Assembly: GCA_963837165.1 (NCBI GenBank)
Contig: CAWIMD010000002.1
Coordinates: forward strand, 1,543,029 to 1,607,028
Source of the DNA: Vicinamibacteria bacterium
Lineage (GTDB): Bacteria; Acidobacteriota; Vicinamibacteria; Vicinamibacterales; JAENWD01
DNA length: 64,000 nt
Direction: 5' to 3'
This document shows positions 1 to 64,000 of this stretch, piece after piece. Each line of letters begins with the position of its first letter. Within the stretch, counting starts at the first letter, position 1. Under the pieces are notes generated by a model. The model was not told the DNA's origin and made no database searches. It worked only from the letters and a program-made list of their open reading frames with translations. The translations under genes and the position numbers were made by a program.

Positions 1-2448
1 CCGATCGCCCCGCATGAAGTAGAGCTCCCGGCCGTCCGGCGCCCACATCGGACCGATGCCGCCCTCCGATGACAGCCGCTTTCGGCCGCCGCTCGAGTCG
101 ATCGGGCGGATGAAGATCTCGTTCCGCCCGGTCTCATCGGAGACATACGCGAGCCAGCGGCCATCGGGCGAGAACCTGGCCCCCCATTCATCGGCCTCGG
201 TCGTCAGCAGCGGTCGGGCCTGTCGATCGCCGACGAGCGGCAGCAGCCAGAGATCCCGCCGCCGCGAGGGATGGATCTCGACGAAGACCAGGGACCCTCC
301 GTCGGGCGAGAACGACGCGGGATACCGCGGGTACTCGCCGTGCGAGAGCTCTTCGCGCGCTCCGGAGCCGTCCGACGGCTTCCAGAAGATGGTGCCAGTG
401 CGCGTGCCAAACGCGATGCGCGCGCCATCGTGCGTCCACTGCGGAAAGATCTCGTCGAGCGGCTCGGACGTGAGCCGGACCGAGGTGCCGGTCCCGAGGT
501 CCTCGATCCAGACGTCGTCATTGATCGCGAAGATCCTGGTCGCGAGCGCCCGCCCGTCGGGCGAGATGGAGAACTCGCTGTAGTTGCCCCGCGTCCCGAT
601 CGGCTGCACGTGGCCCTGGCGATCGACTCGCACGAACAGGCGACCGCTCGTGATGCCGGTGTCGGGCTCGTAGATCAGCGTGCCGGTGTCCGAAACGGCG
701 TAATCGGCATCGCCGCTCCAGGTCCGGCCCAGGCCGCCGATCACCGGCACGGGCGTGCCGGTCACGGCCAGCGTGGCCAGATCGAAATCGACGGACAGCA
801 GTGCGCCGGCATGCACGTACACGATCCGTCCGGTCGGAACATATCGCGCGTTGCTGCCGCCCCGAATCAGGGTGCGAGGCGTGTCGGCGCCGGCGCTCAG
901 GACGGCGATGTCCTGATCGTCGGCGGTGATGGCGTGGCCGGATGCGAGCGTGAACAGCACGCCCTTGCCGCCGGGGAGCACGTCCGGATCGGCGTACACC
1001 ACCCTGTCGTGCGCCGGATCGGTCTCGAGGAGCGACCGGGGTGTGCCTCCGGTCGAGGGCACGCTCCACAAGCCGCCGTTGTAATCGGGCACGAAGACGA
1101 TGGTCCCGTCCGCGCCCCAGGCGCCTCCGTAGAATCCCGTGCTCGACAGCGTGCAGATCGTGGTCGGCGAGCCGCCGCTGACGGCGACCTTCCGCAGCGC
1201 GCGTCCCGTGCCAAACGCGATCCACGCGCCATCGGGAGAAAAGAACGGGGTCCGGGCGTCATCGGTGCCGTCGATCGGCCTCGCGTCGGCGTCTCCCATC
1301 GAGCGAAAGAACAGCCGGGGACGCCCGTCGGGGTTCGCGACGAAGACAACACTCCTGCCATCCGGAGAGATCGCCACCTGATGATTCGCGTTCAGATAGA
1401 GAGACGACGAGGTGCGTGCGACCGACGTGAGGGTCAGATGGGTGACGGCCGGCGTCTCGCGTGACGTGGACACGCGGACCCACCAGACCGCGCTCGCAAG
1501 GACCGCGCCCCCGAGCAGCGCCAGCACGATTGGCGCGAGGCGCCGGTCGGCACGAGCCCGTGGATCGGGCGCCAGGCCGTCGGGGTACGCCGCGGCGTCG
1601 CTGAGCTCGATGCGCACGTCCGCCGCATCGTGCATGCGCTGTCGCGGCTCCTTCCGCAGGCACCGGCCGAGCAGCCGACGAATCCGTGCCGGCGTCCCAT
1701 CGGGGAGGGCCTGCCAGTCCGGCTCCCCGCGAAGCACGGCGGCCAGGGTATCCGACAGCGTCGCGCCGGCAAACGCCGGTCTGCCCGTCAGCATCTCGTA
1801 GAGCACGCATCCCAGCGCCCAGATGTCGGTGCGCCTGTCCACGGGTGCGCCACGCGCCTGTTCCGGGCTCATGTAGGCCGCGGTCCCGACGATCATCCCC
1901 GGCACGGTAATCCCGGCCGGGCTCGTGATCGTCGGCGAACTCGGCGCCATCGACGAGACGGCCTCGACGTCGAACGCCCTGGCGAGCCCGAAGTCGAGAA
2001 TCTTGACGGTCCCGTCCGTGCGGATCTTGATGTTGGCCGGCTTCAGGTCGCGATGGACGATGCCCGCGTCGTGCGCGGCTTCCAGGCCCTCGGCGACCTG
2101 GCTGGCGATGGCCAGAGTCTCGTCGATCGGGAGCGCGCCGCGTGCCAGCCGCTGCGCCAGGTCCTCGCCCTCGACGTACTCGAGTGCCAGGGCCAGGATG
2201 CCATCCGTCTCTTCGAGCCCGTGGATTGCCGCGACGTTCGGGTGGTTGAGCGACGCGAGCACCTGTGCTTCGCGCCTGAACCGTGCGACCCGCTGGGCAT
2301 CCTGCGCAAAGCCCGCCGGCAGCACCTTGATCGCGGCATCGCGGTTCAACCGCGTGTCGCGCGCGCGATACACCTCGCCCATGCCGCCCGCACCAAGCGA
2401 GCCCGTCACACGGTAGGGACCGAATGTCGTGCCGATCGCGAGGCTCAC
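1..2448 (-). CDS. Ser/Thr protein kinase with C-terminal TolB-like beta-propeller region (C-terminus runs off the window start)
   Basis: Absent from the supplied ORF track because no stop lies in the window. My translation of the minus strand from GTG 2448-2446 gives VSLAIGTTFGPYRVTGSLGAGGMGEVYRARDTRLNRDAAIKVLP (G-loop and AxK), HRDLKPANI, DFGLA and MSPEQ. A hydrophobic segment and many SPDG/FSPDG repeats follow. The frame stays open to base 1 (...GPMWAPDGRELYFMRGDR). Confidence 0.8.
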   Translation of the reverse strand, partial: MSLAIGTTFGPYRVTGSLGAGGMGEVYRARDTRLNRDAAIKVLPAGFAQDAQRVARFRREAQVLASLNHPNVAAIHGLEETDGILALALEYVEGEDLAQRLARGALPIDETLAIASQVAEGLEAAHDAGIVHRDLKPANIKIRTDGTVKILDFGLARAFDVEAVSSMAPSSPTITSPAGITVPGMIVGTAAYMSPEQARGAPVDRRTDIWALGCVLYEMLTGRPAFAGATLSDTLAAVLRGEPDWQALPDGTPARIRRLLGRCLRKEPRQRMHDAADVRIELSDAAAYPDGLAPDPRARADRRLAPIVLALLGGAVLASAVWWVRVSTSRETPAVTHLTLTSVARTSSSLYLNANHQVAISPDGRSVVFVANPDGRPRLFFRSMGDADARPIDGTDDARTPFFSPDGAWIAFGTGRALRKVAVSGGSPTTICTLSSTGFYGGAWGADGTIVFVPDYNGGLWSVPSTGGTPRSLLETDPAHDRVVYADPDVLPGGKGVLFTLASGHAITADDQDIAVLSAGADTPRTLIRGGSNARYVPTGRIVYVHAGALLSVDFDLATLAVTGTPVPVIGGLGRTWSGDADYAVSDTGTLIYEPDTGITSGRLFVRVDRQGHVQPIGTRGNYSEFSISPDGRALATRIFAINDDVWIEDLGTGTSVRLTSEPLDEIFPQWTHDGARIAFGTRTGTIFWKPSDGSGAREELSHGEYPRYPASFSPDGGSLVFVEIHPSRRRDLWLLPLVGDRQARPLLTTEADEWGARFSPDGRWLAYVSDETGRNEIFIRPIDSSGGRKRLSSEGGIGPMWAPDGRELYFMRGDR

Positions 2449-2470
2449 ATGGTCTACGGACTCGTCTGCC

Positions 2471-5074
<2,604 letters not shown>

Positions 5075-5091
5075 CAGGGGGACTGGCGCGC

Positions 5092-5121
5092 ATCCTAGTC
5101 CGCGCGCTGGCGGCAAGTCAA
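5092..5121 (-). promoter_or_regulatory. Sigma70-like promoter TTGACT-18 nt-TAGGAT upstream of the kinase gene starting at 5074
   Basis: The minus strand has TTGACT at 5121-5116 and TAGGAT at 5097-5092. There are 17 nt from the -10 to the ATG. Confidence 0.45.
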
Positions 5122-5131
5122 CGCGCGCTCA

Positions 5132-5172
5132 CCTATCCTCCTATCCTCCTATCCTCCTATTCTCCTATCCTC

Positions 5173-5187
<15 letters not shown>
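5132..5187. repeat. Family A octamer array, CCTATCCT x7 (minus strand reads AGGAGGAT)
   Basis: Read directly. The metH stop TAG (5173-5175) lies inside the array. It is followed downstream (on the minus strand) by the kinase promoter and start. Confidence 0.95.
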
Positions 5188-8910
<3,723 letters not shown>

Positions 8911-9912
8911 TTCAGTCCTTCGTGCCCTTTGTGCCCTTTGTGTTCGTCGTGCCCTTTGTGTCCCTTCGTGTTCTTCGTGTTCTTCGTGTCCTTCGTGTAC
9001 CCCTGACGCGACGATGACGGTGAACGGGTCGCCCGTCAGGCGCGCGCCCACACTGGTCCGCACGGTCGTCAGCCCCGCCTCCTTCATCAGCCGGGCCAGG
9101 TCCGCGACGTCGAAGCCGAGCCACCGGTCGCCGAAGCGCTCGCGGACCCAGGTCTCGTCGTGCGTCCGCAGGTCGAGCACCAGCACACGGCCGCCGGGCC
9201 GCACGATGCGGGTGGCCTCGGCGAGGGCGCGGGCGGGGTCGGCGGCGTGGTGCAGCGCCTGCGACAGCAGCGCCACGTCCACCGAGCCGTCGGGGAGCGG
9301 CAGGCGCTCGAGATCGGCGCGCTTCCAGGTGACGTTGGTCACCTTGCGCCGACGCGCCAGGGCGCGGGCCCGGTCGAGGACCTCGGCCGACCGATCCACC
9401 GCCACGACGCGGCGTGCCCAGCGGGCGGCTTCCACGGTCAGGTACCCCTCGCCGCAACCGAGGTCGGCCACGTCCCACGCCGGCAGCAGGTGCCCGAGCG
9501 CGCGGGCCCAGGCGGCCCAGCTGCGTCCCGGCACGAGCTGACGGCCATCGCCGTGCGTGGCGAAGCTCTCCTTCCGGAGCCGCAGCACCTCCTTGAGCCG
9601 GGCGTGATCGGCGCGGGCGGCCGGGTCCGACGCCGCCGCGGCGAACCCGGCCTCGAGCAGGGGCCAGAGCGCGGCCGGGCCCGTCCGCCGGTCGGGCGGC
9701 GGCACCTGGAACCAGGTGTAGCCCCCCTCGCGCCGCTCCTCGACCAGCCCGCTCTCGCGCAGCAGGCCAAGGTGGCGCGAGACGCCGGACTGCGCGATGC
9801 CCAGGATGCCGGTCAGCTCGGTCACGTTGAGCCGCTCGGCCGCCAGCAGCCGCAGCAGGCGGAGCCGGACCTCGTCGCCGAGCAGCCGGAACAGGGCCGA
9901 CGCGTCCTTCAC
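8911..9912 (-). CDS. ArsR/SmtB-family HTH fused to a class I SAM-dependent methyltransferase; no stop codon of its own, reads in frame through a repeat array into metH
   Basis: GTG 9912 begins [57 protein letters not shown] (ArsR wHTH). [12 protein letters not shown] (SAM motif I) follows. The domain ends around ...[12 protein letters not shown]. The nonamer array is then translated ([29 protein letters not shown]) up to the metH ATG. Confidence 0.8.
8916..8997. repeat. Family D nonamer array, 9 units (minus strand reads CACGAAGGA-type); eight 9-mers plus one 10-mer
   Basis: The plus strand reads TCCTTCGTG CCCTTTGTG CCCTTTGTG TTCGTCGTG CCCTTTGTG TCCCTTCGTG TTCTTCGTG TTCTTCGTG TCCTTCGTG. The array lies between the ArsR-MT domain and the metH ATG. 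Confidence 0.95.
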
Positions 9913-9919
9913 ATCTATA

Positions 9920-9925
9920 AATCTA
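9920..9925 (-). promoter_or_regulatory. -10-like TAGATT 7 nt upstream of GTG 9912 (ArsR-MT); leaderless geometry
   Basis: It sits in an AT-rich island (ATCTATAAATCTA) within GC-rich sequence. Confidence 0.35.
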
Positions 9926-10510
9926 CATGCGTGGATGGATTGTGGTCAAGGGAACCGGAGGGGGATCTGGGGGGCTGGGGATCTGGGGATCTGGGGGGCT
10001 GGGGATCTGGGGATCTGAGGGATCGGGGGATCTGGGGATCTGGGGGGCTGGGGATCTGGGGGGCTGGGGATCTGGGGGGGCTGGGGATCCGGGGGGGCTG
10101 GGGATCTGGGGATCTGATTTTCTCCGGAGACGTACCGTCCGACCTCGGCGCTCTTCGCTCCTGATCAGACCCATTAGTGGCGCGGCAACCTGACGGACCT
10201 GGCGCTCGAGGGCCGCCGTCGTCTCGTCCGACGTGTACCCGAGACGACGAGCGACGTGGACGTAGTAGCCGACCTCCGCGAGAGACGACCACGAGATCCG
10301 CAGAAAATGCACCGTGTCGCGGTGGTGCGATCGCGCAGTTCCTTCAACGATGTTCGCAGGGACTGAGAGCGCTGCCCGGCGCAATTGCGTACCGAGCACG
10401 AAGCGTTCATCCAAGGGAAATACTTCCTTTGCAAGACGATGCAGCCGGATGAAGAGATCGTCGGCACGCTGCCAGGCCACCAGGGAGCGATAGCGGAGTT
10501 GCTTGGGCAT
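9923..10510 (-). CDS. Four-helix-bundle protein (23S rRNA intervening-sequence protein family) with a repeat-encoded C-terminal tail
   Basis: ORF 9923..10540. The likely start is ATG 10510 ([57 protein letters not shown]...SLAEVGYY). This matches my memory of TIGR02436/PF05635. The last ~55 aa (DPQIPSPP...) are translation of the GGGGATCT array. Confidence 0.75.
9961..10115. repeat. Family B octamer array, GGGGATCT/GGGGGGCT about 19 units (G-rich on plus strand)
   Basis: Read directly. It is the inverted partner of the 10548-10664 array. Confidence 0.95.
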
Positions 10511-10547
10511 GCACCGGGGTAGCCGCAACCCTTGTGCCACCCGGCCT

Positions 10548-10664
10548 CCCAGATCCCCAGCCCCCCAGATCCCCAGATCCCCAGATCCCCAGATCCCCAG
10601 ATCCCCAGATCCCCAGATCCCCAGATCCCCAGATCCCCAGATCCCCAGATCCCCAGATCCCCCC
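10548..10664. repeat. Family B octamer array, CCCAGATC about 14 units (G-rich on minus strand)
   Basis: Read directly. It starts at the stop of the 10664..11101 gene and ends 37 nt before the four-helix-bundle start. Confidence 0.95.
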
Positions 10665-11101
10665 TACGTCCTCTCCCAGTCCGGCACCCAGCTCGTGATG
10701 GCGCGCTTGATCTGGTCGCGGGACAGGTGTTCCCGCACCGCGCGATCGACCAGCGCGGGCAGTTCGCCGTCCGAGGCGAAGCGAAGGCCCACGAGCTGCG
10801 GGATCGTCAGCTGGAGGATCTGCGGCTGCTGCGCCGCGGGCAGGACTTCCTTCAGCCGCAGTCGCATCTCGAGCCGGATGATGCGGTTCTGCAGCGCGGT
10901 GATGTAGGTCCGCGACATGCCGCCCAGCACCAGGACGGCCAGGCCCACCAGCAGCACGGCCATCGATCGCGGATCGCGCGTCGTCCACCACTGGTCGAAG
11001 ATCATGACCACGCCCGTGGTCCCGAGCGCGAAGACGAGATAGGTGAGGTACGGATGGTGTGCGTGGCGGCGGTAGGACTGGGCACGCGCCGAAGGGGACA
11101 T
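10664..11101 (-). CDS. Conserved hypothetical membrane protein (two predicted TM helices)
   Basis: ORF 10664..11119. I moved the start to ATG 11101 (MSPSARAQSYRRHAHHPYLTYLVFALGTTGVVMIFDQWW...AVLLVGLAVLVLGG). I am not confident of any family assignment. Confidence 0.6.
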   Translation of the reverse strand: MSPSARAQSYRRHAHHPYLTYLVFALGTTGVVMIFDQWWTTRDPRSMAVLLVGLAVLVLGGMSRTYITALQNRIIRLEMRLRLKEVLPAAQQPQILQLTIPQLVGLRFASDGELPALVDRAVREHLSRDQIKRAITSWVPDWERT

Positions 11102-11109
11102 GTGGTTTC

Positions 11110-11143
11110 CAATCGTCAATCGTCAATCGTCAATCGTCAATGA
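11110..11143. repeat. Family C heptamer array, CAATCGT x4 plus a partial unit (minus strand reads ACGATTG)
   Basis: It lies between the ilvA stop (11152) and the start at 11101. Confidence 0.95.
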
Positions 11144-11151
11144 ATCCCCTG

Positions 11152-12696
11152 CTAGTCGAGGAACAACCGATACGCGTCGTTCTCGAACTCCGCCAGGTAT
11201 GGGTAGCCGAGCCCGTCGAGGAACGCGCGGAAGCCGGCGAGCTGGTCGTCCGGCACCTCGAAGGCGGCGAGCACGCGCCCGAAGTCGGCCCCGTGATTCC
11301 GGTAGTGGAACAGGCTGATGTTCCATCGGCCGCCCAGGGCCTCCAGGAACTGCATGAGCGCGCCCGGGCGCTCGGGGAACTCGAAGCGGCACGGTCGCTC
11401 GTGGCGGGCGTCGCTGGCGCGGCCGCCCACCATGTGGCGGACGTGGAGCTTCGCCATCTCGTTCTCCGACAGGTCGGTGGTCGCGTAGCCCGCGGCGTTG
11501 AGCTCGGCGGCAAGCCGGGTCGCGTCTTCCCGGGACCGGGTCGCCACCCCGACGAAGATGTGCGCCTCACGGCGCCCGCCCAGGCGGTAGTTGAACTCGG
11601 TCACCACGCGGGGACCGAGCCGCGCGCAGAACTCGCGGAACGCGCCGGGCCGCTCGGGGATCGTGACCGCGAAGATGGCCTCCCGCGCCTCGCCGAGCTC
11701 CGCGCGCTCGGCGACGAAGCGGAGGCGGTCGAAGTTCATGTTCGCGCCGCTCAGCACGGCCGCCACGCGGCCGCCGGCCCCGCGGGACGCGGCCCAGGTC
11801 TTCAGGCCGGCCACCGCCAGCGCGCCGGCCGGTTCCATGATGCTGCGCGTGTCGTCGAACACGTCTTTGATCGCGGCGCAGATCTCGTCGTTGGTCACCC
11901 GGACCACCTCGTCCACGGTCTGCTGCGCGAGGGCGAAGGTCAGCGCCCCGACCTCCCGCACCGCGACGCCGTCGGCGAAGATCCCGACCTGGTCGAGCGT
12001 CACGCGGCGCCCCGCGGCCAGCGACCGGTACATCGCGTCGGCCTCGAACGGCTCGACGCCGACAATCCGGATGCCGGGCATGACCGCCTTCAGGTAGCTC
12101 GCGATGCCGGCGATCAGCCCGCCGCCGCCGACCGCGACGAACACCGCGTCGAGGCTGCGGTGACTCTGCCGCAGGATCTCGTCGCCAATGGTGCCCTGCC
12201 CGGCAATCACCAGCGGGTCGTCGAAGGCGTGAATCAGCGCCGCCCCGGTCTCGTGCTGGAGCGCCGCGCACTCGAGACTGGCCTCGGCGTAGCTGTCGCC
12301 GTGGAGCACCACGTGCGCACCCATCGCGCGGACGGCCTCGACCTTGATCTCGGGCGTGGTCTGCGGCATCACGATCGTGGCCGCAATCCCGAGCCGGCGC
12401 GCCGAGTAGGCGACGCCCTGCGCGTGGTTCCCGGCGCTCACCGCGATGATGCCCCGCGCGCGCTCGGTGTCGCTCAGGTGGGCGATCCTGTTGTAGGCGC
12501 CGCGCAGCTTGAAGCTGAACACGGGCTGCAGGTCCTCGCGCTTGAACAGGACCTCGCACCCGAGCCGCGACGACAGCCGCGGCGCCGGGTCGAGCGGCGT
12601 CTCGCGACAGACGTCGTACACCCGGCTGGTCAGGATCAGCCGCAGCATGGAATCGATGCTGGGGGCGGTCGAAGGGAGCGGTTCCTGCGAGGACAT
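11152..12696 (-). CDS. ilvA: Biosynthetic threonine dehydratase (threonine ammonia-lyase)
   Basis: 514 aa. It contains FSFKLRGAYN (PLP-Lys motif) and a PALP fold, then a duplicated C-terminal regulatory domain. The length matches E. coli IlvA. Confidence 0.9.
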   Translation of the reverse strand: MSSQEPLPSTAPSIDSMLRLILTSRVYDVCRETPLDPAPRLSSRLGCEVLFKREDLQPVFSFKLRGAYNRIAHLSDTERARGIIAVSAGNHAQGVAYSARRLGIAATIVMPQTTPEIKVEAVRAMGAHVVLHGDSYAEASLECAALQHETGAALIHAFDDPLVIAGQGTIGDEILRQSHRSLDAVFVAVGGGGLIAGIASYLKAVMPGIRIVGVEPFEADAMYRSLAAGRRVTLDQVGIFADGVAVREVGALTFALAQQTVDEVVRVTNDEICAAIKDVFDDTRSIMEPAGALAVAGLKTWAASRGAGGRVAAVLSGANMNFDRLRFVAERAELGEAREAIFAVTIPERPGAFREFCARLGPRVVTEFNYRLGGRREAHIFVGVATRSREDATRLAAELNAAGYATTDLSENEMAKLHVRHMVGGRASDARHERPCRFEFPERPGALMQFLEALGGRWNISLFHYRNHGADFGRVLAAFEVPDDQLAGFRAFLDGLGYPYLAEFENDAYRLFLD

Positions 12697-12709
12697 CGGG
12701 CCGATGCGG

Positions 12710-12715
12710 ATTATA
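12710..12715 (-). promoter_or_regulatory. -10 consensus TATAAT 13 nt upstream of the ilvA ATG
   Basis: The minus strand reads GGCTATAATCCGCATCGGCCCGATG. Confidence 0.4.
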
Positions 12716-12758
12716 GCCGCCGGCTTCGATGCCCAGGGCTGCGCTTGATGGGCTTACT

Positions 12759-12858
12759 TCCCATCCTCCCATCCTCCCATCCTCCCATCCTCCCATCCTC
12801 CCATCCTCCCATCCTCCCATCCTCCCATCCTCCCATCCTCCCATCCTCCCATCCTCCC
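12759..12858. repeat. Family A octamer array, TCCCATCC x12.5, essentially perfect
   Basis: It lies between divergent ilvA (start 12696) and the HlyD operon (start 12923). Confidence 0.95.
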
Positions 12859-12922
12859 TGTCCGGCCCTTGCCCAAACCAACCAAAAGGGTGTCCAATCC
12901 GTCCAATAGCCGTCCGCCTGAC

Positions 12923-14197
12923 ATGCCAGACCGAGGCCCGTTCCCCGCCGTCGCGCTGCGACCGCACCGGGCGATCTCCGTCGCCCTGCTAGCCATTGGC
13001 ATCGCCCTGTTCACCGGCGCGGCCTGGCTGTGGCTGGCCGGCGACGGCGCGGCGGCCGCGAGCGCCGCCCCGTCAACCACGTCGCTGACCCTCGCGGCGC
13101 GCGATTTCGTCCGCCATGTCCGCCTGACCGGTACCACGGAAGCCACCCGCTCCTACATCGTCACGGCTCCCCTGCTGGCCGGATCCAACGGCGGGTCGGG
13201 GTCGCTCGTCGTGACCAGGCTGGCGGCGGCCGGGTCCACGGTGCATACCGGAGACGTGGTGGTGGAGTTCGATCGCCAGACGCAGGACAAGCTGGCGCTC
13301 GACAAGAAGGCCGAGTACGACGACCTCGTCCAGCAGATCGCGCAGAAGCAGGCCGAGCAGGAGGCCGCGCGGGTGAAGGACGAGAGCGAGCTGGCCCAGG
13401 CCATGGACGCCGAGAAGTCGGCCGATCTCGAGACCCTCAAGAACGAGATGGTCACGCGGATCAAGGCCGAGACCAACGACCAGAACCTGGACGAAGCCCG
13501 TGCAAAGGTGGCCGCCCTCCGCGACGGCTTTCCCCTGAAGCGTGCGGCCGCCGCCGCGGACCTGCGGATCCTCGAGATCAAGCGCGACCGCGCGAAGGCG
13601 ACGATGGAGCATGCGGCCGAGAACGCGCGATCCATGACGATCCGATCGCCAATAGACGGCCTCGTCGTGCCCAAGCTCACCTGGCGCGGCAATGGCCCGG
13701 CCGAGATCCAGGAAGGCGATGAACTCTGGCCGGGCGCGGCGGTGCTGCAGGTGGTCAATCCGGACTCGATGCTGGTCCGCGCCCGGATCAACCAGGCGGA
13801 CGTGCCGGCGCTGCGTGTCGGGATGCCCGTGATCGTCCGACTCGATGCGTACCCCGACCTGACGATGACGGGGCGGCTGGCGCAGATCGCGCCCATCGGG
13901 ATGCCGGGCGCGTTTTCCCCGCGCGTCCGCTCGTTCTCGGCCGTTGTCGCCATCCACGGCAGCAACGCGCGGCTGCTGCCCGACCTGACCGCGGCGCTCG
14001 ACGTGGAGGTCGATCGCGTCGAGCACGTTCTCATCGTCCCGCGGACGGCCGTGCGCCACGAGGGCGGGAGCGCGTTCGTCCGCGTGCGGGACGGGAGCGG
14101 CGTGCGATCGGCAAAGGTCGCCCTCGGCGCATCCGACGAAGTGGACGTGGTCGTGTCGTCCGGCCTGGCGGCCGGGGACGTGGTGGTGCTCCAGTGA
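12923..14197 (+). CDS. HlyD-family periplasmic adaptor (membrane fusion protein), paralog 1 of 3
   Basis: ORF 12869..14197. I placed the start at ATG 12923. It has an N-terminal TM segment, a long charged coiled-coil segment (QQIAQKQAEQEAARVKDESELAQ...) and beta-barrel/lipoyl-like ends. Confidence 0.75.
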   Translation: MPDRGPFPAVALRPHRAISVALLAIGIALFTGAAWLWLAGDGAAAASAAPSTTSLTLAARDFVRHVRLTGTTEATRSYIVTAPLLAGSNGGSGSLVVTRLAAAGSTVHTGDVVVEFDRQTQDKLALDKKAEYDDLVQQIAQKQAEQEAARVKDESELAQAMDAEKSADLETLKNEMVTRIKAETNDQNLDEARAKVAALRDGFPLKRAAAAADLRILEIKRDRAKATMEHAAENARSMTIRSPIDGLVVPKLTWRGNGPAEIQEGDELWPGAAVLQVVNPDSMLVRARINQADVPALRVGMPVIVRLDAYPDLTMTGRLAQIAPIGMPGAFSPRVRSFSAVVAIHGSNARLLPDLTAALDVEVDRVEHVLIVPRTAVRHEGGSAFVRVRDGSGVRSAKVALGASDEVDVVVSSGLAAGDVVVLQ

Positions 14198-15426
14198 CCC
14201 GGCGGCGGATTCTGCTCGGATCGACCGTCGCCGTTCTTGCGCTGGCCGGCGCGTGCTGGCTGGGGCGTCGCGCGTCGGCCGACGTGCCGAGCACCGCGGT
14301 GACCCGGGGGACGTTCGTCGACGCCATCCAGGTGCGCGGGGAGATCAAGGCCGGCAAGTCGGTGACGATCCTCGCGCCGGCCGATGCCGGCGAGCTGCGG
14401 ATCGTGAAGCTGGTCAGGAACGGCGCCACGGTCAAGAAAGGTGACGTCCTGATCGAGTTCGACGGATCGACGGTGCAGCGGACGCTCGAGGAGAAGCAGA
14501 GCGAGCTGCGCGGCTACGAGGCCGAAATCGCGAAGACGCGATCCGAGTCGCACGCCAAGGAAGCGCAGAGCCTCACCGCCGAGACCAGCGCGCGCTACGA
14601 CGTCGAGCAGGCGCGGCTCGACTACTCGGCCAGAGAGATCCTGCCGCGCGTCGACGCCGAGCAGAAGCATCTCCTGGTACTCGACGCCGAGCAGAAGCTG
14701 CTCGAGGCCTCGGCACAGCTGACCAGCGACCGCGTCGCCGGGCAGGCGAAACTGGCCGGCGTCGCGAGCAAGCGCGAAAAGGCGCAGTTCGACCTCGACA
14801 AGGCGAAGCGGCAGCTGGCCGCGCTCCAGGTCGTGGCGCCGAGCGACGGCATCGTCTCGCTGCTGAGGAACTGGCGGTCGGGCAACTGGATGAACCCCCA
14901 GGATTTCAAGGAAGGCGACCGCGTCTGGGCCGCCGCGAGCATTGCCGAGCTGCCCGACATCTCGTCCCTGTTCGGCTCGGCCCGCGTGGACGAGGTCGAG
15001 CGCGGACGGCTCGCCGTGGGCCAGCCGGCGACGATTCGCCTCGAGGCGCTTCCCGACCGCGAGATCAAGGGACACATCGCGAGCATCAGCGCGCTGGCCA
15101 AGTCCGACTTCACGTCCTGGCCGCCTCCGCGCAACTTCGACCTGACCGTCGCCCTCGACGAGGCGGACGACCGCGTACGGCCGGGCATGACCGCGAACAT
15201 CCGTGTCGCGGTCGAGACGCTCACCGGCGTGCTCATCGTTCCGCCGCAGGCCGTGTTCTCCGTGGACGGCGAGGACGTCGTGTACGTCACGGGCCACGGC
15301 GGGCCGGCACGGCGGCGCGTGACCATCGACCGGCGCTCGGCCGACAAGGTCGTCGTGCGAGCCGGCGTCTCGGCGGGAGAGCACGTGGCGCTGAAGGATC
15401 CGATGGCGGCCGGGGTGCGCCGGTGA
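14194..15426 (+). CDS. HlyD-family periplasmic adaptor, paralog 2 of 3
   Basis: Its GTG overlaps the upstream stop (GTGA at 14194-14197). It has a signal/TM segment, a coiled-coil region, and IRLEALPDREIKGHIASIS-type barrel motifs. Confidence 0.75.
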   Translation: MTRRRILLGSTVAVLALAGACWLGRRASADVPSTAVTRGTFVDAIQVRGEIKAGKSVTILAPADAGELRIVKLVRNGATVKKGDVLIEFDGSTVQRTLEEKQSELRGYEAEIAKTRSESHAKEAQSLTAETSARYDVEQARLDYSAREILPRVDAEQKHLLVLDAEQKLLEASAQLTSDRVAGQAKLAGVASKREKAQFDLDKAKRQLAALQVVAPSDGIVSLLRNWRSGNWMNPQDFKEGDRVWAAASIAELPDISSLFGSARVDEVERGRLAVGQPATIRLEALPDREIKGHIASISALAKSDFTSWPPPRNFDLTVALDEADDRVRPGMTANIRVAVETLTGVLIVPPQAVFSVDGEDVVYVTGHGGPARRRVTIDRRSADKVVVRAGVSAGEHVALKDPMAAGVRR

Positions 15427-16721
15427 CGCGCTGGCGCGTGGCGGCGGCCGTCGGCGCGCTGGCGTTTGCCGGAGTGGCGGTCGTGTACGGCGTGCCCGAC
15501 CTGTCGCCGGCGCAGACCGGCGCCATCCCGACCACCCGTCCGGTTCTCGGCGACGTGGACGTCCGCATCCACACGCTCGGCGAGCTCGGCCCGCGGCAGT
15601 CGATGTCGCTGGCCGCGCCGTCGATTGGCGGCATGCTGCAGATCGTCAAGCTGGCCTCATCGGGATCGGTCGTGCACAAGGGCGAGGTGCTGCTCGAGTT
15701 CGACCGCGCCGAGCAGGAGTACAACCTGCAGCAGGCCGAGTCGGAGCTGGCCGAGGCCGAGCAGGAAATCGTCAAGCTCGAGGCCGACGCCAGGGTGGAG
15801 GCGACGCAGGACCAGCTGAACCTGCTGCACGCCCGGCACGAGCTCCGGCGGGCCGAGATCGCCGTCAGCGGGAACGAATTCGTCGGCAAGATCGAGGCCG
15901 AGAAGAATACCCTCAAGCTCGAACAGGCGCGGCGCGCGCTGACACAGCTCGACGCCGATGTCCGCACCCACGCCGACAGCAGCCGATCGGCCCGGGCCGT
16001 GCTGGAAGAGAAGCGCAGCAAGGCGCGGATTGCCGCTGATTTCGCCCGGCGCAACATCGACAGCATGACGCTGGCCGCGCCCCTCGACGGCCTCGTGGTC
16101 GTCAAGGACAACGTGGACGCGTCCGGCGGCTTCGGCTTCCCGGGCATGAGCCTGCCCGAGTACCGGCAGGGCGATACCGTGCAGCCCGGCCGCACGGTTC
16201 TCGACGTGGTGGACATCTCCGAGATGGAGATCAAGGCCAAGGTGGCCGAGACCGACCGTCCGCTGGTGGGATCCGGCGCCCAGGCAAAGGTCGTCGTGGA
16301 CGCGCTGCCCACCCGATCCCTTTCGGGCTCGTCGAACGGCGTGGGCGGAATGGCGTCGAACGCCTTCTGGGAGCCGCAGACCGTCCGGCAGTTCAGCGCC
16401 ACCTTCGCGCTGCAGCGCCCGAGCGACATCCTCAGGCCCGGCATGACCGCGCAGGTCGTGATCGAGGGCGAGAAGCTCTCGAACGTCACGCACCTGCCGC
16501 GGCAGGTGCTCTTCGAGAAGGAAGGCCACCCGGTGGTGTACGTGCGGGACGGCTCGACATTCGTGCCCGTGGCGGTGAAGGTCGTGCGCCTCACCGAGAA
16601 CCGGGTCGTGCTGCGGGACTTCCCTCCCGATGCCGAGGTCGCGCTGGTCAATCCGGAGACCGCGGCCGCCGGGACCGCATCGGCCGCCGGCCCGTCGGCC
16701 CTGCCGGGGTCCGCGCAGTGA
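15423..16721 (+). CDS. HlyD-family periplasmic adaptor, paralog 3 of 3
   Basis: GTGA overlap at 15423-15426. The architecture matches the two upstream paralogs (coiled coil EQEYNLQQAESELAEAEQEIVKLEAD...). Confidence 0.75.
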   Translation: MTRWRVAAAVGALAFAGVAVVYGVPDLSPAQTGAIPTTRPVLGDVDVRIHTLGELGPRQSMSLAAPSIGGMLQIVKLASSGSVVHKGEVLLEFDRAEQEYNLQQAESELAEAEQEIVKLEADARVEATQDQLNLLHARHELRRAEIAVSGNEFVGKIEAEKNTLKLEQARRALTQLDADVRTHADSSRSARAVLEEKRSKARIAADFARRNIDSMTLAAPLDGLVVVKDNVDASGGFGFPGMSLPEYRQGDTVQPGRTVLDVVDISEMEIKAKVAETDRPLVGSGAQAKVVVDALPTRSLSGSSNGVGGMASNAFWEPQTVRQFSATFALQRPSDILRPGMTAQVVIEGEKLSNVTHLPRQVLFEKEGHPVVYVRDGSTFVPVAVKVVRLTENRVVLRDFPPDAEVALVNPETAAAGTASAAGPSALPGSAQ

Positions 16722-17998
16722 GCGGCCTGGCCGAGCACGCGGCCGGCGCCCGGCTCCACTTTGCCGCGGACTGCCGGCGCGGGCTCGAGACGCTGCTCAC
16801 CCACAAGCTCCGCTCGCTCCTGACGATGCTGGGGATGATTTTCGGCGTGGGAGCCGTGGTGTCGATGATGTCGATTGGCGCCGGCGCGCAGCAGCAGGTA
16901 CTGGCCTTCATCGAGCAGCTCGGCGTGCGGAATCTCATCGTCGAGGCGCACGAAGCCAGCGACTTCCAGGCGTTCCAGAAGGTGCGCCGCACCTCACCGG
17001 GCCTGACGGCGCGGGACCTGCGGATCATCCGCGCGAACGTGAGCGACATCGTCGCATCGAGCGCCCGCAAGCGCTACGTGCCCCAGAAGCTCATCCCGAA
17101 GCCGCAGCGGGAGGCGCCGCAGGTGTTCGGCGTCGAGCCCTCGTACCAGGGGATCGCCAGCCTGTCGATCGTGTCGGGCCGGTTCTTCGACGACGCCGAG
17201 GCGGCCTCGGCGGCCGCGGTGTGCGTGTTGGGGGAAGGGGCGCGCACGAACCTCTTCGGCGCCCGGCCGGCGATCGGCGAGTACGTGAAGGTCAACGAGC
17301 AGTGGTTCCGCGTGATTGGCGTCGCCGGACCGCAGGTGAGCTCGCAGGCCGACGTGGCGGGCATCCCGGCGCAGGACCGCAACAACCTGATCTACGTGCC
17401 GGTGAACGCGGCCATCCTCCGGCTCGAGGACAGCTACAGCCGGTTCAAGGACGAAATCGACGGCGTCTACCTCCAGATGGTGAATGCCGGGGACACCGTG
17501 CGGACCGCCGAGATCGTCCGCGGCATCCTCAACGACTCGCATCACGACACGGACGACTTCTCGCTCGTCGTGCCGGCGGCGCTGCTCGCCGAGCAGCGCC
17601 GCACCCAGCGCATCTTCGGGTTCGTCATGGTGGCGCTGGCGTCGATCTCGCTGCTGGTCGGCGGCATCGGCATCATGAACATCATGCTGGCGAGCGTGCT
17701 GGAGCGGACGCGCGAGATCGGCATCCGCCGCGCCGTCGGAGCCCGACAGACCGACATCATCCGGCAGTTCCTGATCGAGACGGTGATGATCGCGTTCGTC
17801 GGCGGCGCCATCGGCCTGCTCGTCGGCGTGGGCCTGTCGCGCCTCATCGCCGTCCTCGCCGGCTGGTCCACGATCGTCACCGCCGCGTCGATTCTGATCT
17901 CGTTCCTCGTCTCGGTAGCCGTCGGCCTGACGTTCGGCGTCTATCCCGCCATCCGCGCCGCCCGTCTGGATCCAGTCGCCGCGCTGCATTATGAATAG
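16718..17998 (+). CDS. MacB-like ABC transporter permease (MacB periplasmic core domain plus FtsX domain)
   Basis: GTGA overlap at 16718-16721. It begins LRSLLTMLGMIFGVGAVVSMMSIG (TM1). A large periplasmic domain follows, then the FtsX-type C-terminal TM bundle (REIGIRRAVGARQTDIIRQFLIE). Confidence 0.85.
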   Translation: MSGLAEHAAGARLHFAADCRRGLETLLTHKLRSLLTMLGMIFGVGAVVSMMSIGAGAQQQVLAFIEQLGVRNLIVEAHEASDFQAFQKVRRTSPGLTARDLRIIRANVSDIVASSARKRYVPQKLIPKPQREAPQVFGVEPSYQGIASLSIVSGRFFDDAEAASAAAVCVLGEGARTNLFGARPAIGEYVKVNEQWFRVIGVAGPQVSSQADVAGIPAQDRNNLIYVPVNAAILRLEDSYSRFKDEIDGVYLQMVNAGDTVRTAEIVRGILNDSHHDTDDFSLVVPAALLAEQRRTQRIFGFVMVALASISLLVGGIGIMNIMLASVLERTREIGIRRAVGARQTDIIRQFLIETVMIAFVGGAIGLLVGVGLSRLIAVLAGWSTIVTAASILISFLVSVAVGLTFGVYPAIRAARLDPVAALHYE

Positions 17999-18026
17999 CA
18001 GGCAGCAGGCAGTAGGCAGTAGGCAG
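17997..18026. repeat. Family F heptamer array, AGCAGGC/AGTAGGC x4
   Basis: It begins inside the permease stop TAG (17996-17998). Confidence 0.9.
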
Positions 18027-18049
18027 ATCCCCGGCGGCCAGGCCCCGGG

Positions 18050-18055
18050 TATACT
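18050..18055 (+). promoter_or_regulatory. -10-like TATACT 6 nt upstream of ATG 18062; leaderless geometry
   Basis: GGGTATACTCGCCGAATG. Confidence 0.4.
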
Positions 18056-18061
18056 CGCCGA

Positions 18062-19030
18062 ATGCGCGCGATACGTGTCGAGCAGTTCGGCGAGCCCGAC
18101 GTGCTGCGAGTGGCCGAGGTGGCGGACCCGGCGCCCGGACCGGGTGAGGTGGTGGTCCGGCTGCACGCGGCCGGCGTGAATCCCTTCGAAACCTACATCC
18201 GCACGGGCAAGTACGCGCGGCTGCCCGAGCTGCCGTACACGCCGGGCGCCGACGGTGCCGGCGTGGTCGAGGCCGTCGGCCCGGGCGTCAAGGACGTCGC
18301 CACAGGCGCGCGGGTGTACGTGGCGGCGCTCGGCCTGCGGTTCGGCACGTACGCGGAGCGGATGGCCGTGCCGGCGGCGATGGTGCATCCGCTGCCGGAG
18401 TCGGTGTCGTTCTCACAGGGCGCCGCGCTCGGCGTGCCCGCGGCCACCGCCTACCGCGCGCTCGTGCTCCGGGGACGGGCGCGCGCCGGACAGTCCCTGC
18501 TCGTCCACGGCGCCAGCGGCGCGGTCGGGGCCGCGGCGGTCCAGCTCGCGCGCGGGCTCGGCCTGACCGTGATTGGCACGGCGGGCAGCGATGCCGGCCG
18601 GGAGGTGGCGCGCGCCTCGGGCGCGCAGCAGGTGCTGGACCACACGCAGGAGGGCTACCTGTCGGCGATCCCGGAGCTCACCGGCGGCCGCGGCGTGGAT
18701 CTCGTGCTCGAGATGCTCGCGAACGTGAATCTCGACCGCGATCTGGGCATCGTCGCTCCGGGCGGCCGCGTGGTCGTCATCGGCAGCCGCGGGCGGATCG
18801 AGATCGATCCGCGCCAGACGATGGGCAAGGAATCGGCGGTGCTGGGCATGACGCTCTGGGCCACCACGCCGGACCAGTATCGCGAGACGCACGCCGCGCT
18901 CGGCGCGGCCCTCCAGAGCGGCGTCCTGAAGCCGGCGGTCGGCCGCGAGCTGCCGCTCGCCAGCGCCGGCGATGCCCACCGCGCGGTCATCGCCGATCGC
19001 GCGGCCGGCAAGATCGTGCTTCTCATGTAG
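18062..19030 (+). CDS. NADPH:quinone oxidoreductase / zeta-crystallin-type MDR
   Basis: MRAIRVEQFGEPDVLRVAEVADPAPGPGEVVVRLHAAGVNPFETYIRTGKY... with LVHGASGAVGAAAVQLAR (Rossmann motif). Confidence 0.85.
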   Translation: MRAIRVEQFGEPDVLRVAEVADPAPGPGEVVVRLHAAGVNPFETYIRTGKYARLPELPYTPGADGAGVVEAVGPGVKDVATGARVYVAALGLRFGTYAERMAVPAAMVHPLPESVSFSQGAALGVPAATAYRALVLRGRARAGQSLLVHGASGAVGAAAVQLARGLGLTVIGTAGSDAGREVARASGAQQVLDHTQEGYLSAIPELTGGRGVDLVLEMLANVNLDRDLGIVAPGGRVVVIGSRGRIEIDPRQTMGKESAVLGMTLWATTPDQYRETHAALGAALQSGVLKPAVGRELPLASAGDAHRAVIADRAAGKIVLLM

Positions 19031-19047
19031 CGGATCGGGAGATCACC

Positions 19048-19905
19048 ATGCAGACTCGACGTCAGTTCCTGGGGAGTGCCGCTGCGGCCGCAGCGGGCCT
19101 GGCCGTCCGGCCGTTCTCCGCCGCCGCGCTCGCGCGCAGGGCGCGCACGCGCTTCCACGTCGGCGTCACCGACTGGAACCTCCAGCTCGAAGGCGACCCG
19201 AAGGCGGTGGCGCTGGCGAAGTCGCTCGGCTTCGACGGCGTGCAGATCAGCCTCAGCAACCGCAACGGCAAGGACTGGGTGGGCGAGGAGGTGCTGGACC
19301 AGTTCGCGGCGGAGTCGAAGCGCCTGTCGTTGCCGATTGCCTCGGTGTGCCTGAACATCCTGCACCGCAACTACCTGAAGTCGGATCCGCTCGGCCCGCG
19401 CCGCGTGGCCGACGCCATTCCGATGGCCCGGCGCGTCGGCGTGCAGGTGATCCTGCTGCCCTTCTTCGGCCCGGGCGCCCTGAAGACGCCGGCGGAGATG
19501 GACTTCGTCGGCGACGCGTTGAAGGAGCTCGGGCCGGACGCGCAGAAGGCGGGCGTCATCCTGGGGCTCGAGGACACCATCTCGGCGAAGGACAACGTGC
19601 GGATCATGGAGCGGTCGCAGTCGCCTGCCGTCCAGACCTACTACGACGTGGGCAACTCGACGAACAACGGCTTCCACGTGGTGGACGAGATCCGCTGGCT
19701 GGGCAAGTCGCGCATCTGCGAAGTGCACCTGAAGGACAACCCGCACTACCTCGGCGAAGGCACCATCGACTTCCCCGCCGTCGTCGGGGCCCTCGGCGAG
19801 ATCGGGTTCGATCGCTGGGCCGAGCTCGAGACCGACTGCCCGTCGGGCTCCATCGAGAGCGACATGCGGAGAAACCTGGCGTTCGTCCGCAAGCTGACGA
19901 CCTGA
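19048..19905 (+). CDS. Sugar phosphate isomerase/epimerase (xylose-isomerase-like TIM barrel) with Tat-type signal
   Basis: MQTRRQFLGSAAAAAAGLAVRPFSAAALA is a twin-arginine leader. An AP-endonuclease-2/TIM-barrel-like body follows. Confidence 0.7.
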   Translation: MQTRRQFLGSAAAAAAGLAVRPFSAAALARRARTRFHVGVTDWNLQLEGDPKAVALAKSLGFDGVQISLSNRNGKDWVGEEVLDQFAAESKRLSLPIASVCLNILHRNYLKSDPLGPRRVADAIPMARRVGVQVILLPFFGPGALKTPAEMDFVGDALKELGPDAQKAGVILGLEDTISAKDNVRIMERSQSPAVQTYYDVGNSTNNGFHVVDEIRWLGKSRICEVHLKDNPHYLGEGTIDFPAVVGALGEIGFDRWAELETDCPSGSIESDMRRNLAFVRKLTT

Positions 19906-19907
19906 GC

Positions 19908-20900
19908 ATGCTCCACTGCACCAACGGCGACGTCGTCGTCGGCGGTCTGACGGCAGCGGGCGTGCCCGGGCGCGTGGTTGCCGCCGCCGACGTGCTGCAC
20001 GAGGGGCCGTGCGAGGCGGGCCTGTCGCCGGAGGCGTGGCGCCGGCGTCGGGCGGCATTCCTCGCGGATGGCGACGGGGCGCGCGCCGCGGCCATCGGGC
20101 GATCCCTGGCCGAACGCGACGCGGTACTGGACGAGGCCGCCGCGGCAGGCGAAGAGATCGTCCTCTGGTTCGAGCACGACCTCTTCGATCAGCTGAACCT
20201 GATCTGGCTGATCGACGCTTTGGCGCTGCGGGGCGTGCCGCCGGATCGCATCTCCCTGATCGTCATCGGGAGCCATCCGAGCGTTGCCCGGTTCCACGGC
20301 CTGGGCCAGCTGTCGCCCTCGGATCTTGCCGGCCTGCTGCCGGCGCGCCTGCCGCTGCCGGGCGCCGGGATGACGGACGCGCGGCGGGCATGGGACGCCG
20401 TCTGCGCATCGTCGCCGGAGCTGATGGAGTCGGAGGCGGCGCGCGATCACCCGGCCCTGCCCTTCCTGCCGGCGGCGCTCGCACGCTTACTCGAGGAGCT
20501 GCCGGGGATGGAGGACGGCCTCTCGCGAGTCGAACGCCAGGGGCTGGCTGCCGTCCGCGACGGCGCCGGCACGCTCGGCGCGGCGTTCGTCGCACAGGCG
20601 GCGCAGGAACCGGCCGTCTTCCTCGGCGACCTGTCCTTCTATCGCGCCATGCGTAATCTCGCGGCGGCGGCGACGCCGCTGGTCGCGCTCGGGCCAGGGC
20701 AGGATGGGCCCGACCGATCGCGGACCGTCACGCTCACCGGTGCCGGCCGTGCCGCGCTCGAGGGCTCGGCGGATCACGCGGCGCTGAACGGTCTCGACCG
20801 GTGGGTGGGCGGCGTACGGCTCGAGGGCCGCGCGCCCGCGTGGCGGTGGGACGGAGGGCGTCGCCGCTCGATGCGGATGCCGCGCGGGAACTCCATGTAG
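19908..20900 (+). CDS. DUF1835-like conserved hypothetical protein
   Basis: Internal ATG 19908 of ORF 18972..20900 begins MLHCTNGDVVVGGLTAAGVPGRVVAAADVLHEGP...EIVLWFEHDLFDQLNLIWLID. This pattern fits DUF1835 from memory. Confidence 0.6.
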   Translation: MLHCTNGDVVVGGLTAAGVPGRVVAAADVLHEGPCEAGLSPEAWRRRRAAFLADGDGARAAAIGRSLAERDAVLDEAAAAGEEIVLWFEHDLFDQLNLIWLIDALALRGVPPDRISLIVIGSHPSVARFHGLGQLSPSDLAGLLPARLPLPGAGMTDARRAWDAVCASSPELMESEAARDHPALPFLPAALARLLEELPGMEDGLSRVERQGLAAVRDGAGTLGAAFVAQAAQEPAVFLGDLSFYRAMRNLAAAATPLVALGPGQDGPDRSRTVTLTGAGRAALEGSADHAALNGLDRWVGGVRLEGRAPAWRWDGGRRRSMRMPRGNSM

Positions 20901-20909
20901 CGCGGGGCG

Positions 20910-21416
20910 TCAGCCCGCCTGGGGATCGTCGGCCGCGCCGCCCAGCGCCCCGTTGTTGCGGAGCTTGTCGAGCAGCGTGATGAGCTGGCGCTGGCCGGCC
21001 ACGCCAATCGGTCGCATCACGGCCTCGCCGATCTCGTTCACCGGATCGTCCAACGCCGCCAGCAGCTCGAGCCCGGCGTCGGTGATGCGGCAGTGGACCT
21101 GGCGTCGATCCGACGCGCAGCGGGCCCGGGTCACCAGCCCCTTGGCCTCCAGTCGATCCAGCAGGCGCGTGATGCCGGGCGTCTGCTCGATCATCCGCTC
21201 GCCGATTTCCAGCGTGGCCATCGGCTCCGGCGACGCGCCGCGAAGAATGCGGAGGACGTTGTACTGTTGCGCGGTGATGCCGTGCGGCTCGATGGTCCGC
21301 GCGAGCGACCGCGCGATGAGATCTGCCGTGCGCAGCAGGGCCAGCCCCGACTCGTGCGCCGGCGACCGGAACGGCCGCTTCTGGCGAATCTCACGCTGCA
21401 GACTCGTCTCAGTCAC
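20910..21416 (-). CDS. MarR-family transcriptional regulator
   Basis: ORF 20910..21434 contains GITAQQYNVLRILRG...LEIGERMIEQTPGITRLLDRLEAKGLVTRARCASDRRQV (MarR wHTH). I prefer GTG 21416 as the start because a TACGAT -10 lies 6 nt upstream. TTG 21434 is the alternative. Confidence 0.85.
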   Translation of the reverse strand: MTETSLQREIRQKRPFRSPAHESGLALLRTADLIARSLARTIEPHGITAQQYNVLRILRGASPEPMATLEIGERMIEQTPGITRLLDRLEAKGLVTRARCASDRRQVHCRITDAGLELLAALDDPVNEIGEAVMRPIGVAGQRQLITLLDKLRNNGALGGAADDPQAG

Positions 21417-21422
21417 AGAATC

Positions 21423-21455
21423 ATCGTAACGCAAATTAGTTGATTAGTCAACTAA
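21423..21455 (-). promoter_or_regulatory. marR promoter and palindromic operator
   Basis: The minus strand has TTGACT (21451-21446), a 17-nt spacer, TACGAT (21428-21423), then 6 nt to GTG 21416. The inverted repeat TTAGTTGA-TTAG-TCAACTAA (21436-21455) overlaps the -35. This is an AT-rich island. Confidence 0.55.
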
Positions 21456-21477
21456 ACGGCGGGCACGCGGCGGTGCA

Positions 21478-21837
21478 CTAGCGATCGTCCACCCAGACCG
21501 GCGGAGGCGTGATTTCGGCGGCGGGCGTGGGCCCCGGGTCGGCGCGTCCGCTGCCCGCGAACCGCGACACGGCACGGATGGTCATGTCGTGGTCGCACTG
21601 GATCTGGCACGACAGCCTCACGCCCGTGAGACCGCGCTCGGCCAGCCTGTTCCACTCGGCGTCCGTGTGGCGGGCCGGTTCGCCGGCGAGAAACTCGACG
21701 CGGCAGGTCGTGCACCGCGCGTTGCCGCCGCAGGCGTGCAGGATGTCGACGCCCGCGTCCTGCTCCACCGCCAGCACCAGGCGCTTGCCAGGCGGCACCT
21801 CCACGCTCCCGAACCCCTCGACCGTCAGCCTCGGCAC
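21478..21837 (-). CDS. 2Fe-2S ferredoxin-like iron-sulfur protein
   Basis: GTG start. The Cys pattern is HACGGNARCTTCRVEF...LSCQ. Confidence 0.75.
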   Translation of the reverse strand: MPRLTVEGFGSVEVPPGKRLVLAVEQDAGVDILHACGGNARCTTCRVEFLAGEPARHTDAEWNRLAERGLTGVRLSCQIQCDHDMTIRAVSRFAGSGRADPGPTPAAEITPPPVWVDDR

Positions 21838-21840
21838 ACT

Positions 21841-21915
21841 TCAACTCCCAGGTCCCAATCTCCAATCCCCGACTCAATCGTCAATCGTCAATCGTCAATC
21901 GTCAATGATCAATGG
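21841..21915. repeat. Family C heptamer array: degenerate units (21841-21873) then TCAATCG x4 plus TCAATGA and TCAATGG
   Basis: It spans from the TIGR00300 stop (21902-21904, inside the array) to 4 nt before the ferredoxin GTG (21837). Confidence 0.9.
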
Positions 21916-23131
21916 TTAACGAGAGCCGCGCGGCCAGCTCCTTCAGGAAGAACTGGCAATCGGTGACCAGGCCGAACGCCTGCCGCGTGCCGCGATCCAT
22001 CAGCTTGGTGATGGTGTCGGTGTTGTTGTCCACGCAGATGATGCGGACCGAGGCGGGCAGCAGGTTCCCCGTGGCCACGGAATGCAGCGTCGTGGCGACC
22101 ATGATCGCGAGGCCGACGCCGGGGATGCGCGCACGCATCTCGTCCTGCGCGCGGACGGTGTCGGTGATCACGTCGGGCAGCGGGCCATCGTCGCGCACGC
22201 TGCCGCCGAGGACGAAGTCCACGCCGTGCCTGACGCACGCGTGCATGACGCCGCGCGTGAGCACGCCGGAGGCCACGGCCTGCCGGATGCCGCCCGCACG
22301 GCGGATGGCGTTGATGGCGCGGAGGTGATGATTGTGGCCGGTGGCCACCGGCGCGCCCGTGGCCAGGCGGATGCCGAGCGAGGTGCCGAGGAGGGCGGCT
22401 TCGATGTCGTGGGTGGCGAGGGCGTTGCCGGCGAACAGGACGTCGATCCAGCCTCCCGCAATCAGGGCCTCGAGGTAGCGCCCGGCGCCGGTGTGGATGA
22501 TGGCGGGGCCGCCGACGAAGAGGATCTTGCGGCCCTCGGCCCGCGTGCGGCCCATGCCCTCGGCCACCGCGGCCACCGTCAGTTCCTTCGGGCGCTCCGC
22601 CGAGACGTCGCTCGACATGAAGCCGAACACCGAGACCGGGTCCTTGCGGGGCGCGGGCACCACCTTGACGGCGGCCTCGTGCACGAGCACCAGGTCGTCG
22701 CGTCTGACCCTGTGGACCGGGACGGTCACCGCGTGCGGGCCATCCGGCTGCTCGCGCAGGACGACGCCGCAGTCCATTTCGATCTGCTCGATGGGCAGCC
22801 ACCGGCCGTCCTGCCGCACGTAGCTCTCGAGGTTGGTCGTCGAGTAGAAATCGTCCGGGAACACGCCGTCGGCCGGGGCCGGGCGCCATTCGGAGTCGTG
22901 GGCCACCGGCGCCGCGCCCTGCTGCCCGAGCTCCTGCAGGATGCGGTGCAGGTCGTCGGCCGACCCCGCGCGCACGACGATCTCGGCGTGGCTCGCCGCC
23001 TCGCGGGTCGTGCCGATCTGGAAGGTGGTGATCTCGTAGTCGCCGCCGTGGAGCAGGATCAGGTCCAGCACCCTGGACAGCGTGCCCGAATCGATGATGT
23101 GGCCGTCGAGATGCACCGTTTCCGAGAGCAT
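21902..23131 (-). CDS. TIGR00300-family protein (LOR/SDH-like conserved region; archaeal-type ornithine cyclodeaminase family)
   Basis: 409 aa. It begins MLSETVHLDGHIIDSGTLSRVLDLILLHGGDYEI and contains ILFVGGPAIIHTGAGRYLEALI...HNHHLRAIN. The family assignment is from memory. Confidence 0.65.
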   Translation of the reverse strand: MLSETVHLDGHIIDSGTLSRVLDLILLHGGDYEITTFQIGTTREAASHAEIVVRAGSADDLHRILQELGQQGAAPVAHDSEWRPAPADGVFPDDFYSTTNLESYVRQDGRWLPIEQIEMDCGVVLREQPDGPHAVTVPVHRVRRDDLVLVHEAAVKVVPAPRKDPVSVFGFMSSDVSAERPKELTVAAVAEGMGRTRAEGRKILFVGGPAIIHTGAGRYLEALIAGGWIDVLFAGNALATHDIEAALLGTSLGIRLATGAPVATGHNHHLRAINAIRRAGGIRQAVASGVLTRGVMHACVRHGVDFVLGGSVRDDGPLPDVITDTVRAQDEMRARIPGVGLAIMVATTLHSVATGNLLPASVRIICVDNNTDTITKLMDRGTRQAFGLVTDCQFFLKELAARLSLTIDH

Positions 23132-23140
23132 GGTCGGACG

Positions 23141-23146
23141 ATCTTA
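23141..23146 (-). promoter_or_regulatory. -10-like TAAGAT 9 nt upstream of ATG 23131 (TIGR00300 gene)
   Basis: The minus strand reads GGTAAGATCGTCCGACCATG. Confidence 0.35.
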
Positions 23147-23152
23147 CCCGGG

Positions 23153-23206
23153 TACACGAGGGACACAAAGGACACGAAGGACACGAAGGACACGAAGGAC
23201 ACATCC
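23153..23206. repeat. Family D nonamer array, GACACGAAG-type x6 (plus strand)
   Basis: It lies between the two divergent TAAGAT -10 boxes (23141-23146 minus, 23220-23225 plus). Confidence 0.95.
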
Positions 23207-23219
23207 TCGAGGCTTACGC

Positions 23220-23225
23220 TAAGAT
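23220..23225 (+). promoter_or_regulatory. -10-like TAAGAT 6 nt upstream of ATG 23232 (GMC oxidoreductase); leaderless geometry
   Basis: CGCTAAGATCTCCTCATG. AGGACA, from the last nonamer unit, lies 18 nt upstream. Confidence 0.4.
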
Positions 23226-23231
23226 CTCCTC

Positions 23232-24884
23232 ATGCAAGTCATCCGTCCCCGCAAGGTCTATCCGGTGGTGGTCGTCGGCAGCGGTGCCTCGGGCGGCATG
23301 GCGGCCTGGAATCTCACGCGGCAGGGCATCGACGTCCTGCTGCTCGATGCCGGGACGAAGTTCGATCGCAGCACGTACTGGACGCACGTCCGGCCGTGGG
23401 AAGCCAGGGAGCGGCGGGCGCGGGGCGAGGAGCCGCCGCGGTTCTTCGTGGACACGACGAAGGACGGCGCGTACCTGACGCCCGCGGGGAAGCCCTTCGA
23501 GCTGATTCGCGTCTGGGGGCACGGCGGGAAGACGAACGTGTGGGGCCGGGTCAGCCTGCGGTACGCGGACCTCGACTTCAAGGGCCCGGGCAGGGACGGC
23601 TGGGAGATCCCCTGGCCCATCGAGTACAAGGACGTCTCCCCCTACTACGACAAAGTCGATCAGCTGATCGGCGTCTACGGCGGCGACGACGACTCGGACT
23701 CGCTGCCCGGCAGCAAGTACTTCATGCCGCCGCCCCGGCCGCGGTGCGCCGAGTTCCTGTTGAAGAAGGCGTGCGCGACGCTCGACCTGCCGGTCGTCGC
23801 CGGCCGCCGGGCGAACCGGACGCGGCCGCTCCATGGGTTCCCGGCCTGCCACTACTGCGGCAACTGCGGCGCCGGCTGCGACACGGCCTCGTTCTTCTGC
23901 TCGGCCGATCACCTGCTGCCGGACGCGCTGAAGACCGGCCGCCTCGAGATCCGATCGAACGCGTTCGTCGGCCGCGTGCTCGTGGACGAGAACGGGCTCG
24001 CCAAGGGCGTGCAGTACTTCGACCGCGTCACGGGCGAGGAGCACCAGGTCCGCGCCAAGGTGGTGGTCATGGGCGCCTCGGCGGTGGACACCACGCGCAT
24101 CCTCCTGAACTCGACATCGGACACGCACCCGAACGGCATCGGCAACGGGTCGGACGTGATCGGCCGCTACCTCTGCGAGCAGATTCGCGTCCACGTGGCC
24201 GGCTTCATGCCCACGCTGTACGGCAACGCGCTGCAGCACGACTACGGCGCGGGCGGCTCGCACATCTACATGCCGCGATTCAGCCACCGGCGGCCGAACC
24301 TGCCCTACCTGCGCGGCTTCGGCATGCAGTTCTGGAACACCGGGTCCCTGCCAGCCAACCTGCCGACGCTGGCGAAGTCGGTGGACGGCTTCGGCGCGGG
24401 ACTCAAGCACGAGGTCAAGCGCCGCTACCCGGCCTGGGTGGAGCTGCACCCGTTCGGCGAGACCCTGCCCTACGCGCACAACCGGATCACCGTGGACACC
24501 GCCCGTACGGATCGCTACGGCCTGCCGATGCTGAAGATCGACTACGCGATCGGCGACAACGAGCGCACGATGGCGTCGCACATCTACGACACGCTCGAGG
24601 AGATCGGCAAGGCCGCGGGCATCGAGTGGGTGCACTTCCAGCGTGGCGAGCTCGACAGCAACGGATCGGCGATCCACGAGCACGGCTGCTGCCGCATGGG
24701 CGAGGACCCGAAGCGCTCGGCCCTGAACCGGTTCAACCAGATGCACGAGGTGAAGAACCTGTTCGTGGTGGACGGATCGGCGTTCACGAGCGCGAGCGAG
24801 AAGAACCCGACGCTGACGATCCTGGCGCTCTCGTGGCGCGCGAGCGACTACCTGGCGGGCGAGATCAAGCGCGGCAACCTCTGA
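23232..24884 (+). CDS. GMC-family FAD-dependent oxidoreductase
   Basis: [32 protein letters not shown] is a GxGxxG FAD fold. The C-terminal region [37 protein letters not shown] matches the GMC C-terminal motif. Confidence 0.85.
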
Positions 24885-24888
24885 CGAC

Positions 24889-24999
24889 GCTGGCAGGCCT
24901 GAAGGCCTGCACTCACATCGTGCCCGCGCCACACTGGGCCTGCGCTACATGCGTGCGCCGTGCGCCAGCAGGCCTGAAGGCCTGCGCTACATGCGTGCG
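24889..24999. repeat. REP-like element pair: two GCAGGCCTGAAGGCCTGC hairpins (24893-24910, 24968-24985) plus a duplicated 19-mer CCTGCGCTACATGCGTGCG
   Basis: Each hairpin has a perfect 7-bp stem and 4-nt loop. The pair lies between convergent GMC oxidoreductase and terC-family genes. It probably also acts as a terminator. Confidence 0.85.
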
Positions 25000-25751
25000 G
25001 ACCGGGTGGACTCGGCCTCCACGTACCGGTGCCTCAGGTGCACCGGCGCCGCGCGGGAGCGCAGGCGCAGGTTCAGCATCTCCACGAACACCGAGAATCC
25101 CATCGCGAAGTAGATGTAGCCCTTCGAGATGTGCTGGTGCAGGCCGTCGGCGACGAGCGTGACGCCGATGAGGAGCAGGAAGCTCAGCGCCAGCATCTTC
25201 AGCGTCGGGTGCCGCTCGACGAACTCGCCAATCGCGCCCGCGAAGGCGAGCATCACGCCCACCGCGATCACGACGGCGGCAATCATCACCGCGAGGTCGT
25301 TCGCCATCCCGACCGCCGTGATCACCGAGTCGAGCGAGAACACGAGGTCGAGGACGAGGATCTGGGCGATGACGCCGCCGAACGACGGCGGCACCCGCAC
25401 CGAGGCATGGCCTTCGTCGCCCTCCAGCCGATCGTGGATCTCCCAGGTGGCCTTCGCGAGCAGGAACAGGCCGCCCAACAGCAGGATCAGATCGCGCCCC
25501 GACAGCGCCACGCCCGCCGCTTCCACGAGCGGCGTGGTGAGGCGGGCGATCCAGGCGAGCGATGCCAGCAGCGCAATCCGCATCAGCATCGCCAGCACGA
25601 GCCCGACCTGACGCGCCCGCGCCCGCCGGCCCGCCGGCAGCTTCCCCGCCACGATCGAGATGAAGATGACGTTGTCGATGCCGAGGACGATCTCGAGGAC
25701 CGTCAGCGTGACGAGCGCAATCCAGGTCTCGGGGGAGAAGGCGAGGGGCAC
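24987..25751 (-). CDS. TerC-family integral membrane protein
   Basis: GTG start. WIALVTLTVLEIVLGIDNVIFISIV and LDLVFSLDSVITAVGM are the duplicated TerC motifs. Confidence 0.85.
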   Translation of the reverse strand: MPLAFSPETWIALVTLTVLEIVLGIDNVIFISIVAGKLPAGRRARARQVGLVLAMLMRIALLASLAWIARLTTPLVEAAGVALSGRDLILLLGGLFLLAKATWEIHDRLEGDEGHASVRVPPSFGGVIAQILVLDLVFSLDSVITAVGMANDLAVMIAAVVIAVGVMLAFAGAIGEFVERHPTLKMLALSFLLLIGVTLVADGLHQHISKGYIYFAMGFSVFVEMLNLRLRSRAAPVHLRHRYVEAESTRSARM

Positions 25752-26777
25752 TCAGTCACCGTCGATCAGGTTGCCGAGGCCGCCGACCACGTCGAGCACC
25801 GAGCCCTCGCCCTTGCGGCTGCCGCCGGTCTGCGGCGCGGCCTTGTAAATCCGGTCGGCGAGGCGGCTGAGGGGCAGCGACTGCAGCCACACCTTGCCGG
25901 GGCCGCGCAGCGTGGCGAAGAACAGGCCTTCGCCGCCGAAGAACGCGGTCTTCACCTTGCCGACGAACTCGATGTCGTAGCTCACCGTCGGCTGGAGCGC
26001 GACGAGGCAGCCGGTGTCCACACGGAGCGTCTCGCCCGGGGCGAGCTCGAGCGGGTGCACCATGCCGCCGGCGTGTGCGAAGCAGATCCCGTCGCCCTGC
26101 AGACGCTGCATGATGAAGCCCTCGCCGCCGAACAGGCCGACGCCGATCTTCTTCTGGAAGGCAATCCCGATCGACACGCCCTTGGCGGCGCAGAGGAACG
26201 AGTCCTTCTGGCAGATCAGCTCGCCGCCGAGGCCCGCCAGGTCCATGGTGAGGATCCGGCCGGCGTACGGCGCCGCGAACGCCACGCGGTGCTTGCCGCG
26301 GCCGTTGTTCGTGAAGACGGTCATGAACAGGCTCTCTCCGGTCAGCACGCGGCGCCCGGCGCTCAGCAGCGCGTTCATCAGCCCGCCGCCCGACCGGGTC
26401 GAGCCGTCGCCGAAGATCGTCTCCATCGCGATCCCGTCGGTCATGTACATCATCGCGCCGGCTTCGGCCACGGTGCTCTCGCCCGGATCGAGCTCGACCT
26501 CGACGAACTGCATGTCCTCGCCGTAGATGTGGAAGTCGATCTCGTGGGCCTCGCGGCGCGCCGCGCCAATGGGCGGCGGCGCGGCCGGCTGGCCGCCCTT
26601 CAGGTGCGGGGCCAGCTGCGGCACCGCGGAGATCGGCGTCCAGTTCGTCATGCCCGCCGTGAACACCAGCGTGTTGCCGTCGGCCGTGCCGTTCTCGATG
26701 CCGGCGAGGACGTCCTCCTCGGACATCGGACCCACCTGCTGGCCGCCAACGGCCATGAACCACTGTGCGGGTGCCAT
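25752..26777 (-). CDS. GYF_2-domain plus TIGR00266/AIM24-family protein
   Basis: Start at ATG 26777 within ORF 25752..26888 ([31 protein letters not shown]...[13 protein letters not shown], a GYF-like domain). An AIM24/DUF124 body follows ([19 protein letters not shown]...[13 protein letters not shown]...VWLQSLP). Confidence 0.75.
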
Positions 26778-27556
26778 CAGTGCTGCGCTCCTTCCCCGGC
26801 GGCGGCAATGCGCGCGGCCGCCTGCTGTTCGAGTCCTTCCACGGTGGCCTCGTCCAGGCCCAGATGACCGGCCAGGCCCGTCAGCCACACCCGCTCCGCA
26901 TCGGTCACGCTCTCGTCGGCCCGCACGATCGCGAACGCCAGCGTGTACAGGTCGTGCTTCTGCTGGGGATCGGCGGCGCCGGCCACCACTTCCGCGAGCG
27001 GACGCGGGGCGTCGAGCTCCGAGGCAATCACGGCCTCGGCGCCCACCTCGCGCGCGCGGGAGAGGATGGCCTCGCGCTCGTTCGGCGACAGCAGGCCGTC
27101 CGCGCGGGCGGCGGCCAGCGTCAGCCGCAGCACCTGCACGACGTGCGGCGGGACGGGCGGCACCTGGGGCCCGGCGGTCGCGGGCGGAGAGACGGCTCCG
27201 GGCAGCGGCGGCGGTACCACCAGGCCGGCGGCCGCGGACGGCAGCGGCGGCGGAACGCTTCGTCCGGGCAGGGGTGGAGGGGGGACCGGCCCCGACGAGA
27301 CCGTCGGCGGGCTGCTGGTCCGGTTGACCGTCTCCAGCACCCCCCAGGCCACGCCGGCGAGCGTCAACAGCGTGCTCGCGTTCAGGAACGACGATCGGCC
27401 GCCGCCGGCCAGGTACCTGAGCGCACCGCGGCTCCGCTTCCTGCGTCCGCCCAGGACCCCACGCAGCACGGATCCGACGAGCCCTTCGACATCCAGGTCG
27501 TTCACGACACCCTCACCGTGGCTGCGCGCGCCGTCCCGGCGCGGCATTCCAAGCAT
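26777..27556 (-). CDS. TerB-like / DUF533-family protein with Pro-rich linker
   Basis: ORF 26777..27982, truncated to ATG 27556 (or 27547) because the upstream part is antisense to apaG. The C-terminus is [17 protein letters not shown]...[34 protein letters not shown]. Its stop overlaps the next start (TGATG at 26775-26779). Confidence 0.7.
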
Positions 27557-27587
27557 AACGCACCGGCCGCCCACCGGGCCGGCGTGG

Positions 27588-27593
27588 CATAAT
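27588..27593 (+). promoter_or_regulatory. -10-like CATAAT 8 nt upstream of the apaG ATG
   Basis: GGCATAATCGTTCCGAATG. Confidence 0.35.
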
Positions 27594-27601
27594 CGTTCCG
27601 A

Positions 27602-27985
27602 ATGAGTGATACGACGACACGGGGTATCAGGGTTCAGGTGGAGAGCCGCTACCTCGCCGACCAGAGTGCGCCACGCGACAGCCGTTACCTGTTCGCGTAC
27701 CACATCCGGATCTCGAACGAAGGCGAGGCGCGGGCCCAGCTGGTCTCGCGGCACTGGGTGATCAGCGACGCCGACGGCCACGTCGAGCAGGTCCAGGGCC
27801 CGGGCGTGGTGGGCGAGCAGCCGGTGCTCGACCCGGGGGACGTCTTCGAATACACGAGCTTCTGTCCGCTCAAGACCGCGGTCGGCGCCATGCAGGGCAG
27901 CTACCAGATGGTGACCTCCGGGGGCGAGGAGTTCGACGCGCGGATCGCGCCCTTCACGCTCGCCACCCCCAACGCCATCCATTGA
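27602..27985 (+). CDS. apaG: ApaG (DUF525) protein
   Basis: 127 aa. GIRVQVESRYLADQSAPRDSRYLFAYHIRISNEG...RHWVISDADGHVEQVQGPGVVGEQPVL is the classic ApaG pattern. Confidence 0.9.
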   Translation: MSDTTTRGIRVQVESRYLADQSAPRDSRYLFAYHIRISNEGEARAQLVSRHWVISDADGHVEQVQGPGVVGEQPVLDPGDVFEYTSFCPLKTAVGAMQGSYQMVTSGGEEFDARIAPFTLATPNAIH

Positions 27986-27997
27986 TACGCGAGCGCA

Positions 27998-28426
27998 TCA
28001 GGCGCCGGCCGCGATGATCCCGAGCTGCCGGAACAGTCCCAGGAAGTCGTAGCAGTTCCAGCCCTCCGCCAGCCGTCCGTCCGCGACCCGGATCATCGTC
28101 ATGCCGTGAATCGAGAACGCCCTGCCGGTGGGCGGCATGCCCAGGCCGCCGCCGGTGTGCGTGCCCGTCACGCGGCAGAACGCCGCCACCCGGTCGCCCT
28201 CTGTCACCGTCTGCTCCACGGTGACGTGGATGTCGGGAAACGACTGCCGGAACGCATGAAAGAACGGCTTGAACGTGTCCTGGCCCGTCACCTCGCGGCC
28301 GTCCGCGCCCTGGAGGCCGTGAATGACCGTGTCCCGGGTCGTCAATTCGTCGATCGCGTGCTCGTGTCCCTGGTTCCAGACGCGCTCGAACCAGTCGTGG
28401 ATGAGGGCATCGGGTGTCGGTGCCAT
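27998..28426 (-). CDS. SnoaL-like ester cyclase family protein
   Basis: 142 aa. It contains WFERVWNQGH...FKPFFHAFRQSFPDIHVTVEQTVTEGDRVA... Confidence 0.7.
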   Translation of the reverse strand: MAPTPDALIHDWFERVWNQGHEHAIDELTTRDTVIHGLQGADGREVTGQDTFKPFFHAFRQSFPDIHVTVEQTVTEGDRVAAFCRVTGTHTGGGLGMPPTGRAFSIHGMTMIRVADGRLAEGWNCYDFLGLFRQLGIIAAGA

Positions 28427-28444
28427 GGTGTGCCTCCCGCGCCG

Positions 28445-28480
28445 CGAATGCTATCCCAACTCGGGGTCCCCGACTCAATC
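28445..28480. repeat. Degenerate family C relic
   Basis: The 13-mer CCCCGACTCAATC at 28468-28480 is identical to 21867-21879. The UbiD stop is the GAT TGA of this unit. Confidence 0.5.
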
Positions 28481-30271
28481 CAGGTGCGCGCGGCTCGAGT
28501 CTCCCATCTCCACGCCGGCCGGGAAGTACTCCCGCCACCGGCGCGTGACGGTGCCGGCCACGTCGGGCGCGCAGAACAGCTCGGCCGGGAAGCCGGGCTT
28601 GAGCCGCGCGTCGACGAGCACCGGCGGCGTGTAGCTCACGTGGTGGCGGACGACGCCGGTCGCGGCCGCATGGATGTCGCGGGCCGGCTCGAATCGCGTG
28701 AAGGTGGTCCAGAGAAAGTTGACGGTGCTCCGCGCGGCGCGCTCCGGCTCGTCGGTGAGGACCAGCAGCGGCCATCCCGCGAACGCCGGATGCGACGCAA
28801 GCCGAGCGCCCGCCCCAGGCTCCTCCGCGTACCCGGGACCGCCGATCACCAGGCAGCCGGGGCAGAAGACGCGCACCTCCGTGACGTCGCGCGGCGGCGG
28901 TTCGCGCGGCTCGAACGCCGTCGGCAGCGTGCGCACGGGATCTCCGAGACCGAGCCACACCCCCTTCGAGCCCTTGTTCACCTCCGGACCGGTGTAATCG
29001 AGCGTGTCCATCGACAGGTTCGAGAACACGTAGAGATCCGTCTCGGGGTGCGTGCGCGCGAGCACGTGCGCGAGGGTGGCGCGGAAATCCTTCAGATCGA
29101 CCGGCTGGTCGGTGGCGAGCAGGAACTTCGTCAGCGACAGCTGTCCCTCGCCGAGGATCCGGAACGCCGAGACCATGGCCTCCCGCGCATACCGGTCGCG
29201 GACGACGGCGCCCGCGAGGGAGTGATAGCCGGTCTCGCCATACGACCAGAGCGCGCGCACGCCGGGCATCACGAGCGGGAAGAGGGGCGAGAGCAGCGCC
29301 TGGAGCAGGTCGCCGATGAAGCAGTCCTCCTGCCGCGGCTTGCCGACGACGGTCGCCGGGAAGATCGCATCACGGCGATGGGCGACCTGCCGGACGTGGA
29401 ACACCGGGTAGTCGTGGCGGAGCGAGTAGTAGCCGTAGTGATCGCCGAAGGGCCCCTCCGGCCGGCGCTCATGGGGCGCCACGCGTCCCAGCAGCGCGAA
29501 CTCCGCGCCCGCGGCCAGCGGATGCGGATGCCCGGGCGCCGTCGTCACACGCAGGCGCTCGCCGGCGATGAGCGAGGCCAGCATCAGCTCGGGCACGTTC
29601 TCGGGCAACGGTGCGACGGCGGCGAGCATCAGCGCCGGCGGGCCGCCGAGGAGCACCGACACCGGCAGCGCCTCGCCCCGGGCTTCGGCCGCGGCGTAGT
29701 GGAAGCCGCCCCCCTTGCCAATCTGCCAGTGCATCCCGGTCGTCTGGCCGTCATGGATCTGCAGCCGGTACATGCCGAGGTTGTGCCCCCTGCCGTCCGG
29801 GTGCTCGGTATAGACGAGCGGCAGCGTGACGAAGGGACCGCCGTCTCCGGGCCAGCAGGTCAGCGCCGGCAGGCGATCGAGGGCGGGCGCCTCGATCGTG
29901 TCGAGCACGGGGCCGTTGACGGCGCGCTTCAGGCCGATCCGGACCGCCGCGAGGCCGACGTCGCGAGCCGCCCAGAGCTTGGCCGGCGTGGGCGGCAGCA
30001 GGGTCTCCGCCAGGCCGACCAGCCGGTTGATCAGGGCGAGCGGCCGCGTGCCGAATGCCAGCTCCGCCCGGCGCGCGGTGCCGAACAGGTTCGTGACGAG
30101 CGGGAACGACTTGCCGACGACGTTCGTGAAGAGCAGCGCGGGGCCGCCGGCGGCAATCACGCGCCGATGGATCTCGGCGGCCTCCTGGTTGGCGTCAACC
30201 GGGACGTCCACGATCGCGAGGTCGCGATCCCTCTTCAGGCGATCGAGAAAGGCTCGGAGGTCGGGAAACAC
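28475..30271 (-). CDS. UbiD-family decarboxylase (long, menaquinone-biosynthesis-type)
   Basis: 598 aa. It begins MFPDLRAFLDRLKRDRDLAIVDVPVDANQEAAEIHRRVIAAGGPALLF and contains WPGDGGPFVTLPLVYTEHPD. The gene ends ...HLD-TGA (GAT TGA). Confidence 0.8.
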   Translation of the reverse strand: MFPDLRAFLDRLKRDRDLAIVDVPVDANQEAAEIHRRVIAAGGPALLFTNVVGKSFPLVTNLFGTARRAELAFGTRPLALINRLVGLAETLLPPTPAKLWAARDVGLAAVRIGLKRAVNGPVLDTIEAPALDRLPALTCWPGDGGPFVTLPLVYTEHPDGRGHNLGMYRLQIHDGQTTGMHWQIGKGGGFHYAAAEARGEALPVSVLLGGPPALMLAAVAPLPENVPELMLASLIAGERLRVTTAPGHPHPLAAGAEFALLGRVAPHERRPEGPFGDHYGYYSLRHDYPVFHVRQVAHRRDAIFPATVVGKPRQEDCFIGDLLQALLSPLFPLVMPGVRALWSYGETGYHSLAGAVVRDRYAREAMVSAFRILGEGQLSLTKFLLATDQPVDLKDFRATLAHVLARTHPETDLYVFSNLSMDTLDYTGPEVNKGSKGVWLGLGDPVRTLPTAFEPREPPPRDVTEVRVFCPGCLVIGGPGYAEEPGAGARLASHPAFAGWPLLVLTDEPERAARSTVNFLWTTFTRFEPARDIHAAATGVVRHHVSYTPPVLVDARLKPGFPAELFCAPDVAGTVTRRWREYFPAGVEMGDSSRAHLD

Positions 30272-30292
30272 GGTGCGACAGGTTGGGAACGG

Positions 30293-30760
<468 letters not shown>

Positions 30761-30818
30761 TCCCATCCTCCTATCCTCCCATTCTCCTATCCTCCCATCC
30801 TCCTATCCTCCCATCCCC
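30761..30818. repeat. Family A octamer array, TCCCATCC/TCCTATCC x7
   Basis: It fills the whole gap between the M64 peptidase stop (30819) and the EVE start (30760). Confidence 0.95.
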
Positions 30819-32231
30819 CTACTGCGTGAGCAGGTCGATCACCCGCGCGATCGCGTGCCGGCACACGGCACAGAACCCCACCTCGTCCCTGGTGAACATG
30901 ATGCAGTCCACCTGCGGGCGATAGTATCCGTGCGCCTCGTACCTCGCGCCCTCGAACGCAGCGACGGCGCCGGCGTAGCGGTTCGAGGCGAGCAGGCGGG
31001 TTTCCTCGGCCTGCTGCCGCCGGAAGAGCGCGTCCATCTCGGCCTCGGGACGATCGTTGGCGCGGATGGCATGCCGCTCGGCCTGAACGCCCTTCGCGTG
31101 CGCCTCGTAGGCGTCCTTGTTCCAGGGCGTGGGGATTGGCGTGCCGGGGGTGACCAGCGCCTGCCATTTCACGCGCGTCGGGTCCGTGAGGGCGGTGACG
31201 TTCGGCTCCCAGGGCTCGAGCCGGTCCGCAGCGGGCAGGTACGCGACGTCGGACGTGTAGTACTCGTCGGCGAGGCCGGCGACATGGTGCCCGAACTCGT
31301 GGACGAACACGTAGGGCGCCCACGAGCTGTCGGCCGCGACGGTGGCGTAGAGGCCGAAGATGCCGCCGCCGCCGTAGGTACCTGCGTTCGCGAGGATCTC
31401 GACCACGTCGTAGGGCGCGTAGGACGCCGCGTCGCGGAATGCCTTGTTGTCGAACGTGAGGACGTAGCGCTCGGAGCCGAACGCGTCGTAGGTGGCGCCG
31501 ATCGGCGAGCGATGGTGGATGCCGGTGGAGGGCCGCGAGATGCCCGACTCGGCGGCCGGCGGGCACAGCCCCCAGACGTTGAAGTCGGCCTTCCGCTCCC
31601 TGAACGGCGAGGTCGCGAACAGGATCTCGACGAGCCGCCTGGCGTCGGCGACGAACTTCGGCCGCTCGGCCGCGGTGTAGCCGTCGCCGAGGATCAGCAG
31701 GTCCACCTTGGAGGCCGGCGGGCCGTTCTCGAGCAGCCGGACGAGCTCGCCCGGGCTGGGCGGGGGCGCCGGGTCCACGGTGGGCGCGGACGGGTCGATC
31801 AGGGTGGACCAGACCTCGCGAAAGGCGTTGTGCGCGTCGCGTTTCTTGACCACGACCTGCACCGGGCCCGGCGGCTCGGGGAACCGGAGCGACTCGCTGA
31901 AGGTGCGGCTGGCACTGGTGGCCTCGCCCGTGGTCTCCCACTCACCGAAAATCGAGGAGAAGCCGCGCGAGTACACCACGCGGTTGGTGCCGCGGTCGAT
32001 GACCTCGACGTAATACTTGCCGAGATTGGTGTCGTCGATCGGCTTCCGGGGGTTGCCCGGCCACGGCGTCGGCTCCACGACCACGCGATCCACGGCGAAG
32101 GTCTCGGACGAGGCCGTCCCGGTGTGGTAGTAGTCGAGCCGCAGCGTGCGCACCGGATCCGGAGCCGCAGCCGCCGGGGCGAACGCCACCAGCAACGTCA
32201 TCCACGTGCCGACAATCCGTGGGAGTGTCAT
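30819..32231 (-). CDS. M64-family (IgA-peptidase-like) secreted metallopeptidase
   Basis: It has a signal peptide and the zinc site VFVHEFGHHVAGLADEYY. 470 aa. Confidence 0.8.
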   Translation of the reverse strand: MTLPRIVGTWMTLLVAFAPAAAAPDPVRTLRLDYYHTGTASSETFAVDRVVVEPTPWPGNPRKPIDDTNLGKYYVEVIDRGTNRVVYSRGFSSIFGEWETTGEATSASRTFSESLRFPEPPGPVQVVVKKRDAHNAFREVWSTLIDPSAPTVDPAPPPSPGELVRLLENGPPASKVDLLILGDGYTAAERPKFVADARRLVEILFATSPFRERKADFNVWGLCPPAAESGISRPSTGIHHRSPIGATYDAFGSERYVLTFDNKAFRDAASYAPYDVVEILANAGTYGGGGIFGLYATVAADSSWAPYVFVHEFGHHVAGLADEYYTSDVAYLPAADRLEPWEPNVTALTDPTRVKWQALVTPGTPIPTPWNKDAYEAHAKGVQAERHAIRANDRPEAEMDALFRRQQAEETRLLASNRYAGAVAAFEGARYEAHGYYRPQVDCIMFTRDEVGFCAVCRHAIARVIDLLTQ

Positions 32232-32234
32232 TCA

Positions 32235-32269
32235 ACTGCCTACTGCCTGCTGCCTACTGCCTACTGCCT
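32235..32269. repeat. Family F heptamer array, ACTGCCT x5 (minus strand reads AGGCAGT)
   Basis: The minus strand reads TGA-(AGGCAGY)x5-TGA-ATG. The array fills the gap between the ettA stop and the M64 peptidase start. Confidence 0.95.
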
Positions 32270-33940
32270 TCATCGCGTCAGCTTCCGGTACTTGATCCGA
32301 TGCGGGCGGTCCGCCTCGGCGCCGAGGCGGCGCCTGCGGTCCGCCTCGTAGTCCTGGTAGTTGCCCTCGAACCACACCACCTCGCTGTCACCCTCGAAGG
32401 CGAGCATGTGCGTTGCGATTCGATCCAGGAACCACCGGTCGTGGCTGATGACGACGGCGCAGCCCGCGAAGTTGACGAGGGCATCCTCGAGCGCGCGCAG
32501 GGTGTCCACGTCCAGGTCGTTGGTCGGCTCGTCGAGCAGCAGCAGGTTGCAGCCCTTCTTGAGGAGCTTGGCCAGCTGGACGCGGTTGCGCTCGCCGCCC
32601 GAGAGCGTGCCGACCTTCCGCTGCTGCGCGGCGCCCTTGAAGTTGAACCACGAGCAGTACGCGCGGGACGGCACGGTGCGCTTGCCGATCACGACCTCGT
32701 CCAGCCCGCCCGTGATCTCCTCCCACACGCTGTGCTTCGGATCGAGCGCGTCGCGCGACTGATCGACGTACCCGACCTCCACCGTCTCGCCCAGCCGCAG
32801 CGTGCCCGCGTCCGGCGGCTCGGCCCCGGTGATCATCCGGAACAGCGTGGTCTTGCCCGCCCCATTGGGCCCGATGACGCCGACGATCCCGCCGCGCGGC
32901 AGCGTGAAGCTGACGCCGTCCATCAGCAGCACGTCGCCGTATCCCTTGCGCAGGTCCCGGGCCTCCACCACCACGTCGCCCAGCCTCGGGCCGGGCGGGA
33001 TGTAGATCTCGACCGAGTCCAGCGTCTGCGCCGTCTCCTGGCCGAGCATCTCCTCGTACGCGTTGAGGCGCGCTCTGCCCTTCGCCTGCCGCGCACGCGG
33101 CGACATCCGGATCCACTCCAGCTCGCGCTGCAGCGTCCGCTGGCGCCTGGTTTCAGCCTTCTCCTCCTGCGCCAGCCGCCCCTGCTTCTGCTCCAGCCAC
33201 GACGAGTAGTTCCCCTCCCACGGGATGCCGTGCCCGCGATCGAGCTCGAGAATCCAGCCCGCGACGTTGTCGAGGAAGTACCGGTCGTGCGTGACGGCGA
33301 CCACCGTGCCGGGGTAGGACGCGAGGTGGTGCTCGAGCCAGGCGACCGACTCGGCGTCCAGGTGGTTCGTGGGCTCGTCGAGGAGCAGCAGATCGGGCGC
33401 GCTCAGCAGCAGGCGGCACAGCGCGACCCGGCGCCGCTCGCCGCCGGACAGCGTGGAGACGCCGGCGTCGGCCGGCGGCAGGCGCAGCGCGTCCATCGCC
33501 TGCTCCAGCTGCGAGTCGAGCTCCCACGCATTGGTCTGGTCAATCCGGTCCTGGACCCGGCCCTGCTCGTCGAGCACCTTCTCCATGTCGTCCGGCGGGA
33601 GCTCCTCGCACAGCTTCGCGTTGAGCTCGTCGTAGCGATTCAGGAGGTTCCGGATTGCCTGCACGCCTTCCTCGACGTTGCCGAGGACCGTCTTCGCGGA
33701 GTCGAGGCGCGGCTCCTGGTGCAGGAAGCCGACGCTGATGCCGGCGGCGGGAAACGCCTCGCCGACGAAATGCTGGTCCTCCCCGGCCATGATGCGGAGG
33801 AGCGAGCTCTTGCCGGCGCCGTTCAGGCCGAGGACGCCAATCTTCGCGCCGGGCAGGAACGAGAGCCAGATGTCACGCAGGACCTGGGTGTCGGGCGGGT
33901 GAATCTTCCCCAGCCCCTTCATGGTGTAGATGAACTGCAT
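32270..33940 (-). CDS. ettA: Energy-dependent translational throttle ABC-F protein
   Basis: 556 aa. It begins [53 protein letters not shown] and has two ABC cassettes. Confidence 0.9.
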
Positions 33941-34019
33941 GTTGGCGAATGGTCTCGGTGATGGCCGCGCCGGCTGGCGCGACTCTTCAGTATAGCGTGG
34001 GCCGCCGGGTGGGCCGAGG

Positions 34020-34400
34020 ACGGGCCGCAGAGCGAGCGGAGGACGGGCCGCAGGGCGAGCGGAGAACGCAGAGCAGGCTCATCGCGGAGATCGCCGAGGG
34101 CAAGAGATCGCAGAGGCATGCGGCTGCCACTGTGGACGGCCGGGCCGGCGTCGCGGCAGCGGCCGCGATCAGGCGGGCGGGTGACTCCGGGGAGAAGAAG
34201 GGACCAGAGTGCTCTGACTGCCTTCTTCTCTCCGGCGTCATCCGCCCGCCTGGCCGGCCGCGTCGCGGCCGACGCCGGTCTCGCAGTCCACGCCGGGGTC
34301 TCTCTGCGTGTCTCCGCTCCCCTGCGTTCCCTGCGCCTGGGCCTGCTCGGCGATCTCTGCTTCCTCCTGCACGCGCTCTCTGCTTCCTCCTTGTCTCCCC
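34020..34400. repeat. Long imperfect inverted repeat (extended hairpin potential) with internal 23-nt direct repeats
   Basis: The centre is CAGAG-TG-CTCTG at 34205-34216. The inner arms 34170-34209 and 34212-34252 are nearly complementary (CAGGCGGGCGGGTGAC.CCGG.GAGAAGAAGG). An outer match is GAGATCGCCGAG 34087-34098 versus CTCGGCGATCTC 34346-34357. GGACGGGCCGCAGRGCGAGCGGA is duplicated at 34018-34063. Confidence 0.7.
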
Positions 34401-34408
34401 AGGTGCGG

Positions 34409-34414
34409 TAAGCT
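34409..34414 (+). promoter_or_regulatory. -10-like TAAGCT 9 nt upstream of the dinB ATG
   Basis: GGTAAGCTTCCCTGGTCATG. Confidence 0.3.
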
Positions 34415-34423
34415 TCCCTGGTC

Positions 34424-35539
34424 ATGCTCCGCCGCATCCTGCACGTGGACATGGATGCGTTCTACGCGTCGGTCGAGCAGCGCGACGATCCGGGCCTTCG
34501 CGGCCGGCCGGTGGCCGTCGGCGGTCCGCCCGAGAGCCGTGGGGTCGTGGCCGCGGCCAGCTACGAAGCCCGGGCGTTCGGCGTGCGGTCGGCCATGCCC
34601 ATGGCGCGCGCCGTCCGGCTGTGCCCCGATCTGGCGATCGTCCACCCCGACTTCAGGAAATACCGCAGCGTGTCCCAGAGCGTCTTCGCGATCTTTCGCG
34701 AGGCGACGCCGCTGGTCGAGCCGCTCTCGCTGGACGAGGCGTACCTGGACGTCACCGAGAACGCCTGGGGCGAAGGGCTGGGCCTGCGCGTGGCGGAGCG
34801 GATCAAGGCCAGGATCCGCGACGCCACGGGCCTCACGGCGTCGGCCGGTGTCGCGCCCAACAAGTTCCTGGCGAAGATCGCATCGGGCTGGCAGAAGCCC
34901 GACGGCCTGACGGTCATCGCGCCGCAGCGCGTCGAGCGGTTCCTGCAGGGCCTGCCAATCGACGCGCTCTGGGGCGTGGGCCCGGTGACCGCGGCCCGCC
35001 TGCGACAGGCCGGCATCGCACGCCTCGTGGACGTCCGTGCCGTGGACCCCGACGCCCTCCGCGCGGTCGTGGGCAGCCTCGCCTCGTGGCTGCAGCAGCT
35101 GGCCAACGGCGTGGACGAGCGCGCAGTGGAGCCGAACCGCGAGGCGAAGTCGGCCAGCAGCGAGAACACCTTCGAGCACGACCTCACGGACCTCGGCGAG
35201 ATCCGATCGGCCGTGGACGAGATGGCGCGTGGCGTGGCGCGCTGGCTGGTGAAGAAGGAACGGCTCGCCCGGACGGTGACGATCAAGGTGCGCTACGACG
35301 ACTTCACGACCATCACCCGCAGCGTCACCGTGCGGCCGCCGACCTCGGAGGCAGCCATCGTCGCGGGGCGGGCCGTGGGCCTGCTCGATCGCACGGAGGC
35401 CGGCACGCGCCCGGTTCGCCTGCTGGGCGTCGGCGTCCACAACCTCTCGCAGCTCGGCGTGCCCGAACCGGTCGAGGCTCAGCGGCTGGTCCTGCCCCGG
35501 CTGCCCTTCGACGGCGAAGACGGAGACGCCGCGTCGTGA
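34424..35539 (+). CDS. dinB: DNA polymerase IV (Y-family)
   Basis: MLRRILHVDMDAFYASVEQRDDPGLRGRPVAVGG...SLDEAYLDV. Confidence 0.9.
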   Translation: MLRRILHVDMDAFYASVEQRDDPGLRGRPVAVGGPPESRGVVAAASYEARAFGVRSAMPMARAVRLCPDLAIVHPDFRKYRSVSQSVFAIFREATPLVEPLSLDEAYLDVTENAWGEGLGLRVAERIKARIRDATGLTASAGVAPNKFLAKIASGWQKPDGLTVIAPQRVERFLQGLPIDALWGVGPVTAARLRQAGIARLVDVRAVDPDALRAVVGSLASWLQQLANGVDERAVEPNREAKSASSENTFEHDLTDLGEIRSAVDEMARGVARWLVKKERLARTVTIKVRYDDFTTITRSVTVRPPTSEAAIVAGRAVGLLDRTEAGTRPVRLLGVGVHNLSQLGVPEPVEAQRLVLPRLPFDGEDGDAAS

Positions 35540-36687
35540 CCGCCCTGCTGCTGGCGGCCGTGCTCGGCGCCGCGCCTCCCGGGCTGGACCTGCCGGCGCT
35601 CGAGCGGGAGCGGGTGCTCACGGCCGCGCGTGCCTACCTGGACGAGGCCCCCATCACGGTCACGGCCTCCGCGTCGTCCCGAAGCGCAGGCGGGCCGCAC
35701 GACTTCTTCTCCGAGGGCGACTACTGGTGGCCCGACCCGGCGCATCCGGGCGGCCCCTACATCCAGCGCGACGGGATGACGAATCCCGACAACTTCACGG
35801 ACCACCGGCGCTACCTGATGCGGCTCGGCGTGCAGGTGCCGGCGCTGGTGGCCGCGTGGATGATCGCCGGCGATCGCCGGTACGCGGATCACGCGGTCGT
35901 GCACCTCCGGGCCTGGTTCGTGGATCCGGCGACGCGGATGAACCCGAACCTCGAGTACGCGCAGGCCATTCACGGGCGCGTCACCGGGCGCGGCATCGGA
36001 ATCATCGACACGATCCATCTGGTGGAGGTGGCGCGTGCGATCGAGCGGCTGCGCGGCTCGGCGGCGCTGCCGCGCGAGACCGACGACGCCGTCACGTCGT
36101 GGTTCGCGGAGTACCTGCGGTGGCTCACGACCTCGCCGCGCGGGCTCGAGGAGCGGGACGCGAAGAACAACCACGGCACGTGCTGGGTGATGCAGGTCGC
36201 CGCCTTCGCACGGCTGGCGCGCCGCCACGACCTGCTGGACCTCGCGCGGGCGCGCTTCAAGGACGTCCTGGTGCCGGGCCAGATGGCTCTCGACGGCAGC
36301 TTTCCGCTCGAGTTGCGTCGGACCAAGCCCTACGCCTATTCCCTGTTCAACCTCGAGGCCATGACGACCATCGCCCAGCTGCTCTCCACGCCGGCCGATG
36401 ACCTGTGGCGCTTCCAGACCGTGGACGGCCGCGGGCTCCGGAAGGCGATGGAGTTCATGGTGCCGTTCATCCGCGACCGGCGGTCGTGGCCGCGCCCGCC
36501 CGACGTGATGTACGACGATCAATGGCCGCGGCGGCAGGCCAGCCTGCTGTTCGCCGGGCTCGCCTGCGATCGCCCGGACTGGATCGCGCTCTGGCAGACG
36601 CTGCCCGCCGATTCGGACGTCCAGGAAGTGGTCCGGAACTTCTTCATCCGGCAGCCGCTCCTGTGGGTGACGGACCCTCATCTGTAG
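35536..36687 (+). CDS. Alginate-lyase-family (AlgL-like) protein
   Basis: GTG 35536 overlaps the dinB stop (GTGA). It lies in the frame of ORF 33949..36687. It has a signal-like N-terminus and contains GGPHDFFSEGDYWWPDP...NNHGTCW... Confidence 0.65.
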   Translation: MTALLLAAVLGAAPPGLDLPALERERVLTAARAYLDEAPITVTASASSRSAGGPHDFFSEGDYWWPDPAHPGGPYIQRDGMTNPDNFTDHRRYLMRLGVQVPALVAAWMIAGDRRYADHAVVHLRAWFVDPATRMNPNLEYAQAIHGRVTGRGIGIIDTIHLVEVARAIERLRGSAALPRETDDAVTSWFAEYLRWLTTSPRGLEERDAKNNHGTCWVMQVAAFARLARRHDLLDLARARFKDVLVPGQMALDGSFPLELRRTKPYAYSLFNLEAMTTIAQLLSTPADDLWRFQTVDGRGLRKAMEFMVPFIRDRRSWPRPPDVMYDDQWPRRQASLLFAGLACDRPDWIALWQTLPADSDVQEVVRNFFIRQPLLWVTDPHL

Positions 36688-36745
36688 CGCAGGCCTTCAG
36701 GCCTGCCAACCGTAGCGCAGGGGCAGACCTGAAGGTCTGCGCGAG
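36685..36745. repeat. REP-like element pair: GTAGCGCAGGCCTTCAGGCCTGC (hairpin 36689-36706) and GCAGACCTGAAGGTCTGC (36723-36740)
   Basis: It lies between the convergent alginate-lyase-family gene (whose stop TAG is part of the element) and the ADOP permease. Confidence 0.85.
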
Positions 36746-36765
36746 CACAAGCGCGACACATGGCT

Positions 36766-39201
36766 CTACTGATCGCGCAGCGTCTCCCCGGGATCGAGGC
36801 GCGCGATCGCCAGGGCCGGCACCAACGTCGCGACGACCGCCACCAGGAACAGCCCCGTCGCCACCGCCGCGTACGTCGTCGCGTCCACGGTCGTCACGCC
36901 CCAGAGGAGGTGCCGCAGCGTGCCGGATGCCGCGATGGCGGCGACGAGGCCGAGCAGGACGCCGCCAAGCGCCATGGTGACGCCCGGCGCCATCGCCTCG
37001 CCCAGCGCCCGGCGGAGCGAGGCGCCCAGCGCCAGCCGCACGCCCAGCTCGCGACGCCGTTCCTGCACGCTCTGCGCCATCAGGCCGTAGATGCCCGTGA
37101 CGGCCAGCACCAGGGCGAGCGCCGAGAGCGAGGCCAGCAGCAGCGCCTGGAAGCGCTCCCAGGCGAGCGAGGTCGCGCGCAGCTCGTCCAGCGTGTGGAA
37201 GCTGGCAATCGGCACCAGCGGATCGAGCGCGCCGGCGACGCGCTCGATCGCGCCCAGCGCCGCCGCGGGGGGCGCCGTCGTCCGCACGATCCAGCTGGGC
37301 GAGAACCAGGTGTGAACGAGCGAAAGGAACGTGCCGTCGGTCTGCGCCACGGGAATGTAGGCGGCGGGGATGGGACCGACCGGCCCGTAGTTGCCCCAGC
37401 TCGTCACCTGCTCGACGTCGCCGACGACGCCGACGATCGTGCGCTCGTCCGGGCCGAACCGGAGCCGGCTGCCGACCGGATCCTGGTGCGAGAGGTACTT
37501 GCGCGCGAACGCGTCGTTCACGACGGCCACGGGCTGGCTGTCCGCGGTGTCGGCGGCCTCCAGGCCGCGGCCGCGCCGAACCGGGATGCGCAACACGTCG
37601 AAGTAGTCCGGCGTGACGTAGGTCAGGTTGGTGATCAGGAACTGATCGCCCGCTTCGGGACCATCGAGGCGCCGGGCCCCCATGTTCAGCCCGCGCTCGT
37701 ATGGGAGGCTCAGCCCCGCGGCCACCGCCTCCACACCCGGCACCTGCGCGAGCCTGGTCGTGCCGGTGGCCATGAGAGCGGTCACCTTCGCCGCATCCGT
37801 GTACCTGGCGTCGTCCAGCGAGAAGGACGCCGCCACCACGTGCCGCGGATCGAAGCCGGGTTCGAGCCCGTTCAGGTATCGGACGCTCCTGACCAGCAGG
37901 CCGGCGCCCACCAGCAGCAGCACGGCCAGCGCGATCTCGGTCGTCACCAGGACGCGACGGCTCCAGTGCCGGCTGCCGCCGGCCATGCCGCGCGACCCGC
38001 CCGACACCAGCGCGGCGCGCAAGTCGATGAGGCTCGCCTCGATGGCCGGGGCGAGCCCGGCGAGCACGCCGGTGATGGCGGTGACGAGCGCGGTGACGAC
38101 CAGGACGCGCCAGTCGAGCGCTGGCGCCTCGATCGGCAGCACGTCGGCGGCGGCGATTCGGCCGAGCCACCACACGAGACCGGCGCCGACCGCCAGGCCC
38201 AGCAGGGCGCCGGCCGAGGTGACGACCAGGCTCTCCACGATGAGCTGGCGGAAGATGGCGCGGCGTCCGCCGCCGATGGCCATGCGGGTGGCGATCTCCC
38301 GCGTGCGCGACGCAGCCCCCGCGAGCAGGAGGCCAGCGACATTCGCGCATCCGATCAGCAGGACCACACCCACCGCGCCCCAGACGATCAGGAGCGGCTG
38401 CCGCAGCTCGCCCGTTCGGCTCTCGTGGAGCGAGGCGAGACCGAGCCGTGCCGTCGTGCCTTCACGCGGCTTCTCGAGCACCGCCGCGCCAATCGACGCG
38501 AGCCGCTGGTCGGCAATCGCGCGATCGACGCCCGGCTTCAGGCGGGCGACGATGCCGTAGTTGTTGCCACCTCCTTCGCCCGTGCGTGAGGGCCTGAGAG
38601 GCGTCCAGAGATCCGCGTCGGCATCCGTGCGGAGCCCCGCCGGCATGACACCGACGATCGTGTGCGGTTCGCCTTTGAGCGTGACGCGCTGTCCCACCGC
38701 GTCGGGGCGGCCGCCGAAGGCGCGCTGCCACAGGTGATGGCTCAGCACCACCACGGCCGGCCCCTCGGGGCGATCCTCCGCGGAGGTGAACTCCCGGCCG
38801 ACCAGCGGCGCGATGCCGAGCACGCGGAAGAAGCCGGCGCCGACGCGCTGCTGCTGCACGAACACCGCGCGATCGCCGGTGGCGAAGTTGACGCCCTTGA
38901 CCCAGCCGCTGTACACGGCCGCGTCAAGGTCGCCTGCGTGGTCGCGCACCGCCTCCCAGGTGGCGCCGTCCTCGCTCGCCTGCAGCCCGGAGGCGCTGCC
39001 GCCGGAGAATCGCGTGACGACCTGCACGAGGCGATCGGCATTCGGATACGGCAGCGGGCGGAAGAGCGTGGCGTCCACCACGCTGAAGATCGCCGCGTTG
39101 GCGCCGATGGCCAGCGCGAGCGTGAGAAGCAGGAGCGCCGTCGAGCCGGGCCGGCGCGCGAAGAACCGCAGGCCGTGGCGCACCTCGAGTGACAGGGACA
39201 T
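36766..39201 (-). CDS. ADOP-family duplicated orphan permease (two MacB-PCD/FtsX modules)
   Basis: Internal ATG 39201 of ORF 36766..40737 begins MSLSLEVRHGLRFFARRPGSTALLLLTLALAIGANAAIFSVVDATLFRPLPYPNADRLV. 811 aa with two FtsX modules. It matches the acidobacterial ADOP family (TIGR03434, from memory). Confidence 0.85.
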   Translation of the reverse strand: MSLSLEVRHGLRFFARRPGSTALLLLTLALAIGANAAIFSVVDATLFRPLPYPNADRLVQVVTRFSGGSASGLQASEDGATWEAVRDHAGDLDAAVYSGWVKGVNFATGDRAVFVQQQRVGAGFFRVLGIAPLVGREFTSAEDRPEGPAVVVLSHHLWQRAFGGRPDAVGQRVTLKGEPHTIVGVMPAGLRTDADADLWTPLRPSRTGEGGGNNYGIVARLKPGVDRAIADQRLASIGAAVLEKPREGTTARLGLASLHESRTGELRQPLLIVWGAVGVVLLIGCANVAGLLLAGAASRTREIATRMAIGGGRRAIFRQLIVESLVVTSAGALLGLAVGAGLVWWLGRIAAADVLPIEAPALDWRVLVVTALVTAITGVLAGLAPAIEASLIDLRAALVSGGSRGMAGGSRHWSRRVLVTTEIALAVLLLVGAGLLVRSVRYLNGLEPGFDPRHVVAASFSLDDARYTDAAKVTALMATGTTRLAQVPGVEAVAAGLSLPYERGLNMGARRLDGPEAGDQFLITNLTYVTPDYFDVLRIPVRRGRGLEAADTADSQPVAVVNDAFARKYLSHQDPVGSRLRFGPDERTIVGVVGDVEQVTSWGNYGPVGPIPAAYIPVAQTDGTFLSLVHTWFSPSWIVRTTAPPAAALGAIERVAGALDPLVPIASFHTLDELRATSLAWERFQALLLASLSALALVLAVTGIYGLMAQSVQERRRELGVRLALGASLRRALGEAMAPGVTMALGGVLLGLVAAIAASGTLRHLLWGVTTVDATTYAAVATGLFLVAVVATLVPALAIARLDPGETLRDQ

Positions 39202-39206
39202 GAGCG

Positions 39207-40226
39207 CTACCTCCCGCTGTGGGGCCCGGCGGATTCCCGGACAATGAGCGACGGCGGGACGATGACGCGGGAGTAGGGGCCGTCCGCGTGGTGCTCGATC
39301 TGGTCGAGGAGCAGGCGCGCGGCGCCGATGCCGAGCGCGGCCCGGGACCAGCTCACCGTGGTCAGCGGCACCTTGAGAAGGTCCGCGTGGGCGATGTCGC
39401 CCGCGCCCACGATCGACAGGTCCTGGGGCACGCGGCGTCCCGCGTGCCAGGCGGCGCGCATCGCGCCAATGGCCGCCGAGTCGTTCGACGCGAACACCGC
39501 CGTCACCTCGGGGGACGTCTGGAACATCCGCAGCGTCGCCTGGTAGCCGTCGCGATCCAGGAACCCGGCCGGCGTGACCCAGGCCGGAGCCACGTCGAGG
39601 CCGTGGGCGGCCATCGACTGGCGGTAGCCCTGCTCGCGGCGTCGCGCGTGGACGAGCGGCGGCCCGGCCAGATGCGCGATCGCGCGATGGCCCAGGCCGA
39701 TCAGATGCTCGGTCGCCAGCCGGCCCACAGCCACGTCGTCGGTGAGGATGCGGTGGCACTCCAGATCGGGGTGGTCGTCGCGATCGAGCAGCACGAGGCC
39801 CTTGCCGCGCGCGACCAGCCGCCGGAGCAGGTCGCCGTTGGCGAGGGCGTCGACCGAGGCGAGGATGATGCCGTCCACCTGGCGCTCGAGCAGCATTTCC
39901 ACCTGCGAACGCTCGTGCGCCGGCTCCTCGCCGACGTTGCAGAGCAGCAGGCCGTAGCCCCGGGGCCGGCTGTACGCCTCGATGGACGTGACGACCTCGA
40001 CGAAGAACGAGTGCATCAGGTCGGGCACGACCACCCCGACCGTGTTCGTGCGCTTCAGCGTGAGGCTGCGGGCCACGGCATTGGGCCGGTAGCCCACCTC
40101 GTCGATCTTCGCCAGCACCCGCGCGCGCATCTCGGGCCCGATGTCGCCGCGGTTGTTGATGACCTTCGAGATCGTGGTCACCGACACGCCGAGCGCGGCC
40201 GCGATTTGTCTCATCGTCACGGACAT
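39207..40226 (-). CDS. LacI-family transcriptional regulator
   Basis: Internal ATG 40226 of ORF 39207..40601 begins MSVTMRQIAAALGVSVTTISKVINNRGDIGPEMRARVLAKIDEVGYRPNAVARSL. A periplasmic-binding-fold sensor domain follows. Confidence 0.85.
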   Translation of the reverse strand: MSVTMRQIAAALGVSVTTISKVINNRGDIGPEMRARVLAKIDEVGYRPNAVARSLTLKRTNTVGVVVPDLMHSFFVEVVTSIEAYSRPRGYGLLLCNVGEEPAHERSQVEMLLERQVDGIILASVDALANGDLLRRLVARGKGLVLLDRDDHPDLECHRILTDDVAVGRLATEHLIGLGHRAIAHLAGPPLVHARRREQGYRQSMAAHGLDVAPAWVTPAGFLDRDGYQATLRMFQTSPEVTAVFASNDSAAIGAMRAAWHAGRRVPQDLSIVGAGDIAHADLLKVPLTTVSWSRAALGIGAARLLLDQIEHHADGPYSRVIVPPSLIVRESAGPHSGR

Positions 40227-40242
40227 GGCGTACCTGTCCCGA

Positions 40243-40248
40243 ATCATA
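40243..40248 (-). promoter_or_regulatory. -10-like TATGAT 16 nt upstream of the LacI-family ATG 40226
   Basis: The minus strand reads GCTATGATTCGGGACAGGTACGCCATG. Confidence 0.3.
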
Positions 40249-40299
40249 GCGATCCAGGCGGCCGTTGACGAGGGACCCACCGGATGGCCGCCAACCGTA

Positions 40300-40305
40300 T
40301 ACGAT
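40300..40305 (+). promoter_or_regulatory. -10-like TACGAT 6 nt upstream of ATG 40312 (SDR pseudogene); leaderless geometry
   Basis: CGTATACGATTCCGGCATG. Confidence 0.35.
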
Positions 40306-40311
40306 TCCGGC

Positions 40312-41089
40312 ATGAGCGGGACGCGGTGGCGGCTGGACGGCGCGCGGGCGGTGGTGACGGGCGGCACGAAGGGCATCGGCCAGGCGGTCGTGCGGGAACT
40401 GCTCGCGCTCGGGGCGGAAGTTGCGGCCGTGGCGCGGCATCCCGCCCCGCGCGACTCCGACGGGGGCGGCGGGCATGGGCCCCGGCTGCACGTGATTGCC
40501 GCGGACGTGTCTGCGCCGGCCGGCCGTGCCCGCGTGCTCGAGCGCCTGCCCGCCGACTGGGACACCGTGCACGTGCTCGTCAACAACGTGGGCACGAACA
40601 TCCGGAAGCCGACGCTGGCCTACAGCGAGGAGGAGTACCCGGACGGTGTTCGAGACCAACCTCACGTCCGCGTGGGAGCTGACCCGGCTGCTGCATCCGC
40701 GGCTCTCGGCGGCGGGCGGCGCGAGCGTCGTGAACATCGGGTCGGTGGCCGGTGCGCGCTCGGTCGGAAGCGGCGCGGTCTACGCGATGACGAAGGCCGC
40801 GCTCGCGCACCTGACGCGGTATCTCGCGTGCGAGTGGGCGACGGACCGGATCCGGGTGAACATGGTCGCGCCCTGGTACACACGCACGCCGCTGGCGGCT
40901 CCGGTGCTCGACCAGCCGGACGTGCTGGCGGGGATCGAGCAGCGGACCCCGCTCGGCCGTGTCGCGGAGCCGGAGGAGATCGCGGCCGTGGTGGCGTTTC
41001 TCTGCCTGCCCGCCGCGTCCTACGTGACCGGGCAGGAGATCGCGGTGGACGGGGGGTTCAGCGCCTTCGGGTTCCGGCCCCGGGTTTGA
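40312..41089 (+). pseudogene. SDR-family oxidoreductase (tropinone-reductase-like) interrupted by a +1 frameshift in a CCC run at 40638-40640
   Basis: The N-terminus (MSGTRWRLDGARAVVTGGTKGIGQAVV...[19 protein letters not shown]) is in the frame of ORF 40141..41112. The rest ([18 protein letters not shown]...YAMTKAAL...) is in the frame of ORF 40496..41089. Deleting one C restores [12 protein letters not shown]. Confidence 0.8.
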
Positions 41090-41114
41090 CCCTGGAGCTC
41101 ACTTCCAGTTGACC

Positions 41115-41176
41115 TGTAGCGCAGACCTTCAGGTCTGCCCGCGCGCCCGCTGGCAGGCCTGAAGGCCTGCGCTACA
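41115..41176. repeat. REP-like element pair in inverted orientation: GTAGCGCAGACCTTCAGGTCTGC (hairpin 41121-41138) and GCAGGCCTGAAGGCCTGCGCTAC (hairpin 41153-41170)
   Basis: It lies downstream of the SDR pseudogene. The same 23-nt unit appears at 24889-24999 and 36685-36745. Confidence 0.85.
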
Positions 41177-41221
41177 CCAGGCGCGCCATGGAAGGATGGG
41201 AGGAGCAGACACCCCGTCGGC

Positions 41222-41227
41222 TAGAAT
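41222..41227 (+). promoter_or_regulatory. -10-like TAGAAT 6 nt upstream of ATG 41234; leaderless geometry
   Basis: GGCTAGAATAGAGCCATG. Confidence 0.4.
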
Positions 41228-41233
41228 AGAGCC

Positions 41234-41467
41234 ATGCTCAAGGGGTCCCGCGACGTCATCCTGCGTCGAGTGCAGCCAATCAGCGTGCACGGGCAGATCT
41301 CGTGGGACGTGTTCTTCGCCGATCCCGACGATCCGGACGGGCAGGTCTCGGTGGCGCGCGTCGGTCCGGAGACGGTGACACACTCGCTCGAGCCCGGCGA
41401 CCGGATCCGGCTGGACTACGCGGCCGGCAGCGTCATCGGAATCCGCAAGATTCCACCTCCCGCCTGA
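41234..41467 (+). CDS. Small hypothetical protein (77 aa)
   Basis: This ORF has a TAGAAT -10 6 nt upstream of its ATG. Its stop overlaps the aguA start (TGATG). I recognise no family. Confidence 0.5.
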   Translation: MLKGSRDVILRRVQPISVHGQISWDVFFADPDDPDGQVSVARVGPETVTHSLEPGDRIRLDYAAGSVIGIRKIPPPA

Positions 41468-42540
41468 TGACCGGAGTCCGTCACTCCTCGGCCCCTGCCC
41501 CGACTGCGTACGAGCTCGGCTTCCGCATGCCCGCGGAGTGGGCGCGGCACGCGGCCACGTGGACGGCCTGGCCCCACGACGGCGCGCAGTGGGTCGGGAT
41601 GCTCGAGCCGGTGCGCCGTGAGTTCGCGGCGCTGGTTGCCGCGATCGCGCGGTACGAGCCGGTCGATCTGCTGGTCGCCGACGAGGAATCGGCCGAGGAC
41701 GCGCGCCGGCGGCTGTCGATGGCGGAGACGTCCGTGCGGCTGCACCTGGTGCCGCATCAGGACGTCTGGCTCCGCGACAGCGGCCCGATCTTCGTCACGC
41801 GCGGCGACGAGGTGGCGCTGACCGACTGGGAGTTCAACGGCTGGGGGGGCAAGTACCCGGCGGCGCTCGACAACGCGATCCCGACCGCCGTGTCGCGGCT
41901 GCTCGGGGGCCCCACGCCCTTCCAGCCCGGCATCGTCCTCGAGGGGGGCTCGATCGAGGTGAACGGCGCCGGGGTCGCGCTGACCACACGGCAGTGCCTG
42001 CTGTCCCCCGCGCGCAACCCGCGCCTGAACGAGCGCGCGATCGAGGCGGTCCTGCGCGGCGCGCTGGGCGTGACCGAGGTCCTGTGGCTGGACGAGGGCC
42101 TGGAGGGCGACCACACGGACGGGCACATCGACACGCTCACGCGGTTCGTGAACGAGACGACCATCGTGACCTCGCGCGCCGAGGATCGGAGCGATCCGAA
42201 TCATGCGGTCCTCGCCGCGAACCTGGTGCGCCTCCGCCAGGCGCGGACCGCCGACGGGGCGCCGTTCACGATCGTCGAGCTGCCCGTCCCGGCCGGGCGC
42301 GTGGAGTTCGAAGGCGAGCGGCTGCCGCTGACCTATGCCAACTTCTACGTCACGAACGGGTCGGTGATCGTGCCGACCTACGGCGTCCCCGAGGACGGGC
42401 CGGCGCTGGAGGTGCTGGCGCCGCTCTTCCCGGGTCGCGAGCTGGTGCCGCTCCCGGCGCGCGCGCTGATCACCGGCGGGGGCGCCTTCCACTGCGTCAC
42501 GCAGCAGCAGCCGGCCGGCCGGGTCTGGAGCGCCGCATGA
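41467..42540 (+). CDS. aguA: Agmatine deiminase
   Basis: Internal ATG 41467 of ORF 41302..42540 leads to ELGFRMPAEWARHAATWTAWPH...WLRDSGPIF...EGGSIEVNG...GGGAFHCVTQQQP (catalytic Cys). Confidence 0.9.
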   Translation: MTGVRHSSAPAPTAYELGFRMPAEWARHAATWTAWPHDGAQWVGMLEPVRREFAALVAAIARYEPVDLLVADEESAEDARRRLSMAETSVRLHLVPHQDVWLRDSGPIFVTRGDEVALTDWEFNGWGGKYPAALDNAIPTAVSRLLGGPTPFQPGIVLEGGSIEVNGAGVALTTRQCLLSPARNPRLNERAIEAVLRGALGVTEVLWLDEGLEGDHTDGHIDTLTRFVNETTIVTSRAEDRSDPNHAVLAANLVRLRQARTADGAPFTIVELPVPAGRVEFEGERLPLTYANFYVTNGSVIVPTYGVPEDGPALEVLAPLFPGRELVPLPARALITGGGAFHCVTQQQPAGRVWSAA

Positions 42541-43487
42541 CGACGAGCATCGGGGTCGTGCAGATGCGGATGCGCGACGAGCTCGCCGACAACGTCGCGC
42601 GGGCGATGGCCGCCGTCCGCGACGCGCACGGACGCGGGGCGACGGTGGTCCTGCTGCCGGAGCTCTTCGAGGGCTACTACTGGCCGCAAGCGCAGCGTGA
42701 GCGGTTCTTCGAGCGCGCGCACCCGGTCGAGGGGCACCCGTTCATCCCGCGGTTCCAGGCGCTGGCGCGCGAGCTGTCGGTCGTCCTCCCACTGTCGTTC
42801 TTCGAGCGGGCGGGGCATGCCTACTACAACAGCCTGGTGATGATCGACGCGACGGGGGAGGTGCTGGGACTCTACCGCAAGTCCCACATCCCCGACGGTC
42901 CGGGCTACATGGAGAAGTACTACTTCACGCCCGGCGATACCGGGTTCAAGACGTTCGCCACTGCGGCGGGGCGGATTGGTGCGGCCGTGTGCTGGGACCA
43001 GTGGTATCCCGAGTGCGCGCGGGCGATGGCGCTGCAGGGCGCGGAGATCCTGCTCTATCCGACGGCGATCGGGTCGGAACCCGAGGCGGCCGGACCGATG
43101 GACACGAGCGCGATGTGGCAGCGCGTGATGGTCGGGCACGCGGTGGCCAACGCGTGCTACGTTGCCGCCGCCAACCGCGTCGGCACCGAGGTCGTCGAGG
43201 GAGCCGAGCAGACGTTCTACGGGCGGAGCTTCATCGCGGACTACACCGGCGCGATCGTCGCGGAGGCCGGGTTCACCGAGGAGGAGATCCTCGTGGCCGC
43301 GCTGGACCTGGGCCAGGCGCGCAGCTTCCGCGCCGGCATGGGCTTCTTCCGGGACCGCCGTCCTGACCTGTACGGCCCGCTGCTGACGTCGGACGGCAGA
43401 ACACAAAGAACACAAAGGACACAAAGGACACAAAGGACACGAAGGACACGAAGGACAGGAAGGCTCAAGACCGAAGCTGAAGGCTGA
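42537..43487 (+). CDS. aguB: N-carbamoylputrescine amidase (nitrilase superfamily) with repeat-encoded C-terminal tail
   Basis: ATGA overlap with aguA. It contains VVLLPELF...YRKSHIP...AAVCWDQWYPE (the E-K-C triad). The last ~28 aa ([26 protein letters not shown]) come from the nonamer array. Confidence 0.9.
   Translation: MTTSIGVVQMRMRDELADNVARAMAAVRDAHGRGATVVLLPELFEGYYWPQAQRERFFERAHPVEGHPFIPRFQALARELSVVLPLSFFERAGHAYYNSLVMIDATGEVLGLYRKSHIPDGPGYMEKYYFTPGDTGFKTFATAAGRIGAAVCWDQWYPECARAMALQGAEILLYPTAIGSEPEAAGPMDTSAMWQRVMVGHAVANACYVAAANRVGTEVVEGAEQTFYGRSFIADYTGAIVAEAGFTEEEILVAALDLGQARSFRAGMGFFRDRRPDLYGPLLTSDGRTQRTQRTQRTQRTRRTRRTGRLKTEAEG
43399..43461. repeat. Family D nonamer array, GAACACAAA/GGACACAAA/GGACACGAA x7 (plus strand), degenerate continuation to about 43490
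   Basis: It is translated as the aguB C-terminal tail. It lies between convergent aguB and the ABC exporter. Confidence 0.95.
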
Positions 43488-43534
43488 AGACTGCCGACCG
43501 CCACGGCGCCCGCATCACCAGGCCTGATCCAGGC

Positions 43535-45445
43535 CTAATCCGATCGATCCATGCGCCGGTCCCGCCTGGACAGCGGCAAGCAGTAGTTCATAGTGTACGC
43601 GGCGCCGCTGGCAGCCCGACCGCCTTCTCGGGCTCGGGGGTGAAGTCCTCTCCCGGGTTGATGAACCGATCCCGCTCCCAGTTGGTACTGCCGATCGTGG
43701 AGCTGGCGATACCGCCCGTTGAGCGCCATCAGGTCGGCGTGCGTGCCGCGCTCGACGATCTCCCCGTGCTCGAGCACGAGGATCTGATCGGCGCTCCGGA
43801 TCGTCGACAGCCGGTGCGCGATGACGAACGTGGTGCGGCCCTGACGCAGACGCCGGAGCCCGTCCTGGATCAGCGCCTCGCTCTCACTGTCGAGGCTCGA
43901 CGTCGCCTCGTCCAGGATCAGGACGCGCGGGTCGGCCAGGATGGCCCGCGCAATCGCGATCCGCTGCCGCTGCCCGCCCGACACCTTCACGCCCCGCTCG
44001 CCCACCACCGTGTCGTAGCCCTTGTCGAACTGCCGCACGAAGTCGTCGCAGTGCGCCAGCCGTCCGACCGCCTCGATCTCCTCCCGTGAGGCCGCGGGGC
44101 GGGAGAACGCGATGTTCTCCGCCACACTGCCGTCGAAGAGGAAGTTGTCCTGCAGCACGATGCCCAGCGCGCTGCGATAGTCGCGCAGGCGCAGGTTCGC
44201 CAGATCCCGCCCGTCGATCCGGATCGTGCCCGACTGCGGCCGGTTGAACGCCATCACGAGGCTGATGAGCGTGCTCTTGCCCGAACCGCTCGACCCGACC
44301 AGCGCCGTGGTCGTCCCCGCCGGCGCGTGAAACGACACGTGCTTCAGCACCGGCGTCCCGGGATTGTATGCAAAGCTCACGGCGTCGAACGCGACCTCCC
44401 CCACCACGTCGTCCACCGGCTGGCGCGCCCGATCCTCGTCGTCCTCGGTCGCCATGGACCGGATTTCCCGGATGCGATCCAGGCCCGCAAACGCCTCGCT
44501 GACCTGCGTGCCGATGGATGCGATCGAGACCACGGGCGCGGCGACGAGCCCGGTGAGGAAGATGTAGAAGAACAGGTCGCCCAGGGTCATCTGACCGGCC
44601 AGGATGGAATGGCCGCCGACCACGATGATCAGGATGCCGATGCCGCCGACGATGAGGGTCGAGACCGACCCGACGGCGGAGACGCCGACCATCGAGCTGG
44701 CGATGTTCCGATACAGCTTGTGGACCCCGCGCGCGAACACCAGCGCCTCGCGCCGCTCGGCCGTGTACGCCTTGACGATCCGGATGCCGCCGAGGGTTTC
44801 GGCCAGCCGCCCGGTGACCTCCGCGTTGATCTTGCCGCGCTCCCGGAAGATCGGCCGCAGGCGCGAGAAGGCGCGCGCCATGACGATGCCGAACGTTCCC
44901 AGCAGCAGGAGCGTGATGGTGGTCAGGCGCCAGTTGAGCCAGAAGAGCGCCGCGAGCGCGACGATCGCGGTGAGCACGCCGCCGGTCAGCTGCACCAGGC
45001 CGGTGCCGACGAGGTTCCGCAGCCCCTCGGCGTCGGACATGATGCGCGAGATGAGGACGCCGGTCTTCGTCGAGTCGAAGTACGAGACCGGCAGCCGCGC
45101 CACGTGCTGCTCGACGTCGCGGCGCATGTCCGTGATGGAGCGCTGCGCGGCCAGTCCCAGCACCTGCGACAGCCCGAAGCCGGTGGCGGCCTGCACCAGC
45201 GTGGCGGCGCCGCCGGCGGCAGCCAGGGGCCAGATGAGATCCGCGCGATGGTGCAGGACGACCTGGTCCACCAGCACCTTCGACGTCCACGGCAGGACGA
45301 ACCCGGTCAGGCGGTTGACGATCATCAGGCCGAACCCGAACGCCAGCCGGCCGCGCCGCGCCCAGATGAGCGCGCGCGCCTCGCGCCATGCCGTGCTCCA
45401 CGAGATTTTCGGACGAGACTCTGCCACTGCGCTGCGCTCCTTCAC
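43535..45445 (-). CDS. ABC exporter, fused permease/ATPase (MsbA-like); possible frameshift near the 3' end
   Basis: It has a six-TM domain, GSSGSGKST (Walker A), VSGGQRQRIAIARA and ILILDEATSSLD. The C-terminal 45 aa look non-native. The alternative frame after CCC 43677-43679 reads ERDRFINPGEDFTPEPEK... and stops at 43588. Confidence 0.85.
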   Translation of the reverse strand: MKERSAVAESRPKISWSTAWREARALIWARRGRLAFGFGLMIVNRLTGFVLPWTSKVLVDQVVLHHRADLIWPLAAAGGAATLVQAATGFGLSQVLGLAAQRSITDMRRDVEQHVARLPVSYFDSTKTGVLISRIMSDAEGLRNLVGTGLVQLTGGVLTAIVALAALFWLNWRLTTITLLLLGTFGIVMARAFSRLRPIFRERGKINAEVTGRLAETLGGIRIVKAYTAERREALVFARGVHKLYRNIASSMVGVSAVGSVSTLIVGGIGILIIVVGGHSILAGQMTLGDLFFYIFLTGLVAAPVVSIASIGTQVSEAFAGLDRIREIRSMATEDDEDRARQPVDDVVGEVAFDAVSFAYNPGTPVLKHVSFHAPAGTTTALVGSSGSGKSTLISLVMAFNRPQSGTIRIDGRDLANLRLRDYRSALGIVLQDNFLFDGSVAENIAFSRPAASREEIEAVGRLAHCDDFVRQFDKGYDTVVGERGVKVSGGQRQRIAIARAILADPRVLILDEATSSLDSESEALIQDGLRRLRQGRTTFVIAHRLSTIRSADQILVLEHGEIVERGTHADLMALNGRYRQLHDRQYQLGAGSVHQPGRGLHPRAREGGRAASGAAYTMNYCLPLSRRDRRMDRSD

Positions 45446-45547
45446 CGCTCCGACGGCCTGGCGGCTCCTGACATGTTCCCACAGGTTCGTCGGGCGCCGC
45501 CCTGGCCGGACGGGCAGGACGGCCCGGACGTGATCGAGCCGGCCGGC

Positions 45548-46696
45548 TCAGGGCTTCACGATCCGGACCTTCACCAGATCGATGCGCTCGACCGGCGCGT
45601 CCCCGTTGACCGGTACCTGCGCGATCGCCTGCACGACCGGCATGCCGTCCAGAACCTCGCCGAACGCCGTGTACTTGCCGTCCAGCGACGGTGCCGGCGC
45701 GGTGCAGATGAAGAACGACGTCGATGCGCTGGCCGGATCGTCGAGGCGCGCCATCGAGACGGTGCCGGCCAGGTGCGGCAGGTCGTTGAACTCGGGCTGC
45801 AAGGTGTGCACGAAGCCCTGCTGCTTCCCGGTCAGGGGCGTCGTCCTGGTGGACACCATGCCCGTCTGGATCACGAAGCCGCGGACGACCCGGTGGACGC
45901 TGGTGCCGTCGTAGACCCCGGCGGCGGCGAGGCGCAGGAAGTTGCGGACGTGCTCGGGCGCCTTGTCGGGGCGCAGCGCGATCGTGATCGGCCCCTTCGA
46001 CGTCTCGAGCACGGCGCGATAGCCGGCCAGTTCGGCCGGTGTCTCGGTGGAGAACGGCACGGCCTCCGGCGGCAGCTCGTCGCGGATGGTCACGTGGACG
46101 ATCTCGATCCGCTCGGTCACGCGGCCCGCGACGTCGGTGGGGGCCTCGGAAATCTGCTGGACGACCTCGAGGCCCTCGACGACGCGCCCGAAGACGGTGA
46201 AATGGCCGTTCAGCGCCAGCTGGTCGGTGACCGCCACGAAGAACTGCGCGCCCGCGCTGTCGGGCTTGCCGGGCTGCAGCACCGCGGCGACCGCCCCGCG
46301 AGCCACCGGCGTCGCGTTGAGCTCCGCCTTCAACATCCCGAGCCCGCCGGTGCCATACCGCGCCGTCTTCGAGGGGTCCTTCGACAGCGGATCGCCGCCC
46401 TGGATGATGCCGAGCCGCACCGCCCGATGGAACGTGGTGCCGTCGTAGGCGCCCTCACGCGCGAGCTTCATGAAATAGCCGACGTGATTCGGCGCGACTT
46501 CGGGCAGCAGCGCGATCACGAACGTGCCGCGCGTGGTCTCGACGACGGCCTGCTTGTGGGCCATCTGGTCGAGCGTGAGCGGCGTCGTATACGGCGCGGC
46601 GGACCGGGACGGCGCCGCCCCCGGGTGCCGGCCCTGGCCCGCAAGAGCCGGCAGGGCGGGAAGCGACAGGAGGAGCAGGACGGTCAGAAACTGCAT
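45548..46696 (-). CDS. Secreted tandem-domain cyclophilin-type peptidyl-prolyl isomerase
   Basis: Internal ATG 46696 of ORF 45548..47683 begins MQFLTVLLLLSLPALPALAG (signal peptide). There are two cyclophilin domains (FHRAVRLGIIQGGDP...; VHRVVRGFVIQTG...SFFICT). Confidence 0.85.
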   Translation of the reverse strand: MQFLTVLLLLSLPALPALAGQGRHPGAAPSRSAAPYTTPLTLDQMAHKQAVVETTRGTFVIALLPEVAPNHVGYFMKLAREGAYDGTTFHRAVRLGIIQGGDPLSKDPSKTARYGTGGLGMLKAELNATPVARGAVAAVLQPGKPDSAGAQFFVAVTDQLALNGHFTVFGRVVEGLEVVQQISEAPTDVAGRVTERIEIVHVTIRDELPPEAVPFSTETPAELAGYRAVLETSKGPITIALRPDKAPEHVRNFLRLAAAGVYDGTSVHRVVRGFVIQTGMVSTRTTPLTGKQQGFVHTLQPEFNDLPHLAGTVSMARLDDPASASTSFFICTAPAPSLDGKYTAFGEVLDGMPVVQAIAQVPVNGDAPVERIDLVKVRIVKP

Positions 46697-46703
46697 GGTG
46701 GAA

Positions 46704-46709
46704 ATGTTA
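46704..46709 (-). promoter_or_regulatory. -10-like TAACAT 7 nt upstream of ATG 46696 (cyclophilin)
   Basis: The minus strand reads GGCTAACATTTCCACCATG. Confidence 0.35.
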
Positions 46710-46711
46710 GC

Positions 46712-46755
46712 CCCATCCTCCCATCCTCCCATGCTCCCATCCTCCCATCCTCCTG
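46712..46755. repeat. Family A octamer array, CCCATCCT x5
   Basis: It fills the space between the divergent -10 boxes at 46704-46709 (minus) and 46757-46762 (plus). Confidence 0.95.
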
Positions 46756-46756
46756 C

Positions 46757-46762
46757 TATGCT
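46757..46762 (+). promoter_or_regulatory. -10-like TATGCT 6 nt upstream of ATG 46769
   Basis: GCTATGCTCCCCCCATG. Confidence 0.35.
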
Positions 46763-46768
46763 CCCCCC

Positions 46769-47662
46769 ATGGACGCCGCGGTTTCCGCGTTCGCGCATCT
46801 GGTGGACTACGCCGGCCTCTATCCGCCGGCGCGTTTGCCACTCGACGAGGTCGCTCGACGATACGCGGCGTATCGGGCCGGGCCGCACGACTGGGTGCTT
46901 GGACGCCTGATCGTGCCGGCCGATCGCCTGGTGGAGGCCAATGCGCTGGCCACGGCCTCCGGCGCCACGCCGGCCGCGCGCTGGCCGGTCAGCGTCCTCG
47001 TGGGAGGGGCCGAAGCCATTCCCGACTCGGGGCGCAGTGTCGGCGACGCGCTCGCGCGCACCGACGGCGTGCTGCAGATCGAGAGCGTCGAGTCGATTGC
47101 CGGCACGCCGGGCGAGATCGCGGCGGTCGCGGCCGCCTATCCGGGCACCCTCGAGCGGTTCGTCGAGATTCCCGCCGACCCCGATCCCTCTCCGCTGATG
47201 GCCTCGCTGGCCGAGCACGCCTGCTTCCCCAAGCTTCGGGCCGGCGGCGTGACCGCCGACCGGTTCCCCTCCCCCGCCGTCGCCGCCCGGTTTCTCGTCC
47301 GGGCGCTCGGCGCCGGCATGCCGATGAAGGCAACCGCGGGCCTTCACCACGCGATCCGCGGCACGCAGCCCCTCACCTACGCCCCCTCGAGCGCGACGAC
47401 CGTGATGCACGGCTTCGCGAACATGGTGTTTGCGGCGGCGTTGCTGGTGGCGGGCCGGATCGACCTCGAGCTGGCCGAGGCGCTGCTGGACGACGACCGT
47501 CCCGAGGCGTTCAAGTTCGGCGGGCGCGCCGGGTCGTGGCTGAACGCCGTCGTGACCTACGGCGAGGTCGCGGAAGGCCGCCGCCAGCTGCTGCGGTCGG
47601 TGGGGTCGTGCTCGTTCGAGGAGCCCGTCGCGGAGGCACGGACGCTGGATTGGATTGCATGA
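46769..47662 (+). CDS. Conserved hypothetical protein (297 aa)
   Basis: Internal ATG 46769 of ORF 44327..47662 begins MDAAVSAFAHLVDYAGLYPPARLPLDEV and contains FPKLRAGG...MKATAGLHHAIRG. A TATGCT -10 lies 6 nt upstream. I do not recognise the family. Confidence 0.6.
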   Translation: MDAAVSAFAHLVDYAGLYPPARLPLDEVARRYAAYRAGPHDWVLGRLIVPADRLVEANALATASGATPAARWPVSVLVGGAEAIPDSGRSVGDALARTDGVLQIESVESIAGTPGEIAAVAAAYPGTLERFVEIPADPDPSPLMASLAEHACFPKLRAGGVTADRFPSPAVAARFLVRALGAGMPMKATAGLHHAIRGTQPLTYAPSSATTVMHGFANMVFAAALLVAGRIDLELAEALLDDDRPEAFKFGGRAGSWLNAVVTYGEVAEGRRQLLRSVGSCSFEEPVAEARTLDWIA

Positions 47663-47672
47663 ACCGAGAACC

Positions 47673-48371
47673 TCACCCCTCATCGAAGACGACGACGATG
47701 ACCTCCCCCGGGCCGTGCACGCCGCGCGTCAGCGTCATCTCGATGTCGGCCGTGCGGCTCGGGCCGGTGACCAGGACGAGGTTGCTGCCCTCGTCAGCCA
47801 CGGCGGGGTGGTCCGACAGAAACGCGGCGTACGTCGGGTAGAGCCTGTCGGCGCGCAGCAGCGCGACGTGGACCGGCGGCAGCAGCGACGCCATCCGTCC
47901 GCGCCCCGGGCCGCTCACGAGCACCAGGCTGCCGGTGTCGGCCAGGCCCGCCAGCGCGCCGGTCAGGCCGACAGGCACGGGGTCCAACGCGGCGAGCCGC
48001 CGCCGGCGCTCGTCCGGATCCGACGGCAGCCAGCACGGCTCCACCGCAATGCCGGCCGCGGCCAGCGCCTCCGGCAGACCCGGGCAGTCGAGCCACTCCG
48101 GATCCCACGACAGCAGCCGCGTCGCGCCGCGCTCGGCAAGGAGCGACACGACGCCGTCAACGGCGGCCCGGGCGTCGCGGACCCGAATGGCGTGTCCCCC
48201 GAGCGCCTCCAGCTCTCCCGAGAACTGCCTGGCGAGGGCGTCCGGATCCTGGATCGCGCCGGGCGGCAGCACGAGCGCGCCCGGATGCTCGAGTCGCGCG
48301 GCGGGCGGCAGCACGCCGGTCCGCAGCTGACGGCTGATGGCGCCGAGCACGTCTAGGCGCGGGTCGCTCAT
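47673..48371 (-). CDS. lutC: Lactate utilization protein C (LUD domain)
   Basis: Internal ATG 48371 overlaps the lutB stop (ATGA). It begins MSDPRLDVLGAISRQL and contains GLTGALAGLADTGSLVL...TADIEMTLTRGVHGPGEVIVVVF. Confidence 0.8.
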   Translation of the reverse strand: MSDPRLDVLGAISRQLRTGVLPPAARLEHPGALVLPPGAIQDPDALARQFSGELEALGGHAIRVRDARAAVDGVVSLLAERGATRLLSWDPEWLDCPGLPEALAAAGIAVEPCWLPSDPDERRRRLAALDPVPVGLTGALAGLADTGSLVLVSGPGRGRMASLLPPVHVALLRADRLYPTYAAFLSDHPAVADEGSNLVLVTGPSRTADIEMTLTRGVHGPGEVIVVVFDEG

Positions 48372-49978
48372 CGACGCGACGCCCACTGGGCGAGGAACGT
48401 CTTCGACGCGAACGCCGGGAAGTCGCGCTGACGCGTCCAGCCCGAAAGGTGCCCCGGCAACCAGCGGATCCACCCGTCCCGCGACGCGAGGAGGCGCGTG
48501 ACACGGCGCGCGAGGCCCTGGGCGGCGCGGAACGCCCACGGCCGGCGTGCAAATTGCCGGAACAGCCACAGGCCCGACGTCGCCCAGGTCGCCGAATAGC
48601 CCATCGCGGTGCTGCGATCCCGGAGCGCGAGCAGCATGCGCGGGATGTCGATGCGGACCGGGCAGATCTCGCGGCACGCGCCGCACAGGCTGCTGGCCTG
48701 AGGCAGATCGGGGAACGCCTCCAGTCCCCTGAGACCCGGCGTGAGCACGGCGCCAACGGGCCCGGGATAGACCGACCCGTAGGCGTGCCCGCCGATCTCC
48801 TGATACACGGGGCAGGCGTTGAGGCACGCGCCGCAGCGGATGCAGTAGAGGATCTCGGCCAGCTCTCCCCCGAGCAGGCGGCTCCGCCCGTTGTCCACGA
48901 GGACGATGTGCAGGTGGTCGGGCCCGTCCGACTCACCGTCGGCCGGGACCGCCCCCGGATCCCCGGATCCCCAGCCCCCCAGATCCCCGGATCCCCAGCC
49001 CCCCAGATCCCCAGATCCATGGCCCCCCAGATCCCCGGATCCCCGGCCCCCCAGATCCCCGGATCCCCGGCCCCCCAGATCCCCGGATCCCCGGCCCCCC
49101 AGATCCCCAGATCCATGGCCCCCCGGCCTCCCGGCCGCTCCCCGCCGCGGCCCGGTGATCACGTTCGAGTAGACGGTCAGCTTCTGCCCCGTCGCGCTGC
49201 GCCCGAGCACCTGCAGCATGACGCCCAGGTCCGCGAGCGTCGGCACGAGCCGCTCGATGCCCATCAGCGCCACATGCACACGTGGCAGCGTCGTCGTCAG
49301 GCGGCCGTTGCCTTCATTCGTGCAGATGCAGAGGCTGCCGGTCTCGGCCACGCCGAAGTTGCCGCCGGAGATGCCCATGTCGGCGTTGAGGAACCCCACG
49401 CGCAGCGTGCGGCGGGCGAAGGCGGTCATGCGCGGCACGTCCACCAGATCGGCCTCGGTGGCGCCCAGCTTCTCGCGGAACGAGCGGGCCACGTCGTCGC
49501 GGCTCTTGTGGATGATCGGCCCGACGATGTGCGAGGGGTGATCGTGATCGATCTGGATCACGAACTCACCCAGGTCGGTCTCGAGGACCTCGACGCCGGC
49601 CGCCTCGAGGGCGTGGTTCAGGTCGATCTCCTCGCTCACCATCGACTTCGACTTCACCGCGGTCCGGACGCCGTGCTGCCGCGCGATGTCGGCGACGATC
49701 GCGACCGCGTCCTCCGCCGTCGAGGCCCAGTGGACGTGTCCGCCGCGCGCGAGCACGGCGTTCTCGAACTGACGCAGGTACTCGTCGAGCCGCGCGATGG
49801 TGTGCGCGCGGATGGCGCGCGCGTGATCGCGGACGATCTCGGCGTGCTCGAAGGCTGCCATCCCCGCGTCGCGCGCCGCGACCAGGCGGCTCGTCGCGCG
49901 GGCCATGGCCGCGTGGAGCACGGGATCCTTCAGCGCGAGCTCGACGCGTCGGTGAAATGTCGCCGGAGCAGCGTTCAT
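48368..49978 (-). CDS. lutB: Lactate utilization protein B (LUD domain plus 4Fe-4S dicluster) carrying an in-frame tandem-repeat insertion
   Basis: I moved the start to ATG 49978 (MNAAPATFHRRVELALKD). It contains CIRCGACLNACPVY and LCGACREICPV. Between ...VITGPRR and ADGESDGPDHLHIVLVDNGR sits (GSGDLGGX)x7, encoded by the octamer array. Confidence 0.85.
   Translation of the reverse strand: MNAAPATFHRRVELALKDPVLHAAMARATSRLVAARDAGMAAFEHAEIVRDHARAIRAHTIARLDEYLRQFENAVLARGGHVHWASTAEDAVAIVADIARQHGVRTAVKSKSMVSEEIDLNHALEAAGVEVLETDLGEFVIQIDHDHPSHIVGPIIHKSRDDVARSFREKLGATEADLVDVPRMTAFARRTLRVGFLNADMGISGGNFGVAETGSLCICTNEGNGRLTTTLPRVHVALMGIERLVPTLADLGVMLQVLGRSATGQKLTVYSNVITGPRRGAAGRPGGHGSGDLGGRGSGDLGGRGSGDLGGRGSGDLGGHGSGDLGGWGSGDLGGWGSGDPGAVPADGESDGPDHLHIVLVDNGRSRLLGGELAEILYCIRCGACLNACPVYQEIGGHAYGSVYPGPVGAVLTPGLRGLEAFPDLPQASSLCGACREICPVRIDIPRMLLALRDRSTAMGYSATWATSGLWLFRQFARRPWAFRAAQGLARRVTRLLASRDGWIRWLPGHLSGWTRQRDFPAFASKTFLAQWASRR
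48952..49130. repeat. Family B octamer array inside lutB (CCCCAGAT/CCCCGGAT/CCCCGGCC; 24-nt super-unit x7)
   Basis: Read directly. The minus strand encodes GSGDLGG[RHW] x7 in the lutB frame. Confidence 0.95.
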
Positions 49979-49985
49979 GCGCGTT

Positions 49986-50020
49986 TCAATCGTCAATCGT
50001 CAATCATCAATCGTCAATAA
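49986..50020. repeat. Family C heptamer array, TCAATCG x5 (variants TCAATCA, TCAATAA)
   Basis: It contains the lutA stop (50000-50002) and ends 8 nt from the lutB ATG 49978. Confidence 0.95.
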
Positions 50021-50761
50021 TTCGGCCAGGTGCAGCACGCGCATGGCGCTGCCCTTCCGGTGCAGTCCGCCGCCGATGTGCAGCAGGCAGCTGATGTCGG
50101 TGGCGACGAGCGTGTCGGCGCCGCTGCGCTCGAGGCAGGCGATCTTCCGATCGAGCAGGCTCCCCGAGATGTCGCTCATCTTCACGGCGAACAGGCCGCC
50201 GAAGCCGCAGCAGGTGCGGGCCTCCTCCAGCGGGCATCGCTCGACGCCTCTGACGTGCTCGAGGAGCGCCTCGGGCTGGCGCTCCAGCCCCAGCCCGCGC
50301 AGGCCGTGGCAGGCGGGGTGATACGCGACGCGGCCCGTGGCATGTGCGCCGAGGTCGGCGACGCCGAGGACGTCCACCAGGAACTCGGTCAGCTCCCAGG
50401 TACGGTCCGCCAGCGCGCGGGCACGGGGCCCGTACACCGGATCGGCGGCGAGCAGCGCCGGGGCCTGGTGGATCACCATGTCGCCGCACGACCCCGATGG
50501 CACCACGACGGGCAGGCCGGTCCCGCCGAACGCGTCGATGAGGTGCCGCGCGATCCCGCGCGCGTCCTCCCACGAGCCGGCATTGAACGCCGGCTGGCCG
50601 CAGCAGGTCTGCGCCGGCGGGACGTCCACGGCGACGCCCGCTCTCTCGAGCACCTTGACCACGGCAAACCCGACCTCCGGCCGGAGGCTGTCGACGAGGC
50701 AGGTGACGAGGAGCTGCACGCGCGTCGGGCGCGGCTCGGGCAGGGGACGGCGATCGCTCAC
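50000..50761 (-). CDS. lutA: Lactate utilization protein A ((Fe-S)-binding, CCG domains)
   Basis: GTG start. It contains VQLLVTCLVDSLRPEVGFAVVKVLERAGVAVDVPPAQTCCGQPAFNAG and a second CCG motif, RTCCGFGG. Confidence 0.85.
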   Translation of the reverse strand: MSDRRPLPEPRPTRVQLLVTCLVDSLRPEVGFAVVKVLERAGVAVDVPPAQTCCGQPAFNAGSWEDARGIARHLIDAFGGTGLPVVVPSGSCGDMVIHQAPALLAADPVYGPRARALADRTWELTEFLVDVLGVADLGAHATGRVAYHPACHGLRGLGLERQPEALLEHVRGVERCPLEEARTCCGFGGLFAVKMSDISGSLLDRKIACLERSGADTLVATDISCLLHIGGGLHRKGSAMRVLHLAELLTIDD

Positions 50762-51852
50762 GAGCGTCCTTTCGACCTGGGGTGCTTGCGGGAGCTCCGC
50801 TGAACGGATTGTACCTGTTTCTTGTCGACCTGCTCGGCCAGCTCGTCCTGCCGGCGCGACAGCGCGTCCACCTCCCGCCGCAGCTTGATGAAGTTCTCGA
50901 GGCGCTCGGGCGCCAGCTCTCCGCGAGCCACGGCCGCCTTCACCGCGCAGCGGGGCTCGGACTCGTGACCGCAGTTGCCGAAGAAGCAGCCGGCGGCCAG
51001 CGTGGTGATGTCGTCGAACGCCTCGTCCATGCCGGTCTCGGCCGACCAGAGCTGCAGCTCCCGCATACCGGGCGTGTCGATGAGCAGGGCGCCACCGGGC
51101 AGCGTGACCAGCTCGCGGTGGGTCGTGGTGTGGCGGCCGCGCGCGTCGGACTCGCGCACGGCCTGCGTGGCCAGCCGATCGTGCCCGAGCAGCCTGTTGA
51201 TCAGCGTGGACTTGCCGACGCCGGACGAGCCGAGCACGGCAACCGTCCGCCCCGGCTGCAGGTACGGGGCGAGCGCGTCGAGACCTTCCGACGTCCGCGC
51301 CACCGTCACGTGGACGGGGATGCCGCGCGCGATCGCTTGCATCTCCCGGCGGCGGTCGTCCACCTCGGTGCTGAGATCGGCCTTGTTGAGCACGATGACC
51401 GGGGCGGCACCGCTCTCGAGCGTCATGGCGAGATACCGCTCGAGGCGGCGCGGGTTGAAGTCGCCGTCGAAGGCGGTCATGAGAAACGCGGTGTCGACGT
51501 TGGCCGCCAGGATCTGCTCGGCGGTCACGTTGCCGGCAACCTTCCGCGAGAACAGGCTCTTTCGCGGCAGCACCGCGTGGATGCCGGCGCGGCCGCCTTC
51601 GATGGTCGTGGGCTTCACCGCGACCCAGTCGCCGACGGCGGGCAGGTCGCGCCTGGTCCGCGCCTCGTGGCGCAGGCGGCCCGAGGTGTCGGCGAGCAGC
51701 TCGCCTGCCGCGCCCTGCACGCGGTAGGTCGCGCCGTAGGCGACGATCACGCGGGCCGGCACGAGGCCGCTCGCGGCGTACGGCGCGAAGGCCTCGTCGA
51801 GGTCGTCGTGCCAGCCGAGCGCGGCCAGCGGGGTCACGGGCGTCCCGGGCAC
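50758..51852 (-). CDS. rsgA: Ribosome small-subunit-dependent GTPase A
   Basis: It shows the circularly permuted GTPase order: VLNKADL, then GSSGVGKSTLINRL, then the C-terminal Zn-finger CxFxNCxHxxEPxC (CFFGNCGHESEPRC). Confidence 0.9.
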   Translation of the reverse strand: MPGTPVTPLAALGWHDDLDEAFAPYAASGLVPARVIVAYGATYRVQGAAGELLADTSGRLRHEARTRRDLPAVGDWVAVKPTTIEGGRAGIHAVLPRKSLFSRKVAGNVTAEQILAANVDTAFLMTAFDGDFNPRRLERYLAMTLESGAAPVIVLNKADLSTEVDDRRREMQAIARGIPVHVTVARTSEGLDALAPYLQPGRTVAVLGSSGVGKSTLINRLLGHDRLATQAVRESDARGRHTTTHRELVTLPGGALLIDTPGMRELQLWSAETGMDEAFDDITTLAAGCFFGNCGHESEPRCAVKAAVARGELAPERLENFIKLRREVDALSRRQDELAEQVDKKQVQSVQRSSRKHPRSKGRS

Positions 51853-52293
51853 CTACGGCTGGCCGAGATCGAGCACGTTGAGCGGGACATCCCAGTGCGC
51901 GACGAGAATCTCGAATCGCCGCTGCTCTTCGTGGCGGAACTTCTCCTGGTCGGGATAGAGGCGCCGGATGATGGCGGCTTCATCCACCGCCGGCGGGTTG
52001 GCCGCCTCGACCAGCTCCACGGCGAACGTCCAGTCGGCGCGCCCGTCACCGTGGTAGGTGGGGACGTAGGTCCGGAGGCGCGTGAAGCGCCCGGCATCGA
52101 GCTCGGCCTTCAGGATCGGGTAGTGGTTGCGCCGGAACAGGTCCAGGAACTCTTCCTGGTATCCCCACTTCACGGTGTAGAAGTACCAGGTCGTCTTCTC
52201 CGCCTCGACCGAATGCGCGGGCGCCTGCGCGCGCAGACCGCTCGACAAGGCGAGCACGACCGCCACCGCTCCGACGATCAGCCTGCGTGCCAC
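51853..52293 (-). CDS. Hypothetical secreted protein (146 aa)
   Basis: GTG start with GGAGG 5 nt upstream. It has a signal peptide (MARRLIVGAVAVVLALSSGLRAQA). No family recognised. Confidence 0.55.
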   Translation of the reverse strand: MARRLIVGAVAVVLALSSGLRAQAPAHSVEAEKTTWYFYTVKWGYQEEFLDLFRRNHYPILKAELDAGRFTRLRTYVPTYHGDGRADWTFAVELVEAANPPAVDEAAIIRRLYPDQEKFRHEEQRRFEILVAHWDVPLNVLDLGQP

Positions 52294-52354
52294 GATACCT
52301 CCTCAACAGCGCCGGTGCGCCGGGACGAGCGGCGGCGCGAGGCGCGGCGACACG

Positions 52355-52360
52355 ATTATA
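52355..52360 (-). promoter_or_regulatory. -10 consensus TATAAT about 60 nt upstream of GTG 52293 (head of the hypothetical-rsgA-lutABC gene string)
   Basis: The minus strand reads GACTATAATCGTG. The downstream gene has its own GGAGG SD. Confidence 0.35.
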
Positions 52361-52400
52361 GTCGCCCCTCTGTCCAGGGCGGCCGGAGCGCCGTGCCGCG

Positions 52401-55076
52401 TCAGCGCTCGAACAACACGATATCGGAGGTGCGCTCGACGAGGCCGACGAGGACGTGCGCACCGTCCGGCGTCCACGTGATGCCCCGCAGCCGCGCGTCC
52501 TTCGACAGCTCGATGAGGCGCCGTGGGGTGCCGTTCAGAGGGAGGACCCAGACCGAGGCTCGCATTCCACCCGGCACGGCCACAGCGGCCAGAGATCGGC
52601 CGTCCGGGGACCACGCGATCGAGCCGTTGTTCAGTGAAGGTCCTTCGGCCATGGGCGGGCGCGGCACCGTGCCCGTCGCCGTCACGAAGGCTACCTGGTT
52701 GCGGGTCGGGCCAGACCCGCCGGCCCGGCGCGGCTCGAGGTACGCGATTTCGTTGGACAGGCTCGACCACGTCGGGGCGGTGGCCCCTCCGGGTGTGGGA
52801 ATGCGCCGAGGCGCCCCGCCGTTGGACGGCACCAGGAACAAGGCCGGAAGCTCGCCGGCCGGCGCCGAATACGCGAGCCACTTGCCGTCCGGGGACCACG
52901 TGATCGTGTCGAGTACCTGGGTCGTGACCACGCGGCGAGGGGTCCCGCCGTCGGCGTCGCTGACCCAGATGCCGCGTTCGCCTCCTCGGCTCGACACGAA
53001 CGCGATCCTCGCGGCATCCGGCGACCATGCGGGCCGTTCGTCGATGGCCGCGCCAGCCGTGACGAGGCGTGCGTCGGTGCCATTCGCCTGTGCCGTCCAG
53101 ACATTGCGGTCGCCGCCCCGGGTGGAGCTGAAGGCGATGCGGTCGCCACGCGGTGACAGAACCGCATCGAGGTCGCCGGTCGCGTTTGGTGTCAGCGACG
53201 CCGGCGACGAGCTCTGGTCGCCGACGGGCAGCGTGGCGAGCGACTCGCGCACCTGGTACACGACGGCCACCATCGATCGGCCGTCTCGTGACAGGCGGGC
53301 CTCGGCATACTGGCCAACGCCGGTCGTCACGCGGACGGGGTCCCCGTCGAATGGCTTCCACCAGAGCGACAGCTCCACGCCGACCGGGTTCGAGCTGTAG
53401 AGCAGTCCACGACCGTCCGGGGACGGGCACGGGAAGATGGCGCGCCGGCTGGTGGCGATGACGGGCTCCGGCGGGCCGCCGGTCACGGGTACGCGGAAGA
53501 TCTCGGTGGGTTCGAGATTGCTCGTGTTGATCCCATAGTTGAAGTAGACGAATCGGCCGTCGGCCGACCACGCGGGCCAGTGGACATGCACACCGCCCGA
53601 GAGCGACACCACCTCCCGCGGGTGCTCGCCGGTGGCGTCGGCCACCCAGAGGCTGTCGCCAAACGACCCACCGGGCTTCACGTAGAGCATGTGCTTGCCG
53701 TCGGGCGACCAACGCACGGCAAGGCCCTGATCCAGCAGCTTGCGCGCGGTGCCTCCGAGCGGCGCAGGAATCACGTAGGACGATTGCTGGCTGGCAATGG
53801 CTCCCTTCGGGCCGCCATCGAACACGATCTCGGTGCCATCCGGCGAGACATCGAGTCCGCCGATTTCATGATGGGTCGCCACAAACAGATCGTGCTCGCC
53901 CGCGGTGAGGTTCACGGTCTGTGCGCCGCTCAGGAATCTCACGTAGACATCGGCGCGATCGCCGACCTCGCCGATATAGGCCATCCACTTCCCGTCCGGC
54001 GACAGGATGGGCGCGGCGTCGCTGGCGTCGGAGGCCACCAGCCTCGTGACCCGGGAAAACGTCGGCCCTGTCGCGGCGCCCGGCGGCGGCCCGACGGTCA
54101 TCCACGCCGCCACACCGGCCAGCGCGCCGACAGGGAGCCACCAGATGCCCCGCAACCCGGCTCGCAGGCGACGCTGCCAGGACTGGCCGCTCATCGCCCC
54201 GACGACCGGCGCCGCGGGGCCGGTCGTGCCGCCCGCCGATTCCAGCGCGAACGCGAGATCCCGCGCGGTCTGGAAGCGCGCCTCCGGTGCCTTCTCCAGA
54301 CAATGGAGCACGATGCGATCGAGCGCGGGAGCGACCGCCGGGCTCACGGCGCTCAGGGGCGCCGCGTCCTCGCGCAGGATCGCCGTCATGATCTCGACCC
54401 GCGCCTCGCCCGCGAACGGACGTCGGCCGGCCAGCATCTCGTACAGCACCACGCCGAAGGCGAACAGGTCGGACCGCGCGTCCACGGAGCGGCCGGCCAC
54501 CTGCTCGGGCGACATGTAGCTGACCGTCCCCATGATCAGGCCCGGCTCGGTGCTCTGCACGGTGGCGGCGGCGTCCAGGGCCGCGTCGGGCTGGCTCAGC
54601 TTGGCGATACCGAAATCCAGGATCTTCACGCGCCCATCGCTCGTGAGGAAGACGTTGTCGGGTTTGAGGTCGCGATGGATGACGCCTTTCTCGTGAGCCG
54701 CGGCGAGACCTCGGGCAACCTGCACCGCGATCTCCACGGCGCGCCGTGGCGAAAGCGGCGCCTGATCGAGGCGCGCGCGGAGCGAGGCGCCGTCGAGCAG
54801 CTCGCACACGAGAAACGGGACGCCGTCCTCGCTGCCAACGTCGAAGACGGTGACGATGTTCGGGTGGTTCAGCAGGCCGGTGGTGCGCGTTTCCTGCTCG
54901 AAGCGGCGCTGCCGGTCGGGATCCGTGGAGAGCCGGGCTGGAAGGATCTTGAGCGCCACCTCGCGGCCGATGCGCGGATCGCGCGCCCGGTACACCTCGC
55001 CCATGCCCCCGGCACCGATCAGGCCTAGAACCTCGTACGGGCCGAACCGTGATCCGGGCGCAATCGGCGTGGACAT
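52401..55076 (-). CDS. Ser/Thr protein kinase with C-terminal TolB-like beta-propeller region
   Basis: 891 aa. Motifs are GAGGMGEVYRARD, VALKIL, HRDLKPDNVF, DFGIAK and SPEQ. A TM segment and SPDG/WSPDG repeats follow. Confidence 0.85.
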   Translation of the reverse strand: MSTPIAPGSRFGPYEVLGLIGAGGMGEVYRARDPRIGREVALKILPARLSTDPDRQRRFEQETRTTGLLNHPNIVTVFDVGSEDGVPFLVCELLDGASLRARLDQAPLSPRRAVEIAVQVARGLAAAHEKGVIHRDLKPDNVFLTSDGRVKILDFGIAKLSQPDAALDAAATVQSTEPGLIMGTVSYMSPEQVAGRSVDARSDLFAFGVVLYEMLAGRRPFAGEARVEIMTAILREDAAPLSAVSPAVAPALDRIVLHCLEKAPEARFQTARDLAFALESAGGTTGPAAPVVGAMSGQSWQRRLRAGLRGIWWLPVGALAGVAAWMTVGPPPGAATGPTFSRVTRLVASDASDAAPILSPDGKWMAYIGEVGDRADVYVRFLSGAQTVNLTAGEHDLFVATHHEIGGLDVSPDGTEIVFDGGPKGAIASQQSSYVIPAPLGGTARKLLDQGLAVRWSPDGKHMLYVKPGGSFGDSLWVADATGEHPREVVSLSGGVHVHWPAWSADGRFVYFNYGINTSNLEPTEIFRVPVTGGPPEPVIATSRRAIFPCPSPDGRGLLYSSNPVGVELSLWWKPFDGDPVRVTTGVGQYAEARLSRDGRSMVAVVYQVRESLATLPVGDQSSSPASLTPNATGDLDAVLSPRGDRIAFSSTRGGDRNVWTAQANGTDARLVTAGAAIDERPAWSPDAARIAFVSSRGGERGIWVSDADGGTPRRVVTTQVLDTITWSPDGKWLAYSAPAGELPALFLVPSNGGAPRRIPTPGGATAPTWSSLSNEIAYLEPRRAGGSGPTRNQVAFVTATGTVPRPPMAEGPSLNNGSIAWSPDGRSLAAVAVPGGMRASVWVLPLNGTPRRLIELSKDARLRGITWTPDGAHVLVGLVERTSDIVLFER

Positions 55077-55090
55077 GGACGGACGCGGGG

Positions 55091-55096
55091 ATTATA
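55091..55096 (-). promoter_or_regulatory. -10 consensus TATAAT 14 nt upstream of the kinase ATG 55076
   Basis: The minus strand reads CCTTATAATCCCCGCGTCCGTCCATG. Confidence 0.4.
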
Positions 55097-55287
55097 AGGC
55101 GGGCCCTCCCCGCCCCGGGGGCCCAGGTCCTGCCGGGCGAATCCAGTCATTAATTCACCTTATGAAATTTGCGCAATCAAAACCTGACGTTGTAGTCTGT
55201 TCAGACCCGGGGTGCGGTCGGGCGTGTCCATGGCGGGCGCGGCCGCGACGTGCGGCGGACCCGGCCCGGGGAGTCCAAGGAGCCGAC

Positions 55288-56127
55288 GTGCGCATCGCGT
55301 TCCAGGGTGAACCAGGCGCCTACAGCGAAGCGGCCGCTCTCCGGTTCGGGGGGCACGCGGACCTGGTGCCGTGCGCCTCGTTCGAGGAGGTGTTCGCGGC
55401 CACCGCCGCCGGACGCGCCACGCACGGCATCCTGCCGGTGGAGAACTCGGTCGGCGGCAGCATCCATCGCAACTTCGACCTGCTGCTCGAGCACGACCTG
55501 CCGATCGTCGGCGAGGTGGAGCTGCCCATCACGCACAACCTGCTGGCGCTGCCCGGCGTGGCGCTCGGCGACCTCCGGCGCGTCTACTCGCACCCGCAGG
55601 CGCTGGCGCAGTGCGAGCGGTTCCTCCGGGCGCTTCCCGGCGTGGCGGTCGAGGCCACCTACGACACCGCCGGCAGCGCGAAGCTCGTGAAGGAGCGCCA
55701 GCTGACCGACGCGGGCGCGATTGCCTCGGAGCGGGCGGCCGAGGTGTACGGCCTGACCATCCTGCAGCCGGAGATCCAGGACTACTCCGACAACATCACG
55801 CGGTTCCTCGTGGTGAGCCGCACAGCCGAGCCGGACGAGCGCGCCGACAAGACCACGGTGGTCTTCTCGCTGCCGAACGAGCCGGGGGCGCTCTTCAAGG
55901 CGCTGTCGGTGTTCGCGCTGCGGGAGATCGACCTCACGAAGATCGAGTCGCGGCCGCTGCGCGGCCGGCCGTGGGAGTACCTGTTCTACGTCGATCTGCC
56001 CGTGGGCCGCAGCGACCTGCGCTGCGCCCGGGCGCTGGTCCACCTGGCCGAGTTCGCGCGCTCGATGCGCACGCTCGGCTCGTATCCCAGCTGGAAGAGC
56101 CGCGAAGCGGCCGCCCAGCACGTCTGA
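55288..56127 (+). CDS. pheA: Prephenate dehydratase (PDT plus ACT domain)
   Basis: GTG 55288 has AAGGAG 6 nt upstream. It contains VRIAFQGEPGAYSEAAA...ILPVENSVGGSI...TRFLVV...ESRP (ACT domain). Confidence 0.85.
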   Translation: MRIAFQGEPGAYSEAAALRFGGHADLVPCASFEEVFAATAAGRATHGILPVENSVGGSIHRNFDLLLEHDLPIVGEVELPITHNLLALPGVALGDLRRVYSHPQALAQCERFLRALPGVAVEATYDTAGSAKLVKERQLTDAGAIASERAAEVYGLTILQPEIQDYSDNITRFLVVSRTAEPDERADKTTVVFSLPNEPGALFKALSVFALREIDLTKIESRPLRGRPWEYLFYVDLPVGRSDLRCARALVHLAEFARSMRTLGSYPSWKSREAAAQHV

Positions 56128-56131
56128 CGCC

Positions 56132-57811
56132 ATGACCTTCGTGCCGCTCCACCGCAGCCGCAGCGCCGCGATCACCGAGGGGCCGCACCGCGCGCCCGCC
56201 CGCGCGATGCTGAAGGCCGCCGGCTTCGATGACGAGGCCCTCCGGCGTCCGCTCGTCGGCATCGCCAACACCTGGATCGAGATCGGCCCGTGCAACTACC
56301 ACCTGCGCGAGCTGGCCGCGCACGTCAAGCAGGGCGTGCGCGAGGCCGGCGGCACGCCGATGGAGTTCAACACGGTCTCCATCTCCGACGGCATCACGAT
56401 GGGCAGTCCCGGCATGCGGGCCTCGCTCATCAGCCGCGAGGTCATCGCCGATTCCATCGAGCTCGTCTCGCGCGGCAACTGCTTCGACGCCGTCGTGGCG
56501 CTCTGCGGCTGCGACAAGACGATCCCCGGCACGACGATGGCGGTGGCGCGGCTGGGGGTGCCGGGCCTGGTCCTCTACGGCGGGTCGATTGCCCCGGGCC
56601 GGTTCCACGGTCACGACGTCAGCATCCAGGACGTCTTCGAGGCGGTGGGAGCCCACGCCGCGGGCAAGATGAGCGACGCGGACCTCAAGGACCTGGAAGA
56701 CCACGCGTGCCCGGGCTCGGGGGCCTGCGGCGGGCAGTTCACCGCCAACACGATGGCCACGGCCATCGAGTTCCTGGGCATCGCGCCCATGGGCAGCGGC
56801 TCGGTCCCGGCCACCGACGCGGGCAAGGGCGAGGTGGGCCGCCAGGCGGGACGCCTCGTCATGGAGCTGCTGCGCCGCGACCTGACCCCAGGCCAGATTC
56901 TCACGCGGCAGGCGATCGAGAACGCCATCGCGGCCGTCGTGGCCACCGGCGGCTCGACCAACGCCGTGCTGCACCTGCTCGCGATTGCGCGGGAATCCGG
57001 GCTGCCGCTCGAGATCGACGACTTCGATCGCATCAGCCGGAAAGTGCCCCTGCTGGCCGACCTCAAGCCGGCCGGGCGCTTCATGGCCACCGACCTGCAT
57101 CGTGCGGGCGGCATCCGCCTGGTGGCCCGCCGCCTGCTCGACGCCGGTCTGCTCCACGGCGACCAGCTCACGGTGACGGGCCGCACGATCGCGGACGAGG
57201 CGCGCGAGGCGGTCGAGACCGAGGGCCAGGAAGTCGTGCGGCCGCTGGATCGGCCGATAAAGCCCACCGGGGGCCTGGCGATCCTGAAGGGCAACCTGGC
57301 GCCCGCGGGCGCCGTGATCAAGGTGGCCGGCTCGAACCTGCAGCACCACCGCGGGCCCGCACGCGTCTTCGAGGGCGAGCAGCCGGCGCTCGACGCCGTG
57401 CTGCACAACCAGATCAGGCCGGGCGACGTCGTGGTCATCCGCGGTGAGGGGCCCAGGGGCGGGCCGGGCATGCCCGAGATGCTGGCCGTGACCGCCGCCA
57501 TCGTCGGGGCCGGGCTGGGCGAGTCGGTGGTGCTGCTGACCGACGGCCGGTTCTCGGGCGCCACCCGCGGGCTGATGGCCGGGCATGTCGCCCCGGAGGC
57601 CGCCTCCGGCGGGCCGATTGCCGCCGTGCACGAAGGCGACATCATCGTCTTCGACGTGCCGGAGCGCCGGCTCGACGTCGAGCTGTCGCCCGAGGAGATC
57701 GCGCACCGGCTCGCGGCGTACGTGCCGCCGGCGCCGCGCTACACGTCGGGCGTGATGGCGAAATACGCGCGGCTGGTCGCGTCGGCGGCGGAAGGCGCCG
57801 TCACGGGCTGA
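56132..57811 (+). CDS. ilvD: Dihydroxy-acid dehydratase
   Basis: 559 aa. It contains CDKTIPG and TDGRFSGATRG. Confidence 0.9.
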   Translation: MTFVPLHRSRSAAITEGPHRAPARAMLKAAGFDDEALRRPLVGIANTWIEIGPCNYHLRELAAHVKQGVREAGGTPMEFNTVSISDGITMGSPGMRASLISREVIADSIELVSRGNCFDAVVALCGCDKTIPGTTMAVARLGVPGLVLYGGSIAPGRFHGHDVSIQDVFEAVGAHAAGKMSDADLKDLEDHACPGSGACGGQFTANTMATAIEFLGIAPMGSGSVPATDAGKGEVGRQAGRLVMELLRRDLTPGQILTRQAIENAIAAVVATGGSTNAVLHLLAIARESGLPLEIDDFDRISRKVPLLADLKPAGRFMATDLHRAGGIRLVARRLLDAGLLHGDQLTVTGRTIADEAREAVETEGQEVVRPLDRPIKPTGGLAILKGNLAPAGAVIKVAGSNLQHHRGPARVFEGEQPALDAVLHNQIRPGDVVVIRGEGPRGGPGMPEMLAVTAAIVGAGLGESVVLLTDGRFSGATRGLMAGHVAPEAASGGPIAAVHEGDIIVFDVPERRLDVELSPEEIAHRLAAYVPPAPRYTSGVMAKYARLVASAAEGAVTG

Positions 57812-57862
57812 GCATTGATGATTGAGCATTGACGATTGACGATTGACGATTGGATGGATTGA
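57812..57862. repeat. Family C heptamer array in GATTGAC orientation, about 7 units
   Basis: It starts immediately after the ilvD TGA (57809-57811) and ends at the GAGGG SD of ilvB. Confidence 0.95.
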
Positions 57863-57869
57863 GGGTGCG

Positions 57870-59576
57870 ATGAAGAAGACCGGAGCGCAGATCATCTGGG
57901 AGTCGCTGCTGCGGCAGGGCGTCAGCACGGTGTTCGGGTACCCGGGCGGGGCGATCCTGCCGGCGTACGACGCGATGACGCAGTACCCGATCCGGCACGT
58001 GCTGGTGCGCCATGAGCAGGGCGCGACGCACATGGCCGACGGCTTCGCGCGCGCCACGGGCCAGGTCGGCGTCGCCATCGCCACCTCGGGTCCCGGCGCG
58101 ACCAACATGGTGACCGGCATCGCCACCGCCATGCTCGACTCCTCGCCCATCGTCTGCATCACGGGCCAGGTCGGCAGCAAGCTGATCGGCAGCGACGCCT
58201 TCCAGGAGACCGACATCACCGGCGTCACCCTGCCCATCACCAAGCACAACTACCTGGTCACGCGCGCCGACGATGTCGCGCCGACCATCCGGGAAGCGTT
58301 TCACGTGGCGGCGTCTGGGCGCCCCGGGCCCGTGCTGATCGACATCACGAAGGACGCGCAGCAGACCAGCTGCGAGTTCGACTGGGAGGCCGCCGACGTG
58401 AAGCCGCGCGGATACCGGCCCGACCACCGGCCGGCGCAGGCGGACTTCGCGAGGGCGGCCGCGATGATCGGCGAGGCCAGGCGCCCGGTCATCCTCGCGG
58501 GTCGCGGCATCATCCAGTCCGGCTGCACGGCCGAGGTGCTGGCGTTCGCCGAGCGCACCAACACGCCGATTGCGATGACGCTCCTCGGCCTCGGCGGCGT
58601 GCCCGCCAGCCACGGCATGAACCTCGGCATGATGGGCATGCACGGCGAGGCCTGGGTCAACACCGCCATCCAGGAGGCCGACCTGCTGCTGGCCTTCGGC
58701 ATGCGCTTCGACGATCGCGTGACCGGAAACCTGAAGACGTACGCGCCGCACGCGAAGAAGATCCACATCGAGATCGACCCGGCCGAGATCAACAAGAACG
58801 TGCGCGTGGACGTGGCGCTCGTCGGCGACCTCCGCGAGGTGCTCACCGAGCTGATGCCGCACGTGCCCGAGACCGAGCACGTGGAATGGCTCGCGCGCAT
58901 CCAGGAGCTCAGGGGGGATTCCGCCGTCCGGGACATCCAGAACCTCCCCGACAACGGACACCTCTATGCCGCGCACGTCATCAACGATCTCTGGCGCGAG
59001 ACCGACGGCAACGCCATCGTCGTAACCGACGTGGGCCAGCACCAGATGTGGGAGGCGCAGTACTACAAGCACAACACGCCGCGGTCGCTGGTCACCTCCG
59101 GCGGCCTCGGCACCATGGGCTTCGCTCTGCCCGCGGCCATCGGCGCCAAGATCGCGCGGCCAGACGCCGAGGTCTGGGTCGTCGTCGGTGACGGCGGCTT
59201 CCAGATGACGATGTGCGAGCTGGCGACGGTCGCCCAGGAGAGCATCGACATCAACGTCGCCATCGTGAACAACGGCTACCTGGGCATGGTCCGGCAGTGG
59301 CAGGAGTTCTTCTACGAGAAGCGGTACGCCGCCACGCCGCTGGTCAACCCGAACTTCACCAAGCTGGCCGAGGCGTTCGGCCTGACGGGCATCACGGTGA
59401 CGCGGCGGAACGAGGTGGTGCCCGCCGTGCGCGCCGCCCGCAACCACCGCGGCGGCGTCGTCATCGACTTCCAGGTGGAGCAGGAAGACTCGGTGTACCC
59501 GATGGTGCCGGCCGGAGCGGACCTGCACGCGATGATCCGCCGGCCGAGCCCGATCGTGGAAACGGCTGCCGATTGA
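57870..59576 (+). CDS. ilvB: Acetolactate synthase large subunit (biosynthetic, ThDP-dependent)
   Basis: I moved the start to ATG 57870 (MKKTGAQIIWESLLRQGVSTVFGYPGGAILPAYD), with GAGGG upstream. It contains GGLGTMGFALPAAIGA and GDGGFQM. Confidence 0.9.
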   Translation: MKKTGAQIIWESLLRQGVSTVFGYPGGAILPAYDAMTQYPIRHVLVRHEQGATHMADGFARATGQVGVAIATSGPGATNMVTGIATAMLDSSPIVCITGQVGSKLIGSDAFQETDITGVTLPITKHNYLVTRADDVAPTIREAFHVAASGRPGPVLIDITKDAQQTSCEFDWEAADVKPRGYRPDHRPAQADFARAAAMIGEARRPVILAGRGIIQSGCTAEVLAFAERTNTPIAMTLLGLGGVPASHGMNLGMMGMHGEAWVNTAIQEADLLLAFGMRFDDRVTGNLKTYAPHAKKIHIEIDPAEINKNVRVDVALVGDLREVLTELMPHVPETEHVEWLARIQELRGDSAVRDIQNLPDNGHLYAAHVINDLWRETDGNAIVVTDVGQHQMWEAQYYKHNTPRSLVTSGGLGTMGFALPAAIGAKIARPDAEVWVVVGDGGFQMTMCELATVAQESIDINVAIVNNGYLGMVRQWQEFFYEKRYAATPLVNPNFTKLAEAFGLTGITVTRRNEVVPAVRAARNHRGGVVIDFQVEQEDSVYPMVPAGADLHAMIRRPSPIVETAAD

Positions 59577-59611
59577 TCATTGACGATTGACGATTGACGA
59601 TTGACGATTGA
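59570..59611. repeat. Family C heptamer array, CGATTGA x6
   Basis: The first unit supplies the ilvB GAT TGA stop (59574-59576). The last unit runs into the AAGGA SD of ilvN. Confidence 0.95.
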
Positions 59612-59621
59612 AGGATCCGAG

Positions 59622-60170
59622 ATGTTGCACACACTCGTCGTGTACGTCGAAGACAAGCCGGGCGTCCTGAACCGGGTGGCGTCCCTGTTCCGCCGCCGGG
59701 CGTTCAACATCGACTCGCTGACGGTCGGCCACACGGAGACGGCGGGCGTCTCGCGCATGACGATCGTCTGCGACGTGGACCCGCTCAATGCGCGGCGCGT
59801 CGAGGCCAACATCTACAAGCTGGTGGACGTGCTGCGCGTGGACGACATCACCGAGGCGCCGGCCGTGGACCGCGAGCTGGCCATGATCAAGGTGGCCGCC
59901 TCGCAGAGCACGCGGGCGGAGATCATCCAGCTCGCCGACGTCTTCCGCGCCCGCGTCGTGGACCTCTCGCCCGACTCACTGATCGTGGAGATCACCGGAA
60001 GCGGCGACAAGATCGACCGGCTCTCGGACGTGCTGCGGCCCTACGGGATCCTGGAAATGGCGCGCACGGGACGCATGTCGATGGCGCGCGGCCCCCGCTC
60101 CGAGCGGCTCGCCGACCAGTTCGCCGGCGAGGATGCGGGCGAGCACAGCGGCGTCTCGTACTCCGTATAG
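59622..60170 (+). CDS. ilvN: Acetolactate synthase small (regulatory) subunit
   Basis: I moved the start to ATG 59622 ([36 protein letters not shown], an ACT domain). AAGGA lies 6 nt upstream. Confidence 0.9.
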
Positions 60171-60177
60171 ACCACGT

Positions 60178-64000: not shown

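Follow-up and report, generated by a model that had tools for sequence, protein, structure and literature searches.

SahR regulators are said to combine an ArsR HTH with a C-terminal sensor domain of the SAM-methyltransferase fold. SahR and SamR are SAH-responsive repressors of the ArsR family that act on SAM-cycle genes, including metH, and share an ATC-10 nt-GAT consensus (PMC4239095). The gene sahR, 1023 nt in length, is autoregulated (PMC8877191). The second group of described systems comprises the STRR heptamers of cyanobacteria, whose function is unknown and for which effects on transcript stability, translational coupling or regulation have been proposed (PMC2670836); heptamer repeats near start codons are documented in Nostoc (bioRxiv 10.1101/2022.06.06.494920).

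The window, the whole 64-kb stretch of DNA that was analysed, contains a minus-strand open reading frame (ORF) that extends from a GTG at position 9912 to position 5173 and encodes 1579 amino acids, as given by the ORF list and its translations. The regulator, metH, promoter and junction features described below lie on this strand. Pfam places HTH_5 and Methyltransf_11/25 within residues 13-250 and five MetH domains within residues 353-1554 of the translated product. The N-terminal portion corresponds to a SahR-like regulator with a conserved body of 303 residues (9004..9912), assigned from Pfam, NCBIfam and homologues. It matches HTH_5/HTH_20 at residues 11-60 (HTH_5, 8.9e-10) and Methyltransf_11/25/31 at residues 147-253, and scores 69.6 bits against NF033788 (HTH_metalloreg; cutoff 55) in NCBIfam, where none of the models hit is a SahR model. 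The remainder is metH, encoding a cobalamin-dependent methionine synthase of 1245 residues from an ATG at 8910 (5173..8910; NCBIfam and Pfam), with scores of 1984 bits for PRK09490 and 1664 bits for TIGR02082 and with five Pfam domains. The regulator has 6804 homologues, the best 120 of which are all stand-alone proteins of 295-366 residues. Soil metagenomes are the source of these 120, among which one carries the name Vicinamibacterales and the top identity is 87%.

A palindrome-like operator, ATC-N10-GAT (ATCCACGCATGTAGAT), is predicted upstream of the regulator at 9921..9936; it is unique in the window and conserved in orthologues. The operator is located 8 nt from the GTG start and overlaps a -10-like TAGATT, which belongs to a putative sigma-70-like promoter (TTGACC-18-TAGATT, 9920..9949) that ends 8 nt before the GTG. 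The consensus scan that located this promoter returned one site against 0.1 expected, and the TTGAC is kept in orthologues. The orthologue consensus upstream of the regulator start reads TTGAC...ATC-N10-GAT-TTATAGAT and directly abuts the start codon, and ATC-N10-GAT recurs with constant spacing in 68 of 82 orthologous upstream regions, compared with 4% of background windows. The 9920..9949 element probably works as a promoter, and its position suggests that the operon transcript is leaderless or nearly so. ATC-N10-GAT matches the SahR/SamR consensus (PMC4239095), and the operon appears to be autoregulated. At the junction, an Rfam scan of positions 8000-11500 at E values up to 1 detected neither a riboswitch nor any other known RNA.

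The regulator had been taken in the sequence-only reading for an ArsR/SmtB-type metal sensor. Metal ligands in ArsR are provided by the cysteine pair (CXC) of the alpha-3 ELCVCDL motif, and the translated regulator has N and T at those places. Association with metal resistance or homeostasis genes was also sought, and the gene immediately downstream is metH both in the window and in the 135 orthologous loci that could be classified. Together with ahcY, metK and metF, metH is among the SAM-cycle genes that lie beside, or are controlled by, regulators of the SahR type. Thus, a metal sensor is not supported by the metH context, the operator or the residues at the alpha-3 cysteine sites, and the protein looks like a SahR-like SAM-cycle regulator by its context, operator and domain architecture. 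It resembles SahR and SamR in the succession of an ArsR-type HTH and a methyltransferase-fold domain within about 305-340 residues, in a gene that adjoins metH, and in an ATC-N10-GAT operator ahead of its own gene, which fits autoregulation. It differs from them in belonging to an acidobacterium (Vicinamibacteria-like) rather than to Proteobacteria, in an operator that abuts the start codon so that the transcript looks leaderless, and in a regulator gene that overlaps metH (ATGA) in many relatives and is fused to it in frame in the window genome. A SahR-type regulator-metH operon would be new to Acidobacteriota, and the locus would extend the autoregulated sahR-metH operon together with its ATC-N10-GAT operator to that group.

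Between positions 9300 and 8700 the minus strand passes in order through the end of the methyltransferase-domain ORF, a purine-rich repeat, the ATG at 8910 and a typical MetH N-terminus. The repeat is made up of nine tandem units of the CACGAAGGA nonamer family (8916..8997), as established by TRF, pattern enrichment and sister arrays; TRF reports it at 8915-8998 with a period of 9, 9.2 copies and 2% indels. Reading by hand along the sense strand from 8997 to 8916 gives 82 nt in eight units of 9 nt and one of 10 nt, in the order cacgaagga, cacgaagaa, cacgaagaa, cacgaaggga, cacaaaggg, cacgacgaa, cacaaaggg, cacaaaggg, cacgaagga. None of the six frames of the CACGAAGGA unit contains a stop codon, and therefore any ORF entering the array must run to its end. 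The outcome at the end depends on the frame. The single 10-nt unit (8961..8970) carries an extra base that moves the regulator ORF into the metH frame, so that the ORF misses the TGA of the ATGA at 8907..8910, in which the metH start (8910-8908) overlaps the TGA (8909-8907) of the neighbouring frame, and continues for 1579 residues. That TGA, in the +1 frame relative to the sequenced regulator ORF, is the stop reached by the neighbouring frame after the 10-nt unit, whereas the third frame ends past the array at the TGA at 8914-8912; the stop/start overlap is absent from the frame that is read. Between the regulator body and metH the fused ORF comprises a tail, or linker, of 31 codons (8911..9003) in which the array is read in two successive frames and which, judged from translation, codon index and homologue tails, is unconserved. 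The anatomy proposed from the sequence, namely a regulator ORF without a stop, nine units of which one is 10 nt long, and a 1579-residue ORF, is exact as checked against the sequence, the ORF list and the translations, and frame translations bear out that a single base separates the fused ORF from one terminated at the ATGA. The 10-nt unit is the obvious site of the extra base, yet other sites are possible within 9003-8911: any -1 change in that interval, such as one within the GGGG run (9002-8999), gives back the ATGA stop.

The metH start itself is unaffected. Orthologous MetH proteins begin 11-16 codons, occasionally more, ahead of the ILVLDGAMG motif, which matches the ATG at 8910. The last array unit contains a Shine-Dalgarno (SD)-like AAGGA (8916..8920, read directly) 5 nt ahead of this ATG. 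The AAGGA presumably serves as a ribosome-binding site, and MetH would still be made mainly by independent initiation at the ATG (AAGGA-N5-ATG).

Orthologous junctions were compared in loci encoding relatives of the regulator, 80 from genomes and 80 from metagenomes, 135 of which could be classified for junction type. A protein-guided scan of JGI metagenome contigs, with a best match 78% identical, yielded no contig of the same species but enlarged the orthologue set. The commonest arrangement is the ATGA overlap (52/135), followed by a spacer of up to 30 nt (38/135), a spacer longer than 30 nt (22/135), a longer overlap (12/135) and a TGATG or TAATG overlap (10/135); in one locus the regulator ORF runs on in a different frame. 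The in-frame fusion was found in 0 of the 135. The proposal that ATGA coupling is the regular outcome is thereby borne out, with a further 22 junctions overlapping otherwise, and the same comparison found no counterpart to the fused state. The ATGA-coupled stop appears to be the commonest ancestral arrangement, and the ATGA itself is still present in the window. As in classical translational coupling, it stands at the junction, where 52 of the 135 orthologues use it as regulator stop and metH start; the window differs in that the TGA is out of phase as sequenced, so that termination-reinitiation would not occur and ribosomes would read into metH. A full HMMER search of 1.84 billion representatives with a 501-residue query spanning the junction returned no clean full-length fusion. 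Three of the proteins considered as natural fusions (P0126, P0140 and P0149) were rejected as junction-spanning fragments that drift between frames. The fused state, if real, is rare and may be selected against, given its absence from the 135 junctions and from the 1.84 billion representatives.

Whether the extra base is real DNA was assessed against a second strain and against short reads. A public protein collection contains the exact 1579-residue protein as one of a two-member cluster, the second member differing at three residues. This second strain (L081; ENA ERZ25039539, contig_27592, 441 kb) carries the same 1579-residue ORF, and the fused ORF thus occurs on two separately assembled contigs of 1.71 Mb and 441 kb. 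A 16.7-kb alignment of the two shows 22 substitutions per 10 kb (0.2%) and a 1.65-kb insertion. The octamer arrays differ in copy number between the strains, whereas the nonamer array at the junction has the same length. Its sole difference is a G to C change at 8962, inside the 10-nt unit (cacgaaggga in the window, cacgaaggca in L081; CACGAAGGGA and CACGAAGGCA in the context of the irregular unit), which is synonymous in the fusion frame, and the regulator part shows only synonymous changes. No one-base indel separates the two assemblies across the 10 kb around the junction. Sequencing error, to which the repeat had been thought prone, is unlikely in view of the same-length array and the same ORF in the separately assembled L081. 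Slippage, also suggested, fares no better, as the frame cannot be altered by adding or removing 9-nt units. A homopolymer miscall of the GGG was down-weighted, since L081 has GGC there; with GGCA at the site and no G run, a G-run miscall does not explain the extra base.

The alternative is an assembly or base-calling artefact, the true genome having nine 9-nt units, or one base fewer elsewhere in 9003-8911, and separate genes coupled at the ATGA. This is in keeping with ATGA coupling as the norm of the family and with the lack of any fused orthologue. Both contigs look like long-read assemblies, judged from their names and sizes. The L081 copy of ilvA, a gene that is intact in the window (514 residues), contains 17 one-base insertions, and L081 also shows a C6/C7 difference from the window in another array. 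The only difference between the two strains within about 1 kb lands exactly on the irregular unit, where it may reflect a tendency to error instead of a SNP. A short-read contig from a close relative (198 nt, with 1 mismatch in 186 nt) has a regular 9-nt CACGAAGGG at this place, followed directly by CACGAAGAA; it continues from CACGAAGGG into CACGAAGAACAC, that is, from the regular unit into a different unit order, and ends inside the array. Against an artefact, the array is equally long in two independent assemblies of different strains, the L081 site lacks a G run, and the surrounding 10 kb is free of one-base indels between them. Across its 64 kb the window has about 46 tidy genes, none of them obviously split. 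Irregular 8- and 10-nt units also occur at the same junction in three other MAG assemblies. Arrays of the CACGAAG type are found at the regulator/metH junction of nine other Vicinamibacteria loci, with units of 8, 9 and 10 nt that are in some cases followed by inverted copies. Among public sequencing runs the best contained 0.15 of the sampled words and none of those listed was a Nanopore run; one of the Logan contigs was informative, many others coming from unrelated loci with the same repeat. A 70-nt Logan contig considered as a regular-unit allele was discounted, as its 5 mismatches in 49 nt probably place it in another array. An exact-pattern scan of JGI metagenome contigs for either allele (GAAGG-N0-1-ACAC...) yielded no match. 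On balance the 10-nt unit is probably real DNA, and an artefact is unlikely.

The reading preferred here, with a probability of about 0.68, is a recent, species-specific one-nucleotide insertion or misaligned unit junction within a repeat of non-coding type, with MetH produced from its own start and the fusion not a designed product. The operon would be transcribed from the operator-overlapped promoter, and the regulator ORF would normally end at or near the metH start, its stop being determined solely by its phase at the exit from the stop-free array. A one-base irregularity would then shift the regulator ORF into the metH frame past the TGA of the ATGA, while MetH would keep its AAGGA-N5-ATG and be initiated independently of the regulator. 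Ribosomes arriving from the regulator would cross 17 very rare codons and would yield, presumably in small amounts, a regulator-MetH fusion instead of free regulator. Seven of the 17 rare codons in the linker are rare Arg codons (AGG, CGA).

A purposeful fusion, either as a bifunctional SahR-MetH or through programmed frameshifting that sends a share of the ribosomes to the ATGA stop to yield both products, is very improbable. The fused state is common to the two strains, with only synonymous changes in the regulator part. SD-like motifs are known to stimulate frameshifting in prfB and dnaX, and the linker combines the rare Arg codons with SD-like AAGGG and AAGGA, a combination of the frameshift-stimulating type. 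In form, AAAGGGC conforms to the slippery pattern X XXY YYZ. However, only the frame that ends at the TGA at 8914-8912, which is not read, has the A AAG GGC heptamers in phase, whereas the frame in use reads CAA AGG GCA and offers no good re-pairing site; programmed frameshifting is thus unlikely and was rejected. Nor does a purposeful fusion agree with the lack of a clean full-length fusion among the 1.84 billion representatives, or with a linker that is simply repeat sequence and shows no sign of selection. The 1579-residue "ArsR-methyltransferase-MetH" should not spread in annotation as a new bifunctional enzyme or a metal sensor; the locus is properly annotated as the gene of a SahR-like regulator that continues into metH by way of a repeat.

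The array had also been read as encoding a histidine-rich tail on a metalloregulator. In its full form this alternative holds that the tail is functional and binds metal, and that instability of the array toggles the protein back and forth between fusion and a tailed, coupled state in the manner of a contingency locus. The sequenced state does encode a histidine-containing HEx stretch, one orthologue (P0060/L083) ends in a tail of the HEGHEG type, its regulator terminating in QHEGHEGQTNGKQH with a 17-nt overlap on metH, and the array differs among close strains. However, tails following the ...ASG of the conserved body are hypervariable in the best 120 of the 6804 homologues and in the 135 loci, and P0060 is the only relative among them in which HEGHEG is read. 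Tails with three or more histidines were sought in 68 metagenome junctions and none was found. Depending on the genome, translation of the same repeat gives T-K-x, R-R-T or H-E-G, and the T-K frame is the only array frame with adapted-looking codons. The codon adaptation index is 0.71-0.80 for gene bodies, compared with 0.215 for the HEG part and 0.063 for the TQRARR part of the sequenced tail and 0.27 for the hypothetical HKG frame; the histidine-reading frames are codon-poor. A sister array of the same family occupies a non-coding place at 23154-23202. The unit of 9 nt is a multiple of three and not a homopolymer, so that copy number cannot toggle the frame, and the two strains share one length of the junction array but differ in other arrays. 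Taken with the missing CXC cysteines and the SahR-type context and operator, the unconserved tails and the low index of the histidine frames (0.22-0.27) leave the histidine-rich metalloregulator tail unsupported, and a tail with this function is extremely improbable. The HEx codons are presumably a by-product of the repeat and form no metal site.

The junction array is one of many in this genome. The two-unit pattern CACGAAGNNCACGAAG, allowing up to 2 mismatches, has 18 matches in the window against 0.53 expected, a number reached in 0 of 100 shuffles, and seven of the 18 fall in the junction array. TRF detects dozens of short tandem arrays in the whole window, 22 of them non-overlapping with a period of 6-10 and at least 3.5 copies in the 64 kb. 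Four families recur, the nonamer CACGAAGGA, the octamers GGGGATCT and TCCCATCC, and the heptamer TCAATCG; the remaining arrays have several different units, some of them heptamers, each at a single locus. On a simple GC3-based gene map, most arrays lie in the short spacers between genes, often filling them exactly, and the majority of short co-directional spacers in the window are occupied in this way. One sister nonamer array (23154-23202) is purely intergenic, 30 nt upstream of an ATG at 23232, and another (43401-43457) forms the RTQ/RRT tail of an unrelated 316-residue enzyme ORF, probably a carbon-nitrogen hydrolase as judged from its translation. In 84 related loci the density of similar arrays is about 2 per 10 kb, and 50 of these loci have at least one. 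By analogy with described repeats, the arrays might constitute a lineage-wide system of the Vicinamibacteria that builds operon-gene junctions by supplying SD-like sites, stops or stop-free linkers, with irregularities creating variable tails and fusions of the SahR-MetH type. This is doubtful; if it were true, such irregularities could rewire SAM-cycle autoregulation in the source species. Stop-free or stop-rich arrays fill nearly every short spacer, vary between strains and enter protein tails, a pattern that could plausibly give rise to variation at gene ends and to apparent fusions in catalogues of MAGs.

The junction resembles known fusions of adjacent genes: the upstream stop is lost through a change of one base, and two complete genes become joined by a short, spacer-derived linker. 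Its distinguishing points are a linker built from tandemly repeated, very rare codons, a downstream gene that retains its start codon and a putative ribosome-binding site intact, and a fusion whose fixation is not seen beyond one species. The junction fusion is probably a modest, lineage-specific accident, ordinary in kind, and the genome-wide arrays are the richer lead. Like the cyanobacterial STRRs, these consist of short head-to-tail units, including the 7-nt class, that fall into few sequence families (units of 7-9 nt), are scattered over many loci and lie mainly between genes and beside start codons. The window arrays differ from the STRRs in having units of 7, 8 and 9 nt in an acidobacterium with 70% G+C, many of which are purine-rich and SD-like on the sense strand, and in a 9-nt family that is stop-free and is thus absorbed into the tails of ORFs.

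In the stretch 9913-9949 of the window, the -10-like element of the SahR-like regulator gene, which codes for an ArsR-HTH/SAM-methyltransferase read on the minus strand from a GTG at 9912, ends 8 nt before the start codon. Since this -10-to-start geometry is nearly identical in most of the ~50 orthologues, it suggests that the sahR-like/metH operon is transcribed as a conserved leaderless mRNA. Immediately upstream of the regulator promoter, the minus-strand region 9923-10662 comprises a small ORF of lower G+C flanked by a pair of inverted octamer arrays, (GGGGATCT)n (10548-10662) and (AGATCCCC)n (9961-10116). The ORF encodes 205 aa (10540..9923) and reads through the second array; its counterpart in L081, a contig of the second assembled strain, matches PF05635 (23S rRNA IVS/four-helix-bundle protein). 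Strain 2 carries an additional 1.65 kb in this region compared with the window. The region looks like a small mobile cassette.

The two strains also differ at ilvA, the threonine dehydratase gene. The window contains an intact 514-aa ORF in the region 11152-12696, and in strain 2 (L081 1415-3100) 17 one-base insertions split the gene into three gene calls. Most of these insertions lie in GC-rich (GCG-type) contexts, and they are accompanied by ~3% substitutions. The L081 state reflects either a local error of the assembly or a strain 2 allele that is decaying or has recombined.

Within metH, a minus-strand heptamer array of ~9 GGTGCGG copies (63 nt, 7855-7917) codes for 21 residues of the linker that joins the homocysteine and pterin domains. 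The reading frame is preserved across the array only because 9 x 7 = 63. Strain 2 differs from the window here by one substitution, which changes P to H.

Repeats also occupy the regulator/metH junctions of relatives. In another Vicinamibacterales MAG (L079 2779-3877), the regulator ORF runs into a (GGGGGCC)n-type array and continues for 366 codons, crossing the start of metH in another frame, a second instance of a junction disturbed by a repeat. The spacers of five further loci (L023, L031, L037, L038 and L053) contain CACGAAG-type arrays followed by inverted copies (CTTCGTG...), an arrangement that would place long hairpins between the stop codon of the regulator gene and the start of metH. 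The window contains no such inverted partner of a CACGAAG-type array.

Two other copies of the nonamer array lie on the plus strand. One (43401-43457) forms the C-terminal tail of an unrelated 316-aa enzyme ORF, probably a carbon-nitrogen hydrolase as judged by eye from the translation, and is a second case of an array absorbed by an ORF. The other copy (23154-23202) is intergenic and precedes by 30 nt the ATG of an ORF of 550 aa, whose translation, likewise inspected by eye, points to a probable GMC-type oxidoreductase. This array opens with the lead-in GGGTACAC, which is identical to that of the array at 8998, a hint that the nonamer arrays arose by templated spread rather than local slippage.

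Throughout the window, tandem arrays of 7-9-nt units occupy nearly every short spacer of co-directional genes, as exemplified by 5132-5185, 11110-11141, 21874-21913, 30761-30821, 32235-32269, 57809-57852, 59570-59611 and 61279-61323. Four recurring families account for most of these arrays, the sense strand of which is often SD-like (AGGAGGAT, GGGAGGAT) or contains TGA/TTG (ATTGACG). As far as the literature was searched, no description of spacer-filling 7-9-nt arrays in Acidobacteria was found; the pattern is similar to that of the cyanobacterial STRR repeats.

What the first reader, a model, noticed from the sequence alone, without database searches (positions are those of the whole stretch)
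9923..10664. Four-helix-bundle (23S rRNA IVS-type) gene enclosed by inverted GGGGATCT arrays more than 100 nt long
The left array (9961-10115) reads GGGGATCT on the plus strand. The right array (10548-10664) reads its exact complement, CCCAGATC. The roughly 430-nt segment carrying the four-helix-bundle ORF therefore sits in the loop of a potential stem of about 115 bp. On the minus-sense transcript the order is (GGGGAUCU)n, then the ORF, then (AGAUCCCC)n. This protein family was first found inside the stem-loop intervening sequences that RNase III excises from 23S rRNA. Here the same stem-plus-ORF architecture appears outside rRNA, inserted between a membrane-protein gene and the ArsR-MT/metH unit. 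The ORF has no stop until it has read through the distal arm. Possible interpretations are an excisable or processed RNA cassette, a mobile IVS-like element whose arms are built from the host repeat family, or a RecA-invertible segment.
Basis: partly seen in the sequence, partly recalled or inferred. Interest (0 to 1): 0.75.

Follow-up and report, generated by a model that had tools for sequence, protein, structure and literature searches.

The report
Four-helix-bundle gene cassette with inverted arrays
A small gene of the "23S rRNA intervening-sequence / Avd" family sits between two mirror-image arrays of an 8-base repeat, and related genes in at least nine bacterial phyla show the same arrangement, which marks a compact cassette that moves and flips and that I could not find described.

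Summary
Arrays 9961-10116 and 10548-10662 are inverted GGGGATCT-type repeats that bracket a 431-nt core. That core holds one intact PF05635/TIGR02436 gene.

The arrangement is not a local oddity:
- In 77 loci with related genes, 84-87% have flanking inverted repeats above the 95th percentile of control positions or control genes. The repeats are usually 7-10-nt tandem arrays, and their sequence differs from locus to locus.
- All eight finished plasmids of cultured cyanobacteria and Gemmatirosa that I examined show it, and so do two viral contigs.
- A homologue 80% identical in protein carries the same arms in a different genomic neighbourhood.
- Syntenic relatives have ORF-less inverted arrays at the window's site.
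- In long-read MAGs the core is inverted relative to conserved flanks at two sites. A third site rests on one short-read contig.
- The gene has lower G+C than its flanks in 75 of 81 loci.
- In Acidobacteriota, including the window, a sigma54-type motif lies between the 5' arm and the ATG.
- The missing stop codon is incidental, because this repeat unit has no stop in any frame.

Best reading: this is an IVS-type cassette located outside rRNA. Mobility and inversion are supported by comparison. RNase III processing of read-through RNA is an inference only, and arm mismatches show no excess of sense-strand G·U pairs. The arrays belong to the known GGGNATC-type quadruplex-forming repeat class. 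I found no report linking that class to this gene family.

The parts
10548..10663 (-). 5' arm on the gene's strand: about 14 units of GGGGATCT (one GGGGGGCT). It starts directly after the TAG stop (10664-10666) of the upstream DUF6526 gene.
   Evidence: TRF. Sequence. Inverted pairing with 9961-10116.
10525..10539 (-). Sigma54-type -24/-12 motif TGGCACAAGGGTTGC, 14 nt upstream of the ATG, lying between the 5' arm and the ORF.
   Evidence: The same motif class (YGGCAC-N5-TTGCW) sits at -22 to -41 in nearly all Acidobacteriota homologues. Weighted score >=12 in 22 of 81 loci versus 1.5% of background windows. Promoter activity is inferred, not shown.
10130..10510 (-). Four-helix-bundle gene proper (PF05635/TIGR02436). 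ATG at 10510. The Pfam domain spans about 10178-10486.
   Evidence: PDB relatives: 2GSC (XCC0516, five chains in the entry) E = 2e-24, and 2RLD. PHROG 'Avd protein of DGR' 6e-8. G+C is 62.5% with GC3 0.69, against neighbouring genes at GC3 0.86-0.95.
9923..10129 (-). Read-through tail of the ORF (69 codons, Pro-rich, SDPQIPSPP...) translated from the 3' array. It ends at TAG 9923-9925, inside the -10 box of the next promoter.
   Evidence: Homologues are 118-150 aa and normally stop at or inside the 3' array.
9961..10116 (-). 3' arm on the gene's strand: about 19 units of AGATCCCC / AGCCCCCC (composite 24-nt period), the reverse complement of the 5' arm.
   Evidence: TRF..
9920..9949 (-). Sigma70-like promoter TTGACC-18-TAGATT of the ArsR-methyltransferase/MetH gene. 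This is the outer boundary of the cassette.
   Evidence: The same promoter sequence is conserved in the syntenic contigs L082-L090.
10664..11119 (-). Upstream co-directional gene (DUF6526, membrane protein). Its stop codon abuts the 5' arm, so read-through from here is the only route to an RNA carrying both arms.
   Evidence: PF20136, E = 3e-33..
5173..9912 (-). Downstream co-directional ArsR-HTH / SAM-methyltransferase / MetH ORF (context).

Best explanation
The region is one copy of a compact, widespread cassette. Its core is about 430 nt and holds a PF05635 (IVS-protein/Avd-like) four-helix-bundle gene. In Acidobacteriota the core also holds the gene's own sigma54-type promoter. The core is bracketed by long inverted repeats that are usually built from short tandem units, here the G-rich octamer GGGGATCT. 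This is the non-rRNA counterpart of the ORF-bearing 23S rRNA intervening sequence.

Shown by comparison:
- The arms are a family-wide trait.
- The two arms of one locus stay matched to each other.
- The cassette, arms included, occurs in unrelated neighbourhoods, and the window's site lacks the gene in relatives, so it is mobile or horizontally spread.
- The core flips between the arms on evolutionary time scales.
- Cassettes sit mostly at the 3' ends of genes.
- ORF-less inverted-array hairpins of the same build occupy equivalent sites.

Inferred:
- Inversion and arm homogenisation occur by homologous recombination between the arms.
- In transcripts reading through from the upstream gene, the arms pair into a duplex of more than 100 bp that RNase III could cut, as it does in rRNA IVSs. 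This would let the cassette sit between co-directional genes.
- The gene itself is expressed from the internal sigma54-type promoter as a nearly leaderless mRNA that lacks the 5' arm.
- The missing stop codon is an accident of this repeat unit.
For: Architecture and family membership.

Recurrence:
- In 77 loci, 87% have an inverted-repeat score above the 95th percentile of 1747 shifted control positions and 75% are above the 99th (Mann-Whitney p = 8e-42). Direct repeats are not enriched.
- Against 235 control genes in the same loci, 84% of the family's genes exceed the control 95th percentile. Only 1.3% of control genes reach the family median.
- Some arms are not short-period arrays: L007 has a 16-nt unit, and L031, L014 and L004 have long imperfect inverted repeats. 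What is conserved is therefore the inverted repeat itself.
- Independent replication: 8 of 8 finished plasmids of cultured Calothrix, Nostoc, Anabaena, Aulosira, Geminocystis, Picosynechococcus and Gemmatirosa, and 2 of 2 viral contigs.

Locus-specific arms: an upstream arm's best partner among 77 downstream arms is its own in 25 cases, where 1 is expected.

Mobility:
- L161 encodes a protein 80% identical. It has GGGATCT/GGGGATCT arms and the same sigma54-type motif, but different neighbours.
- The syntenic IlvA-DUF6526-ArsR contigs lack the gene. L085 and L087 carry adjacent (GGTGCTN)n/(NAGCACC)n arrays there, and L082 carries the same arrays with a 148-nt spacer.
- The gene's G+C is below that of its flanks in 75 of 81 loci, p = 2e-14.

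Inversion: L009 versus L010 has flanks 89-95% identical in minus orientation and a core 88.7% identical in plus orientation. L001 versus L061 shows the same pattern. In all, 7 of 28 pairs are inverted.

Placement: 26 convergent contexts versus 6 divergent.

Loop contents: in this sample, every inverted array pair with a 350-500-nt spacer encloses a family member, with one exception, a pair formed by arms of two adjacent elements. ORF-less pairs have spacers of 153 nt or less.

Sigma54-type motif.

IVS precedent: stem plus S23p ORF, RNase III excision (PMC4990558).
Against: - Arm mismatches show no excess of sense-strand G·U pairs: 135 sense-type versus 182 antisense-type. Nothing therefore indicates selection on pairing in the sense RNA.
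- The internal sigma54-type motif means the gene's own mRNA would not contain the 5' arm.
- In the window, ribosomes would translate through the 3' arm.
- The arms are imperfect. The left array has only 77% matches to its consensus.
- The protein has no known catalytic activity, no transposase or recombinase lies next to the cassette, and I saw no target-site duplication. The means of movement is therefore unknown.
- No Rfam family matches.
- Inversion was seen in homologous cassettes, not in the window copy. The third inverted site rests on a 2.9-kb short-read contig (L027), where misorientation between inverted repeats cannot be excluded.
- There are no expression data of any kind.
Confidence: 0.6

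Rival explanations
1. The arrays are general intergenic elements of these genomes: G-quadruplex-forming or hairpin-forming short tandem repeats that act as terminators, insulators or mRNA stabilisers. The four-helix-bundle gene merely tends to land or persist between them, with no functional coupling.
For: - The window is full of 7-9-nt arrays at gene boundaries.
- ilvN is also bracketed by inverted arrays.
- 22 ORF-less inverted pairs were found, with the same 5'-purine-rich polarity.
- Relatives have ORF-less hairpins at the same site.
- Rehm et al. 2015 describe 70-75 convergent GGGAATC pairs per Xanthomonas genome and the same placement rule (PMC4692102).
Against: - The association is highly specific from the gene's side: 84-87% versus 1-5% of controls.
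- It holds in genomes where few other arrays are seen within the 6-kb loci.
- The same arms accompany the gene into a different context.
- Apart from one pair formed by arms of adjacent elements, loops of 350-500 nt contained only this gene family.
Confidence: 0.12
2. The cassette is a programmed invertible switch (phase variation). Recombination between the arms flips the core and changes what read-through transcription produces: sense versus antisense of the gene, and transcription into the downstream ArsR-MetH unit.
For: - The core is inverted relative to conserved flanks in 7 of 28 orthologous pairs, representing two sites in long-read MAGs and a third resting on a short-read contig.
- The arms are 115-155 bp, long enough for RecA-mediated recombination.
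- The two arms of a locus stay matched to each other.
Against: - No invertase lies next to the cassette.
- The sigma54-type promoter lies inside the invertible part and drives the gene in either orientation.
- Where both flanking genes point the same way, the gene is co-oriented with them 33 times versus 9, so orientation is not neutral.
- No within-population heterogeneity data are available.
Confidence: 0.1
3. The arrays are binding sites for the pentameric four-helix-bundle protein itself, in the manner of TRAP (the ring protein that binds tandem trinucleotide repeats in trp leader RNA) or of RAYT (the transposase flanked by the REP repeats it acts on). Binding would serve autoregulation, or propagation and maintenance of the repeat family across the genome.
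For: - PDB relatives: the 2GSC and 2RLD entries each hold five chains, and XCC0516 is described as a homopentamer (Lin et al. 2006, cited in PMC4990558).
- The family includes Avd of diversity-generating retroelements. That Avd binds nucleic acid is from my own knowledge, not from a tool result.
- Units are degenerate around a fixed core, (R)GAC-N-AC in Verrucomicrobiota and relatives and GGGC/GGTC-RGG in Acidobacteriota.
- Arm similarity rises with protein identity even between different contexts (Spearman rho = 0.27).
- An array of the same family also lies inside a LutB-like gene in the window.
- XCC0516 sits next to a GGGAATC array of its genome's dominant family.
Against: - Homologues 75-80% identical have different units: GGGGATCT versus one inferred to be GGGAGTG-like from N-terminal tails.
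- Most arrays in the window belong to other families, and the 64 kb holds only one such gene.
- There are no binding data.
Confidence: 0.15
4. Assembly artefact or chance.
For: Tandem and inverted repeats are error-prone in assembly.
Against: The same architecture appears in dozens of independent assemblies, in long-read MAG contigs of 0.3-1.2 Mb, and in finished plasmids of cultured strains. z = -16 against shuffles.
Confidence: 0.01

Closest known systems
ORF-bearing intervening sequences (IVS) of 23S rRNA (Leptospira, Coxiella burnetii; S23p ORF)
   Same: Same protein family in the loop. The core is of similar size (431 nt here, against 428-444 nt for the Coxiella element). Terminal inverted repeats form a stem around the ORF. 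It is regarded as a selfish, horizontally acquired element. ORF-less versions exist (PMC4990558).
   Different: The window copy is not in rRNA: its flanks are protein-coding genes and there is no Rfam hit. Its arms are 115-155 nt of tandem octamers rather than a 28-bp unique stem. An internal sigma54-type promoter is present. RNase III cutting is untested here.
GGGNATC-type G-quadruplex-forming heptamer repeats of Xanthomonas and Nostoc (Rehm et al. 2015, PMC4692102); cyanobacterial STRR heptamers
   Same: G-rich short tandem units (GGGAATC, GGGGA(C/T)T; here GGGGATCT). [quoted passage not shown] Their function is unknown. The placement and polarity rule is the same.
   Different: The period here is 8, not 7. 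That study did not connect the repeats to PF05635 genes, although its table places repeat #15 over the start of XCC0516, the crystallised family member. The present analysis shows the gene-repeat link across phyla and with many different units.
REP/REPIN elements and their RAYT genes
   Same: A single small gene flanked by inverted copies of a short repeat that is also dispersed, without a gene, through intergenic regions. This parallels the autonomous versus non-autonomous distinction.
   Different: RAYT is a Y1 transposase with a known catalytic mechanism, whereas the four-helix-bundle protein has none. The arms here are tandem arrays, not single palindromes. Several repeat families coexist in the window alongside only one such gene.
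Avd (accessory variability determinant) of diversity-generating retroelements
   Same: Homologous pentameric four-helix-bundle protein (PHROG hit 6e-8; PMC10053308).
   Different: No reverse transcriptase and no template or variable repeat lies nearby. The neighbours are DUF6526, ArsR-MT-MetH, IlvA, a Ser/Thr kinase and a HlyD-like protein.
Invertons (segments flanked by inverted repeats and flipped by site-specific invertases)
   Same: Inverted repeats bracket a segment that is found in both orientations among related genomes.
   Different: No adjacent invertase. The arms are far longer and repetitive. The promoter lies inside the segment and serves the enclosed gene itself.

Membership tests
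PF05635 / TIGR02436 (23S rRNA IVS protein; four helix bundle protein) | Profile score above the curated cut-off | tested here: met
   PF05635 90.5 bits (cut-off 33.8). TIGR02436 91.3 bits (cut-off 24)..
PF05635 / TIGR02436 (23S rRNA IVS protein; four helix bundle protein) | Conserved motif GxxRxxxSxxxNxxE (Lin et al. 2006, as quoted in PMC3936711) | tested here: met
   R45, S49, N53 and E56 are invariant in alignment A1. The first position is Q42 instead of G.
PF05635 / TIGR02436 (23S rRNA IVS protein; four helix bundle protein) | Pentamer of four-helix bundles | not tested
   Sequence relatives 2GSC (E = 2e-24) and 2RLD each have five chains in the entry. No structure was predicted here.
23S rRNA intervening sequence element | Inserted in a helix of the 23S rRNA gene | tested here: not met
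   No rRNA or any other Rfam family in the window. Flanks are the DUF6526 and ArsR-MT-MetH genes.
23S rRNA intervening sequence element | Terminal inverted repeats form a stem enclosing the ORF | tested here: met
23S rRNA intervening sequence element | Excision from the precursor RNA by RNase III | not testable with these tools
   Needs RNA end mapping in wild type versus an rnc mutant, or in-vitro cleavage.
Diversity-generating retroelement (Avd component) | Adjacent reverse transcriptase and template/variable repeats | tested here: not met
   Pfam scan of the genes annotated between 2471 and 14197 found no reverse transcriptase.
GGGNATC-type quadruplex-forming tandem repeats (Rehm et al. 2015) | Tandem G-rich unit GGGNATC with at least four G-tracts | tested here: inconclusive
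   The unit GGGGATCT contains GGGGATC, and there are 14-19 G-tracts per arm, but the period is 8 rather than 7.
GGGNATC-type quadruplex-forming tandem repeats (Rehm et al. 2015) | Intergenic; G-rich strand on the coding strand within 50 bp after a stop codon, and on the non-coding strand just before the next ORF | tested here: met
   The 5' arm starts directly after the DUF6526 stop. The 3' arm ends 48 nt before the ArsR start.
GGGNATC-type quadruplex-forming tandem repeats (Rehm et al. 2015) | G-quadruplex formation | not testable with these tools
   Needs CD or melting experiments on (GGGGATCT)n.
REP/RAYT system | Enclosed gene is a Y1 (HUH) transposase | tested here: not met
   The only profile hits are PF05635/TIGR02436.
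Inverton / site-specific invertible element | Cognate invertase gene next to the element | tested here: not met
   The genes examined by Pfam between 2471 and 14197 encode no recombinase. The rest of the window was not scanned.
Inverton / site-specific invertible element | Both orientations found | tested here: inconclusive
   Both orientations are seen among related genomes for homologous cassettes. No data exist for the window copy or within one population.

The most novel reading that the evidence does not exclude
The four-helix-bundle (Avd/IVS-type) protein and its inverted arrays form a self-propagating pair. The pentamer would recognise the tandem units as single-stranded, hairpin or quadruplex nucleic acid, and would promote their copying, recombination or insertion. 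On this reading these small cassettes are the source and maintainers of the abundant, long-unexplained short tandem repeat arrays (STRR heptamers, GGGNATC repeats) in cyanobacteria, xanthomonads, Acidobacteriota, Verrucomicrobiota and others, and also of the rRNA intervening sequences. This would be a REP/RAYT-like relationship built on a non-enzymatic ring protein.
Probability: 0.15. Interest if true: 0.9.

Novelty: new variant of a known kind. Interest (0 to 1): 0.78.

Why it matters
Three poorly understood things turn out to be physically linked:
- The PF05635 proteins, which are very numerous in metagenomes (1450 hits at E <= 1e-5 in one search) and are still called functionally uncharacterised outside diversity-generating retroelements.
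- The short tandem heptamer and octamer arrays of cyanobacteria, xanthomonads and many soil phyla.
- The origin of ORF-bearing rRNA intervening sequences.

The stem-plus-ORF layout is the normal state of this gene family outside rRNA. The cassettes move and flip. Cultured, genetically tractable carriers exist (Nostoc punctiforme, Anabaena sp. 90, Xanthomonas campestris XCC0516, Gemmatirosa). Together these points make the function of both the protein and the repeats directly testable.

There is also a practical consequence. These cassettes sit inside operons, for example cas6-4HB-cas4 and cmr2-4HB-cmr3, and their arrays can be mistaken for CRISPR-like repeats or can extend ORF calls, as happened here.

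Tried and rejected
- A 7-mer sharing statistic for inverted flanks had a high background in this G+C-rich DNA. I replaced it with local alignment scores.
- I first read the purine-rich upstream arm as a gene-relative polarity that would argue against inversion. I rejected this because an inverted pair is its own reverse complement, so flipping the core leaves the pattern unchanged. The polarity is a property of the pair, and ORF-less pairs share it.
- The G·U versus A·C mismatch test for selection on the sense RNA stem gave no support.
- Rfam gave no match in the window or in two syntenic contigs. PADLOC gave no hit.
- Exact-sequence contig look-ups failed for the window protein and for P0005. 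The DNA for P0004 and for one P0003 contig was not retrievable.
- A DGR reading was rejected because no reverse transcriptase lies nearby.
- The sigma70 scan found no promoter between the 5' arm and the ATG. It found only the ArsR promoter outside the cassette.
- Literature searches found no report of the gene-array link. The library lacks most subscription journals, so earlier mention elsewhere cannot be excluded.
- Neighbour orientation alone was not informative about co-transcription. The upstream neighbour is on the same strand in 62 of 79 loci, close to what I recall as the usual bacterial baseline of about 70% (my own estimate, not measured here).
Full report
**1. What is in the window**

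Two tandem arrays lie at 9961-10116 (period 8, 19.1 copies, 77% matches, GGGGATCT mixed with GGGGGGCT) and 10548-10662 (14.4 copies, 96% matches, CCCAGATC). They are reverse complements of each other. Gapless arm pairs of 60-69 nt are 87-92% complementary in many registers, and no other inverted repeat in the 64 kb comes close. The minus-strand RNA 9923-10700 folds with the arms paired at -477 kcal/mol, which is z = -16.4 against dinucleotide shuffles.

The 431-nt core holds one minus-strand ORF that matches PF05635 (1e-25) and TIGR02436 (4e-26), both well above their curated cut-offs. Its relatives with solved structures are XCC0516 (2GSC, E = 2e-24) and 2RLD, each with five chains in the entry. 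It also matches the PHROG for Avd of diversity-generating retroelements. Homologues start at the position of the ATG at 10510 and are 118-150 aa long. The window ORF runs on for 69 more codons through the distal array to a TAG at 9923-9925.

The core has 62.5% G+C and GC3 of 0.69, in a 70.5% G+C window whose genes have GC3 of 0.86-0.95. All neighbouring genes are on the minus strand:
- IlvA.
- DUF6526, whose TAG stop abuts the 5' arm.
- The cassette.
- A sigma70-like promoter, TTGACC-18-TAGATT (9949-9920).
- The ArsR-methyltransferase-MetH ORF.

There is no reverse transcriptase and no recombinase among the neighbours.

**2. The arrangement is a property of the gene family**

A scan of one genome per GTDB species with an alignment of close homologues returned 80 loci. 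The closest were Vicinamibacteria and other Acidobacteriota, followed by Verrucomicrobiota, Planctomycetota, Elusimicrobiota, Nitrospirota, Omnitrophota, Chloroflexota and others.

Most loci carry a 7-10-nt tandem array 30-150 nt upstream of the gene and its reverse complement just downstream. The unit sequences differ from locus to locus, for example GTAGGGCAG/CCTACCTGC, ACGTGGGAGA/CCCACGTTCT, AGACCAA/GGTCTTT, GGACTACG/TAGTCCCG and CAGCAGG/CTGCCTG. Some loci instead have 16-nt units or long non-tandem inverted repeats. The conserved feature is therefore the inverted repeat, and tandem arrays are the usual way it is built.

I scored the local alignment of the 300 nt upstream against the reverse complement of the 300 nt downstream:
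- 87% of 77 loci exceed the 95th percentile of 1747 shifted control positions in the same loci, and 75% exceed the 99th (Mann-Whitney p = 8e-42).
- Direct-repeat scores are not enriched.
- The window has the highest score of all.
- Against 235 other genes in the same loci, 84% of the family's genes exceed the control 95th percentile, and only 1.3% of control genes reach the family median.
- An upstream arm's best partner among all 77 downstream arms is its own in 25 cases, where 1 is expected. The two arms of a locus therefore evolve together.

**3. Independent replication in finished sequences**

A tblastn search of 72,556 plasmids gave 12 records, all from cultured cyanobacteria or Gemmatirosa. 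All eight that I examined have inverted arrays around the gene (heptamers in the cyanobacteria, an octamer in Gemmatirosa):
- Calothrix: (GGGTGTA)n/(TACACCC)n.
- Gemmatirosa: (GGAGGGCA)n.
- Anabaena sp. 90: (ACAGGTG)n, between cas6 and cas4.
- N. punctiforme: (AGGAGTC)n.
- Picosynechococcus: between cmr2 and cmr3.
- Aulosira.
- Geminocystis: (AAGGGAA)n.
- N. edaphicum: (TAGGGAG)n, antisense between the ribonucleotide reductase genes.

The only two hits among IMG/VR viral contigs show the same arrangement. Misassembly is therefore excluded as a general explanation.

**4. Mobility**

Contigs syntenic with the window (IlvA 82-86% identical, DUF6526 52-59%, ArsR-MT 72-90%) have no four-helix-bundle gene between DUF6526 and the conserved ArsR promoter. 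In L085 and L087 that 204-223-nt gap consists of adjacent inverted arrays of a different unit, (GGTGCTN)n/(NAGCACC)n. L082 has the same arrays with a 148-nt spacer. Others carry an unrelated conserved non-coding element.

Conversely, contig L161 encodes a protein 80% identical. It has GGGATCT/GGGGATCT arms, the same internal motif and AGATCCCC downstream, but a different upstream gene. Two further homologues 78-80% identical also have other neighbours.

The gene has lower G+C than its flanks in 75 of 81 loci, with a median difference of -5.8 points (p = 2e-14). Cassettes favour the 3' ends of genes: 26 convergent contexts against 6 divergent.

In several loci the 5' array begins at the stop codon of the upstream gene, and the 3' array supplies the stop of the four-helix-bundle gene: TAG in GTCCCGTAG, TGA in CCTGACC, TAA in CCTAACC. 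The window's unit AGATCCCC has no stop in any frame, which explains the long tail.

**5. Inversion**

There are 28 locus pairs in which both flanks are homologous. Twenty are collinear. In seven the core has the opposite orientation relative to both flanks. The clearest case is L009 versus L010, both from long-read MAG contigs of 0.4-1.1 Mb. The flanks align at 89-95% identity in minus orientation, while the 560-bp core aligns at 88.7% in plus orientation, with the breakpoints in the arms. L001/L061 is a second independent site. L027 against four relatives would be a third, but L027 is a 2.9-kb short-read contig, where misorientation cannot be excluded. It says nothing yet about switching within a population or about the window copy.

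**6. A promoter inside the loop**

In nearly all Acidobacteriota loci a sigma54-type -24/-12 motif (YGGCAC-N5-TTGCW) lies 22-41 nt upstream of the coding match. A weighted score of 12 or more is reached in 22 of 81 loci against 1.5% of background windows, and 13 or more in 13 loci against 0.13%. In the window it reads TGGCACAAGGGTTGC (10539-10525), ending 14 nt before the ATG. If it is functional, the gene's own mRNA is nearly leaderless and lacks the 5' arm, so only read-through from DUF6526 would produce an RNA with both arms. In the Verrucomicrobiota-type cassettes the 5' array runs to within a few nucleotides of the start codon and no such motif is present.

**7. RNA stem or DNA repeat**

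Mismatches between the arms show no excess of the type that would be G·U in the sense RNA: 135 against 182 of the antisense type, and 19 loci against 40. Together with the locus-specific matching of the arms and the observed inversions, this points to homogenisation at the DNA level rather than selection on RNA pairing. It does not exclude RNase III cleavage of read-through RNA, which would need only an imperfect duplex of this length. That step rests on analogy with the rRNA IVS. In Coxiella the IVS is 428-444 nt, has a 28-bp terminal stem and the S23p ORF in the loop, and is cleaved by RNase III in vitro (PMC4990558).

**8. Polarity**

On either DNA strand the 5' arm is purine-rich or G-rich and the 3' arm is pyrimidine-rich or C-rich. 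This holds in 59 of 67 cassettes, in the eight plasmid cases, and in 18 of 22 ORF-less pairs. Because an inverted pair is its own reverse complement, this is not a polarity relative to the gene, and it is unaffected by inversion. One possible reason, which is an inference only: a C-rich arm transcribed first would be an exposed Rho loading site, whereas a G-rich arm transcribed first allows immediate pairing.

**9. Relation to what is known**

The literature I could search describes PF05635 as functionally uncharacterised, present in rRNA insertions and cas loci, and homologous to Avd (PMC11270868, PMC3936711, PMC10053308).

The arrays fall into a described class. Rehm et al. 2015 (PMC4692102) reported abundant GGGNATC-type heptamer repeats in Xanthomonas and Nostoc. 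According to that paper they form G-quadruplexes in vitro, most are transcribed in X. axonopodis pv. citri, they occur as 70-75 convergent pairs per Xanthomonas genome, and they follow the same placement rule. The authors stated that their function remains unknown. Their supplementary table places repeat #15 six nucleotides from bccP (XCC0517) and overlapping the start of XCC0516, which is the crystallised member of this protein family. The link to the family was not drawn there.

Eight literature searches found no paper connecting the gene family with flanking inverted arrays. The library lacks most subscription journals, so this is absence of evidence only.

**10. Verdict**

The feature is a real, recurrent genetic element and is best described as an IVS-type four-helix-bundle cassette outside rRNA, with arms made of G-rich tandem octamers.
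- Supported by comparison: mobility, arm co-evolution and inversion.
- Inferred: sigma54-dependent expression, recombinational flipping in this copy, and RNase III processing.
- Unknown: the biochemical role of the protein and the means of movement.

I rate it a new variant of a known kind, with high interest, because it ties together an orphan protein family, orphan repeat families and the rRNA intervening sequences, and because cultured carriers make the open questions testable.

Noticed in passing
window 48952-49124: A second array of the GGGGATCT family (composite 24-nt period) lies in frame inside a LUD/4Fe-4S (LutB-like) gene (48368-49996, minus strand). It encodes a (GSGDLGGR)n linker between the two domains.
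   Followed up: partly
window 8915-8998 and 7855-7917: A 9-nt array (GTCCTTCGT) joins the ArsR-methyltransferase to MetH in frame, giving one 1579-aa ORF (5173-9912, minus strand). A 7/33-nt G-rich array lies in a MetH inter-domain linker. I did not check whether the fusion is real or whether the array hides a gene boundary.
   Followed up: no
window 57809-62832; also 11110-11141, 21874-21913, 49986-50018: (ATTGACG)n/(CAATCGT)n heptamer arrays sit at almost every gene boundary of an ilvN-containing gene run (apparently ilvB-ilvN-ilvC) and elsewhere. The unit carries TGA in all three frames and TTG start codons. ilvN (59601-60170) is itself bracketed by inverted copies, and it was the top-scoring control gene.
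   Followed up: partly
window 5132-5185, 12759-12858, 30761-30816, 46712-46753: (TCCCATCC)n/(CCTATCCT)n arrays read (GGATGGGA)n on the minus strand, upstream of minus-strand genes. That gives a Shine-Dalgarno-like GGAGGA every 8 nt.
   Followed up: no
L083 about 860-1010, L084 about 1820-1950, L089 about 1880-2010, L090 (between DUF6526 and the ArsR promoter): A conserved non-coding element of about 150 nt (CAACTACGGACCGTGCCGAGGAGCCCCGACACGGTCCGTAGACCCATGGCGTGATCGG...) occupies the site that holds the cassette in the window. L089, the one of these contigs scanned against Rfam, gave no match.
   Followed up: partly
L164 (Anabaena sp. 90 pANA02), L166 (Picosynechococcus PCC 7003), L169 (Nostoc edaphicum): Family members sit inside operons, each with inverted heptamer arrays: cas6-4HB-cas4, cmr2-4HB-cmr3, and antisense between the two ribonucleotide reductase genes. 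This may explain the earlier report of 23S_rRNA_IVP genes in cas loci (PMC3936711).
   Followed up: partly
Rehm et al. 2015 (PMC4692102), supplementary file 2, repeat #15 (Xcc 622956-622983): A four-unit array of the GGGAATC family (GGGAATC GGGAGTG GAGAATC GGGAATC) overlaps the annotated start of XCC0516, the crystallised four-helix-bundle protein (PDB 2GSC). It lies 6 nt from bccP.
   Followed up: partly
L082 4056-4185: The spacer between the ORF-less inverted arrays contains a nested palindrome (GGCCGAACTAAAGTTCGGCC ... GGCCGAACTTTAGTTCGGCC).
   Followed up: no
L084 751-897 and L100 2268-2414: In some relatives the IlvA-DUF6526 gap also holds ORF-less inverted arrays, (GTGCCTG)n/(GCACCCG)n. 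In the window that gap holds only a short (CAATCGT)n array.
   Followed up: no
L170, L171 (IMG/VR contigs): The only two viral-contig relatives of the gene also carry inverted heptamer arrays. They could be vehicles for horizontal spread. I did not examine whether the contigs are truly viral.
   Followed up: partly

Follow-up and report, generated by a model that had tools for sequence, protein, structure and literature searches.

An in-frame octamer repeat array within lutB of a Vicinamibacteria bacterium, probably a tolerated and length-polymorphic loop expansion

Introduction

How can a tandem repeat with an 8-nt unit persist within the coding sequence of an essential-looking enzyme? Dispersed tandem repeats of 6 to 9 nt are poorly understood in bacteria and are usually treated as intergenic. 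The lutB gene of a soil-dwelling Vicinamibacteria bacterium carries such a repeat, and it shows how one may survive in a gene of this kind, by way of a 24-nt super-unit that stays in codon phase. LutABC is an L-lactate oxidation system, and LutB (LldF) is its iron-sulfur subunit. A first-pass annotation of the window, the 64-kb stretch of DNA analyzed here, read the array as either a tolerated surface-loop expansion or a slippage-prone on/off switch for lactate utilization.

Results

The ORF list and Pfam matches give the gene order lutA-lutB-lutC, all on the minus strand (Table 1). LutB residues 69 to 281 match the LUD domain (PF02589, 1.3e-46) over profile positions 2 to 168 of 189, and the tail of the profile, positions 169 to 189, resumes C-terminal of the insert. 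The 4Fe-4S dicluster region follows the array (Fer4_8, 1.4e-12, residues 376 to 443). The LutB_C domain (PF11870) scored 24.4 bits, just below the 26.8-bit cut-off; this region aligns full-length with annotated LutB/LldF homologs, and homologs at 87% identity carry the names LldF and LutB. Both cysteine motifs are intact (CIRCGACLNACP and CGACREICP), with C379, C382, C385, C389, C432, C435, and C439 invariant among 89 LutB sequences. A Foldseek search of our LutB model for LutB structures returned only the integrative LutA-LutB model 9a6l, in which chain B (9a6l_B, the 479-aa B. subtilis LutB) matched with an E value of 1.6e-39 and TM scores of 0.71/0.79. No solved LutB structure was found by PDB sequence search, the matches being a formate dehydrogenase Fe-S region and a low-complexity match.

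Table 1. Positions of the lut genes, the LutB loop, and short tandem repeat arrays in the window
Feature	Position	Strand	Basis or remark
lutA (two CCG cysteine-rich domains), upstream operon gene	50000..50761	-	Pfam CCG 6.7e-29, two stretches
lutB (LutB/LldF iron-sulfur subunit)	48368..49978	-	536 aa, ATG 49978, ORF uninterrupted
lutC (LUD domain), downstream gene, start overlaps lutB stop	47673..48371	-	Pfam LUD_dom 2.1e-31
lutB tandem array, seven 24-nt super-units of three octamers each	48952..49124	-	TRF and sequence
Whole variable LutB loop (residues 280-348)	48935..49141	-	Alignments and AF2 model
Octamer array (GGGGATCT/GGGGGGCT, 24-nt periodicity, indels)	9961..10116	+ (G-rich)	TRF and pattern search
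Intergenic octamer array, ~14 near-perfect GGGGATCT units	10548..10662	- (G-rich)	TRF
Heptamer array TCAATCG x4.7	49986..50018		TRF and sequence

TRF reported the lutB array at period 24 (7.2 copies, 92% matches, score 283); read at period 8, the same interval gave 20.2 copies with 74% matches. Each super-unit is built from the octamers GGGGATCC, GGGGATCT, and GGGGGGCC, with variants CATGGATCT and GGGGGGCT, a family that follows the pattern GGGGATCY/GGGGGGCY. The G-rich strand is the coding strand, which places 21 tracts of four or more G's on the sense strand. The translation is (GSGDLGGX)x7, with a variant seventh unit; X is R, H, or W, and the peptide shows no visible constraint at this position. 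The first-pass annotation had placed seven frame-keeping copies of a 3 x 8 nt super-unit, adding Gly/Ser/Asp-rich sequence, between ...YSNVITGPRR and ADGESDGPDHLHIVLVDNGR; the TRF copy number, the uninterrupted ORF, and the LutB translation agree with it on each point. An intein or mobile-element insertion was rejected, since the insert is made up of nothing but 8-nt units and contains neither an ORF nor a domain, and a frameshifted pseudogene in the window was rejected because the ORF is intact.

The array belongs to a family with other members in the window, as the first-pass annotation had stated. The same octamers make up two further arrays at 9961-10116 and 10548-10662, which are mutually convergent. 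The former lies at a gene end and is read through by the ORF of an adjacent small gene (9923..10540, minus strand); the latter is nearly perfect (CCCAGATC x14.4, 96% matches by TRF). TRF detected period 8 at all three loci. The window has 20 matches to the doublet GGGGATCYGGGGATCY (up to one mismatch allowed), all confined to three loci (9977-10115, 10567-10662, and 48957-49092); 100 shuffles gave none.

To place the insert in the protein, we compared LutB sequences and built an AF2 model on an 89-sequence alignment. The loop is flanked by a nearly invariant P277-R278-R279 and an invariant E349/D351-G352-P353. Residues 280 to 348 make a loop of 69 residues in the window, versus 6 to 9 in the closest array-free homologs. 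The loop was measured in 80 genome loci and another 84 loci; counted between the GP and DGP anchors, the loop has 6 residues in 73 of the 80 species-representative loci and 73 residues in the window. The nearest homologs (P0001, P0003, and P0058; 85 to 87% identity, 472 to 475 aa) have loops about 60 residues shorter, of 10 to 13 residues when counted from the two Arg to Glu-Ser/Ala, and no tandem repeat was found in their loop DNA. The 536-aa protein thus exceeds them by 60 to 63 residues, which matches the insert, as had been proposed; repeat-free close homologs with an equivalent insertion, the finding that would have spoken against a repeat-made insert, did not turn up.

Most of the LUD domain is modeled at pLDDT >90, whereas residues 284 to 346, which lie between strands 270-274 and 355-361, lack secondary structure and stay at pLDDT <50. 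In the model, the insert falls in the hairpin loop that joins the last two beta strands of this domain, as a segment predicted to be disordered. No other internal site of LutB has sizeable insertions, and 42 of the 89 sequences have one here. Alignment and model thus both put the insert in a loop that is variable and predicted to be disordered.

Copy-number variants were sought in other genomes. One genome, L085 (ERZ25039539), is 99.58% identical to the window over 20.7 kb (43 substitutions) and has six super-units where the window has seven, a difference of exactly one 24-nt super-unit. From this single comparison, the array appears to change length in frame-preserving 24-nt steps. The other indels of at least 2 nt between the two sequences also all lie in tandem arrays (9 nt in a 9-mer array at ~43406 and ~4 nt at 57828-57835). 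In a collection of 5.8 billion proteins, a search for further alleles returned only the window protein and one cluster mate, that of L085 (P0122); a JGI metagenome scan gave no relative closer than about 81% identity, and the best match in a GTDB genome scan was at 80%.

L085 also bears on the on/off switch, in which slippage by single octamers would reversibly switch LutB, and hence lactate utilization, as a phase-variable contingency locus. Its array contains an extra G that breaks the frame, and lutB is called as two pieces; if real, this would be an "off" allele. Together with a coding-sequence unit that is not a multiple of three, and with tandem arrays being the most length-variable DNA between the two genomes, this is what a contingency locus might look like. 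However, the frameshift is a 1-nt homopolymer change and matches the background of that assembly, which differs from the window by ~13 scattered 1-nt indels per 20.7 kb (~0.6/kb), one of them elsewhere in lutB, and in which ilvD-like and acetolactate-synthase-like genes are split too. We therefore judge it most likely a sequencing error, and the only unit-scale difference seen between the two genomes is 24 nt.

The internal structure of the array argues against the switch as well. At a shift of 24 nt the array is 0.89 identical to itself, with a longest perfect run of 64 nt; the octamers are heterogeneous, and identity falls to 0.69 at a shift of 8 (longest perfect run, 12 nt) and to 0.67 at a shift of 16. 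Such repeat homology would favor slippage by 24 nt over shifts of 8 or 16 nt, for which homology is poor. The array occupies codons ~285 to 343 of 536, or ~53 to 64% of the ORF, and so is not near the 5' end, whereas phase-variable simple sequence repeats (SSRs) are enriched near N termini (PMC3315296). Loop arrays are in frame across species. We thus consider the switch very unlikely; of the two readings in the first-pass annotation, the tolerated loop is supported by its disorder, variability, and frame, while the switch is opposed by the 24-nt homology and the mid-gene position.

The same loop carries arrays of 7-, 8-, or 9-nt units at eleven further loci, spread over at least ten other lineages of Vicinamibacteria and Anaerolineae. 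The L085 indel aside, all keep the frame. One Anaerolineae clade has kept loop insertions throughout. Among lineages, the inserts differ in sequence, unit length, amino acid content, and orientation, and two closely related pairs have an identical 9-mer in opposite orientation. In P0107, the loop peptide CGADLRDPCGADLQ has an apparent 24-nt period, as read at the peptide level. A heptamer array in the window's MetH gene is likewise in frame, in an interdomain linker; with the eleven loop loci, it indicates that the same tolerance is seen elsewhere.

A short homologous octamer array lies at the same LutB codon position in L081, a genome from a different project. To weigh growth in place against import of the array, its junctions were compared with those of L081 to L084; the right flank (CGGTCCCGG...) is homologous to the L084 loop. 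The window and L081 are not sisters in a neighbor-joining tree, and so the octamer array could equally well have been gained once and later lost in some lineages, or gained twice.

These relatives also help to judge whether assembly or polishing produced the array artificially, or whether it is an irrelevant passenger of a lutB that has recently become a pseudogene. Repeat copy number is hard to assemble, and related assemblies of the same series contain frameshifts. However, two independent assemblies, separated by the substitutions given above, share the array site, L081 forms a third lineage with the array at the same codon, and the lutB ORF of the window is unbroken and retains every invariant residue and both cysteine motifs. 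We regard artefact or decay as extremely unlikely.

Discussion

The lutB array is probably a translated short-tandem-repeat expansion, tolerated and length-polymorphic, in a loop of LutB, and it requires no dedicated function. We infer slippage as the mechanism: a dispersed, intergenic octamer family would have grown inside lutB by replication slippage, and because LutB stays intact only when the length is a multiple of three, the array that survived would have become organized as a 24-nt (3 x 8) super-unit. This super-unit may now itself be the unit of slippage, with copy number moving in frame-preserving steps. Translated, the array would form a ~60-residue Gly/Ser/Asp-rich disordered loop, presumably tolerated because this is the single internal LutB position that accepts insertions. 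G-quadruplexes (G4s) or hairpins may arise in the mRNA as a by-product of the G-rich sense strand.

Such structures could also be what is selected, with a G4 or hairpin tuning lutB-lutC transcription or translation, or the flexible Gly-rich loop playing a role in the LutABC complex. With G4s allowed, ViennaRNA predicts five of them in the 220-nt region (minimum free energy, -177 versus -119 kcal/mol without G4s); the sense strand has many G tracts, and G4 formation in vitro has been described for related GGGNATC repeats (PMC4692102). An effect of the 21 G4-capable tracts on lutB expression is possible, because this sense-strand arrangement within ORFs is reported to be under-represented in other bacteria (PMC4692102). 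The retention of loop insertions across the whole Anaerolineae clade would also fit selection. However, the closest relatives work without the array, the X position varies, and the loop inserts differ completely between lineages, which disfavors a specific peptide or nucleic acid function. We consider a selected element distinctly unlikely.

Recurrence at one loop, by several unit families and in both orientations, could reflect more than passive tolerance. An active process, indifferent to orientation, may repeatedly target this loop, seeding or copying the genome's own dispersed 7- to 9-nt repeats into DNA, for example, by switching templates at structured DNA or G4s or through a repeat-propagating activity. 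We think this rather unlikely. If true, repeat families in soil phyla rich in STRs (Acidobacteriota and Chloroflexota) would behave like propagating elements that colonize coding sequence, flip orientation in situ, create disordered protein segments, and possibly tune expression via G4s. Whichever process acts, this loop has been colonized repeatedly in two phyla by 7-, 8-, and 9-nt repeats that are unrelated to one another, with both orientations between close relatives. This makes it a natural test bed for studying how bacterial short tandem repeats arise, turn over, and invert, and how disordered segments originate.

Our preferred reading, a tolerated expansion, has a counterpart in Plasmodium falciparum, whose housekeeping enzymes contain low-complexity, repeat-encoded surface-loop insertions that are made by slippage, polymorphic in length, and usually regarded as tolerated. 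Both are disordered, compositionally biased segments in permissive loops of conserved enzymes and are made of genome-typical repeats. The Plasmodium insertions are eukaryotic, AT-rich, and dominated by trinucleotide or codon repeats, whereas the lutB array is bacterial and GC-rich, with a unit out of codon phase.

Contingency SSRs of Haemophilus, Neisseria, and other bacteria change repeat number by slippage within coding sequence (PMC3315296, PMC11868660). They resemble the lutB array in being coding-sequence repeats with a unit that is not a multiple of three. However, contingency tracts are homogeneous, usually with 1- to 5-nt units, and lie near the 5' end of surface or restriction-modification genes (PMC3315296, PMC11868660); the lutB tract is heterogeneous at 8 nt, homogeneous at 24 nt, and in the middle of the gene for a central metabolic enzyme.

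No paper on tandem repeats in Vicinamibacteria turned up in a literature search. The array can be grouped with the known dispersed, G-rich bacterial SSRs, exemplified by the G4-forming GGGNATC-type repeats of Xanthomonas and Nostoc (Rehm et al. 2015, PMC4692102). Those repeats (units GGGAATC and GGGGA(C/T)T) form dispersed arrays of 2 to 26 units, mostly intergenic and near the stop codon of the upstream gene; 7 to 11% overlap ORFs, copy numbers differ among related genomes, and Xanthomonas has 70 to 75 convergent opposite-strand pairs (PMC4692102). The window family shares a G tract of at least three followed by (N)ATC, here in GGGGATCT/GGGGATCC interleaved with GGGGGGCY. It is also dispersed, at three loci within 64 kb, of which one is intergenic and one lies at a gene end, and includes a convergent pair (9961-10116 and 10548-10662). 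Unlike the Xanthomonas and Nostoc repeats, its unit is an octamer rather than a heptamer, its host is an acidobacterium (Vicinamibacteria), and the lutB copy is long and puts ~21 G tracts on the coding strand, midway through the gene for a conserved enzyme, in a 24-nt codon-phase super-unit. G4 formation was observed in vitro for the former and is predicted by ViennaRNA for the latter. G4-prone tracts and GATC sites are contexts of indel errors in long-read assemblies, and loci of this kind may therefore be mis-annotated as pseudogenes, as probably in L085.

Another parallel is offered by the heptameric TAACTGA direct repeats of Beggiatoaceae, Cyanobacteria, and Bacteroidetes, which are intergenic and occasionally inside ORFs (MacGregor 2015, PMC4679880). 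Those are likewise dispersed repeats of the 7-nt class at gene boundaries, although the unit sequence differs and an in-frame super-unit is not described there; their translated copies lie at protein termini or in hypothetical proteins, whereas the lutB copy belongs to a conserved enzyme and lies in one of its internal loops. Some TAACTGA repeats supply the stop codon of the upstream gene. The heptamer array TCAATCG between lutA and lutB does the same for lutA, providing its last codons and stop codon as well as most of the lutA-lutB spacer. The orthologous spacers hold other arrays: GGGCAGGGT x8.8 in L081, CAGGGTGAA x8.6 in L082, and GAAGAGC x5.1 in L084.

LutB array and its host loop

The lutB gene (48368-49978, minus strand; 536 aa), which encodes the iron-sulfur subunit of the lutABC lactate-utilisation operon, lies between lutA (two CCG domains) upstream and lutC (LUD) downstream. 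Within this ORF, TRF detected a minus-strand tandem array at 48952-49124, scored as period 24 (7.2 copies, 92% matches, score 283) and also as period 8 (20.2 copies, 74% matches). GGGGATCC-GGGGATCT-GGGGGGCC forms the super-unit, in which CATGGATCT and GGGGGGCT occur as variants; the array is translated as HGSGDLGG-RGSGDLGG(x3) followed by 24 further residues. With at most one mismatch allowed, the doublet GGGGATCYGGGGATCY has 20 matches in the window versus none in 100 dinucleotide shuffles. All matches fall in the lutB array and the two octamer-family arrays outside it (9961-10116 and 10548-10662); thus, the first-pass annotation correctly assigned the lutB and intergenic repeats to the same family. 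Among 165 other fetched loci (L handles; P handles denote LutB homologue proteins), L085, from a near-identical second genome, alone carries GGGGATCY doublets.

Pfam places a LUD domain at residues 69-281, the match ending at profile position 168 of 189, and a 4Fe-4S dicluster domain at residues 376-443, C-terminal to the array and followed by a sub-threshold LutB_C match. An artefact or pseudogene is highly improbable, as L085 also carries the array and the window LutB has two intact Cys motifs and has lost none of the residues invariant among 89 homologues. In an AlphaFold2 model based on an 89-sequence alignment, the LUD domain is predicted confidently, and residues 284-346, between strands 270-274 and 355-361, have pLDDT <50 and no secondary structure. 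A sequence search found no experimental LutB structure; the sole Foldseek match was 9a6l_B, an integrative B. subtilis LutA-LutB model (479 aa, TM 0.71/0.79).

Loop length was taken as the number of residues separating the GP and DGP anchors and compared across 80 GTDB species-representative loci. The loop has 6 residues in 73 loci and 10-13 in the other 7, all of the nearest Vicinamibacteria/Vicinamibacterales group; in the window it has 73. The best matches in a 5.8-billion-protein collection (85-87% identity, 472-475 aa, annotated LldF/LutB) align without the array segment, and in the closest relatives lacking an array (L082, L083, and L084) the loop DNA showed no tandem repeat, so close homologues without a repeat carry no equivalent conserved insertion. 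Across 89 LutB sequences, the loop is the sole internal site of sizeable insertions, with extra residues in 42; elsewhere only the termini vary, bar a 5-residue insert in two sequences. Of the two alternatives raised in the first-pass annotation, a tolerated loop expansion or a lactate on/off switch, the disordered loop and its status as sole internal insertion site best support the first. We therefore consider it probable that an octamer SSR typical of this genome has expanded within LutB's one permissive internal loop, where it is translated, tolerated, and polymorphic in length.

Recurrent arrays in the LutB loop

Other matches have peptide repeats in the loop, and the retrieved DNA confirmed tandem arrays at exactly this position (see table). 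The L081 array is probably homologous to that of the window. In a neighbor-joining tree with the loop masked, array-bearing LutBs are scattered among array-free ones, and the window LutB clusters with the array-free P0003 and P0001 and with P0002/L081, which has a short array. A loop array tends to match its genome's own dispersed family, as seen in the window and in L088, whose loop 9-mer recurs at 4356-4403.

GGTGCG-NNN loop nonamers run in opposite orientation within each of two pairs of loci, all in frame. The flanks of L097 and L096 are 95.5% identical, with arrays encoding (G-A-x)n and (A-P-x)n, respectively; the L165 and L166 lutB genes are 91.5% identical, and reverse-complementing the L165 unit GCACCTGTC gives exactly the L166 unit GGTGCGACA in cyclic permutation. 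This suggests that loop arrays invert in situ or that arrays of either orientation re-colonise the loop. A specialist would not have foreseen the repeated colonisation of this loop across two phyla, together with its orientation flips. In L090, a metagenomic LutB, the 78-nt loop contains, in place of a tandem repeat, a small imperfect palindrome (GGGTCAATGACCCC...GGGGTCATTGACCC); thus, the loop also takes a hairpin-type insert.

Tandem arrays and array length differences in the window and in fetched loci
Feature	Locus	Position	Unit and copies, or change (nt)	Remarks
Octamer-family array outside lutB	window	9961-10116		G-rich on +; pattern search
Octamer-family array outside lutB	window	10548-10662		G-rich on -; pattern search
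metH heptamer array	window	7855-7917 (-)	CCGCACC x9 (about 9 units, 63 nt)	in frame, ORF 5173-9912
lutB array indel	L085 vs window	48952-49124	-24 (+1)	
9-mer array indel	L085 vs window	~43406	-9	one unit lost
7/14-mer array indel	L085 vs window	57828-57835	about -4	
lutA-lutB junction array	window	49986-50018	TCAATCG x4.7	supplies lutA stop codon
lutA-lutB junction array	L081	352-432	GGGCAGGGT x8.8	
lutA-lutB junction array	L082	9901-9978	CAGGGTGAA x8.6	
lutA-lutB junction array	L084	1117-1152	GAAGAGC x5.1	
Octamer arrays inside/at end of called lutA	L086	2597-2633, 2969-2994	GAGGAGGC / CGAGGAGG	
Octamer arrays inside/at end of called lutA	L087	2602-2633, 2969-2994	GAGGAGGC / CGAGGAGG	
Loop array	L081		octamer GGAGCTGG x4.4	units GGGGAGCT/GGGGATCT
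Loop arrays	L086		GAGGCGAG x4.5 + AAATCGT x4.9	Anaerolineae
Loop arrays	L087		GCAAGGGA x3.9 + AATCCAA x4.6	Anaerolineae
Loop array	L088		nonamer GGTCAGGCA x6.8	
Loop array	L089		heptamer CAGGGGC x13.7	
Loop array	L097	2155-2231	GGTGCGCAA x8.6	
Loop array	L166	2445-2497	GGTGCGACA x5.9	
Loop array	L093		CGCACCTAA x5.2	
Loop array	L096	1279-1333	GCACCCGAC x6.1	
Loop array	L165	3838-3878	GCACCTGTC x4.6	

Length change and reading frame

The window LutB is present in the public collection (NCBI/ENA, 1.71-Mb contig), where its sole cluster mate is P0122, a 241-aa fragment. The contig of P0122, L085 (ENA ERZ25039539, 441 kb), aligns to window positions 38359-59117 at 99.58% identity. The L085 lutB array falls 23 nt short of the window array: it lacks one complete 24-nt super-unit (the second of those containing CATGGATCT), has one G run lengthened by a base (GGGGGATCT), and carries one C/T substitution. 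The 24-nt difference is the predicted frame-preserving slippage step. Copy-number variation, which the first-pass annotation proposed checking in other isolates, is thus seen for the super-unit between these two genomes. The extra G breaks the frame, and another +1 lies elsewhere in L085 lutB. Because about 13 1-nt indels are scattered over the 20.7 kb shared by the two sequences, and ilvD-like and acetolactate-synthase-like genes are split in L085, the lutB frameshift is a probable sequencing error. Long-read errors in one or both assemblies are the apparent source of these scattered indels, one of which adjoins a GATC. All indels of at least 2 nt in the aligned region fall in tandem arrays, and therefore these arrays are the fastest length-evolving DNA of this genome.

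Self-comparison of the lutB array gave an identity of 0.89 at a shift of 24 nt (longest perfect run, 64 nt), versus 0.69 at 8 nt (12 nt) and 0.67 at 16 nt (10 nt). Super-unit misalignment is thus nearly perfect, whereas misalignment by one or two octamers is poorly homologous, which counts against efficient on/off switching. The mid-gene position also speaks against a switch, since N termini are where phase-variable SSRs are enriched (PMC3315296). Together with the 24-nt step in L085, these features make phase variation quite unlikely, even with the frame-breaking G of L085 in its favor. Unlike the lutB array, the 10548-10662 intergenic array is a near-perfect single-octamer run (TRF), a difference that should be the expected product of reading-frame selection; such selection has probably shaped the octamer array into its 24-nt super-unit.

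Related arrays in the window and in described systems

Arrays of 7-9-nt units number 24 in the window (64 kb, 70.5% G+C), a density of about one per 2.7 kb. Almost all of them sit at gene boundaries; only two, in lutB and metH, are deep inside a gene. The MetH array (residues 666-687) falls between the homocysteine S-methyltransferase (353-661) and pterin-binding (709-947) domains, and as a second translated short tandem repeat it means that the lutB case is not unique in this genome. Unit families recur, with TCAATCG at about nine loci, TCCCATCC/CCTATCCT at four, and ACACGAAGG/ACACAAAGG and GGGGATCT at three each; for the same units at unlinked loci, chance seeding alone is an insufficient explanation. 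In situ growth and import both stand as candidates for the origin of the lutB array.

Among described classes, the G4-forming GGGNATC SSR family comes closest, sharing unit architecture, dispersal, gene-end preference, convergent pairing, and the placement of a minority of copies inside genes (PMC4692102). However, unit length (8 versus 7) and host differ, and we therefore did not file the lutB array under that family. Translation of such repeats has a precedent in the TAACTGA heptamers, where it is confined to the protein "periphery" (PMC4679880). With contingency loci, the out-of-phase unit is the sole common feature. The lutB array is a variant of an already described dispersed bacterial SSR type and is moderately interesting itself. 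Its sense strand has 21 tracts of at least four Gs, and ViennaRNA predicts five G4s in the 220-nt array region (-177 kcal/mol with G-quadruplexes versus -119 without); in vitro G4 formation is described for the related GGGNATC repeats of Xanthomonas and Nostoc (PMC4692102). We regard a selected G4 or flexible-loop function as unlikely.

The small gene at 9923..10540 (minus strand), the four-helix-bundle gene of the first-pass annotation, lies between two convergent GGGGATCT-family arrays (9923-10662). Its ORF continues through the array at 9961-10116, which would extend the C terminus by some 60 residues rich in Pro and Ser. In Xanthomonas, GGGAATC repeats are also described as forming convergent array pairs of this kind (PMC4692102). 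At 8915-8998 (minus strand), a 9-mer array (CACGAAGGA/CACAAAGGG, about 9 units) without a stop codon links an ArsR-HTH/SAM-methyltransferase ORF to the metH ORF, giving a single 1579-aa ORF. One of the units has 10 nt; minus the extra base, the upstream frame would stop at a TGA overlapping the metH ATG (ATGA). Either the fusion is genuine, or the joint ORF results from a 1-nt assembly error within this array.

The lutA-lutB junction is also an array hot spot, with a different unit in each array-bearing relative; L083 has no array there, and its lutA and lutB overlap. In the Anaerolineae loci L086 and L087, octamer arrays lie inside or at the end of the called lutA (2195-3004 and 2198-3004, respectively), so translated lut-operon repeats are not confined to LutB. 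L082, an 87%-identical relative, has a Y1 (IS200/IS605/RAYT-type) tyrosine transposase gene at 1451-1897, about 8 kb from lutB.
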